Source: Bugula neritina
Taxonomy: Eukaryota; Animalia; Bryozoa
Assembly (NCBI GenBank): GCA_964035545.1
Contig: OZ037765.1
Coordinates: forward strand, 14,270,698 to 14,334,697
Direction of reading: 5' to 3'
Length of the DNA stretch: 64,000 bases
Shown here: one piece after another, positions 1-64,000 of the stretch
Numbering within the stretch: the stretch's first letter is position 1
Layout of the letters: every line of letters begins with the position of its first letter
Made by a program: the position numbers and the translations under genes
Notes under the pieces: generated by a model
The model's input: only the letters and a program-made list of their open reading frames with translations
Databases searched by the model: none
Told to the model about the DNA's origin: nothing

Positions 1-3000
1 GAGGGTGTTTGTATTCCACGAAGTACTCTATATCAGCATTATATAGAGTTCTGTGAAAGTCATGAGCTAAACCCTGTAAATGCTGCCAGCTTTGGAAAGG
101 CAAGTTAGCAAAGTTATTAATATTCTATTATATACTTAAATTATTTTAATTTTTTTATTTTTAAAGCATCTTTCTAAAAACTTGCCATTGCAACTTCGAA
201 ATTTATACCTTCTACTTTTTTATTTCACCAGCATTAATATTGCTGGCTTACTACAATATATTTGTATCAACTAATCTTCTAGTGCTTGTAATTAAATATA
301 TGGCTACAGAACACTCTAACTACTGACATATGATCTTTTAGATTATTAGGCAGCAGTTTCCACAGATTACTACAAGAAGACTGGGCACCCGAGGTCAGTC
401 CAAGTACCATTACTACGGTATTGGTGTGAAAGAGCAATCACAATACTATGATCTGGTGTACTCTAAGGCTGGTTTGCAATGGTAATATATATAACCTTAT
501 TTAGCGATTCTTGCAGTCTTTTCTATCTTCCATCCACTACATATGCACATTCGCTTATAGAACTATATACTGTAGGTTTTTTCAGCAAATAGATACAACT
601 CTATGCATGGCAATATATATACTTAAAAGTGGCATCCATAGTAATAGGTAATTTGCAATTTGCATATATTTTATAAACAAAATGTGTGAACTTATTTTGA
701 AGCAGTGATAATGCAAATAGATAGGTGAGAGTACAAGTAGATACATGTATATTAACATAAAGTGGTTTCTAGTATAGAATAAAATATCACGTTGATTTTA
801 CAATCCTGTTCAATGTTTTGCTACAAAGACTATCTCATAGTTCATGTCATGGCAGTCACAGTAACCTGTGAATTCTAATCAGGAAACTGAGCAAAGTTTA
901 TTGCTGATCAAATTTCAACCTCTGGCTCTGGAGACTGAAATTGTCAAAATTGCTGGTCCTGAAAATCAAAGTCGCATGTTTGAACTACATAAATGACACT
1001 TATTAGCAATTGATTATGTGTATGAGTATAACAGAATACAAACTTGACTATGAATGCAGTTGTACTATCTACCTGTTATGTTCACATTAATCTGCTTTAC
1101 ATTCTTAATCTGATAGAGCTTATTGTTCATATTCTCTAGTTCAAATGCTACTAAAAAGGAAACACCAAAGCAGACACCAGTGCAGGCATATTCTCCTAGA
1201 AGTAAGATGGGTACATTATTACCAGACTTCCCAAACATTGATGAGCTGAAACTTCCAAAGGAAATAGAATCTGATAAGGTTGCATGTCATATTCTTATCT
1301 ATTGTTTTTGTTCACACGAATAATCCCATGTGCTCTAGTAGTACGAGTATAAAAAACTCATAGCCACAATTCATGTGAGAACTTTGGTGATGAGAAGTTT
1401 TACCAAAGTTATATGTTTTGTGCCAAGCCATGCTGGTAATATGGTTTCAGTGGTTATGCTATATGGCTCAGGAACAATAGTTGTGACCGAATGATGTCTA
1501 TAGTCCTGCTGACTCAACATGTATGAGTCACGTTTGACAGCTTCTCTAACTGAGGAAATATTGCAGTTCTTTTTTTGGCAGCAACAGTGCATAACCCGTG
1601 TGTTATATTGTTCCATCTTATTGTACACTTTATACCTTTTAGTCAAAAATAGTTCACTTACTCTATAACCCAATCATTTTTTTCTATTATTCATAAAACT
1701 ATTTTATATTTACAACATCTGTAAGTCTAGAGTAATATTGGCATATTTATCACTCATGGTGTGATAACAAAGCCTAAAGCTCACTCAAGCATGGTCAGAC
1801 TTAAAAATGTTTAACAAGTTTCTAACTATTAGAGGTTATAGCTTTTATTAAATCTATAGTTTACAATATTCTTATCAAGCAGGCTATTTATAGCTTCCTG
1901 TTTTTGCATTCTATGCGAATATTCATCTGAGCTAGCTGGTAACAGTTATACTTGATCTGCGTTTCTTAGCCTGTGAGTTGACATAATTGATTGTGGAAAC
2001 TTGAGGCTTGCTAGTAACTCAGGCTATTTTATTAACTAGGTTTGTTAGTGTTGACAAACCTGTTGACTCATCATTTAAATTCAGAGGTTTCTCTTCAATT
2101 ACAATTTTATAAAAACAAAATGGAAGACGTTTCATAACTTCTATATTTACTATGTTTCAGAGCAATTTCTTCATCATCCCATAATTATTCATCGTATAAC
2201 ATAAGTCTTTACTTTGGCCATTTTCGTCTTGCATGTAGTTAATAATTATGCATATTCTTACTCAGTGAGTTATGAGCACTTGTCATTAACAAGAAAATTT
2301 ACTTTTTCACTTTTGCACTTTGCATTACAATAGAATATATCATAAGGGACTTGCATACTATCAAATCTGTGTTTGCAAGGTGCGTCATAAATAATTTACA
2401 ATAACCTACCGTAAAGTGTTTCACTGGCATTCAGTTTTCTGGTTTAATTTCTAATCTATATGGTGTGGTCATCCTTAATAGGTTTTTTCTTCTATATCAT
2501 TATTATTATTATTAATCTCGTTGAGGCTGTAGTTATGTTGATGATGAAACTTCATATTGTAGCTTCTAACCTTTGTCATGATGTACAGAACACATTGTCA
2601 AAGGATACTAGATACAGTAATAAGAGCCAATTTTGATGAGGTAAATACTAACTAGTATATAGAGTCTTAGCCTATACCTGATAATGCAGGCAAGCTTTGT
2701 TTTCATACACGTTTTTTTTAACAAATTATGATGCAAGGCTGTTTTGCACTTGCTGTGTTATAACAACATGCTTATTCAGCTACGTAACAGTAATATTTTA
2801 GTGTTGCTTACCGTATATGTGTTCCATGGCTCTCGGCAATCTCTGCTTGCGTTGTTTGGTAATACAAAAACATGTTATGTTTGCTGCAGGTACAGAATTT
2901 TCTACTTCATTTCTGGCAAGGTATGCCAAGTCACATGACAGCTATACTTGGTGCTAGTCAGATAGTTGGTATGGTGGCGGTGTGTGACACTATATTATAC

Positions 3001-6000
3001 AAAGCTATATGTAGTGTGCTAATGCCACACGTACTCCAACCTCTTCCAGAAAGGTAGACATCCTTTCTCCTAAAACATCTATTAATCATTTACACCATTG
3101 TTTTGTTCACGTGGTGTATAATCAGTTATTCAAACTGCTCTTCAAAAGTGACATGAGAATAATGAAAATAATAAAAAAATAAATATTGTCATAACTAACT
3201 CCATATGCTGAAAAATTAGATAAAACTAAAATATATTTAAGAATCTGCTGTAAACCATACATGTACTCTTCTCTAAAAACTGTCCGAACCTCTTAAAAAG
3301 GTAGCCCTAAATTCTAGGCTAATTGTAACTTACATGGGCTAAGTAAAACAGTTGGATTTGAAATTATAAAATAGCAATATTATCAGTTAAGTTTAACTAA
3401 TGATGCTGAATACTGTTAGATTAAACCGTAAAATTATGTGCAGTAGTTAATGCCTTTCTAATTCTGCAAACTTACTTTTGATGCCCTCTGAAAGTTTGGT
3501 AAACTGCCTAGGAGCAAGTATTCCGCATATTCAGATATCAGTAGTAAACATTGCAACTGGCTTGTCAATTATATATAAATGTACTTTTTCCTTAGTTTAG
3601 GTTTAGGTCTAAAGTACAGCCTTTCTAATTAGCAGACAAATAACTTCTCATGTTGTAATATCTGTTAAAACCCAGGTTTTGTCTCAAAATGCAACAGCTA
3701 TACACCACTGTTTGGAGACGCTCTGCATTCTAGATATTCTAACTCGCATTTCCTTGATTGTAGTTTGACAATGGTTATAAAGAAGTTTGCAAAACAGCTG
3801 GAAGAATGGATAGCAATTGCTTTGAATGATCTGCCAGATAGCCTCCGACAGATGAAACTTAACAGTAAGTATTATCTTCAGCCATAGAGACATGCTGTAA
3901 TGTCAACAGTTAGAAACCTGGAAATGATAAACAACACTGAACACATGGATTATAAACAGCTTAAAATAACATAGAGCAATAGTGATTGGTCAATCCAACA
4001 TCTTAAGAATGTCCACCATTATGAATACAAGTTGAGCCAGATGTTGTGGGCTTGGGAATTCTAGTATTTTGTCTATAGTATCCACTTAGATACAGCAGCA
4101 CTCTAAATTATATTTCGTACTGCAATACACTAGTAATGAGCATGTTGACGATATGCATGACATGCATTGCGGTTATACACGTACAGTTCTTTACACTCAT
4201 TCTGAAAAAATCATAATTGGATTTAAAATGAGGTACAAACTGTAAGGAAGTGTGATTGCAAAAAAGTTTTTCCTTTTTATTTTTAAGCATCTCTGTGTAT
4301 CTAACAGTTGAATAGAAATAATGTTTTACAAGAAATTTACTGTTCGATTTTCCTCCCTTTTCCAACTTTTAAAGTTTAACCTATACATTGTATTAACCTA
4401 ATAGACGAAGGCTAAATAAAGGTGTATCATATAAAATAATACATTTCGAGAAAGGTTGGCTGCTAAAACACAAGTTAATCTAAACATCAAAAAAGGAAAA
4501 AATGCTTCTACAAAAAGCAAATATTATACTTTAATTCCATTTAAAGATTATTTTTTTAATCTTATCAAGTATTGAAAAATTATTTTTTATAATTTAAGAT
4601 CTTTCTAGAGGGAAATCTGAGGGCATTCAACTTTGTTTAAAATCATTTAAATTATGGTACATGAGTTTTGTGATTGGAAGGTGCCTTGATTGTCTTTTCA
4701 AGTTTACATAGTCTGATTGTACTCACATTGCAAATACTTTTATAGCACATTGTTAATTATTGATAACTAACCGTTATAATTATTATTTCAACGCAGTGGC
4801 AAAGAAATTCTCTCGCATACTCCGTCTGCAAATGTCACTAAACCACCTGTGCCAGGCGTCACGTAGTGTCGTGAGCAGTTCTGATGTCATGTCACAAATG
4901 TTGGACGATTGGCAAGCTATTGATCGAAAGAATATTATAAAGCAAACTCGCCTTACACTTTGCCATAAAGATATGGTTGCAGAGTTGGACAAGATAAATC
5001 AATGTATGTATGCCATATGCATATGATTCACTAGCAGGTCTACACATAGGCATACAATGCATTACTCTTGTATATTATTACAGAAATATTTTTTCGTTTT
5101 CATGATAAATCTTCACATTCAGTTTCTGATTTTTGAAGTGCAATAATTATTAATAATATAGTATGTGCATGTACACACAACACGCACGTGTGTATTGTAT
5201 TGTCCAACAATAAAGTTTCTACCCGCCACTTTTTAGTTTATGATGAGTTTGAACAACTACTCCATGACTCTGTGTCAATAGAATTGTTTGTCGAATGGCT
5301 GGATAAGATCATAGATGAAATTATTGTCAAGGTAGTGCCCCCTACATATTACATTATGTATTATAAACAAACACTTAAAATTTTACTCTACATCTACAAC
5401 TACTATACATATGCTAACGAGAGCATATACATTTTATAGCCTAATTTATAAAGGTGTTGTTCCCTGTCTGTATTAATGATTTTTTCATATAAATCCTGAT
5501 AAAAGGACATTTTGAATGATTTATATGTTTCTAGACTTTTGCCAACTACAGTATTAGTGGTTATATATGCCTTAGTAAAATATGCCATAAGATTCTGTTT
5601 GTGTAAGTACATGTACTTAATGCTGTAGACTTGTGATAAAACAACTGGAAGTATCAAAAGAAAGTCAAGGAACTTCCTGTTAGTGTGGTCAGCCTTCAGT
5701 ACCAAAATAATCCGAGACATGACACTGCACAGTGCACCCAGTTTTGGTGAGTTTCAATGTCGTTATGTCAGCATATTTCAGCCATCCCTGTTGGAATTGT
5801 TCAGAAATAGCTGCCATATGCTTTAGAATCTAGAGTCTAGACTCTAGACCTATAGACAATATCATGAAATAGAAAAACTTTGGAAATCTTAGACCTTTTT
5901 AAAAACTGCAGGTTACTCACTTGTTGTTGAAAAGCTAAAGGAAAGTTTACTTACATAATACTTTACAAGATTGAAAGCTTGTAAAACAGTTCAACACTAC

Positions 6001-8917
6001 TCTGCATTAATATAATGAAAATGCACAGCCGACCTGACAATAATCTAATGTTGATGACTAAAACATATTTAGTATTTTAAAGAAGTTTAAGAATGAAAAG
6101 CAATGGCCTAATGCATGTTATAGATATATAATTGAAATCAATTTTCTTTTACAGGATCCTTTCACCTATTACATCTCATGTTTGATGACTACATTCTGTA
6201 CCAACTTGAACACATGTGTTGCACCGAGCTATCAGACGAAATACTTTCAGAAATAAAAAGATCTCCAGAATCGTCATGTGCCATCACTAAAACTTGTAGC
6301 ACAACAAGTGATCAGCAGAAAGCAGCAACTGGACAAGAGCAGCTTCAGAACACTCTTTCTCAGTGCACAACAGCCACCTCAGGTCAGTTTCATCTAAACG
6401 TTTTGCATATGCAATAACTAAGATGAATAGGTCATGTATATTTACAGTAAGATTTGTAGGGTTAAAGCCTGATGATATGTCCACAAATACTTAACTCTAT
6501 TAGCAACACTTGATCTTAGTTTTTGATCAGTCAACTGAAAGAGTGCAGAGATTATCTAATAATCAAACATTACCAACCGTAAGAAAAGTATCGTTCATAT
6601 TCTGAGCAGATGATACACCTATTTTGTGTATACAATATGTTAGTATGCAATTATATAGACTCTGCCCCAATCACCATACAGCATCATGAAGAAGAGCAGC
6701 GGCCGCAAACACAGACAGAGTTTATGACCTCCTCTCATGTAGAACTGTTGAGTCACTTCACCAACACAGTGAGAAAGGAGAGGATGGAAGAGCAGAATAG
6801 AAGTGATGGGAACATTACCTTGTCTCAGCCTATCACAACCTCTTTAGCCAAGTTAGCATCTGCTAGCTGTGCTAATACTTCTTCAGTACACTCAACACAA
6901 ATACCCTCACAGTATGTACTCTTATTATATAAATTTCATCTTGTGCAGTAAACCATAGTTGGTTAATTGTTGGAACCAAAACTTGGGTAAACAAGATGTC
7001 ATTTCGCTAGCCTCAACAAATTTATTTAATATTTTCAGTCATACACGTTTTAACAAGTCTAGTGGACTTTTCTTCCAACAATACTTTGCATAAACACTCA
7101 AAAATGTATAGCAGTATTGCCCTCAGTGTACATTATAATGGAGATAAATATGAAGGACCTTTCTGTGAAACTTTATTTCCGCTCAGCTGGTTTCCTAGGA
7201 GAAGATTTTAGATGAGCAAGAATGTTACTATTGGCAATGGTTCATTATTAGCTCAATCATTTATTAAAATATACCGAGATGTGTCATCAATCAGCTTACA
7301 GTTACAAGATCAGAATATTAACAATAAATGTACACCTACTGGCTATTTGTATCACATGTGTGGCAACATGTTAAAGTTGAATAGCAATTTCTCGAAATAT
7401 TGTTCTTATTAAATGGAACTGTGCTGGGAATTATCTTTATTATTCAATTCATATTTAATATAATAGTTTGAGTAATTCTGCTTATATAACAAATTAAACA
7501 ATAGGACTTCAGTGTAGTTGTATATTAAACATATATGCAATATGTTTTATTAATCTACTTAATTCCTGCTAAACATAGGCATATATTATCAACTGGAATT
7601 TAAGATAAATTTCCTCAACTGAGTAATATATGTTGCTAACTAATTGTAATTGCAATTACTTAAACTAATAAATTTTACATATTTATAAAAATATAAATGA
7701 TTTGTCAATTACGGAATCTATCACAGCTTTTGAAAATATTTTTAGATGCTATTTCTCATTTTAGTTCTCATAATAATGAGCTATCTGTTTCTGGTACTGG
7801 GACCCATATGGGAGCCCACCATGTGTCTACTGAACACAATAACGGCTACCAGGTGAATACAACTTACTTTGTGACCATAGAAGTTCACCCTGTAATAACT
7901 ATCAATGTGCAATTTGAACTGCCAATCTTTAGTATGATATATGACTCATAAAATTATGGCATACGACTCATTTCCTTCACTGGTTGAGACTTGAGAGGCT
8001 TGGTATACTATACCACAATGTTTTATTGAGTAATGTTGGCAAAGTAAATGCAATACATTTGTAGAACAGTGTTTTTTAACTTATATGGTTACAGAAATAG
8101 CACCACACTATTTACCCTTAGTTTGTTACCACTGATATCTGTGTTTAATTTGCATATATCACTCAGTAGACATGACGCATCTACTCAAGATAACATTGCA
8201 GTGTTATTGTATTACAGAGCAGCAGCATTGCGTATTATATGAATGATTTGGGTAATACTGATGCTTCATGGAGGCTCCAAGACTCCATACCACCGCCGCC
8301 ATTACAATATCATGGGGAAACTTATAATATGTAAACCTCCATACGATATTTACTATATTTACATGCACTGTTATTGAAATAGTAGTTGCAGCAAGTGTTA
8401 TAGTGTAAAATTGAAATCAACAATCAACAAGGATTAAAAGTGTTTTTTTTTCATTATTTAATAACTTGCAATTTTATTTGATCATGATGTTACAAGTAAA
8501 CCTATATTAATTGCATTTTTCTTATTTTGATGTGTATGGAAAGCACAAGGACTACAACTTTATTCTACATGTTTCAGGCAAACCGAGCCATCTAACCCAG
8601 ACATATTGTATTATGCTGTCAACAGTCTAAATCTGCTACCAGAAACAGTGACAACCCAATGCACTCCTAGCACTACTGCAACTACCACAGATTCTCAGAA
8701 CTCACGAGTCACTTTTGACCCCGAAGAAGTGCAGCAGGCACTGGAAAGAAGTTTTCAGCCATTCACACAGCACCTCCAGTACGTTGAAAATGCTGCCGAC
8801 AAAGAGGCCACAAAACGAGCGGCCTGCTCCGAGCATGCAGACCCGAGTTTGTCCAAGCGGTTCCGGCCTGATGATGGCAGCACAATCGGCGTTAAAGATA
8901 ATTATGTAATAGTTTGA
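1..8917 (+). CDS. RFX4: RFX4-type winged-helix transcription factor (5'-truncated by window edge; 14 coding exons in window)
   Basis: Phase-consistent exons: 1-99, 342-481, 1140-1278, 2563-2640, 2890-3053, 3764-3864, 4797-5003, 5237-5331, 5629-5746, 6155-6382, 6659-6911, 7765-7852, 8218-8330, 8578-8917 (TGA). The DNA-binding domain reads [14 protein letters not shown]...NAASFGK|[27 protein letters not shown]. Downstream motifs [50 protein letters not shown] and [25 protein letters not shown] match the RFX4 subfamily as recalled. The last 4 exons are low-conservation and less certain. Confidence 0.93.
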
Positions 8918-9441
8918 AAAATTTAAAAACATTTGTATAATCAAAATAGAAGATATTAGATCGGATGTGCAACATCATTTAGACAAATAGAATGCATTAA
9001 AGAGTTACAGTTGGCTACAATGGACTTCAATAATACCTTTGGCAATTCCATGCTTTTGTTCTATAACATAGTATGTGTAATTGGAGATATAATGCAATTT
9101 TCAGACACACTAGCAAAATCATGCAGCATGCTTGCATAATACTCGTATGTTGTTACAAATCAGTATATCAAAACTTTACTGAACAGATCTCTATCCATCA
9201 ACTTGGAAATCATTAGATAATACTACATTTTGAATTTCTGTTTTACATTTATAAGGTTTTATGCTTTCCCAAATATTAATGTTGTTTCTAAATAATTTAT
9301 TATGTACATATATGGTTGAATATGCATGTAAGTTTTCAAAAGCTTCGATTAGTATTTTATATAAATATTATTTTTACACATGTATTCTTTTTTATTTTGC
9401 ACATATTGCAATAAAACAATAATACAACATTAACATTGTTT

Positions 9442-9558
9442 ATGTATAATATATGTGTACATGTATAACGTATGTGTACATGTATAACGTATGTGCACAT
9501 GTATAACGTATGTGTACATGTATAACGTATGTGCACATGTATAACGTATGTGCACATG
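9442..9558. repeat. 19-bp minisatellite (ATGTATAACGTATGTGYAC), about 6 copies, between the converging RFX4 and PDE9 3' ends
   Basis: Units start at 9442, 9461, 9480, 9499, 9518 and 9537. Confidence 0.9.
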
Positions 9559-9959
9559 CTGTATCCTACTTCCAACATGTGCATCATGTCTTTTGAAATG
9601 TTTTTTTAAATGTTTTCACAAGCCTAGATACATAAAATGAATGAGGTATACAAAATATTTTAGGAAAGCCATGAACAAAATTTAGTAAATGTCTCAATGA
9701 GGTAAAACACTTTTTTTCAGAAAATTTAAATTGAGCTACAAATACAGTTGAAGCATAAGAAAGTGCTCAAGTTGATATGCAATGCGACAAAAAAAATTTA
9801 AAACAACACTTTAGAAAAAAACATAGTTTTGAACAACAAAAAGATATTCCAGTCAATTTTCAATTCAATTTTGTAAATTTATCAACATGAATTAGGTAAC
9901 ATACATGTTTAGTCCTTATATATCGACATCAGATTGCTTCTGAGTTGAAAAGTTATTTA

Positions 9960-12900
9960 TTAAGTCGGTTGTTTTGCCCTAATCTCATCATCCTGCTCTT
10001 TCAATTTCTCCCAGTGATCTCTAGCATTTCTCAACGGTATCACCATGACATCATGCAATTGAGGGAAAAGCTGTAATATTATAAGTAAAAAGTTATACAC
10101 AAACATGAGTAACTTGAAAGTTGTCCATTCTTTTTTCATGTAAGCACGAAAAGACAACTTTTACGGTATATGCCAAGTTCATGCATGACTCTAAAAGTTA
10201 GAAATATGTACCAAACACAATTTTTAAAAACCAAATTGCAAAACCTTAAAGCTTAATTATGTATGCAAGCAATTTTACATAAATGCATATAATTATTTGT
10301 ATTTAATGATTTATTTTTAAAATTTTCATCATGATTTATAAGCATTAAGCCACAGCTCCCATATAATCAAAATACTTTCATAAGTCTATACACAAAGCCA
10401 ATGTAGGGTGTATTACATTCTAGGATATGATGTGCTAAGGAATAGGTAGTAGATATCATTGAACTAGTTCTCACCAGAGCTACTTGTTCGAACATGGGTA
10501 GCAGCACGAACTTGATGAAACCAATCTGCGCGGTAGGTTTAGTCACTTTATCTCTGTCCATAAATGCAGCAACAGGTAAACCTTCCTCTTTCTCTTTATC
10601 TGACTGCAACATACACAGTAGAGTTTTATATCAGATATTGCATAACCTATCATCAATTAGTGCATTATTAAGCCTATAAATTTAAGACACCTAAAATATT
10701 GGACAAATGTAAAATATCTGAACATATAATACAGCAGCTGCAAATAAAACTTTATTCAAGAGGCAGTTAGTAAAGCAATCAATTAGCTTTGTAAAATCTC
10801 TCTAAGTGTTACACAGTTGAGAATTAAAACGATAATTTTGAAATTAATTAACAACAAAGTCATGTTACTTTGTGTTGTAAAAGTCATAAAAACAATGCAG
10901 GACTATTTAGTAAGAGCGAGCCCATACATAGATGACTAAAAAATGCATACACTGAATCAAAATATGTAATCATAACTGAATTTTTAATTTACTAAATATC
11001 TCAAAAATTATATTGAATAGTCTCAAGCTTTTCTTTCTATAAGACATTAAATTTTAGTTTAACATAACTATTTGCTATAAACCTTATGTTGTATGAAGGA
11101 TAATATAATTTTGGACTCACTATCTATCATTTCTATACATGCTATTTTTCTGGTCTACTCTAAAGATATATAAATTGTGATGTTATTACAGTCCAGTAGT
11201 TACTATAGAGAAATACTACTACTAGCACCAGCATAGTAACAGCACCTTTACAGTAATTATATTATCAACTCAACATCCCAGAAGCCTTTGTCACCAATAG
11301 CCAACACTCATACATATTAGCCATTCTTGTTTCCTCACATGTACCAGTAGATTCTATAAAACCTGTAAATGTGAACTTCAGTCAGGAGCAAAAACTTCTA
11401 TAGAGTTGCTTACAATCCCAATGAGTAACTCACTTGGTTGAAATATTCTTCAAGGAGACAGTCTAGCCATGGTTCGCTTATCTCCATCGGCCGCACCTCG
11501 TTTGATATGTCACAGCATTTAATCAAAACCATCTTAAGCTGCAACACACTAATAACATTAAAAATATTTCAAGTATTAAAAAGTTTTAAAATGTCACAAA
11601 AGACACGGATTGTGACTAACTGCTACAGCTGTAGGGGCAAATCGTATAGTAATCGAGTGTGTAGTAATGCAGTGTGTAGTAATATAGTGTGTAGTAATAC
11701 AATGTACAGTAATACAGTGTACAGTAATATAGTGTATAGTAATATAGCATATAGTAATATAATGCATAGTAATACAGTGTACAGTAATACAGTGTACATG
11801 CAGTAATATAGTGTATAGTAATATAGTGTATAGTAATATAGTGTATAGTAATATAGTGCATAGTAATATAGCGTATAGTAACATAGTGTATAGTAATACA
11901 GTGTACAGTAATACAGTGTACAGTAATATAGCGTATAGTAATACAGTGTAGAGTAATATAGTGTATAGTAATATAGTGTATAGTAATACAGTGTATAGTA
12001 ATATAGCGTATAGTAATATAGTGTATAGTAACTTAACCTGTAAATATCAGAGTAGTATGTTAATATAATTAAATTGTACACTTGAATTTTATGAAAAGAA
12101 ACAAAACAGGTAAATTTAATAGCAGACTACAATATTAACTCATAAGTTTCACTATAAAATTATCATAGAAAGTATCACAGTCAGAACTGCTAGATAGAAT
12201 ATTACAGTAAGATACTGACCACAACCATTACAATAAGATGCACTACGATTCAAGAATCATAACTACGGTAGCTATAACCTTAAATATAACTGAAGGCTTA
12301 GACCTAAAGTCAACCAATTTCTGTTGTCAGATACTAGGTGAAATTCGTTTGCAGCTAAAATAAACACTTTAGAGCTGCAGCATGACCAAAATGAATGTAA
12401 ATGAAACAACATAATTAAAGTTTTAAAAGGCGAATCATAACTAAATATTACCGCCATTAAGTCATCATCATTGCAGAAATTGAAATTTTCTCGTTTTCCT
12501 TTAAAAATGTCCATGATTTCAGAATGCCGTGCCATATCAGTTGCTAGTATCAAAGTTATAATTCCCTGTTGGTCAACAACAAAAAGTAAAATAATAAGTC
12601 ACACAGAGAAAACCATTAAGAAGTGTTCAGTATTCTGCATAATAGCTCTTGTTCCAACACTTGTTTCTTTTGTTAACTAGTGTGATGAAGATTCAAAGTT
12701 GAATAATACTGAACACTTCTTTTTGGTGTTTGGGGTACTGACAACTAGCAGATCCTACCGAGATTAAATGCTCTTCATTAGACAGTTTAAAGCCATTGTT
12801 TTTACAATTAGCTTTGAAAACCTCCAAGATTTCTCCATGCCTTGCCATATCAGTAGCTAATATCAGAGATGTCATGCCCTGTTTAGCATAGAAAGTGTTA

Positions 12901-15900
12901 AGAAAGATTATACTATATTATATTATATTATATTATTGTAATATAATATATTATAGTATACTATTGATCTTTTCTAAGTTTTTTTTATACCTGATGCTCA
13001 AAAAAATTTACTGTTTGCTATAAGTTAAAAACAGTGATGCAAAGAGTTCTTGCATTTGATAAACCCATGGCCTGAAATAACATAACTATTACATAAAAAG
13101 CCTTCCTGAAAGTTCATTTTTTGTAGACATGATTCATATTTATGAGCACCACATGTAGTTAGCAATAGAGATTTATAAAAACTCTTCCTGCAGCAAGAAG
13201 TTGGTTCATTTCTTTTTATAATAGTCAAGTTCCCATTCAAAGTGGCAATTATAATGCTTAAAAAACCCTCAAGTAGCTACTATGAGATAAGTAACGACTA
13301 GATATATTCAGTTCTTACAGCCTCATTGTCATTCTCTCACCCTGAAATGCTTGACGGCCATGTATATGCAAAGTAGTTACAAGTAAATGTGTAATAGATT
13401 AAGTATGAAGAGCTCTTACCATTCGGATTCGCTTGAATGTTTCCTGGTCACAGTTGGCAAAGATGTTAGTCTCTGGGTTGCTTAGTATTTGGAAAGCTAC
13501 GGCACAGTGGTGATTCTCCAGAGGAGAGATATCATTGTATCTAATCGCCAGCTCTGTTTTGGCATTAATCTGGTATCTAAAGAATACATACAATAGTGTA
13601 TAACTAGCTACAGGCTTATTTTTTTAAAACAAATTTTTCTATAACATAAATAGCGAATCTTTGACATTTTTTACAAATATTTTGTATTACTAGCTTGCAT
13701 ATCTTCCAATGATAAACATGCATTTCAAGGACATAAATAAACTTTCGTCAGTATCATTTCTGAGAGTAAGCAAATGTGATTCAGAGCACAGCCCTTCTTG
13801 TTAATTTATATAACACATTTTGATTTTTTAATTGTAATAGATAAATAAATTTGCCTCTTAAAATTTTTTTTAAAACAAGCTGAACAAATTTTGATATTTT
13901 ACAAATAGTTTGTGAGAAAAACTGTCTGACCAAAATTTATAAAAAACTTTATTACAATATATCATTATTGTACAATGCAATTTTTATTGCATCATGTGCT
14001 ATTTTATGGCGCTGTGTGGCATTATAAACAGTAAGGCTCTCAGTTGATCTACAATTTCGGTACCGTACTAAATTTAAGCTACATTATTGAAAATAGCAAA
14101 TTCTGATTGGTTAGAAAAGCTTTTAAACTAAAATATAGACATGTGGCTTAAACTTAAGTTGTTCTTTATAGAACCAACAAATAATTAGTAAATGAATTAT
14201 TGATTGAAGTTGAAATTGACAGTCGTATGAGCTCAAACCTGCGTGAGCCCACGCACACACACCACTAACTGATACTCCCTTGTTAAATAGTTGTTGGCTG
14301 CACTTTGATTTTTATAGTCCAGAAATATGCAAACCTTGAAACATATTCATACAAACTGCATATAGTAAACCCTATACCATATGCTTTAGTAGGTCAACAA
14401 GCATGTGTATATGTAAATACAAGATTTTTATTTCTCACGTGTTGTTATATCCAGGGTGATCAAGATCATGGCAGATACAAGCAGTAATCAGTATGCCGAT
14501 ATCCTCTTTAGCAATGTGCTCATGGAGCTTGCAGAGGTGGATCATACCATACATCATTTGGGTGACACAGAAGCAGTGTCGAAAATTGTGAAATGGGTTG
14601 TTTCTGTAGTTCTCCTGAATGCACAGCTAAAGTATACAGAAAGACAAGGTGAGCCCTCTCAGCACAAATTTCTATAATAATCAATTTTATTTGAAGTCAT
14701 AAAGCTTAAAAAGAAATTTTTAAATTCAAAATTAGCTTCTTAAAGAACAATACAGTTAACATATAGTGCACATAGAAAACAATTTAGAGTTATTGTTATT
14801 GTTTTTGTTGTTCTTGTGAGTTTGACATTCTTCAACAATATTTTTTATCCAAGTGTAGGTACACAAAATTCAAAATTTACAAACTTTGCGCAGTAAAAAA
14901 CCAGGCACATTACCATTACAGCAAATTCAACTCAACAACTTATTTATAACCATTGACTAATATTTTTTATATGCTATGTGTATTTTAGACTACATTTTGA
15001 CTCGATCTGTATGTGTTTCACCCACCAGCCATTTCTTCAGCGTGACGCCATTAATATTAAACTCTTTAACCAGACCCAGCTCATGGTACATGTGCTCCAG
15101 TAGGCTCAGCATCTACATACAGTAACACAAACTTACACTTTATGGAAGCTGCAACACCCATGTGTGGCTCAACACATGTACTTTATAATTAGAAAGGAGT
15201 TGTAAGTTTCAATTCAATAGGATAACTTTGCAGGATGATTAGGCAACGGGTTGACAATTTCCAAATAATTAAAACTTAAAATAATGAAAAAATATGTTAG
15301 CAGAATTTACCTCATTGGGTTCCCAGTGCCATATGTCAAATGTTGGCTGTTTGAGGTACTCAATGGTTTCCTTTGAGAGTGTGTACTAAAATGGATATAG
15401 ATTATGCAACATTTTAGCACAACAGAAATATTAAACCTTTTAAATTTGTAATGTGGCAAGAAACTCAACTATGCCAAATAATGTTCTTTCTCTGAGCAGA
15501 TCTTCAGTGACCGCATTGACTGGGCATGGTGGGGAGTACAAGCCAAAAATCCAACTGAGCAGCTAACAGAATACAAATACACAGGAGTTATGACCCCAAA
15601 ATTTTGAGTTGAAAAGGTGGGAGTTGTATTCTCTATATATGTATGCAACAGGGCTATCTAGTAAAAAGACGAAAGAATTGCCTGCTATGTTATGCAGCAT
15701 TGAAATAGTGTTATTTTTATCTTAAAATTATTATAAACAGCATTATAATGAAATGTGTGTGACACGCAACGGAGAGTAATCACAGAATAATATGTAAAAT
15801 ATTGGCCACTACACACTATTAATCTAAAAAGTGAAACTGAGTCTAAGTAGTATTGACCCAAATATATAAAAGTCCCAACACCAATCAATTTAGTAGAATC

Positions 15901-18900
15901 ATTGTCATAGCAATAAATACATTTAAATAATCAAGGTTTTTTAATTTTGCTTGATTTCCCATGTTTTTCCAAATTATTTAGCTACTTTTGATTGCGGACC
16001 ATCATGGTTTTTTCGTAATGGTCCACAATCAAAATTAGCTAAATAATTAGAAAAAACATGGGAAATCGAGTAAAATTAAAAAAACCCTGATTATTTAAGT
16101 GTATTTATTGATATGTTTTTAGTTTTGGGCAAAAACTCGTATTAATCAACAGCTAAATTGTGAAAAATAGCTAAAAACTGGAGATTTCCAGTGTGTACTA
16201 AATTAAGTAAAATGACCCATATATGTATATATATGACTAGCTTGAACGTGAAATTTTCGTCTGAAACAAGAATTGGTTCAACTGTCAGATAACTTGCTAT
16301 AACTTTAGGCCAACTTTGCAGTACTGTTATGCTATATAGTGCTATGGTATATAATTATGTAATATAAAACATAAAATTAAAATAATTATACATACTAAGA
16401 ATAACCATCAAGATGCATTACTTTACTTTAAGATGATGCTATACTCCAATTATCATCAGCAACACTGGAAAATGAAGCAAGAGGAGCCTCCCTTGGTAAA
16501 TAGGGAACCCTGGTCACTTTTACCCACCATGAATGTTTTATATAAACTTTATCATATTGGTATATATAATACTTGTAATGCTAGCTACTGTTATTGAAAT
16601 AGCATATACGACAATTATAATGCCTATAATTATTGTGAATTACGGCATATGTTATGCAGCTTACAACAATTTCTCTTTTTATTCAAGTGTTGTATCTTAT
16701 AATCATGCATTATTGCGTTTGTCGGTTGTTATTATAACATGTTTATTCAAGAGATTGAAATTCTTGCCATATACAATCTCATTTCACATATATACATATT
16801 CAAAGTTTTATCAGTCTAAATATTTACAGATAAAGTTATTTACTCAGCTGTCAATATACTTGCCAACATTTGAGGATAAACTTATAGCATTACTCAATGC
16901 ACTAAAATATCAATTGACTCTTGTTCAATAAAAAGTAGAATAATTTTCTGAAATAGGTATATATCTCATATTTACCCCTGTTATATAGTATATATCTCAT
17001 ATTTACCCCTGTTATATAGTATACATCTCATATTTACCTTTGATATAGTATATTTGCAAAACTTATTCCTCCGGAATCTTGCAACAGCTAACATTATTGT
17101 TACGATTTTATGGTAAAACCATAAACCTTTTATTAGCATGTTATAATAAACTCATGCAAGTTTATAGTCACCATCCCAGTGAGAATCCCTGATGGAAAGG
17201 GTTTTTTTGAAGCAGGTTAAGGACTTACTCGTATGAGGCACAGGAGCAATAATGACTGAACGCTCTTCCTAACATCACCAATGGCTTTACTGGGGATCAA
17301 ACCCATGACTCCGGGTTTACTAAGCCAATGCTTTAACCTTTAGACCATGCTGCTCCCTTTTTACTAGCATGTTATGCTGCATTATAATTTCTGAACTTTT
17401 TTCATTAGAAAAAACAACTTCTACTGAAGTCAAAATTAACAAAAAGGTGGAAAATATTACAAAATTACATTTTGTACTTATTTTTAAAAACTAACAAAAT
17501 TTAAACGTGTAAAAACTAAAAATCCATACAGTGTTCATCTATCATTTCAGTTTTAGTATTTGTGCTTTACAGTAAAACATTATTTAATGCAAAGACTACT
17601 TTAATGAAAATGGTCAAATTTAGCTTTGCCTTTTCTATGCATGTTCCATCCTAAAAAGCATGACCTAGGCCAACTGCGCAACAGTGAAGAGTTTGTTGCG
17701 ATTCATATTGAGATACTATATATATAATAGACAATTGTTCAGGTGTAGTAGACCCCCCTAGACACCATTAGATTTTGTGTACAATGTAGTGAGTGCTTAA
17801 GGTGTATACAACATTATGTGTGCTAGTGACCACACATATAGCAAAAAAATCTCATTTTTATGTGGTCTATTTTAGACAGTTCTAGACTTTAATTCACTTT
17901 CTATATAAACATCAAATAATGAACTTTGAAATTCTAAACTGCACATGATTCAACTGTAGAATATAATCTATACATGTTGGCTCAACATATGAATGTCAGG
18001 TAATTGGAAACCAAACATAATAGTTCAATAGTTTAAACTTTCAAGCCAGTTCGGTCATTAAATTGTGTGTTGCATCAGCTATGATTAGCATACAACGAAA
18101 GTAAGCAATAATTACTATTATTTTTACAATACCACAAACTCCAGAGCCGATCAAAAATTCTTTGAGCACACAACACTCCAAAAGTCTGTAGATGATATAT
18201 ATTAATATTTAATACAGCCCAAACGAGGCTTTTTCAGGGATTCTTTAACTTGACTGTAAACACAGACTTCTGTTGGATTTAAACAGCATTTTAGCATGTA
18301 GTCAACAATTGCTCAACACTTCAGACAGTGGGGACAGTGCTTGTGTGGGCATCAGCTAGTATCATCTCTATCATGCAGCTATACCTATTGTAAATATTGC
18401 TGCATGGGTACATACTATTGCATCTTATTAATTTATGGATTACCTTAGTATAGTGCGGGAGTACAGCGTGTCTTCGGTAGCTACTCTGAATCTCTGGTAT
18501 CATGGCGTGCTCTCCACTAACAAATAAATAAACAATTCTAGTCTCCATATAACAAATACATTTATATTTTATAAAAGTTGCTATGCATTAGTGGCACATA
18601 TCTTCATCCAATCAAACACTGCCAAAGTTTCAATAAATAAAAGAGTGTTTATAAAAGCTTATCAGTTTAAACAAAATTACTGGGTTACAAATGTTGTTTG
18701 ATAAAACACATTTTAAATTTTAAAAAAAGGAACTTTTCCTGAATTCAAATATTTATCTATTGACTCCACAACAGTGAAAGCATTACTAACTGATAAATAA
18801 TGGTTTGACACAAACAGCCCATTCTGTCTCAGGAATGTAACTTGCATTACTTCTACACAAAGTTACAGTAGGATAATTATTCTTGCAAAGACTGCAACCC

Positions 18901-21900
18901 AGCATACGACTTGCAAAAAATCAATAAGTATGAGTTATCAATAAGAAACCTGGAGCCTTCGTCACTCTTTCATAAGACAATGTAGTAGATGAATTTAATT
19001 TGTTTGAGGTTTGAAAATTTGAATTCATTGAAAAGCTGGTGTTTGTTGCTATCTAAGATATGTAGGACATTACAGCTACAGACTATACAAGTTTAGTACT
19101 TATGAAGTATTTGTAACTACAGTGTAAAGAAAAAAGGTTAATGCACCTCAGCATACTGTGGTATATAAACTTTTTCTGAGCTTCATAGATTTGACTTCTT
19201 ATCCCATCTATACTTTTCTTGCATTTTTCTATTTCTACAGACTTTAGTCCCTCTTCTACAAAGTATAAGAAATGAAAAGTATATGTTATATCTATGGTAA
19301 CAAAATAGCTCAGTGACTGACACAACACTATTGTAATTATAGTAGACACATGGTTACATAATAAGCTGATATACGTGATATACAACTATCTTGATGCTAA
19401 ACTGATAATACAATCTTTATCATACAGAAGTACTTGAAGTATATTTCTAGTGGGGTTAATAGACTTCAACCACTCCACTGTATACTAAAATATCTAATAG
19501 CTGCTGCTACTAATATCGTATACAACCAGTCATTATACCTTTGTAAGCATCATAAACCTAGAATACTTTGATTAAAGCTAAGTTAGAAGCAGTAGCAGTA
19601 GTGAAACAAAGTTCAAGAAGCCATTTTTAATATCCTAGTAACTAGGGTATAATGGAGTGTAAGAATCTTAAAACTAAAAACCTCTGACCTAAGAAACAAA
19701 GAATACAATCTAATATATTACAGAAAAAAGCATAAAATCTAGTAGCACATGAGAGAAAAGATTGTATTGCAATATATTGTACTGCACTAGTCTACAGTAG
19801 TTAGTATTACTGGCTGTATAAAATGTAACATACTCTCCATTCTCTTCTCTAAAACTGTGATTCGCTCAATAAGTGTCGGTACAGTTGCTGCAGACGAATG
19901 ACTACAATAAGCATCAGAAACATGTTTATAACCCAGCAACATTTTCTAGGAATAAAATATGATATTTTGTAACTCGAGGGCATAACGCTAAAATTAGTTT
20001 TTACATGTATATATGAATTAGAGAAAAAAAAAACACATTTAAATGTTATATATCTACACATGCTACAAAAGATGCAGCCTTCAGTAATTATTGAGACTAT
20101 AGCAATGTTTAATAAAGTTTTGGAATAAAGTAAATTGAAAAATGCTGATGCTGTGGCCCCCAACTCAAACTGAAGTTCACAATGTGGCCCTCACCACCGG
20201 AATATTTCTTTTCAGTAGCCCTCGGTCTGAAAAGGCTGGACACCATTGTTCTAGACATAAGATTCATTGTTTATCAGTTTGTTATTTTATAATGAGAATA
20301 CATATGGACACCCCACTCAGTTTCATCACAGAATCTTTTAGATACTTTAAAAATTGAACTGGATAGTATTTTACAAGCCTACCTTCCGCCAGCAATAGTT
20401 GTTTCGTAGTGTTAGCTACTGCTTATGGAAGTTACTATAATTGCCTAATTGCAATGAACCAATCTACGTAGTTATTAGCTACAATTAATTATGTTTAAAA
20501 GTTCACTTTCTCTCTCAATATACAACATAAAGTATTAAGCAGTCTACTCAGGGGTGCCTGTTTCACTGAGCACATCAACATACAGTCTCTAGCCTGGTAT
20601 AGCTGCGTATATACTAACAACTATATAGTTTACACTTAGCAAAATAGCAGCAATCTTTACTAAAGTGTGAAAGATAAATGTCTATCTGAACAAATCAATA
20701 ACATCAAAGAAACAAACCACCAGATTAGAAAAAAAAGAAATAATGCTGTTAGCACCATAATATTTCTACTGTGGGTTTATTGAAAATTTGCAAGCAAATT
20801 GAAAATGCAGGGCAAACAATTTTAAATAGTCGGAAATTCGACGCAATTGAAATTAGGTATAAATCACTAAATGATAAATTAACAACATACCACAGTCAAC
20901 ATTTACATGCTGATTGCTTATATTCTATAGAAATACTGGTAGTAGTCCATTATTGCTGACTAGATTGATATATACTATTTTAGAATGTCATTAAAAATAT
21001 CACATGTCAATGTTCTAAGGAGCTCACAAATTGCTGCAAATTAAACCAATAATTGCCACTTACAAGATCTTTTAAGTAGTTAGTTTAGGAAGAGCTATAT
21101 TTATAGAAACCTTACCCAGCGGGTTTACATTCTATGGTAACTTAACACACTATTATAACAGAAATAATATTAGTAAAAAATATTTTTAAAAAAAAATATA
21201 TATATTTATTTATATGAAATTTTCTTACTGCCAAACAATGAAATTATTGCGTTATATACATATAACATATAACAACGGATAAGCAAGTTAAATCTTACTA
21301 CAAACAAAAAACCTTTATCCAGATCTTGTTAAACTTAACTCTTTACTTTTGGCAGGAGACTATTTATTATAATGTATTTGTTAGAAGGCTGCAGTAACTT
21401 GCAGCAGCCAGGTATAGTTAAGATATGGTCAGAGTGCTAGTGTTGAAGCTCTCAATAGGATCTTAACTAGCCTTATGGCGTTATAATTAATTTAATGGCA
21501 CATTAGATTAGGAGATACTGTTGCAGTTGGTACTGTAGAGGTTCAAACAATGCAGCAGACAGACAGCTTTCAAGTTATCAAGCCGTTGATCTGGAAAAGG
21601 GGTAAATTTCTAACAATTTTCATGCTTCCGTGCTTGAAGTAGTAAACAAAATTCATTAAAGGAATCCTAAAGCAATTTAAGAAAGGCGGATAAAAATATT
21701 GTAGATCTTTAGATTTGCCATTGCCGTTATATGCATACATATTAATGCTGCCTCAATCTATGCTACCAACTATTTGACAGCGCCCACTTACCTAACCAAC
21801 TGAGAAGAAAGCTGATCAACGTTATGCACAGTAGCCAAACCTGACAACAACTCTAAAAAACATTGCAACACAATTAGTTATTTAGACCCCAAAATTGGCT

Positions 21901-24900
21901 GGGAATAATTGGCCTGAAGACAGCTGTCTCGCCTTAACCCATAAAATTTAATGATCAAATGAGTTAAAAACCAGTAGAATACATATGATGCTTCTGCTTA
22001 TGAATGCATGTTAATAGATAGTTGTACAGTCCAACAGCTCTAGCTTCTACCTACCATACACTATAAAGCTTATGCTAAGCGGTAATGCAATTAGATTTCT
22101 ACTCATTATATCTTCCACTGCTTCAAGAAGATTTAAAAATTCTATATAAAATAATCTAGCAAAACTCTGTAAATAAAACTGTAAAATGTAGACTTAATTT
22201 GAAAATAAAGACTAGGTTTAATAAATAATTCATTCTAAACACTGGAATTAAATTGCTGATCTTAATAATTAATAAACTTAGTGTTGGGTATGTATGGGTG
22301 TATATACCATAAAACCTGCATCTGCCTGAGGCAGCTTAACACAGTCACAATACGGCTTACAGATTTTACAGCCTACAATGAGCTTGTTTTTCTACTTCAC
22401 ACCTATCAAGTTCACAAAATCAGTAAAACTTTTCTTATAAATAATGTAACAGCAAAAATGTAGTAGATAAAGACTAGAGAACATAATAAACAGAGAAAAT
22501 AAACATCAAACCTGTTAACTGAAGTGTAGTTAAAGAAGTAGCAGTAGCTGGCTTGATCTCCACAATGTAAGGGTTACTATATGAGTAAAAGATACGCATG
22601 GTGCTTATATATGGTTACAATGTAAAATAGGTCAAGATATGATCAAAGTTAAACTTTTGAAAATATGTGAAAATTATAGGGTAGGTTTATTAGTGTTCAC
22701 GCAAGCTTCAAAAATAACCAAAGGGTAATCATTCTTAAGTAGGCCAACAGGTGCTTTGTGTAAAGCTGAATTGTCAACTAACCAAAAACAACTTGGTAAC
22801 GGTTTATCACTACTTGTTGACAATATGTTTCCCCGTGAAATGATGTTACAGAAATGCCTGTAACATACCTACTAGGCATATCTACAAGGACATATACACA
22901 TATATCTAACGCTTCATGTTTCAATTCATAACACATGCATATGAAGATTCTATATTGTCCATAACATCTTTTTATAATTTACTGCTAAACAGTTTAAATA
23001 AAATGGGAATTTAGTTATTTTTGCTTCAGTTATTTGTAAGTATTATTTCCACAAACTTTATAAATAAGTTGAAACACTAACTATTTTATTATAATTGATC
23101 AATAACTGTTTATAAGTTTGCTGCATCAATAACAAGAACCATTATAATATTTCTCTAAATCTATGAATCATGCTGTAAAACTATTGGCTATAATTATGCT
23201 GCTGTGTAATAAAAATATTATAAAGTAACAGTCGTTGTTAACCTTACAGAAATAATTAACATTGGCAAAAAGAGCATAGCCTACCATTGTGCACAAACCA
23301 TTGCCACTTGAGAAGAAACGTTCATCTGTTCAAGTAGTTTTAACCATACAACATTGAGATTGGTATTACCTTACTGGAGCGAGTTTCACAATGGAGTCAT
23401 TAATAGCTGAATTGACTAACAGTTGCTTTTCACAGCATTTATTTAAAGCAAAATTCTATTTTGAGATATTAATATTGAGCTAAATTAGTGTTCAGTTGAC
23501 CAGCTTTAAAGTATAAAATAAGCAGACACTATATATAACTCATTTTAATGGGGCCTGCATAATTAATACTATCTTTCTGCAGTAACATTGCAATACTTTG
23601 AATAACAAACCTTTCAGTATTTTGTGGAATTGTGGGAGATACAGTCACATAAGCTCCATCCGAGTTTCTTAAAGTAATTTCACAAAGTCTGAAAAAAATA
23701 TGGTGAGGTATGACTTATAGCTAGTTATGTTGTAGTGATGACCATTTCCTCAAATTACCAGGGAGAGTTTTACTTATAATAATATAGTAATAGGCTGCAG
23801 AAAATATTTGTAAAGACACCATAATATGAAATTGTAATATGAATACTGTATATAACTGTATTAAAAGTCAACAACAAATAAAAAACTCCTTTATTTATAT
23901 TTGAGAGAAATTTTATATACCAATAATAGACTTCCCTTTTTAGTAATTCTGGCATAAGATTTACATGTACATCAATCAAATACGAGTATTATACAGGAAT
24001 TTGTAGATGTGATGCATAAACATATCATATCATAGGAAATATGCAGTATATTGCTTATCACTAAAACTCAACTAGGTCTCCCATGAGAATAAAATATGTA
24101 ATTATTTTACATAAAACAGTACATTTACAATATATCCGTGTATGTTATTTCAATATTGGTGAAGTGGTTAATACAATACACAGAAACACACTAAAACTTG
24201 TTTGCTAGAGCATGAGGAGATGAAGAGGATATTACAAGTATAAATTATATCCCCCTTGAGAGAGGGAATGTGGCATAAATGGCTCACATGCATGCATATA
24301 TTATATAAGTTATTATATTGTAGCTGATGTAATTTCTTACAAGCAAAATGATAATGCATGTGGGAAATAACCTACTTGTTGACCTTAGCTGCCTGGCAAA
24401 TCAGCTCCTGTATGTCTCTAGTGCTGGAATGTAAGCTGAAGACAATCTAAAATCATAAGTCATATCAATTGATGGGGTATGCACCAAGTAGTAGTGTTAC
24501 TGCGATAATATAATCACTATATTATACATTCCTATATAATACGTTACTACATTAAACATTGCTGTATTTTTAAAGCTATATTATACTTTACTATAATATT
24601 GTTGATGGTGCTATATGCTGAAAACTACTTCTAGTTTTATGACAAATTGTGCATTTCCATTGTTTCAAATTATTCAATGGATTTTTCATTGATGTTTCGG
24701 AACAGTTGCAGCAAATGAAACCACAACCACAAATTTAATGCAAATCACAACCACAAATTTATCCATATGAGCATCTATATGGATCCACTCAAAGCAATGG
24801 AAACACAATGGATATTGAAGCATGTAAAAATAACAGATTGCAACACTACTAAAACGCTTTAATATTATTTAAACTGTATTATGCCAATGTGAAGAAAATG

Positions 24901-25099
24901 CTAACTATACCTGCCGTCAAGTCTAGTTCAATTGTCATATATTTACAATGAAAATCATATTGTGAATAAGAATGTATCTTGGCTATTAGTCTATAAAGCA
25001 TAAGTGAATAGAATACAGTTGATTTATCACCTTTTCAACAGAATCCTCAATTTCTAAGAACACCGACTTTGAAGCGTCAAAGCTAGATCCGTTTCCCAT
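9960..25099 (-). CDS. PDE9A: High-affinity cGMP-specific phosphodiesterase 9 (about 507/509 aa; 16 exons per isoform, exon 13 duplicated)
   Basis: Exons (minus): 25099-25031, 24446-24376, 23688-23611, 22576-22512, 21840-21792, 19901-19834, 19255-19171 (donor ambiguous, 19147 also in phase), 18516-18444, 15385-15311, 15112-15026, 14626-14439, 13576-13420, [12878-12759 or 12565-12452], 11538-11434, 10603-10475, 10070-9960. N-terminus MGNGSS (myristoylation-type). PDE9-type motifs: [87 protein letters not shown]. Confidence 0.95.
11645..12031. repeat. 15-bp minisatellite (TAGTAATAYAGTGTA), about 25 copies, in a PDE9 intron
   Basis: Directly visible tandem array. It generates the spurious YYYTL/LLYTI ORFs in the ORF track. 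Confidence 0.95.
12452..12565 (-). CDS. PDE9A: PDE9 alternative exon 13b ([38 protein letters not shown])
   Basis: 114 nt, phase 0-0, ccaacag acceptor, GCG|gtaata donor; intact [10 protein letters not shown] motif. Confidence 0.88.
12618..12721 (-). promoter_or_regulatory. Intronic stem-loop (perfect 17-bp inverted repeat) between the duplicated PDE9 exons; candidate splicing-regulatory RNA structure
   Basis: aagaagtgttcagtatt (12618-12634) is the exact reverse complement of aatactgaacacttctt (12705-12721). The repeat is directly visible; its function is inferred. Confidence 0.7.
12759..12878 (-). CDS. PDE9A: PDE9 alternative exon 13a ([40 protein letters not shown])
   Basis: 120 nt, phase 0-0, ctaaacag acceptor, TCG|gtagga donor; paralogous to exon 13b. 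Confidence 0.88.
15906..16115. mobile_element. Palindromic fold-back/MITE-like element (arms about 100 bp, short loop) in a PDE9 intron
   Basis: 15906-16006 is the near reverse complement (about 90% by eye) of 16014-16115, e.g. gatttcccatgtttt / aaaacatgggaaatc. Confidence 0.75.
16957..17050. repeat. 31-bp tandem repeat, about 3 copies
   Basis: gtatatatctcatatttacccctgttatata at 16957 and 16988, diverged copy at 17019. Confidence 0.85.
17145..17357 (-). mobile_element. tRNA-derived SINE with target-site duplication
   Basis: The minus strand reads GGGAGCAGCA-TGGTCTAAAGG (A box)...GGGTTTGATCCCC (decayed B box), then a non-tRNA body (GTTAGGAAGAGCGTTCAG, recalling Meta-type SINE cores) and a TTA-like tail. 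Flanking direct repeats: ttttattagcatgttat (17128-17144) and ttttactagcatgttat (17359-17375). Confidence 0.8.
20140..20256. mobile_element. Probable truncated hAT (Charlie-like) MITE end
   Basis: Two tgtggccc subterminal motifs and a terminus ggctggacaccattg followed by ttctagac (NTCTAGAN-type target). The other end was not found. Confidence 0.4.
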
Positions 25100-26583
25100 T
25101 GCTTGTGAGAATTTATAGTAAAGATAAAGTTTGCGTGTGGTATTCTCAGCCTCCTATTTTAGCCCAGCAAAGATGAGTGATAAAGACCTAAGCAAATTGT
25201 TTAAACAAACAAGAAAACTGTTCCAACAAATTGTGCCAATATCTAATAAAACAACTTGGTAAATTGTAGGCTTACAGAAATATATGCACCATACTTAAAG
25301 TTTATACTTACAGTCTAAAAGCATGTATACCGAATGAATTTACCAGCAATATACAAGCTTAGTTGAAGATAACAAATATGCAGTCCTACCTTTCACATAC
25401 TAATAGTCAGTCCAGGGAGAAGGAATTATTGATAAGCAGTGTATGATTTCTATTGGCTGAAGACTTCGAATTAATTATTAGAGAACATATATAGACTAAC
25501 ATTATAAATGAGATGGTTGAGACAGAAAGTATACACAGCTTTCCACTGAGGGCAGTTAGTTTTCATATCATGTGTACTTGAAATTACTTGTTCACGATTT
25601 TCAGAAGCATTGCACACTAGAACTAGAGTTAGCTAAATACAGTTATCGGTATAAAATAACTCAGTAGTGTGGAATAGCTCAATCTGTATAAAGTGAATTA
25701 GTAGTTGAACCCCACAATTACATTGAGTTCTCATTTGCAGCCATTTTGTACGTATATGAATGATCATTACAATCTCTGAGAAAAACAATTCAATTTCTCA
25801 TGAACATTAAACAAAACAATTGAAGAACTGCTGACACTATTCACTTTACAAAAATGAACTGGTAGCTATATAGCTAAAATTATGTTTAACATTTTTTTCA
25901 ACAGCTTCTATTTATAGAAAGTAATATATTCACAGCATGTTCCCAGAATTGTTAAAACATTGAATTTGAATTACGTCTAAAATCTAAATAAAGGTAAATG
26001 TTATCTTAAACTTTGCTAGTAACATATTAGGAATATGGCTGCTACAGTGTTATCTGCTATCATTTAATTAGGATTTGTGTATAAGATTTTCCCCAGCAGG
26101 AGGTCGCACCTGCTCTTGCTCACAGCCATACTGCTATTTTACTTTAGAAACTTTGTACAGTGAAGGCTAAAGCATGCTGGTTTTAAACTCTTTCAGCTTA
26201 CACACGTCAAAGGATTTAGTAAAATCCATAACTTTGAGTTAATTTCTGCCCAGCTAATATAAAGGAAATTATTTCAAAGAAAAGCTGTACAATTTATTTT
26301 TACAAAGAGGATAATTTCTAGTTACACAACAGCATGTAATAGATCCAACAAAATTGAAAATTAACATGAAAATATAGGTGCCCGCAGCAAGGTATAATTA
26401 AAACTCTGGTAAATATATTTGTTCATGCAAGCAAGTTAAAATATAAAGTATAAAATTTGTATAAATTGTACACATCTGATAAGCAGTTTCACTACCGTCA
26501 CCAACAACTACTATGTCCTTCTTCCATCACTGCTTTATTCGGCTGAGCTTTTATGAAACTCCAGGGCTTGCTTAGGTGCCCCA

Positions 26584-46677
<20,094 letters not shown>

Positions 46678-47032
46678 TTTAAACTATTATGGATCATGGA
46701 CTTGCAAAAGTAATCATTGCACCACTGCAGCCATCAGCTTTAATAGAAGTTACACTAAATAATAGTAAAATAAAACTTAGTGATTCAACAACTGCATCAC
46801 AACAAATATAGATGATTTAGCATCACATCAGCTGCCAGAATATTTTGTCAACATTAAGCAAAATAAAGTTAAAATTACATAATTATGCAAGTGGTCAGAC
46901 ATTCCATATCCAACTAGGAGTGTTCTATTGGAGCAGAACTTTCAACTCACTAGATAAGTACTATTACAAATATCCCAAAAAAGTAATATTAATAGTAATA
47001 TATAGCCTAGTACACTCATATGATTAATTCAA

Positions 47033-48744
47033 TAGACCCTTTGCACCAGTCCCTCTAGGGGCATTTGTATTTTGAAGTTGTCTCCCTCACCGGTTCAAGG
47101 GGTAGTCTCCAGGATATATAGAAGGCACATAAAATAAGTAGAAAATTAATGTTTGTGTGAAGACTGTTGCCATCACGAGTTTCATTTTTTCTGATGTAAA
47201 TATTTTGGCACAAGCACACATAGCAGTTTCTGAAACTCTTTAAAAAATCTTTCTTGATAAATTTGAAAAAAAAAATTAACTTCAGAGCATTTTGTGGTTT
47301 TGGTTATTGAGCAATGCTGAAACTGGAAGCTGTCATATAAATCCCACCAATCATTTGTTTTGCTAGCTGTCACCACTCTGTTTTGAGCTGTTCACCTTTC
47401 AAATCTTAGAATAATAACATGCTCGATGTATACAATACCGCCCTGGTTTTTGATTAACTACAATAGCCAGCTGTCTTGCTAAAATCTAAGTGATTCAAAT
47501 GGTGGGCTGGAACATATATATGCTTGTAGCTTATGAAGGCACTGGCTCATCTGTATTAACATGTACACATATTTACAAACTTATACTATGACAATAACCA
47601 GGCTATCCTACTATCTATATACTATAATATTTTTACCCAAAAAAATCAGAAATATATGTATTAAAATAACTTAAATTTGAAATATCAAATGATATCTGGT
47701 CTAAAAAAAATGTCAAACACAGTAGGTTTATGCTTTAAAAGCATTTGTTTACATGGGATGCCTGCAAGTCAATGAAAATATTTAGAGAACAGTGAAAAGA
47801 AGCATATAAATTTCGGAATAGTAAATAATTTGCTAACAGTCTCGTCTATATTAGTATGTTCAAATAATTATACTTCAAAGAGTTTGTGCTACAATATTTT
47901 AAATGATCATGAATGCTTTACATAGTCTCATGCTGTGGCTAAAAATTACTATCTTCAAAAAGAAAATATTACCAAGAAAGGCAAAGCCTAGCTTATGCAA
48001 AATTTTATTTAATATAAGTTATGTCGGTTAGATGGGCATATTTTTTCATCTAATATAATTTTAAAATATTTTATCGGACCTCTATATTTTACAACAAGTC
48101 CAATAGCTTTTGATGAAAAATTTAATTATGATACCATTAAACTTTATGCCAACGTATGCAGTTGCATTCTATGAGAACTTTTGCAGTGTTTGTGTTAGAA
48201 CGAACTGTATTTCAGTCTGAAAGTATGCAGCTGCAAAGCTTGATTACCTTAAGTGAAAATTTATTTTGTATCCAGCATGTTCTGAGTAGAACTGTTGCTG
48301 TATATTTGAAGGAGATTCGACACCAGTCATTGATTTACTCCATGGTCTTCTATGTGAAGAAAATTGCTAAATAATTATCTGTTCACTTACTACAGCTACC
48401 CATACTTCCTTTGTTACTATGATTAGCTTAGCATTTATATCACAGCTGCCAGCTTCAGCATTGCTTAATAGCCAAAACCCTAAAAATGCTTTGAAGTTTA
48501 TTTTTTTCAAATTTATCAAGATATATTTTTTTTAAAAATTCCGAAACTGCTAATATGGGTGCTTGTGTGACAATATTTATCTCAGAGAAAATGAAACTTG
48601 TGATAGGCAATAGTCTTCACACAATCCTCAAATCTCTACTGATTTTATATGCTTTCTTTCCATCTTGAAGACTTCCTCTTGTACCAGGAGGAGACAATTT
48701 CAAATTATAAATGCCCCCAAATGGACATAAGAAAAAAGGATCTA
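47033..48744. mobile_element. Old non-autonomous DNA transposon, about 1.7 kb, with diverged terminal inverted repeats of about 300 bp
   Basis: About 47058-47342 is the reverse complement (roughly 75% by eye) of about 48433-48718, e.g. tgtgtgaagactgttgcc / ggcaatagtcttcacaca and tcttgataaatttgaaaaaa / ttttttcaaatttatcaaga. No transposase ORF and no clear TSD. Confidence 0.75.
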
Positions 48745-49070
48745 TTCTGCATGAGGGCCCCAAAGAAAGTAAAATACTGGCTTATACTAGTTCGAGCCGG
48801 CCCATACAATAATATGCAGATACTATACTGAAGCCAAAGATACTATACATTAGCCAAAGACATTGAGTCTCCAGAAATGATACAGGACAGGGCTGTTAGG
48901 TTTATTGCTAGACTAAGGTGTAGGGAGTATCACTGAAGCATGTTCTCAGATTGGTCTCCAGTCTCTCACACAGAGGCATAAGAACTTCTTATGAAAATTT
49001 TGCAGGAAGAACAAAACTCAACATTTGCATTAGTATATGATGAAGTCAAGAGACCTCCCAAACATGTTAA
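48745..49070 (+). mobile_element. Decayed LINE (CR1/L2-like) reverse-transcriptase C-terminal fragment
   Basis: Frameshift-tolerant reading gives APKKVK-LAYTSSSRPIQ*YADTI...DIESPEMIQDRAVRFIARLR...ITEACSQIGLQSLTQR. This resembles the recalled CR1/L2 pattern LAY.SL.RP.LEYA...LE.VQ.RA.RFI...LGL.SL..RR. Confidence 0.6.
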
Positions 49071-50829
49071 TAATCACTAGGCCTGATGCTCACGGCTACC
49101 TAACATCTGTATACGCAACTTAACTAGTATATCATGGTAGTTTCTCACCAAGAACCAATGAAGACACCAAATGGAGCATAAAAATAGATTGAAAAATTGA
49201 TACAACATCCAGTGATCCAATTATTCTTAACATGTAGCCAAACAAATTTCACACTGTCAAGTGTAAACCAAATGACTATAAGGCACCCCTAATCCTATAA
49301 CCATAACATTAGGTGTTTCTGAGTCTTTGATATCTCCAAAGGTATTCATAAATATGTTAATAGTGATACTGATAGTCTAAGTCATACTGTTATAGTCATG
49401 GTGTAACTGTAACTGCTAGCGCAGTACTAGCCAACTCATTAGACTTAGAGTTACACTCCGATTTAAACGTAGAGTTAGGTATTGTTGAGTTCACTCATTA
49501 GTCTTAAACTTAGTAATACTAGCACTACTAGTATTATTCTCATTGATGATTCAGATAGACATGAGTGACTAGAAGTCGATGATTAGATTTATTCCTTAAC
49601 TATTAGTATTACATTTACTATAACTACAAGTATAAATATAACTGCAGGCTAAAAGTCTTAACAGTAAGTATAACTGACTAACTCTAAGATTAAGAAATCT
49701 TAGAAAAACAGAGAATCATTCTCATAATGACGGTGTCATCCCAGACAGACGCTTCCCAGTTAGACACTATTTATTTATTTTCGTGCAACATAATTATACA
49801 TACTTTATGTGCAATTTATTTGCATATTATTGAAACATATGTATATTTTAATAAATTTGGATTAATTATTTGCTATTTAGCACATAAACAAACTATGTTG
49901 CATTAACTTATTAATTTTGAACTTTATATACTTATTGTTATTTGAAAAAATAATATTTCAATAAGTATTTATTAAAGAAAATGTATATTATAGTTATAGT
50001 TATACTATAAGTATAACTATAATTTATTAATTATGAGACTGAGTATCACATTCACTATGACTATTAGTATTAGTATAAGTATTACTATTAGTATCACTCT
50101 GACTCTATCAGTATGAGAATCACCACCACAATGGGAATGAGATTGACCGCAGCCACACTCAGTCTCACACTGACAGTAAGTGTAATACGCCATAATCTGA
50201 ATCATAATCTTAAACTTAAAGTTACAGATATAAGATAATCATAATGATTATCATTATGATTATGATATTGATTATCATTATCATTATGATATTCAATTTC
50301 ATATTCATATATTTATAGATAAGCTCTTAGTCTTTTAGTTTGAGTTTTACTACCAATCACTACGGATATTATAGTTTGCAGTATTTTAATCAAAGTTTAA
50401 TTTAAAAGTTGCATTAAGTAGCTGCACAAATCAACTCGAGTAAATCAGAATTTTTTACATTGGTTACCACACGTCTATGTTTCAATTTGGTAGCATCCAT
50501 TTTTAGTCTTAATAAAAACTTTAGACTATAAAATTAATAACCGCATAAGTTGGCTTTAGCTAGAGAAAATAAAAACATTATAAATTAATTTCACGTTTTA
50601 TTGATATTATTTTATTTATGTTCTTGAAAAATCAATTATTGTTGTTTTAATTTGTTTATAAAGGCTATAATATCACAATGCATTAAAGTTTGGTGAAGAA
50701 GAGTTATCTTCTATCAAAAACATGAGGCAGGCAACCATTGAACTATAACTATATTATTATAGTTTCAGTTCAGTGCAGGCAACGGAATCAGAGAAATAAT
50801 AGAGTTATCTTCTTAAATGATATTTTTTA

Positions 50830-51880
50830 CACTGGTACTCGGCCTACATCCGATTAGGAGGGGATTCCCTGAACCGGTATAGCGGCTAAAATTTGAACGA
50901 AAATGCTCCATAGGCAGCTTCTAGTTGGGGGTGATTGAGTGAAGTAGTTTGGAACTCCGAGTTTGAAGGTGGGGGTTTCAACTCCAAATCGAGAACTCCG
51001 AACTACTGCACTCAATAATTCCCAATTTGGAGCTGCGTCTAACAATTTATTAAAAGCGTCGGAGCCATCGTTGTCTAAACTCCAAACCTCTAAACTCTTC
51101 TCGATATCCCAACCATTACACATAGTTACCACCAACTTTGTGCAGCGTCGAGCGATTTTATTAAAGCTATAGTAAGTAGAACAAGACTTGCTACATTTAT
51201 TTAGTTTTACCTTTGGCTTTACTTTGCCTTGCCATTTGGCATTTACTGATTTAGTTTTACTTTTACTTTTAGTTTTAGTTTTACAAGGCTGAGGCACCCT
51301 ATCCTATGGCCCTACCTACTTTGACTTTCACTTTGGCTTTAGCTTTTAAAATAATAAAGAACTAGTCGTAATGCTAATACTAATAGAGCTCCTTTACTCT
51401 TATTAGTATTTTATTTTTTACTAATAAAGTTAATCTCCAATTATCATTCTGTGTTGAAATAAAGCTAAAAGTAAAGACCAATGAAATTGAATGAATGAAT
51501 ATCATTATCGTTATGATTGTGATACTTAAAGTTAATCTTATATTAATACTTACGCCTACGCCCTACGGGCTATAGTTGATAGTTATACTTACGTTTACTG
51601 ACTTAGTGTTATAGTTATACTAAGCTGTTCAGTTGATTTTTACACAATGTGTATTAAAATTAATTCATTTTCAATTTTGCCAATGTGTGATTTTAGTTGA
51701 AACGCCTGTGTTAATGTTGAAGAACAGTTAAGGAGACTTACCAATATGGATGGTGCCGGAAACACGAGCCGGTCAGTAATATTCAGTTATCAGTTGCAGT
51801 TGGTGAGATGATGGTGATTATCATACACATTCTTACCTGCAGCAGTAAACCATGACCTGCTCATAATTAAGTGGTTTAAA
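50830..51880. promoter_or_regulatory. CpG-enriched candidate promoter / non-coding first-exon region between the divergent DOT1L and PTH2-type genes
   Basis: About 16 CpG in 50830-51170 against a sparse background. Minus-strand donors at about 51740 (G|gtaagt), 51837 (CAG|gtaaga) and 50847 (gtaggc), and a minus-strand acceptor at about 51167. A plus-strand gtaagt lies at 51171. The TSS cannot be determined. Confidence 0.45.
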
Positions 51881-54800
51881 AGTCTGAATTACTGACTATT
51901 GAAAAATAAATTAAGTTAGCCTGCTTTTTCGATTAGGAATAAAAACGTTACTGCTAATTGAATAATTGAAATGTTCTAACTTTCCAAACTCTATTAACTT
52001 GGGTTATAGTTTACTATGCTCCAGTTATCGGATAAGCTGTGAAATATTATATTCTTAGTCGTATGTGTAGTATTATGATGTCTATAAATTATCATTATGG
52101 CAATCTACTTGTCACTCAAAACCGACAAATGATATTCAGCTTTTAATTTTTGCTATGTTGATAATTAATAAGCTCAAAGAAAAACAACTATTACCTGATT
52201 AACATTATATAAACACCAAAATATTTGTAGAATATATTGCAGCTAAAAAATAGGATTTTAATGGCATTTGCAAACTATGAAAATTATTTACTCTATGATA
52301 ACAAATTAATAGAATTTGCAGCTACAGCCTTTATAACATAGTAATTAGTTACATTATTGCACAGAGCGCAATAAGCTCCACCAACATAAGCATTTCGCAA
52401 GTTTTACAAACAACAGGAACCAAGAATGGAAGGTTTTTTTATCTCTGAATGTCTTATCAATAATAGATTTTGTCCACTGCATGCCAGATTTCAATTTCAT
52501 AATTGAGTGAGCTGGGCTAACATTTCGATTTAACACCTGTATTAACAGAGAACATAGTAAAATTAACTTGGTTAGAAAAGGAATTTTAACATGGTGTTTA
52601 GGTTGTAACAGGGTGATTAAGCATATTTGTAGCTGAGGATGTGCTGCTTTGACCCGTTCATGCTCAGCATCCACATATGTGGGCAATGTGCAACTATTAG
52701 TGCATTTCATTGTTGAATAAAAAGCAGCTTTTTTCAATTTTAGAGTGTGTTTTTGCAATTTTCAGCCCTAATACTGAGCTATAATATGTTATGCTTTTGT
52801 TGCAAAAGTTGAAAATGCCTCTAAGTTTTTGTTAATATAAAAAATATAATATTCATCAATATAAAAAATAACTTGGCTTCTAAAGCAAATTTGCAACCAG
52901 TTTTCTCAAAATAACTAAAAAGTGTCAAGGAAAGCTAGTTATAAATTTACCAGAACACCTAATTACTCTTCAATCACCATATCATGGGTAAAAAACAGAA
53001 GTTTGTGGTTTTCATTTGAACTGTCACTATCCTAGCTAGCTCTAAAAGATATGTAAAGAAAGAAAACTAGATATAAGTGCCTGATTGGTAGAACATCAGT
53101 AACTATACCATTTTAAAACTGTTCTGAAAATAATCACAACAATCATCAAACTCAGATAGGAATAAATAGCATATATAAAATCTAAATATTGTACAAGAAA
53201 CTGTTATAATTTCACGTTGCCTACTAATTCTTGCCTAACCAGTAATACAAGTGATATATATACTATCTGAACTCATTAAAAGAATGTTACAAACTAAATG
53301 GAGAAGTAAAAGACTATTTACGTACCAACTCTTAGCAGAATAACAATTGTGTCCACGTATGTGGGCAATAACATGACTCGATAATTGCATTGGCGTCCAT
53401 GTATGTGGACACTAGTTTTTTCCACATGTATTGGAAAAAACTAAAAAAAAGTTTCAAATGTACGTTTAGAGACAGGAAATCAATTATGTTAAAAAAAATT
53501 GCATTTAAAAACTAATTCATGCATTTTCAAATAGATAATATAGAAGCCTCTCATTTTAGTATAAAATGTTATAACTAAATATATTTAAAATTGAACAGAT
53601 TATCTCAACACTAATATATTTTAGTCAATACTATGGCCATCCTTGGAATAATAAGTTATATAATTTTACTTTCTGTGTGCCTGTTCAATTTCAGACCTTA
53701 AAGCAGGGCTGCCTAATTAAATTTATGTAGTATCAATTGGCAGAAATATTTAAACGTCAATTAAAATGCAAATTTGGAGTTGTTGGCTTATGAAAATTGA
53801 TTGTAAGAATTAGATTTTGCAAAGTTAAATTTTCTAGCAGCTCTATACTTTTACCTGACTAAATTTGCCAAAAACTTTCACTTTTAACATATTTTGTCTG
53901 TTATCTTCTCCGGCAGACCACTGAGCTTGTGAATTAATTGAAGAGGCATTCACAAAGTGTATTGTGAAATCAATGTGCATAAGTATACAGCTTTGTAGTT
54001 GGGTATATGTGACCTGGCACCACAAAACAGGGGATGTGTATAAAATTTTGAAAACTTAGTTATTACTATAGAGTAGACTTTTTCAAACATTTTGCATCTC
54101 ATTGAAGTCTCTAGCACAAATAGAACTTGAGATATCAGTATTTTAAAACTTTAGCATTTTCAGAATTTCCATTTTACTGTTACAAAAAAATCGCGTTTAA
54201 AGTTGGCAACTCTAGAATAAGTTGAGAATTATTTGTTTACAATTTACAAGCCTTAGCAACAGGCCTTTGTATAATAGGAATAGTGACAAATTCGGTATCA
54301 AAATAATAGTGAAAATTTAGGCTTTCTGGTGAACTAAATTTCATGCTGACTAAACTGAAAATCAGGTCAAATATGGCCGCCAACTTTCTTGTCTAATTTA
54401 TTTGTCAAATTGCTTTTTATTTTGTTTATTGGTTGAAAAATTTAACAATTCCAGCAAAAAAGAAGATGTTCCAGCAAGTTCGTGTGTTGAGATATTTAAA
54501 TTAGGCATCCAAATAAGCAGGAAGTCATATAAAACAAAATGGCAGCTGTTTCCTGTTATACGCTGAATCTCTTCCTCTCCTCTAATATATTGTGTAATGT
54601 GTCAAACTGCAGCTATTGAGCTGTGCTGTTTCATAGTTATTGCTTAATGAGTAGAACACTTATGAGAACATTATTTGGCTATTATGAGATCATGCAAGAT
54701 TCATCGACGGCAACTAAATTTAGCAATTGATTTGGCTGAGATGTTAAAAATATAAACAGAAAATTAGCTATTAGAACTTTTGAGTTTTGTTTAGGCAATA

Positions 54801-57547
54801 ATATTCACATTTAAAACATCAAATATATTATTTTAAAAAACTAATTAAATGCAGTAAAAAATCCAGCTTGGGCACAACCATTATGCTTGAATTAATTCTG
54901 ATCAAGATAAGAAAATTAAGTAGCTTCTATGGTCTTTGCAAAAAAGGCACTTTTCATCTTTCTACTTCTTTGTTCTTCATAATATGAGTTTATGGAGTAT
55001 AGACACATAACATCATGTGAGTGGCAAAAGCTTCATCGCTATCAACTGATTTTCCAGCAATTATAGATGCTGCTACTTGACATCCACCTTGCCAATCTAT
55101 CCACTTACTGTCTATTCCAGAGCTGGAAGTATTATGTTGAATTTTTTAAATTATTAGAAATTATACCCAGTTATATTATAAAAGTTTAGTTGGTTATACA
55201 CTCTTGTGGTACTATTATGGCAGCAGTTAATTGTGATTTTGCATTTTACCAACATTTAAATTTCTTGAATTAAACGAAACAATTTAAATAAGAGAATTCC
55301 TGAAAATTTTCAAGCACATCATCAAAAGTCTGCAAACCTTTTTATGAATGAAATAAGCAAAAGCCATAACCTCGCAAGCCAAAATTTAGAGTGTCTACAT
55401 TAGAAGTATTAGATTGATAGGTAGTAGAGTTGTGTAGGTATAAGTCTTCACTCAGATGCCCTTACAAGTCCACTTTCTAAAATGTACAGAATATCGGATT
55501 ATTCAATATTAACATATTATGAGTAAAATTACATATTATAGACTTGATTAGCTAGCATATCTGCAATTGGCAATTTTGAAGCAATGTCTTTCGATAACCA
55601 TTAACCACTCAAGCATTTATTTGAGCAAAAAGAAGCTAGCTAAGTGCAACTGAATCTATTGAAGACAGTTACTATAAAATCAATTTGAATTCAATTAATT
55701 ACTGTAAAATATGAATGAATTTTTGCTCATTTATTATAATATAATTAAAAAGTTTAGACTATGCATTCAGTTAGTGTTACTACTCACTAAATAAAACTAG
55801 AGGTATTTTACTGAAAAACTAAGTCAGTCAACTATAGAATCATTAACTTGCATTAATATTTCATCATTATACTCATTTACATTTAATCACATTTACCATT
55901 TCAATTTGGTTATAGGTGATGCTTTTATCAATCTGAATAGGATTATCAATTGAGCTTTGACAGTAACTGTAAGCCTGCATAATGTGACAATGATTTCATC
56001 ATTATATTTTAAATCAAACTTTGAGCTAATTTAAAAATAACAAAAGGAAACGGTAGCTTGATTATATTAAAATATATTTAAAAATATTTGGTTAAAATGA
56101 TATTTATTTCTAAAAATCTTCAAGTCTATCAACTTTGTTGTAATACTAATAGTATTAGTAGTCAACTATCAGTAAGTCTAATACTAATAATAATAGTAAT
56201 CAGTAACTGTAATGACAAAATCTAAGAGTTACTAAGAGTAAGTCTAATGTAAATTAAAATATCAACAATAGAATAGATCAATAATACTATCAGTATCAAG
56301 TTTTAGGCAAAACTCAGACTCCAATAGTGAATTTATAATTATTAATTACTTATACTATTAATATTAGTGAGCTACATTTAGTTTTTCTACCAAGTACCAC
56401 TACCAGTATCAGTAAATCATGAATGATATTCATTATGATCATCATTATGAGTAACCATACCTCAAACTGTGAGTCATAGTGAGAGCATAATTGTAAATAT
56501 AAATAAATGGATAACTACAAATAATCCTGGCAACAATTTTAAGTTGGTAGAGTAAATTATTGTTTTGAGTATAATTGCCTGTCTTGTTGTGATTTTCAAG
56601 CTTGAACCCTAAAGATGAAGATTAAGTTCAGCATTTATCACCAAAGGGCAAAACAGCTCGGTAACTAATTACATTAAAAGCTAACTTTGCATTTAGCATG
56701 ATGAAAAACTAAAACTAGCCTTCTGTTTTAAATATGATACTTCTGACAATACGAAGAAAGAGGTGTAAGCTAAATTAATTTGATAAAAACTAAATTTGCA
56801 AGATTTCACCCTATAAAAGAGGACTAAAATTGTCTTATTTCTTTATTTGATAACTTCGTAATTTTTTCATCATTTAAAAGATTGAATGCCTTAGTTACCA
56901 ACTTGAAATGCAATTTTAGAGCTGATGGAATCATTAAATGCTTGCGAAAGTATGATTTTTGAAATCCTTGGGTTTTTTTGTATTAGAAAAGTTTAAAATC
57001 AAAAAATTGGAAATTTACTTCAAATTTCAGTATTTCCAAATTAAATCTTTATTTACTACACTTTATAAACGCTGCCACATCCCTGGTTTTGTCGCGACTG
57101 CTCCCATATTTTTTAATTGGAATGTTTCAGCAGATTTTTATGCTATGTGAATAGGATATTCTGCTTTACATAGGTTAAAATTAATATTTAATAGATGTGT
57201 GACTGTATTGAGTGCATCCACTGTAGAATGTAGATTCTATGAAATGATGACCATCCAGGTTTACGTCTCGACTGCCGATGTACAAATTTACTGCAATGTA
57301 CATATAATAGTATGTTAATTCTAGAATTTGGGGTTGTCTCCACTTTTTTTCATTGGTTTGAGAATTTTTCTGTTCAGTTTTAATAGCATAGATATTGACA
57401 GGGGGTGATGGATTGGTACTGATTCGATGGACTCAATGTACTCCAACAAGTTTTATTAAAAGTATGAGTTTTCGTATTTTTCAATCCAGTTCTGTAATTG
57501 CATGATCTGGATATGCTACTAAAACTGTTTGAATTGGCCTTAGGTTG

Positions 57548-59572
57548 ATGGAGGAGGATCCCCCGCCCCCACCTGAAGACTATTCACACGACTTCAACCC
57601 AGACTACGAAATTGTAGCTGATATTTCGTCCTGTCTTCAAGTGAATCCGAAGTGGGTGGTTCAAGCTTGCTACCGCACTCAGAAGCAGTTCACCAACATT
57701 GAGCAAACCAGAGAAGAAATATTTGCTTATGTTCTGGAAAATCACCCCCGAGTAATCTCTACCGTTTTGAACATGTTTTATTAATGATGACACACTTGAA
57801 ATAACTCAAGTGATATAGAAATGGGACACTGTATCAATGCCATGCAACATATTGGCTCTGTAGACTATATACAATACATACTATTGTTTGTAGTTTGTTG
57901 AATTGGCACCCCCTATAGAAGATACTCTTGCAGAAGCTGCTGATGGTGAAACAAATGAATTAAAAATGGTTTTGGTTATTAACAATGGTGAGACTATGAT
58001 GGGTTGTTAATTGTATCATAAAAATTCAGTTTTAATGAAAAAAAACTAATATATATTTAATGTATGCAAATTTGTGTTGTATTGGATAGAAATAAATATG
58101 GGTGCTGGTAAGATGGCCGCTCAAGTTGCCCATGCTGCTGTGGATCTGTACGCCATTTTGATTAGCAACAAGGAATGGATTGGACTTGTTCAAAAATGGA
58201 AAGAGGAAGGGTTTGTACTTTTAATATACTTTCTTGAAACAATGACAGTTGTTAGACTTATCAAAGCACAATGGCCTTTAATAATGTGTGTAATTACAGT
58301 ATGTAGTCCTGGTAACTACATGTCAAAGTGTCTCATAATTGACTTAAACAAATAGAAGTTTTGAATTATCTATTATTGTGCGATTACTTTTTTGTGTGTT
58401 CTTTTTCAAAGTTGCCACAAAATAAATCATTTGTAAAACTGTCAATGTAAAGAGATTACTAATCTGTTAATTACTCATTTTTCAATGCTTAATAATGTTT
58501 ATATTGACAATAGCTTTGGTATAACAATAGGCAGTTGCAAAAATATTGCCTTCAGCATGGAATTATGAACTGCTTGATTTCAATATTTGCTAAGAATTGC
58601 TATAAAATCTAAATCTTGGAGTCGAGTCAGTGTCGTATTGTCCATTCAGCTTGATTGTTGCAAAGTAACTGTCATGCATTAAAGTTTTGGGTTGACAACT
58701 CCTAATGTATTATCCACATATTTATACTTCTCAGTCATCACCCATTGTTACTTGTAGTGCGAAAAAGGTTGTAGTGGCATGTAAAGATACAGAGCATCTG
58801 TTTGATCTTAAAGATGATGCAATCAATGCTGGACTAAAATGCGCTTACATCACAGATGCTGGGCTTACACAGGTAAAAATGTGCTGAAATATAGTAGAAT
58901 AAATCTTATTATTCACATTGGGCAGTACAATATTTTCTTATGATGTAATAAATGAATGCTCATCTTAATTAAAAGTTGATCTGTGAGTAAAGTTCTCATC
59001 ATATAACAATCACTTCAGCTACTTTCATTTCACCTTGAGAATGACTTTTGTACATAGAATTTGTATTTACAAAATGTACTTTGTGCTTTGATTTGCTGCA
59101 CATTGGGATAAACTAGAACCCAAAGAAATGTTACTGAGAATGCAACTATTGCTCACTGCTAATTAGCTTTTGAAAATCTGCTAATGTGATTAAATCTGAG
59201 GCCAGTAATTGCCTATTATGCAATGTTTGGAAGTGGCTCTAATGATCAAAAAACCACATTAAGAAAAAAACGTCTATTTGTATTTAATCTAAGTGTCGCT
59301 CTGCAGCCAATAAGGTTTTAGTTTTGCAGCTCTGTTCCAACTTTGATGCATTGGTTTAGTAAGTAATTTGTCTTGTGGTGAGAAACTATCAATCTATTAA
59401 GTGTTTCTCTTTGATTTTTTTCCTACAAATTTATGTCCTTCTTTGCCATTTTGAATCATTGGTTTCTGTTGCTCCTATGTTGCAGGTCCCCAGTGCCTCA
59501 GTCACCTGTCTGGCTGTTTTTGGGCTCTCAAGTAATGTCAACAAAGTAACTGGCACCCTCAAGTTGGTATAA
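57548..59572 (+). CDS. PTH2-family peptidyl-tRNA hydrolase with an N-terminal UBA-like segment (about 206 aa, 5 coding exons)
   Basis: Exons 57548-57751, 57894-57987, 58090-58210, 58758-58872, 59486-59572 (TAA). PTH2 motifs: KMVLVINNEINMGAGKMAAQVAHA, W.EEGAKKVVV, ITDAGLTQVP...VTCLAVFG, VNKVTGTLKL. There is no N-terminal transmembrane helix, so orthology to mitochondrial PTRH2 is not claimed. Confidence 0.9.
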
Positions 59573-62500
59573 GGTGCCCTCATTCTATCACCATTTGTTT
59601 TAATCATCATTCTAAGCACATTACTTTGCCCATCTCATGTTTTTTTTGCTCCATTAATCCTCCCACTAGAAAGAAAGAGGACAGTAGTATGATGATGTCA
59701 ACCCAGGTGAACCATGATTCACAGTTGCACCCCTAATTTCATATGATTTGCTGTCTAAAGTCTTTGCTATAGATTGAGCATGCGTAGCACCAGGTGCGCG
59801 CATGTAATTTTGTAATATAAATTAAGGTTTGAAATGTAATATAAGTTGTACAATTATATTTGTTTATATGCTGCTTTTTGTTCTATAAGGCTTTTAATGA
59901 TTATTATTTGTGAGGTAATAAATTACCATGCCAGGTATAATTATATTTACTGCTTATGCCAACTTTTTGCTGGCAAATTGTCAATCTTTTCTTTGAAGTA
60001 GTTTTACTCATCACACCTGCTTTGCCAATATTATAGTAATACACTGTATGTAAATTATAATATCTGTCTTGTATTTCATCATTTTGAACTAATGTCACAG
60101 ACAAAAGTGTAATAACATAAAAATTGATGATTGTAAATCATTAGTGATAGTATGTAATTACAGTGGCCTTGGATTTTGACTAAAGACTAGTTCAGGATTT
60201 AGTCCCAAGTATAAAAAATAGTTTAGATTAAAAATTATATGCCAAACAAATATAAACCCGGCAGTTTTAGGAGTTAGAAGTGCATCCAAAATTTTTTTTT
60301 GGTTTGTGATTGCTTGGATATTTTATTGGAAACTAGAGTTATAGATAAAACCTACAATGCATGGTGTTTTATCACATGCAAGCACTGTTTTCCAATGGAC
60401 ATCATGAGGCATAACAGCAAACTAGTACACACTTTGAAATGTAAACATTTCTCATACCAATAACTACACAACATGATCTTCACTCACTCATGTTTTTGCT
60501 TACAAACATTACTCTGCATTGCAATATCTTGAAGTATGACAGCTACCAACATGTCCCCACATGTATTTAGAAGTAATTGGATTTCTCAAGAATCTAATCC
60601 TAACAATGTTTGCCTTGCATATTATAATTCCTTTGCAGACTGGAAATTTTCATACTGCATATCTTTGCATAAGTGTAGCATTATGGGTTGTATGCAACAT
60701 GAATGTGTTATTTCTGCTCCACATTCTTGTACACTGTACAGACTAGCAGTGAGGACATGTATCCCAGTACCAGGGGCCATGCTCTACATGTTTCCTTGAA
60801 ATGACAAGTGTTGAGTATATTAATTATGAATTGTTTGATATAGCTAAGCCTTCATAAGTGTCAGGAATAACTTTTTTCGCAGTATTAAATTGTACACATT
60901 TGAAATTATATTTGTAAAAAACTATACTTAAATAAAATAGTGTACAAGCTGCAAGTTTTCTCTTAATTTTTCTAGTGCTAAAGCTAGTTTAGATTATTCA
61001 TGATTTATAAAGATATAAATAATTTTAGTATGCCAATAGCTTGTCATATTTTTAATAGCATGCTCATGTGTTCAGAGAAATATTATGTAAATCCAGCAAG
61101 GGTGTAACGTGTAAAACACTCGCCTATTGGCATTATGTTGAAGTGATGATTGGTTGTCGTTTAACTCATCACAAAAACATTTTTATTAAGCTAGAGATTA
61201 GGCTCCAAGAATTAAAACAGTAAGTTCTCCAAGTATAATGCAACAACAAACACTTAATCTGCAAAAAAGATGCAATTTTGCTTTGATCTTTCTTGTCAGC
61301 TCTGACATTCAATGGCTTCCTGTATTTATTGCCAGAACTTTTAAAGCTACATCACGTTTTCTTTACAGTTGTACATCCTTTTATTAAGGATGAACTTTCT
61401 ATGGTTATAGCCGTTTATATAACATTACAATAAGAATATGCTAGTTAAAAGATGCAGATTATACCTCTTGTTATAGCATCTATATACTTACCATTTTGTC
61501 TGCTGTAAATATATTTGAGCTTGCAGCTTTATATATTAAAGTTCATAGTTGACCTTCTTATAATAGCTTTTGTCGTATGAAATTTCCTCTGTGGCATATA
61601 TTATGTCAAAAAACTTGCCACAGCAAATGATGTTAGTCAAGTACCGTCCCTTTGATTTGTGTTACAACTGAAAGCATCCACAATGCTTCACAAGTTAACT
61701 GAAAAATATAGGCCTACCATAAATCTGCTCTGACAAATAATGAGACATGTTCAACATGCTGCTTTTCCTTTCAATCTGATCTGATCATGAAATCAAGTTT
61801 CAAAATTTACTTGTAGACCTATTACTAGTAGCAGTTGGTGAAACTGCAACCATATAATTACAATTTTCTGTTTATTGACTTTAATAAAGTTAATCTAAAT
61901 TATTCTATGATGTATTAATACATGTTTGCATTGATTTTGTGAGTCAAAGTTGGTTTGCCGTAATGAAAGACCTATAACTCAAAAGGTCTGTTAATTTAAA
62001 CCAAAGTTATAAATGACATCATTATCTATATGTGAATGATTTTAAAAATTAACATTGCAATAATTTGAAATTAATACAGATTAATTAAATATAGCCCTAC
62101 ATGCAAATATTCTTAAATTAATTAACTTAGACAATACACAGATTCATCAAAAACATAATGATATAGCATAGGTTTGGTGAAACTGGCTCCAGCCTTCTAT
62201 GTTTTTATAAAGTGAGCCAAGTCTCTCATTCACTTGAGTTGACAAGAAAGGTTACTTGAGGTCTTACTCAAAAATTGGACTACCACTGAAACCCATCTCA
62301 CAACCTATGCAGCTGTATACCCTGTTCGCACAGCTAGTATTATAAAAGAGTCTATCAGAGTATTCAATTGTAAACAAGACCGCCTGTGCCAACAGTATTT
62401 AACCAACAAAGATGCATAAGAAAGCTTAAAAATTCATTTTATGTATATTTTTGGTTTTTTTGCCATTTTCTGTTACATAACAAACTAATTATGTGGTTGC

Positions 62501-64000
62501 AATAAGCCACTGAGTAACCAGTATTTATAATTACATTCACAAACACAGTTCCTATAAACAAGCATTAATGGGAGATGACAAACTTTTGGTCAGCACAAGT
62601 GGCTGCATGGTGCAGTTATTCTCCTGGGCACAATAAGAATTCTAGTAGGTTTTTTTTATGAAAAGTATTGGTAGGTTGGTCTCTGGCATATATTAACTAG
62701 TGCATTCAGTCCCATTATTTATCACATGACAAGGAGTCTCTTTCCATAATGTCATGCTGAGCCTCCAGGTACCAAACCTTGTACTAAGGAGCACATGACT
62801 CACACACTACCTATGCACTAAACCATTCAAGTGTTAGAAAGATAGTAAATTTTCAAACTTATCCTTCAAAATTTACACAGTGGCAGTCAAACATTGGCTC
62901 TTTATCAAATGAAAAGAAAATTTCAATGGTTTATATACTTTATACAATACGATGAAAATGTTGAAGTTTTAAAGTTCATGTTCAGCAATTCGCTAATATG
63001 GAGCCATGTCCACTGATACTATACAGTATACAGCATCTATTCTGCTATCTATTCGTTGAAACAAACACATTCATTTATTATTTATTATTACATTGTTTTC
63101 TATATAAACAGAACTTTGTGAATGCACTTTAAATAAAGCCAAAACGCTGCTAATATTTTTTGTAAATATAAAGATATTTTTTATAGCATGAGAGACCTTG
63201 AGAAGAATGACATTGTGACTCTCAACAATAACTACATCCATCAATTAATGCTAACTTTGATTAAATATTTGGTGTTTAAATGGAATCCAAAGGTTATGTA
63301 ACATGTAATTTATGATCTTGGTGGTACGGACAGGGTGGTTTTTTGCTCACCACTATCTCAAAAATCTCTTTGACACAAGTAATATATGGAGAAATGTTTA
63401 ATTATACTCATACTGTGCGCTCCCATCATGTCCATTGGCAGAATAAATGAAGTCACAGGTGTTACCAACAACTCACCATCATTATGAATTAGATTGCATA
63501 TTTAATGGAAGGCATAGGATTGCGTTGTTATTTAGCGATTACTGCTTAAATTATTTTAGACTTTATTTTTGTCATTCTTATTTTGAATCATTCACATGGC
63601 TCTGGATTTCACTATCTTCACATGTATGAGCATTAAATTATGATCCATCAATAATTCCCTTAGCTAATGCTTTCAGCACTAATTGTTAGTTTACACCATG
63701 ATATCAAGTAACCAGAAGAACTGATTGGAAGCTAGTAACCAACTAGCAACTAACTTTTTTTTCAACAAAATAATATAATATCTTTTGACTTTATTTTCTT
63801 TTTTTTAAATCCATCAACTTCTTTATTTAGGAAATAGTTGCTTGTGGAGCTAAATAGTATATTTGCAGCACTGGGACCTAAAAGTTACAATACAATATAT
63901 ACCATAATATAACAAATGAGCACTAAATATTTAAGTATGTTAAGGAATTTCAGCAGAGTAATATTTTGGTATCGTGCATTATGTGCAAATTGCATTTAAC

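What the first reader, a model, noticed from the sequence alone, without database searches (positions are those of the whole stretch)
12566..12910. Perfect 17-bp RNA stem between the duplicated PDE9 exons: a possible built-in exclusion switch
Seen: in the 193-nt intron between 13a and 13b, 12705-12721 and 12618-12634 are exact reverse complements and are not low complexity. Folding sequesters 104 nt, leaving 37 nt after the 13a donor and 52 nt before the 13b acceptor. Branch-point-like motifs (TTCTTAAT at the stem base, TGTGAC slightly further) then lie within roughly 40-60 effective nt of the donor. Known: a donor too close to a branch point blocks splicing sterically, and competing intronic pairings govern mutually exclusive exons in arthropod Dscam1 and 14-3-3. 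Weaker inference: the stem's 5' arm (AGAAGUGUUCAG) is also partly complementary to the 13a acceptor region (CUUAACACUUUCU, about 12890-12902). One docking arm could therefore mask either 3' splice region alternately.
Basis: partly seen in the sequence, partly recalled or inferred. Interest (0 to 1): 0.85.

Follow-up and report, generated by a model that had tools for sequence, protein, structure and literature searches.

The report
Intron stem between alternative PDE9 exons
In a bryozoan gene for the enzyme PDE9, a hairpin in the short intron between two alternative copies of one exon sits in the same place, with mostly unrelated sequence, in five bryozoan lineages and a clam, and probably keeps the two copies from being spliced together.

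Summary
The stem is real: a perfect, single-copy 17-bp inverted repeat in the 193-nt intron between PDE9 exons 13a and 13b. The genome is probably Bugula neritina. RNA contigs show 12>13a, 12>13b, 13a>14 and 13b>14 joints and no 13a>13b joint; the intervening intron is present unspliced in two of four runs. Both exons are in frame, so NMD cannot clear double inclusion. The duplication is old (bryozoans, annelids, bivalves, nemertean). Four more bryozoan lineages and an ark clam have a strong basal stem at the same position, mostly with unrelated sequence (swap test P=1/120; z<=-3.9 against 1 of 55 control introns below -3). In 5/5 bryozoans a branch-point-like motif follows the stem base, 19-41 folded nt from the 13a donor. 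Best reading (about 0.5): folding-imposed steric block of the 13a-13b splice. Against: no branch point is mapped, alleles tolerate a mismatch, and Owenia, oyster and one annelid lack the stem. The proposed alternative docking on the 13a acceptor failed its tests. I found no paper describing this locus; an earlier scan note covers the exon pair only.

The parts
13420..13576 (-). PDE9 exon 12 (upstream constitutive exon)
   Evidence: matches human PDE9A catalytic domain, E 8e-22; joined to 13a and to 13b in RNA contigs
12759..12878 (-). PDE9 exon 13a, 120 nt, 40 codons, phase 0-0
   Evidence: matches PDE9A residues 355-390 of chain 3qi3; 12>13a and 13a>14 joints
12566..12758 (-). intervening intron, 193 nt, GT-AG; never seen excised, present unspliced in runs X1 and X6
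12705..12721 (-). 5' arm of the 17-bp stem (intron positions 38-54)
12618..12634 (-). 3' arm of the 17-bp stem (intron positions 125-141)
12724..12727 (-). 5' strand of a 4-bp basal extension (intron 32-35), pairs with 12612-12615 across a 2x2 internal loop
   Evidence: predicted pair probability 0.97
12612..12615 (-). 3' strand of the 4-bp basal extension (intron 144-147)
12615..12620 (-). branch-point-like motif at the stem base, candidate A at 12616 (51 nt before the 13b acceptor, 39 folded nt from the 13a donor)
   Evidence: sequence; same motif +2 to +7 after the main helix in 5/5 bryozoans; not mapped experimentally
12598..12603 (-). second branch-point-like motif, candidate A at 12599 (44-56 folded nt from the donor)
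12574..12581 (-). UGUUG repeats just before the 13b acceptor (possible CELF-type sites; inference)
   Evidence: two or more copies in 4/5 bryozoans against 6% of control introns; noticed after the fact
12452..12565 (-). PDE9 exon 13b, 114 nt, 38 codons, phase 0-0; donor lacks +5 G
   Evidence: matches the same PDE9A residues 355-389; 12>13b and 13b>14 joints
11434..11538 (-). PDE9 exon 14 (downstream constitutive exon; 3' end approximate)
   Evidence: tblastn 100% to P0001 residues 304-338; loose read ends match its start

Best explanation
Exons 13a and 13b are an old pair of mutually exclusive exons coding the same helix segment of the PDE9 catalytic domain (shown). Both keep the frame, so joining them would give a stable mRNA for a protein with a duplicated core segment, and exclusion has to happen at splicing (inferred). 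In bryozoans the intron between them folds into a long basal stem that loops out its middle (predicted; supported by conservation of position). The folded intron is only 68-90 nt, and a branch-point-like A just 3' of the main helix lies 19-41 nt from the 13a donor; fallback motifs lie about 40-64 nt away. U1/U6 on the 13a donor and U2 on the 13b branch point then cannot be assembled into one spliceosome, while each site still works with a distant partner (12>13b, 13a>14). If both exons are chosen, the middle intron stays in, brings a stop codon and the RNA is a decay substrate (inferred). The stem would be a fixed exclusion device; the choice between exons would be made by other elements, such as the weak 13b donor and UG-rich motifs.
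For: All four exclusive joints seen, no 13a>13b joint, intervening intron unspliced in X1 (contig depth 19 against 7 for the next intron) and X6; retention instead of double inclusion is reported for the sterically blocked bet-2 pair in C. elegans (PMC4165533). Stem present at the same place in window, Watersipora, three further bryozoan-like species and Tegillarca, own partner best in each (P=1/120, the minimum possible, also with neutral windows). Basal-duplex z -3.9 to -5.8 against 1/55 constitutive introns of this genome and none of the flanking PDE9 introns below -3. Hand alignment of the two alignable species keeps 16/16 pairs, 5 by two-sided and 4 by one-sided change (fitted to the structure). 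Intron lengths range 176-489 nt but folded lengths 68-98 nt. TRAY motif +2..+7 after the main helix in 5/5 bryozoans, background 0.09-0.15 each. Thresholds from papers: about 50 nt donor-to-branch (PMC5740500, PMC7969005); a stem fits the yeast A complex only with at least 42 linker nt and at least 20 nt to the branch point (PMC12350175). Capitella has no basal stem but a 109-nt intron with a 69-nt AG-free zone, which would fit the linear form of the same block. The one genome whose RefSeq models include both exons (Magallana gigas) has a 1156-nt intron without a clear basal stem.
Against: No branch point is mapped; in three bryozoan species AG dinucleotides lie between the stem-base A and the acceptor, which argues for more proximal branch points at 40-53 (up to 82) folded nt, i.e. 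borderline. The folded intron of the window (77-89 nt) is at, not below, the shortest constitutive introns found here (78-100 nt). In yeast, stems of this layout promote splicing. Owenia, Magallana and annelid-like L018 keep both exons without such a stem, and Owenia has separate 13a and 13b protein models; Lineus and Pecten have only weak basal helices. A sibling haplotype and one allele of species A carry a C.C mismatch without compensation. Logan contigs drop rare joints, so absence of 13a>13b is not proof; runs X2 and X7 do not show the retained intron; lack of cover on the upstream intron is uninformative (86% identity in the sibling). The TRAY window was chosen after looking.
Confidence: 0.5

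Rival explanations
1. The stem is a ratio regulator of the FGFR2 kind: it brings protein-binding elements (e.g. the UGUUG repeats) next to the 13a donor or the 13b branch region, favouring 13a or repressing 13b, while exclusivity is enforced by something else that also works in stem-less species.
For: Same layout as the sequence-independent stem between FGFR2 IIIb and IIIc (titles in the reference lists; details from memory). UGUUG enrichment before 13b. Exon pair persists without the stem in Owenia, Magallana and L018.
Against: Does not by itself explain why folded length stays at 68-98 nt while real length varies threefold, nor the branch-like motif at the stem base in 5/5 bryozoans; one bryozoan lacks the UGUUG repeats.
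Confidence: 0.25
2. The stem masks the 13b branch point directly: the U2-pairing bases overlap the 3' arm or the basal extension, so 13b is used only when the stem is open; exclusivity follows from 13b weakness and timing.
For: In the window the candidate A sits in a 2x2 internal loop between two helices; in species A and B the motif lies in or beside the basal helix.
Against: In Watersipora and species C the motif lies outside the helix; 13b is abundant (contig depth 43-66 against 85-141 for 13a in X1, X2, X7) although the stem is predicted to form with probability near 1.
Confidence: 0.12
3. Dscam/ATE1-type competing pairing: the 5' arm docks alternately on the 3' arm and on the 13a acceptor.
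For: A 9-10 bp interrupted match exists in the window; short matches can be drawn in other species; one of eight scans (5' arm against intron 12) gave P=0.028 uncorrected.
Against: Window duplex -8.7 against -22.8 kcal/mol for the main stem, no better than shuffles; swap test P=0.28 and 0.23; ensemble probability 0.0; no other competing site significant after correction.
Confidence: 0.05
4. The stems are neutral by-products (chance, or decayed foldback elements) unrelated to splicing.
For: The genome is rich in MITE-like inverted repeats; alleles tolerate mismatches; substitutions in the stem (1 in 34 nt) are not significantly fewer than in the rest of the intron (10 in 159 nt).
Against: Single-copy sequence; six lineages with a strong stem at the same position, against 1/55 control introns; pair-preserving changes between species B and C.
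Confidence: 0.08

Closest known systems
Steric interference by a distal branch point (alpha-tropomyosin exons 2/3; OGDH exons 4a/4b, PMC7969005)
   Same: Two tandem in-frame mutually exclusive exons; candidate branch point within about 50 nt of the upstream donor; long AG-free zone in the window, Watersipora, Tegillarca and Capitella (69-91 nt).
   Different: There the distance is short in linear sequence (25-46 nt in OGDH); here it is 143 nt linear and becomes short only after folding. Branch point here is not mapped.
FGFR2 IIIb/IIIc intronic stem (Muh 2002; Baraniak 2003; seen only as references)
   Same: Sequence-independent stem in the intron between two mutually exclusive exons that approximates distant elements (location and deep conservation from my memory, not checked here).
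   Different: Described as a cell-type regulator of exon choice, looping out several hundred nt; not as a steric block. Here the stem base abuts a branch-like motif and folded length is held near the minimum intron size.
Yeast intron 'zipper stems' (PMC12350175)
   Same: [quoted passage not shown]
   Different: Zipper stems promote splicing and need at least 42 linker nt and at least 20 nt to the branch point; the bryozoan stems fall below both limits for the stem-base motif, which suggests the opposite effect.
Docking-site/selector competition (Dscam1, 14-3-3 zeta, ATE1; PMC6071210, PMC11802352)
   Same: Intronic RNA pairing at a tandem exon duplication.
   Different: Only one pairing is supported; no second, competing partner was found.
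Dscam exon 17 (Yue 2013; title only, paper not held)
   Same: Two-exon cluster where steric hindrance and RNA structure are both invoked.
   Different: From memory, the steric part there is linear proximity and the structures mask or activate splice sites; not checked here.

Membership tests
Tandem duplicated mutually exclusive exons | Two homologous exons of similar length and same phase coding the same protein segment | tested here: met
   120 and 114 nt, phase 0-0, both match PDE9A residues 355-390
Tandem duplicated mutually exclusive exons | Each exon is joined to both flanking exons in transcripts | tested here: met
   12>13a, 12>13b, 13a>14, 13b>14 in contigs of up to four studies; separate 13a and 13b proteins in Watersipora RefSeq and a bryozoan transcript set
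Tandem duplicated mutually exclusive exons | The two exons are not joined to each other | tested here: inconclusive
   No 13a>13b joint in four runs, but contigs drop rare variants; Magallana gigas RefSeq models include both
Steric-interference MXE (alpha-tropomyosin/OGDH type) | Linear donor-to-branch-point distance under about 50 nt | tested here: not met
   Candidate branch A at intron position 143 or 160; only the folded distance (39-56 nt) is short. Not a member in the strict sense; proposed to work like it.
Steric-interference MXE (alpha-tropomyosin/OGDH type) | Branch point mapped near the donor (lariat) | not testable with these tools
   No raw RNA reads available
Steric-interference MXE (alpha-tropomyosin/OGDH type) | Long AG-free zone between branch point and acceptor | tested here: inconclusive
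   69-91 nt in window, Watersipora, Tegillarca, Capitella (about the top tenth of controls); 17-32 nt in species A, B, C
Docking-site/selector competing structures | One element with two or more alternative complementary partners | tested here: not met
   Swap and shuffle tests negative for the 13a acceptor; no site in flanking introns or exons significant after correction
Docking-site/selector competing structures | Docking sequence conserved across species | tested here: not met
   Arms unalignable across most species
FGFR2-type approximating stem | Sequence-independent stem within the intron between the two exons | tested here: met
   Six lineages, mostly unrelated arm sequences
FGFR2-type approximating stem | Stem controls exon choice by approximating protein-binding elements | not testable with these tools
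   Needs mutagenesis; UGUUG repeats are only suggestive
NMD-enforced or U2/U12-incompatible MXE | Double inclusion shifts the frame, or splice sites of different spliceosome types | tested here: not met
   Both exons multiples of 3; donors GT with U2-type context and AG acceptors
MITE or dispersed foldback repeat | Many genomic copies with terminal inverted repeats | tested here: not met
   Single copy, unlike two other inverted repeats in the window
Known structured RNA (Rfam) | Match to a covariance model | tested here: not met
   No match at E<=1

The most novel reading that the evidence does not exclude
Mutual exclusion can be enforced by a single, non-competing intronic stem that folds an otherwise spliceable intron below the spliceosome's donor-to-branch-point minimum: an 'anti-zipper' stem whose geometry, not sequence, is conserved across bryozoans and at least one bivalve, and which is interchangeable in evolution with a plain short intron (Capitella). 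Such cases would be missed by surveys that measure only linear distance or look for competing pairings.
Probability: 0.45. Interest if true: 0.8.

Novelty: new variant of a known kind. Interest (0 to 1): 0.64.

Why it matters
Surveys of mutually exclusive exons explain only a minority by linear steric distance, spliceosome type or NMD (human: 9%, 0.8% and part of the frame-shifting set; PMC5740500) and score steric hindrance on unfolded sequence. If a plain stem can create the steric limit, many unexplained two-exon clusters become testable by folding the intervening intron. The locus offers a compact natural series: strong stem (five bryozoans, ark clam), short intron (Capitella), no stem with annotated double inclusion (Pacific oyster). 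It also shows two alternative versions of a PDE9 catalytic-core segment kept across four lophotrochozoan phyla, for which my literature search found no description.

Tried and rejected
Competing pairing with the 13a acceptor: rejected by swap, shuffle and ensemble tests. Docking sites in flanking introns or exons: none after correction for eight tests. Repeat origin: rejected. Rfam: nothing. MAFFT alignment of five bryozoan introns misregisters the arms, so RNAalifold covariation was not usable; only a hand alignment of species B and C is reported. Two myosin heavy-chain exon pairs in the same genome have no basal stem, so it is not a genome-wide rule. The primary papers on Dscam exon 17 and FGFR2 were not held; a second id tried from memory was not held either. 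Reads were laid on 12100-14700 only, to stay clear of the tandem repeat, so exon 14 joints are read from loose ends and double skipping could not be seen.
Full report
OBSERVATION. The two 17-mers at 12705-12721 and 12618-12634 are exact reverse complements inside a 193-nt GT-AG intron on the minus strand, with 37 nt to the 13a donor and 52 nt to the 13b acceptor. Shuffled introns give at most an 11-bp helix, the intron folds at z -2.8, and the stem has pair probabilities of 0.87-1.0 with flanking exons included. A 4-bp extension is predicted below a 2x2 internal loop. The intron is single-copy and the 17-mer occurs exactly only as the two arms; two other inverted repeats in the window are dispersed MITE-like families. 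Rfam has no match.

ORGANISM AND GENE. The assembly has 216.0 Mb, the size published for Bugula neritina (PMC11480708), and the closest named homologue of a near-identical relative's protein is from the bryozoan Watersipora; I therefore take it for B. neritina (inference). Exon 12 matches human PDE9A, and 13a (120 nt) and 13b (114 nt) both match the same residues, 355-390 of chain 3qi3. Both are phase 0-0, so joining them keeps the frame.

TRANSCRIPTS. Contigs of four runs from four studies (RNA by guess; a sibling haplotype about 6-9% diverged in introns) show exon 12 joined to 13a and to 13b, and both joined to exon 14; no 13a>13b joint appears. The intervening intron is present unspliced in X1 (depth 19, against 7 for the next intron) and X6, but not in X2 or X7. 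Read through, it reaches a stop after 21 codons. Contigs show presence, not absence or level, and the lack of cover on intron 12 means little because the sibling is only 86% identical there.

AGE OF THE EXON PAIR. Both exons are present in Watersipora, Owenia, Capitella, Tegillarca, Magallana, Lineus and Pecten, and in metagenome contigs of three bryozoan-like species (A: L009-L011, B: L012-L013, C: L022) and one annelid-like species (L018). The assignment of A-C to bryozoans is inferred from exon similarity. A tree of 25 exon peptides puts all 13a copies on one side of a branch and all 13b on the other (support 86/83, only 39 columns), which fits one old duplication without proving it. The Lottia copy examined, vertebrate-like loci and several clitellate-like loci show one exon. 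My search found no paper on mutually exclusive PDE9 exons.

CONSERVATION OF THE STEM. The intron is 193 (window), 187 (Watersipora), 410 (A), 183 (B), 176 (C) and 489 nt (Tegillarca). Each has a basal stem of 16-26 bp, starting 14-37 nt after the donor and ending 45-74 nt before the acceptor, so the folded length is 68-98 nt. The arms are unrelated in sequence except between B and C, where a hand alignment keeps 16 of 16 pairs, five through changes on both sides and four on one side (the alignment was fitted to the structure). In a swap test each 5' segment pairs best with its own 3' segment (P=1/120 for five bryozoans, also with neutral windows; flanking introns P=0.075 and 0.80). The basal-duplex z-score is -3.9 to -5.8 in these six lineages, while 1 of 55 inferred constitutive introns of this genome and none of the flanking PDE9 introns fall below -3. 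Limits: Owenia, Magallana and L018 have no such stem; Lineus has an 8-bp closing helix (probability 0.93, folded length about 72 nt) and Pecten a weak one, neither significant; Capitella has a 109-nt intron with a 69-nt AG-free zone and no basal stem. The sibling haplotype has one C.C mismatch in the stem (10+6 bp remain) and one allele of A likewise, so perfection is not what is conserved.

BRANCH-POINT GEOMETRY. Its folded distance from the 13a donor is 39, 19, 38, 41 and 27 nt; the next candidates lie mostly at 40-64 nt, and Tegillarca's first at 56. Published limits are about 50 nt from donor to branch point (PMC5740500, PMC7969005), and for a stem inside the yeast A complex at least 42 linker nt and 20 nt to the branch point (PMC12350175). 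Against distal use, AGs lie between the stem-base A and the acceptor in A, B and C; hairpins are predicted over them in A and B but not clearly in C. The shortest constitutive introns found here are 78-100 nt, so folded length alone is borderline, not prohibitive.

THE DOCKING IDEA. The 5' arm against the 13a acceptor gives -8.7 kcal/mol, equal to shuffles, against -22.8 for the main stem; its ensemble probability is 0.0; the swap test gives P=0.28. Scans of both arms against both exons and both flanking introns gave one nominal P=0.028 in eight tests, with small energy residuals. Not supported.

MECHANISM. Shown: exon identity, in-frame duplication, four exclusive joints, single-copy stem, positional conservation. 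Predicted: folding. Inferred: that the stem acts on splicing (about 0.9), and that it does so by making the 13a donor and 13b branch point too close for one spliceosome (about 0.5). Retention of the middle intron rather than joining is what is reported for a sterically blocked pair in C. elegans (PMC4165533). Magallana gigas, with a long stem-less intron, has many RefSeq models with both exons; this is weak support, since gene predictors often chain such exons (Tegillarca and Capitella models do so too). Rivals are an FGFR2-like ratio regulator (0.25), direct masking of the branch point (0.12), neutrality (0.08) and competing docking (0.05). Side features that may set exon choice: the 13b donor lacks +5 G in 12 of 12 dual-exon species, against +5 G in 26 of 27 loci with one exon copy seen (many closely related) and 47 of 68 control introns; UGUUG repeats precede 13b in 4 of 5 bryozoans.

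COMPARISON AND NOVELTY. Reviews list short introns, U2/U12 incompatibility, NMD and competing structures as the mechanisms of mutual exclusion (PMC6071210). This case fails the strict tests for each: linear distance is long, sites are U2-type, the frame is kept, and no competing partner exists. It resembles the FGFR2 stem in layout and yeast zipper stems in geometry, with the proposed effect reversed. My searches found no description of folding-imposed steric exclusion, but the library lacks many primary papers, including those on Dscam exon 17 and FGFR2. I rate it a new variant of a known kind, interest 0.64. The spliced model was searched exon by exon; the joined step was left out.

Noticed in passing
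window 15930-16090: About 160-nt inverted-repeat element in an upstream PDE9 intron; at least 40 dispersed copies at 84-88% identity: MITE-like.
   Followed up: partly
window 34700-35170: About 470-nt foldback element with 52-bp and 74-bp perfect arms; many dispersed copies: MITE-like.
   Followed up: partly
window 11640-12030: 15-nt tandem repeat of about 25 copies in the intron after 13b; RNA contigs of three runs run from 13b into this intron at depth 7-9, in line with a weak 13b donor.
   Followed up: partly
L098:1506-1986 and L098:3200-3547 (G000:C1 near 10.72 Mb): Two tandem duplicated exon pairs in a myosin heavy chain gene of the same genome (intervening introns about 265 and 150 nt); no basal stem.
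   Followed up: partly
13b donors of all dual-exon loci (window 12446-12454 and orthologues): All 24 duplicated exons end in an NCG codon followed by GTA; the 13b donor lacks +5 G in 12/12 species, and the 13a donor has +5 G only in the five bryozoans.
   Followed up: partly
L109:76162-76835 and L108:25230-25998: In Pecten and Lineus one element near the 13b acceptor can pair either with the intron's 5' end or with an internal element; possible competing structures, not significant in my test.
   Followed up: no
   Followed up: no
G000 small contigs C80, C101, C126, C127, C154, C204, C213, C231, C247: Intron-poor CCT, myosin and PDE matches with many in-frame TAA/TAG stops: looks like ciliate contamination of the assembly.
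   Followed up: no
L007 (Magallana gigas) proteins P0173, P0288-P0295, P0299: Ten RefSeq isoforms seen here include both 13a and 13b, while models of the close relative C. angulata include one: worth checking in raw reads.
   Followed up: partly

What the first reader, a model, noticed from the sequence alone, without database searches (positions are those of the whole stretch)
12452..12878. PDE9 has two intact tandem copies of a catalytic-domain exon: candidate mutually exclusive splicing
Seen: two paralogous phase 0-0 exons (120 and 114 nt), both with canonical splice sites. Their shared [10 protein letters not shown] core has 4 synonymous and 0 replacement differences in 10 codons, while the distal halves diverge ([22 protein letters not shown] vs [20 protein letters not shown]). 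Known: vertebrate PDE9A has this segment once, and its isoform diversity is mainly N-terminal; the TDM motif adjoins the metal site. Inference: both exons are under purifying selection and give two catalytic-domain variants. Including both would keep frame but duplicate core helices, so NMD cannot enforce exclusivity and another mechanism is needed.
Basis: partly seen in the sequence, partly recalled or inferred. Interest (0 to 1): 0.85.

Follow-up and report, generated by a model that had tools for sequence, protein, structure and literature searches.

The report
Ancient swappable exon pair in PDE9
A cGMP-degrading enzyme gene (PDE9) of a bryozoan-like marine animal carries two versions of one catalytic-domain exon; relatives splice them one at a time, bryozoans, ribbon worms, bivalves and annelids all keep the pair, and a folded RNA stem between the two probably stops both being used together.

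Summary
Confirmed and extended. The exons (12878-12759, 12565-12452; minus strand, phase 0, GT-AG) are real and occur once each in the genome. However, two transcript contigs of one related species are identical except here, one with exon A only, one with B only; Watersipora RefSeq isoforms show the same swap. The pair, A before B, is in bryozoan, nemertean, bivalve and annelid genes; hemichordate, anemone and limpet genes have one copy. Both exons are under purifying selection. The 193-nt intron between them holds a perfect 17-bp stem (already noted by another first-stage reader, s1-481195, on this same stretch). New here: Watersipora and the bivalve Tegillarca have unrelated stems in the same position, stronger than in any of 101 control introns, and Lineus folds the intron into tandem hairpins. 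All shrink the intron to 80-99 effective nt. Likely mechanism: structure-assisted steric hindrance; not docker/selector, NMD or U12. Caveats: branch points unmapped, thresholds post hoc, Pacific oyster RefSeq models include both exons. A known kind of splicing, a gene case not found in the papers searched.

The parts
12759..12878 (-). PDE9 alternative exon A (13a), 120 nt, 40 aa, phase 0-0
   Evidence: orthologue expressed alone in L001/P0151 and Watersipora X1
12452..12565 (-). PDE9 alternative exon B (13b), 114 nt, 38 aa, phase 0-0; same length as the single exon of vertebrates and anemone
   Evidence: orthologue expressed alone in L002/P0001 and Watersipora X2
12566..12758 (-). 193-nt GT-AG intron between A and B; 67-nt AG-free zone before the acceptor
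   Evidence: fold z -2.8
12705..12721 (-). 5' arm of the perfect 17-bp stem (intron +38 to +54; extended arm 12700-12730)
12618..12634 (-). 3' arm of the perfect 17-bp stem (-69 to -53 from the exon B acceptor; extended arm 12609-12639)
12615..12619 (-). candidate branch point for exon B (YTRAY, A at 12616, -51), 2 nt beyond the stem; predicted only
   Evidence: similar motif 4-5 nt beyond the stem in Watersipora (-65) and Lineus (-68)
12748..12758 (-). exon A donor plus 11-nt stretch, 9/11 identical in Watersipora; the only intron sequence visibly shared
13420..13576 (-). upstream constitutive exon 12 (SPLENHH)
11434..11538 (-). downstream constitutive exon 14 (CCDISNE, second-metal Asp)
9969..25099 (-). 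span of the PDE9 coding region (start codon to last matched codon), all catalytic motifs intact; two or three short N-terminal exons not placed exactly
   Evidence: tblastn of related proteins

Best explanation
An exon of PDE9 (human PDE9A2 355-392: end of one helix, TDM motif, next helix, loop, start of the following helix) was duplicated in tandem once in an early lophotrochozoan. The two copies are normally spliced one at a time, giving two enzymes with the same catalytic residues but a different helix and loop beyond the TDM motif (SHOWN for relatives; INFERRED for this species). Joining of A to B is suppressed because a stable stem loops out most of the intervening intron and holds exon A's donor within about 20-45 effective nt of exon B's branch region, under the roughly 50-nt limit for loading U1 and U2 on one intron. 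A's donor can then only go to exon 14 and B's acceptor can only take exon 12 (stem position SHOWN by prediction in 4 species; branch point, in-vivo folding and the steric effect INFERRED). Which exon is chosen is probably set by splicing factors, not by a competing pairing. Confidence: about 0.9 for a functional swapped pair, about 0.55 for the stem mechanism; the number given is for the whole.
For: L001 and L002 have the same junction flanks and a 3' UTR identical over 664 nt, one ATDM each, A versus B. Watersipora X1/X2 520/518 aa. Same pair and order in four fetched genes of four phyla, and in Owenia, Mytilus, Pecten, oyster proteins. pN 0.22-0.27 (A) and 0.12-0.19 (B) against pS 0.42-0.91. 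Helix joining +15..38 to -53..-75: -22.8, -34.7, -19.7 kcal/mol in window, Watersipora, Tegillarca; best of 101 control introns -17.4. Unconstrained tiles: 2/329 and 0/114 as good. Lineus intron z -4.1. Effective donor-to-acceptor distance 80, 86, 85, 99 nt for introns of 193, 187, 769, 489 nt; controls median 264, 4/61 at 100 or less; Capitella intron natively 109 nt. 50-nt threshold: PMC5740500, PMC7969005.
Against: No reads from this species. Eleven Magallana gigas RefSeq models contain both exons and three oyster/scallop models contain neither, so exclusion is not absolute everywhere; the oyster intron could not be fetched. Branch points are only predicted; the windows of the helix test were chosen after seeing the stems; stems share no sequence, so no column-wise covariation test is possible; Lineus fails the single-helix test (9/101). 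Stems that loop out an intron often help its splicing (PMC12519161). Animals with small introns may tolerate shorter donor-branch distances (own knowledge). Single origin has only 65/60 support.
Confidence: 0.55

Rival explanations
1. The pair is a true swapped pair, but the stem acts by hiding signals: it masks B's branch point or upstream tract (or A's donor region) and must be opened for B to be used, so it is an on/off switch for B and not a steric clamp.
For: The stem ends within 2-5 nt of the best branch-point motif in three species; predicted helix extensions cover the motif in Watersipora and flank it in the window. OGDH distant branch points lie in hairpins whose pairing predicts use (PMC7969005).
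Against: The motif lies just outside the core helix, and the effective intron length converges on 80-109 nt in five species, which masking alone does not need. An opened stem would allow A-B joining unless A is repressed separately.
Confidence: 0.2
2. Exclusion is by tissue-specific splicing factors alone (PKM- or FGFR2-like); the stems are incidental, for example inverted-repeat remnants or general splicing aids.
For: Most human MXE clusters have no steric or frame explanation (PMC5740500); Rdl exon 3 is protein-controlled (PMC13762713); two other strong hairpins occur in the window.
Against: Same-position strong helices of unrelated sequence in three species, 0/101 controls; the arms do not recur elsewhere in the window.
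Confidence: 0.13
3. The exons are two cassette exons with four regular products (A, B, both, neither); the both and neither forms are functional or regulated dead ends.
For: RefSeq models with both (M. gigas) and neither (Ostrea, C. angulata, Pecten).
Against: Every read-assembled (Logan, JGI) protein listed carries one copy (a biased sample). The segment is core fold; the both-exon model has pLDDT under 50 over much of the extra 39 residues (shallow alignment, weak), while A-only folds as PDE9. GenBank both-exon models look ab initio (inference).
Confidence: 0.08
4. In this species one copy is a silent remnant, or the repeat is an assembly artefact.
For: No reads of this species seen; limpet has lost B, so losses happen; A evolves faster than B.
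Against: Both open, with canonical sites, each closest to its own orthologue in other bryozoans; same order in other phyla; copies only about half identical.
Confidence: 0.04

Closest known systems
Tandem duplicated exon substitutions / homologous mutually exclusive exons (PMC9741552, PMC5740500; e.g. KHK, ACOX1, CAMK2D, cacophony)
   Same: Homologous neighbours of near-equal length and same phase, swapped singly, ancient, embedded in secondary structure, functional residues kept in both copies.
   Different: PDE is not mentioned in either human survey (0 hits); vertebrate PDE9 proteins have the segment once. This case is lophotrochozoan.
OGDH exons 4a/4b (PMC7969005) and alpha-tropomyosin 2/3 (own knowledge): steric exclusion by a distant branch point
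   Same: Two homologous exons, short intervening intron, long AG-free zone, donor and branch point too close.
   Different: There the closeness is linear (25-46 nt). Here the best branch motif is 143 nt from the donor and becomes close only when the stem forms; only Capitella (109 nt) could be the linear type.
Dscam exon 17.1/17.2: steric hindrance combined with RNA secondary structure (Yue et al. 2013, PMC3917985)
   Same: By its title, the same combination in a two-exon cluster.
   Different: The paper is not held, so details could not be compared. Here the stem is kept in position across phyla with no sequence conservation.
Docker/selector competing pairings (Dscam exon 6, 14-3-3zeta, Mhc, ATE1; PMC6071210)
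   Same: Intronic RNA helices next to mutually exclusive exons.
   Different: Those pair a flanking intron with inner introns in competition. Here both arms lie in the one inner intron and neither has a second partner above shuffled controls.
Human PDE9A (cGMP-specific class I phosphodiesterase)
   Same: Orthologue: 70-72% identity, TM 0.86 for the A isoform of the relative; motifs intact.
   Different: Single 38-aa segment; B resembles it in length, A has 1-2 extra residues in the loop.

Membership tests
Homologous mutually exclusive exons (criteria of PMC5740500) | Neighbouring exons, similar length, same frame, similar sequence, no stop | tested here: met
Homologous mutually exclusive exons (criteria of PMC5740500) | Junctions that bridge each exon past the other | tested here: met
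   in a related species (L001, L002) and Watersipora models; not in this species
Homologous mutually exclusive exons (criteria of PMC5740500) | No reads joining the two exons | tested here: inconclusive
Homologous mutually exclusive exons (criteria of PMC5740500) | Both exons conserved and selected | tested here: met
Steric exclusion by distant branch point (OGDH type) | Linear donor-to-branch distance under 50 nt | tested here: not met
   YTRAY motifs at +86, +143, +186 only
Structure-assisted steric exclusion (Dscam exon 17 type) | Stable helix inside the intervening intron bringing donor and branch region under about 50 nt | tested here: met
   predicted 36 nt in the window, 22 in Watersipora, 34 in Lineus; 57 in Tegillarca if its branch point is at -43
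Structure-assisted steric exclusion (Dscam exon 17 type) | Mapped branch point and compensatory-mutation rescue | not testable with these tools
   needs lariat sequencing and minigenes
Docker/selector competing pairing | One element with two alternative partners in different introns | tested here: not met
   no second partner for either arm in three species, best shuffle fraction 0.05 among 24 tests; no shared intron blocks with Watersipora
NMD-enforced exclusion | Joint inclusion shifts the frame | tested here: not met
   120 and 114 nt
U2/U12 spliceosome incompatibility | A U12-type donor on one of the introns | tested here: not met
   donors gtaagagc, gtaggatc, gtaatatt; none has the ATCCT consensus (consensus from own knowledge)
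PDE9 subfamily | Best sequence and fold match to PDE9; metal and substrate motifs present | tested here: met
PDE9 subfamily | High-affinity cGMP hydrolysis by each isoform | not testable with these tools
   needs enzyme assay

The most novel reading that the evidence does not exclude
A single duplication more than 500 million years old gave lophotrochozoan PDE9 two catalytic-domain variants, and exclusion has been kept across phyla by an intron 'clamp' conserved only as geometry: unrelated stems (one helix, nested helices, tandem hairpins, or simply a short intron) that all set the effective intron length near 80-110 nt. That would be a structure-only constraint invisible to sequence-conservation screens and a rule that can be searched for in other exon pairs.
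Probability: 0.4. Interest if true: 0.7.

Novelty: new member of a known kind. Interest (0 to 1): 0.5.

Why it matters
PDE isoform diversity is mostly known outside the catalytic core; a swapped core helix kept in four phyla implies two enzymes with distinct roles in cGMP signalling of molluscs, annelids, nemerteans and bryozoans, and gives a natural test of what this helix and loop do in a drug-target family. For splicing, RNA structures at exclusive exons are said to be rarely conserved over long distances (PMC5740500); a stem kept in position without sequence would be a compact, testable case (one 190-nt intron, one helix). It also flags annotation errors: models that join both exons.

Tried and rejected
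The reason was not stated as human-like, but after that call I sent no letters of that stretch to any search tool and worked with database proteins and local scripts; a genome-wide check of the stem arms as a repeat was therefore left out (window-only check). No human contig was fetched. Genes of Lingula and Hypsibius, and Watersipora X2, were not on record, so brachiopods and ecdysozoans are untested at gene level; no oyster gene was fetched. The Dscam exon 17 paper is not held. Paper searches found nothing on PDE9 exclusive exons. Rejected: docker/selector pairing, NMD, U12, linear steric hindrance, haplotype artefact. Independent duplications per phylum: rejected for bivalves (p-AU 0.02), not for bryozoans (0.18) or Lineus (0.22). 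The stem coordinates in my first notebook entry are off by 1-2 nt; those in this report are.

Full report
Observation. The ten core codons differ at four positions, all synonymous. Each matches human PDE9A from residue 355. The genome (216 Mb, 321 contigs) has only these two copies. The rest of the gene runs from 25099 to about 9970 with all catalytic motifs intact. The closest named relative of the nearest database protein is from Watersipora subatra (75% identity), so the window is most likely a cheilostome bryozoan (inference; species not identified).

Are both exons used? Relatives answer the question indirectly. P0151 and P0001 come from two JGI transcript contigs, L001 and L002. They have the same junction flanks and a 3' UTR identical over 664 nt; one carries only a 40-aa A-type exon and the other only a 38-aa B-type exon. 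Watersipora RefSeq X1 (520 aa) and X2 (518 aa) differ in the same way, and its gene holds both exons in the same order.

How old is it? An exon profile finds both copies, A before B, between exons 12 and 14 in Watersipora, the nemertean Lineus, the bivalve Tegillarca and the annelid Capitella. A-only and B-only proteins exist for oysters, Pecten, Mizuhopecten, Mytilus, Lineus and Owenia. Genes of the hemichordate Saccoglossus, the anemone Actinia and the limpet Lottia have one copy; the limpet's is A-type. In a tree of the 39-column segment all A copies fall on one side of a branch and all B on the other, but support is only 65/60; 0 of 500 label shuffles do as well. Position 3 is Thr in 9 of 10 A copies and hydrophobic in 9 of 10 B copies and all 10 outgroups; A usually has 1-2 more loop residues. 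One duplication at or before the base of Lophotrochozoa, with later losses, is the simplest reading, not a proven one. Ecdysozoan genes were not tested.

Selection. Among three bryozoans, exon A has pN 0.22-0.27 and exon B 0.12-0.19, against pS 0.42-0.91; neighbouring exons have pN 0-0.07. Both are selected, both are freer than their neighbours, A the more so.

What is swapped in the protein. The exon covers PDE9A2 355-392. In the model of the relative's A isoform (pLDDT 85, pTM 0.86; TM 0.86 to human PDE9A) it spans the end of one helix, the TDM turn, a 17-residue helix, a 7-residue loop and the start of the next helix. Thr363 and Met365 border the metal and ligand site, while the metal ligands His256, His292, Asp293, Asp402 and the Gln453/Phe456 clamp lie in other exons (PMC10587872). 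TDM is the same in both copies. So catalysis is probably kept and the change falls on the helix and loop after it: kinetics, stability or partner binding (inference). A model of the oyster both-exon protein has pLDDT under 50 over much of the extra segment; the alignment is shallow there, so this is weak.

What stops A-B joining? Not NMD (both lengths are multiples of 3), not U12 donors, not a linearly close branch point (motifs at +86, +143, +186). The best inverted repeat in 2.3 kb lies inside the 193-nt intron: a perfect 17-bp stem, arms 12721-12705 and 12634-12618, ending 2 nt before a branch-point motif at 12616. Another first-stage note (s1-481195) saw this stem on the same stretch; I had found it before looking. 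The comparison is new. Watersipora's 187-nt intron has a 19-bp stem of unrelated sequence from +15 to -70, z -3.65. Tegillarca's 489-nt intron has a 16-bp stem from +25 to -75 with a second nested inside. Lineus's 769-nt intron folds into three tandem hairpins, z -4.1, the last ending at -72. In each of these four species the strongest helix of the whole exon 12-14 region (tied in Lineus) lies inside this intron. Helices linking the first 60 nt with -110..-40 score -22.8, -34.7 and -19.7 kcal/mol; none of 101 other PDE9 introns reaches that, and Lineus does not pass this test. Counting only pairs with probability over 0.9, donor and acceptor are 80, 86, 85 and 99 steps apart; controls have a median of 264 and 4 of 61 reach 100 or less; Capitella's intron is 109 nt as it stands. 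The donor then sits 22-36 steps from the best branch motif in three species, under the 50-nt steric limit used in PMC5740500 and PMC7969005. Neither arm has a competing partner, so this is not the docker/selector design of PMC6071210.

Limits. The test windows were set after the stems were seen, two of the species belong to one order, and branch points are predicted. Stems that loop out introns can also help splicing (PMC12519161). Eleven Magallana gigas RefSeq models join both exons and three bivalve models have neither; such models usually rest on some aligned reads (own knowledge), so exclusion is probably leaky in oyster. Joined GenBank models (Tegillarca, Mytilus, Capitella) look like prediction errors (inference).

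Comparison and verdict. This is a member of a known class, tandem duplicated exon substitutions, which are typically ancient and keep functional residues in both copies (PMC9741552). It works like OGDH 4a/4b steric exclusion but fails that family's linear-distance test; by title it is closest to Dscam exon 17, which I could not read. I found no paper on exclusive exons in PDE9 (the library is partial), although RefSeq already lists the isoforms. Real, ancient and functional: about 0.9. Stem-driven steric exclusion: about 0.55. Novelty: new member of a known kind. Interest 0.5; 0.7 if the geometry-only clamp holds across phyla.

Noticed in passing
window 11640-12030: Minisatellite of a 15-bp unit in the intron between exon B and exon 14; gives a spurious 152-aa ORF (11623-12081).
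   Followed up: no
window 12904-12965: AT-rich low-complexity hairpin (27-nt arms, 89%) starting 26 nt upstream of exon A's acceptor; probably microsatellite-derived.
   Followed up: partly
window about 15986-16034 and 50979-51035: Two other 19-bp hairpins stronger than the A-B stem, the first inside an upstream PDE9 intron.
   Followed up: no
G000:C247:10695-11434 (-): PDE-domain match with many stop codons and little sign of introns on a small contig: possibly a processed pseudogene or foreign DNA.
   Followed up: no
L007 (Lottia); P0193, P0216: The limpet gene keeps only the A-type exon, and Lottia has two PDE9 genes, both A-type; all gastropod, chiton and octopus proteins seen are A-type.
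   Followed up: partly
L006:12046-12382 (Capitella); P0212: The public gene model enters exon A at an inner acceptor and joins it to B; the full A exon is 38 aa and the most divergent copy seen.
   Followed up: partly
L004:25882-25901 and 26365-26384 (Lineus): A 15-bp helix pairs the A-B intron with coding sequence of exon B; no counterpart found in the other species.
   Followed up: partly
window 26584-37671 (-): Several long ORFs (up to 506 aa) upstream of PDE9; another note (s1-481413) calls them a giant DOT1L. Not checked.
   Followed up: no
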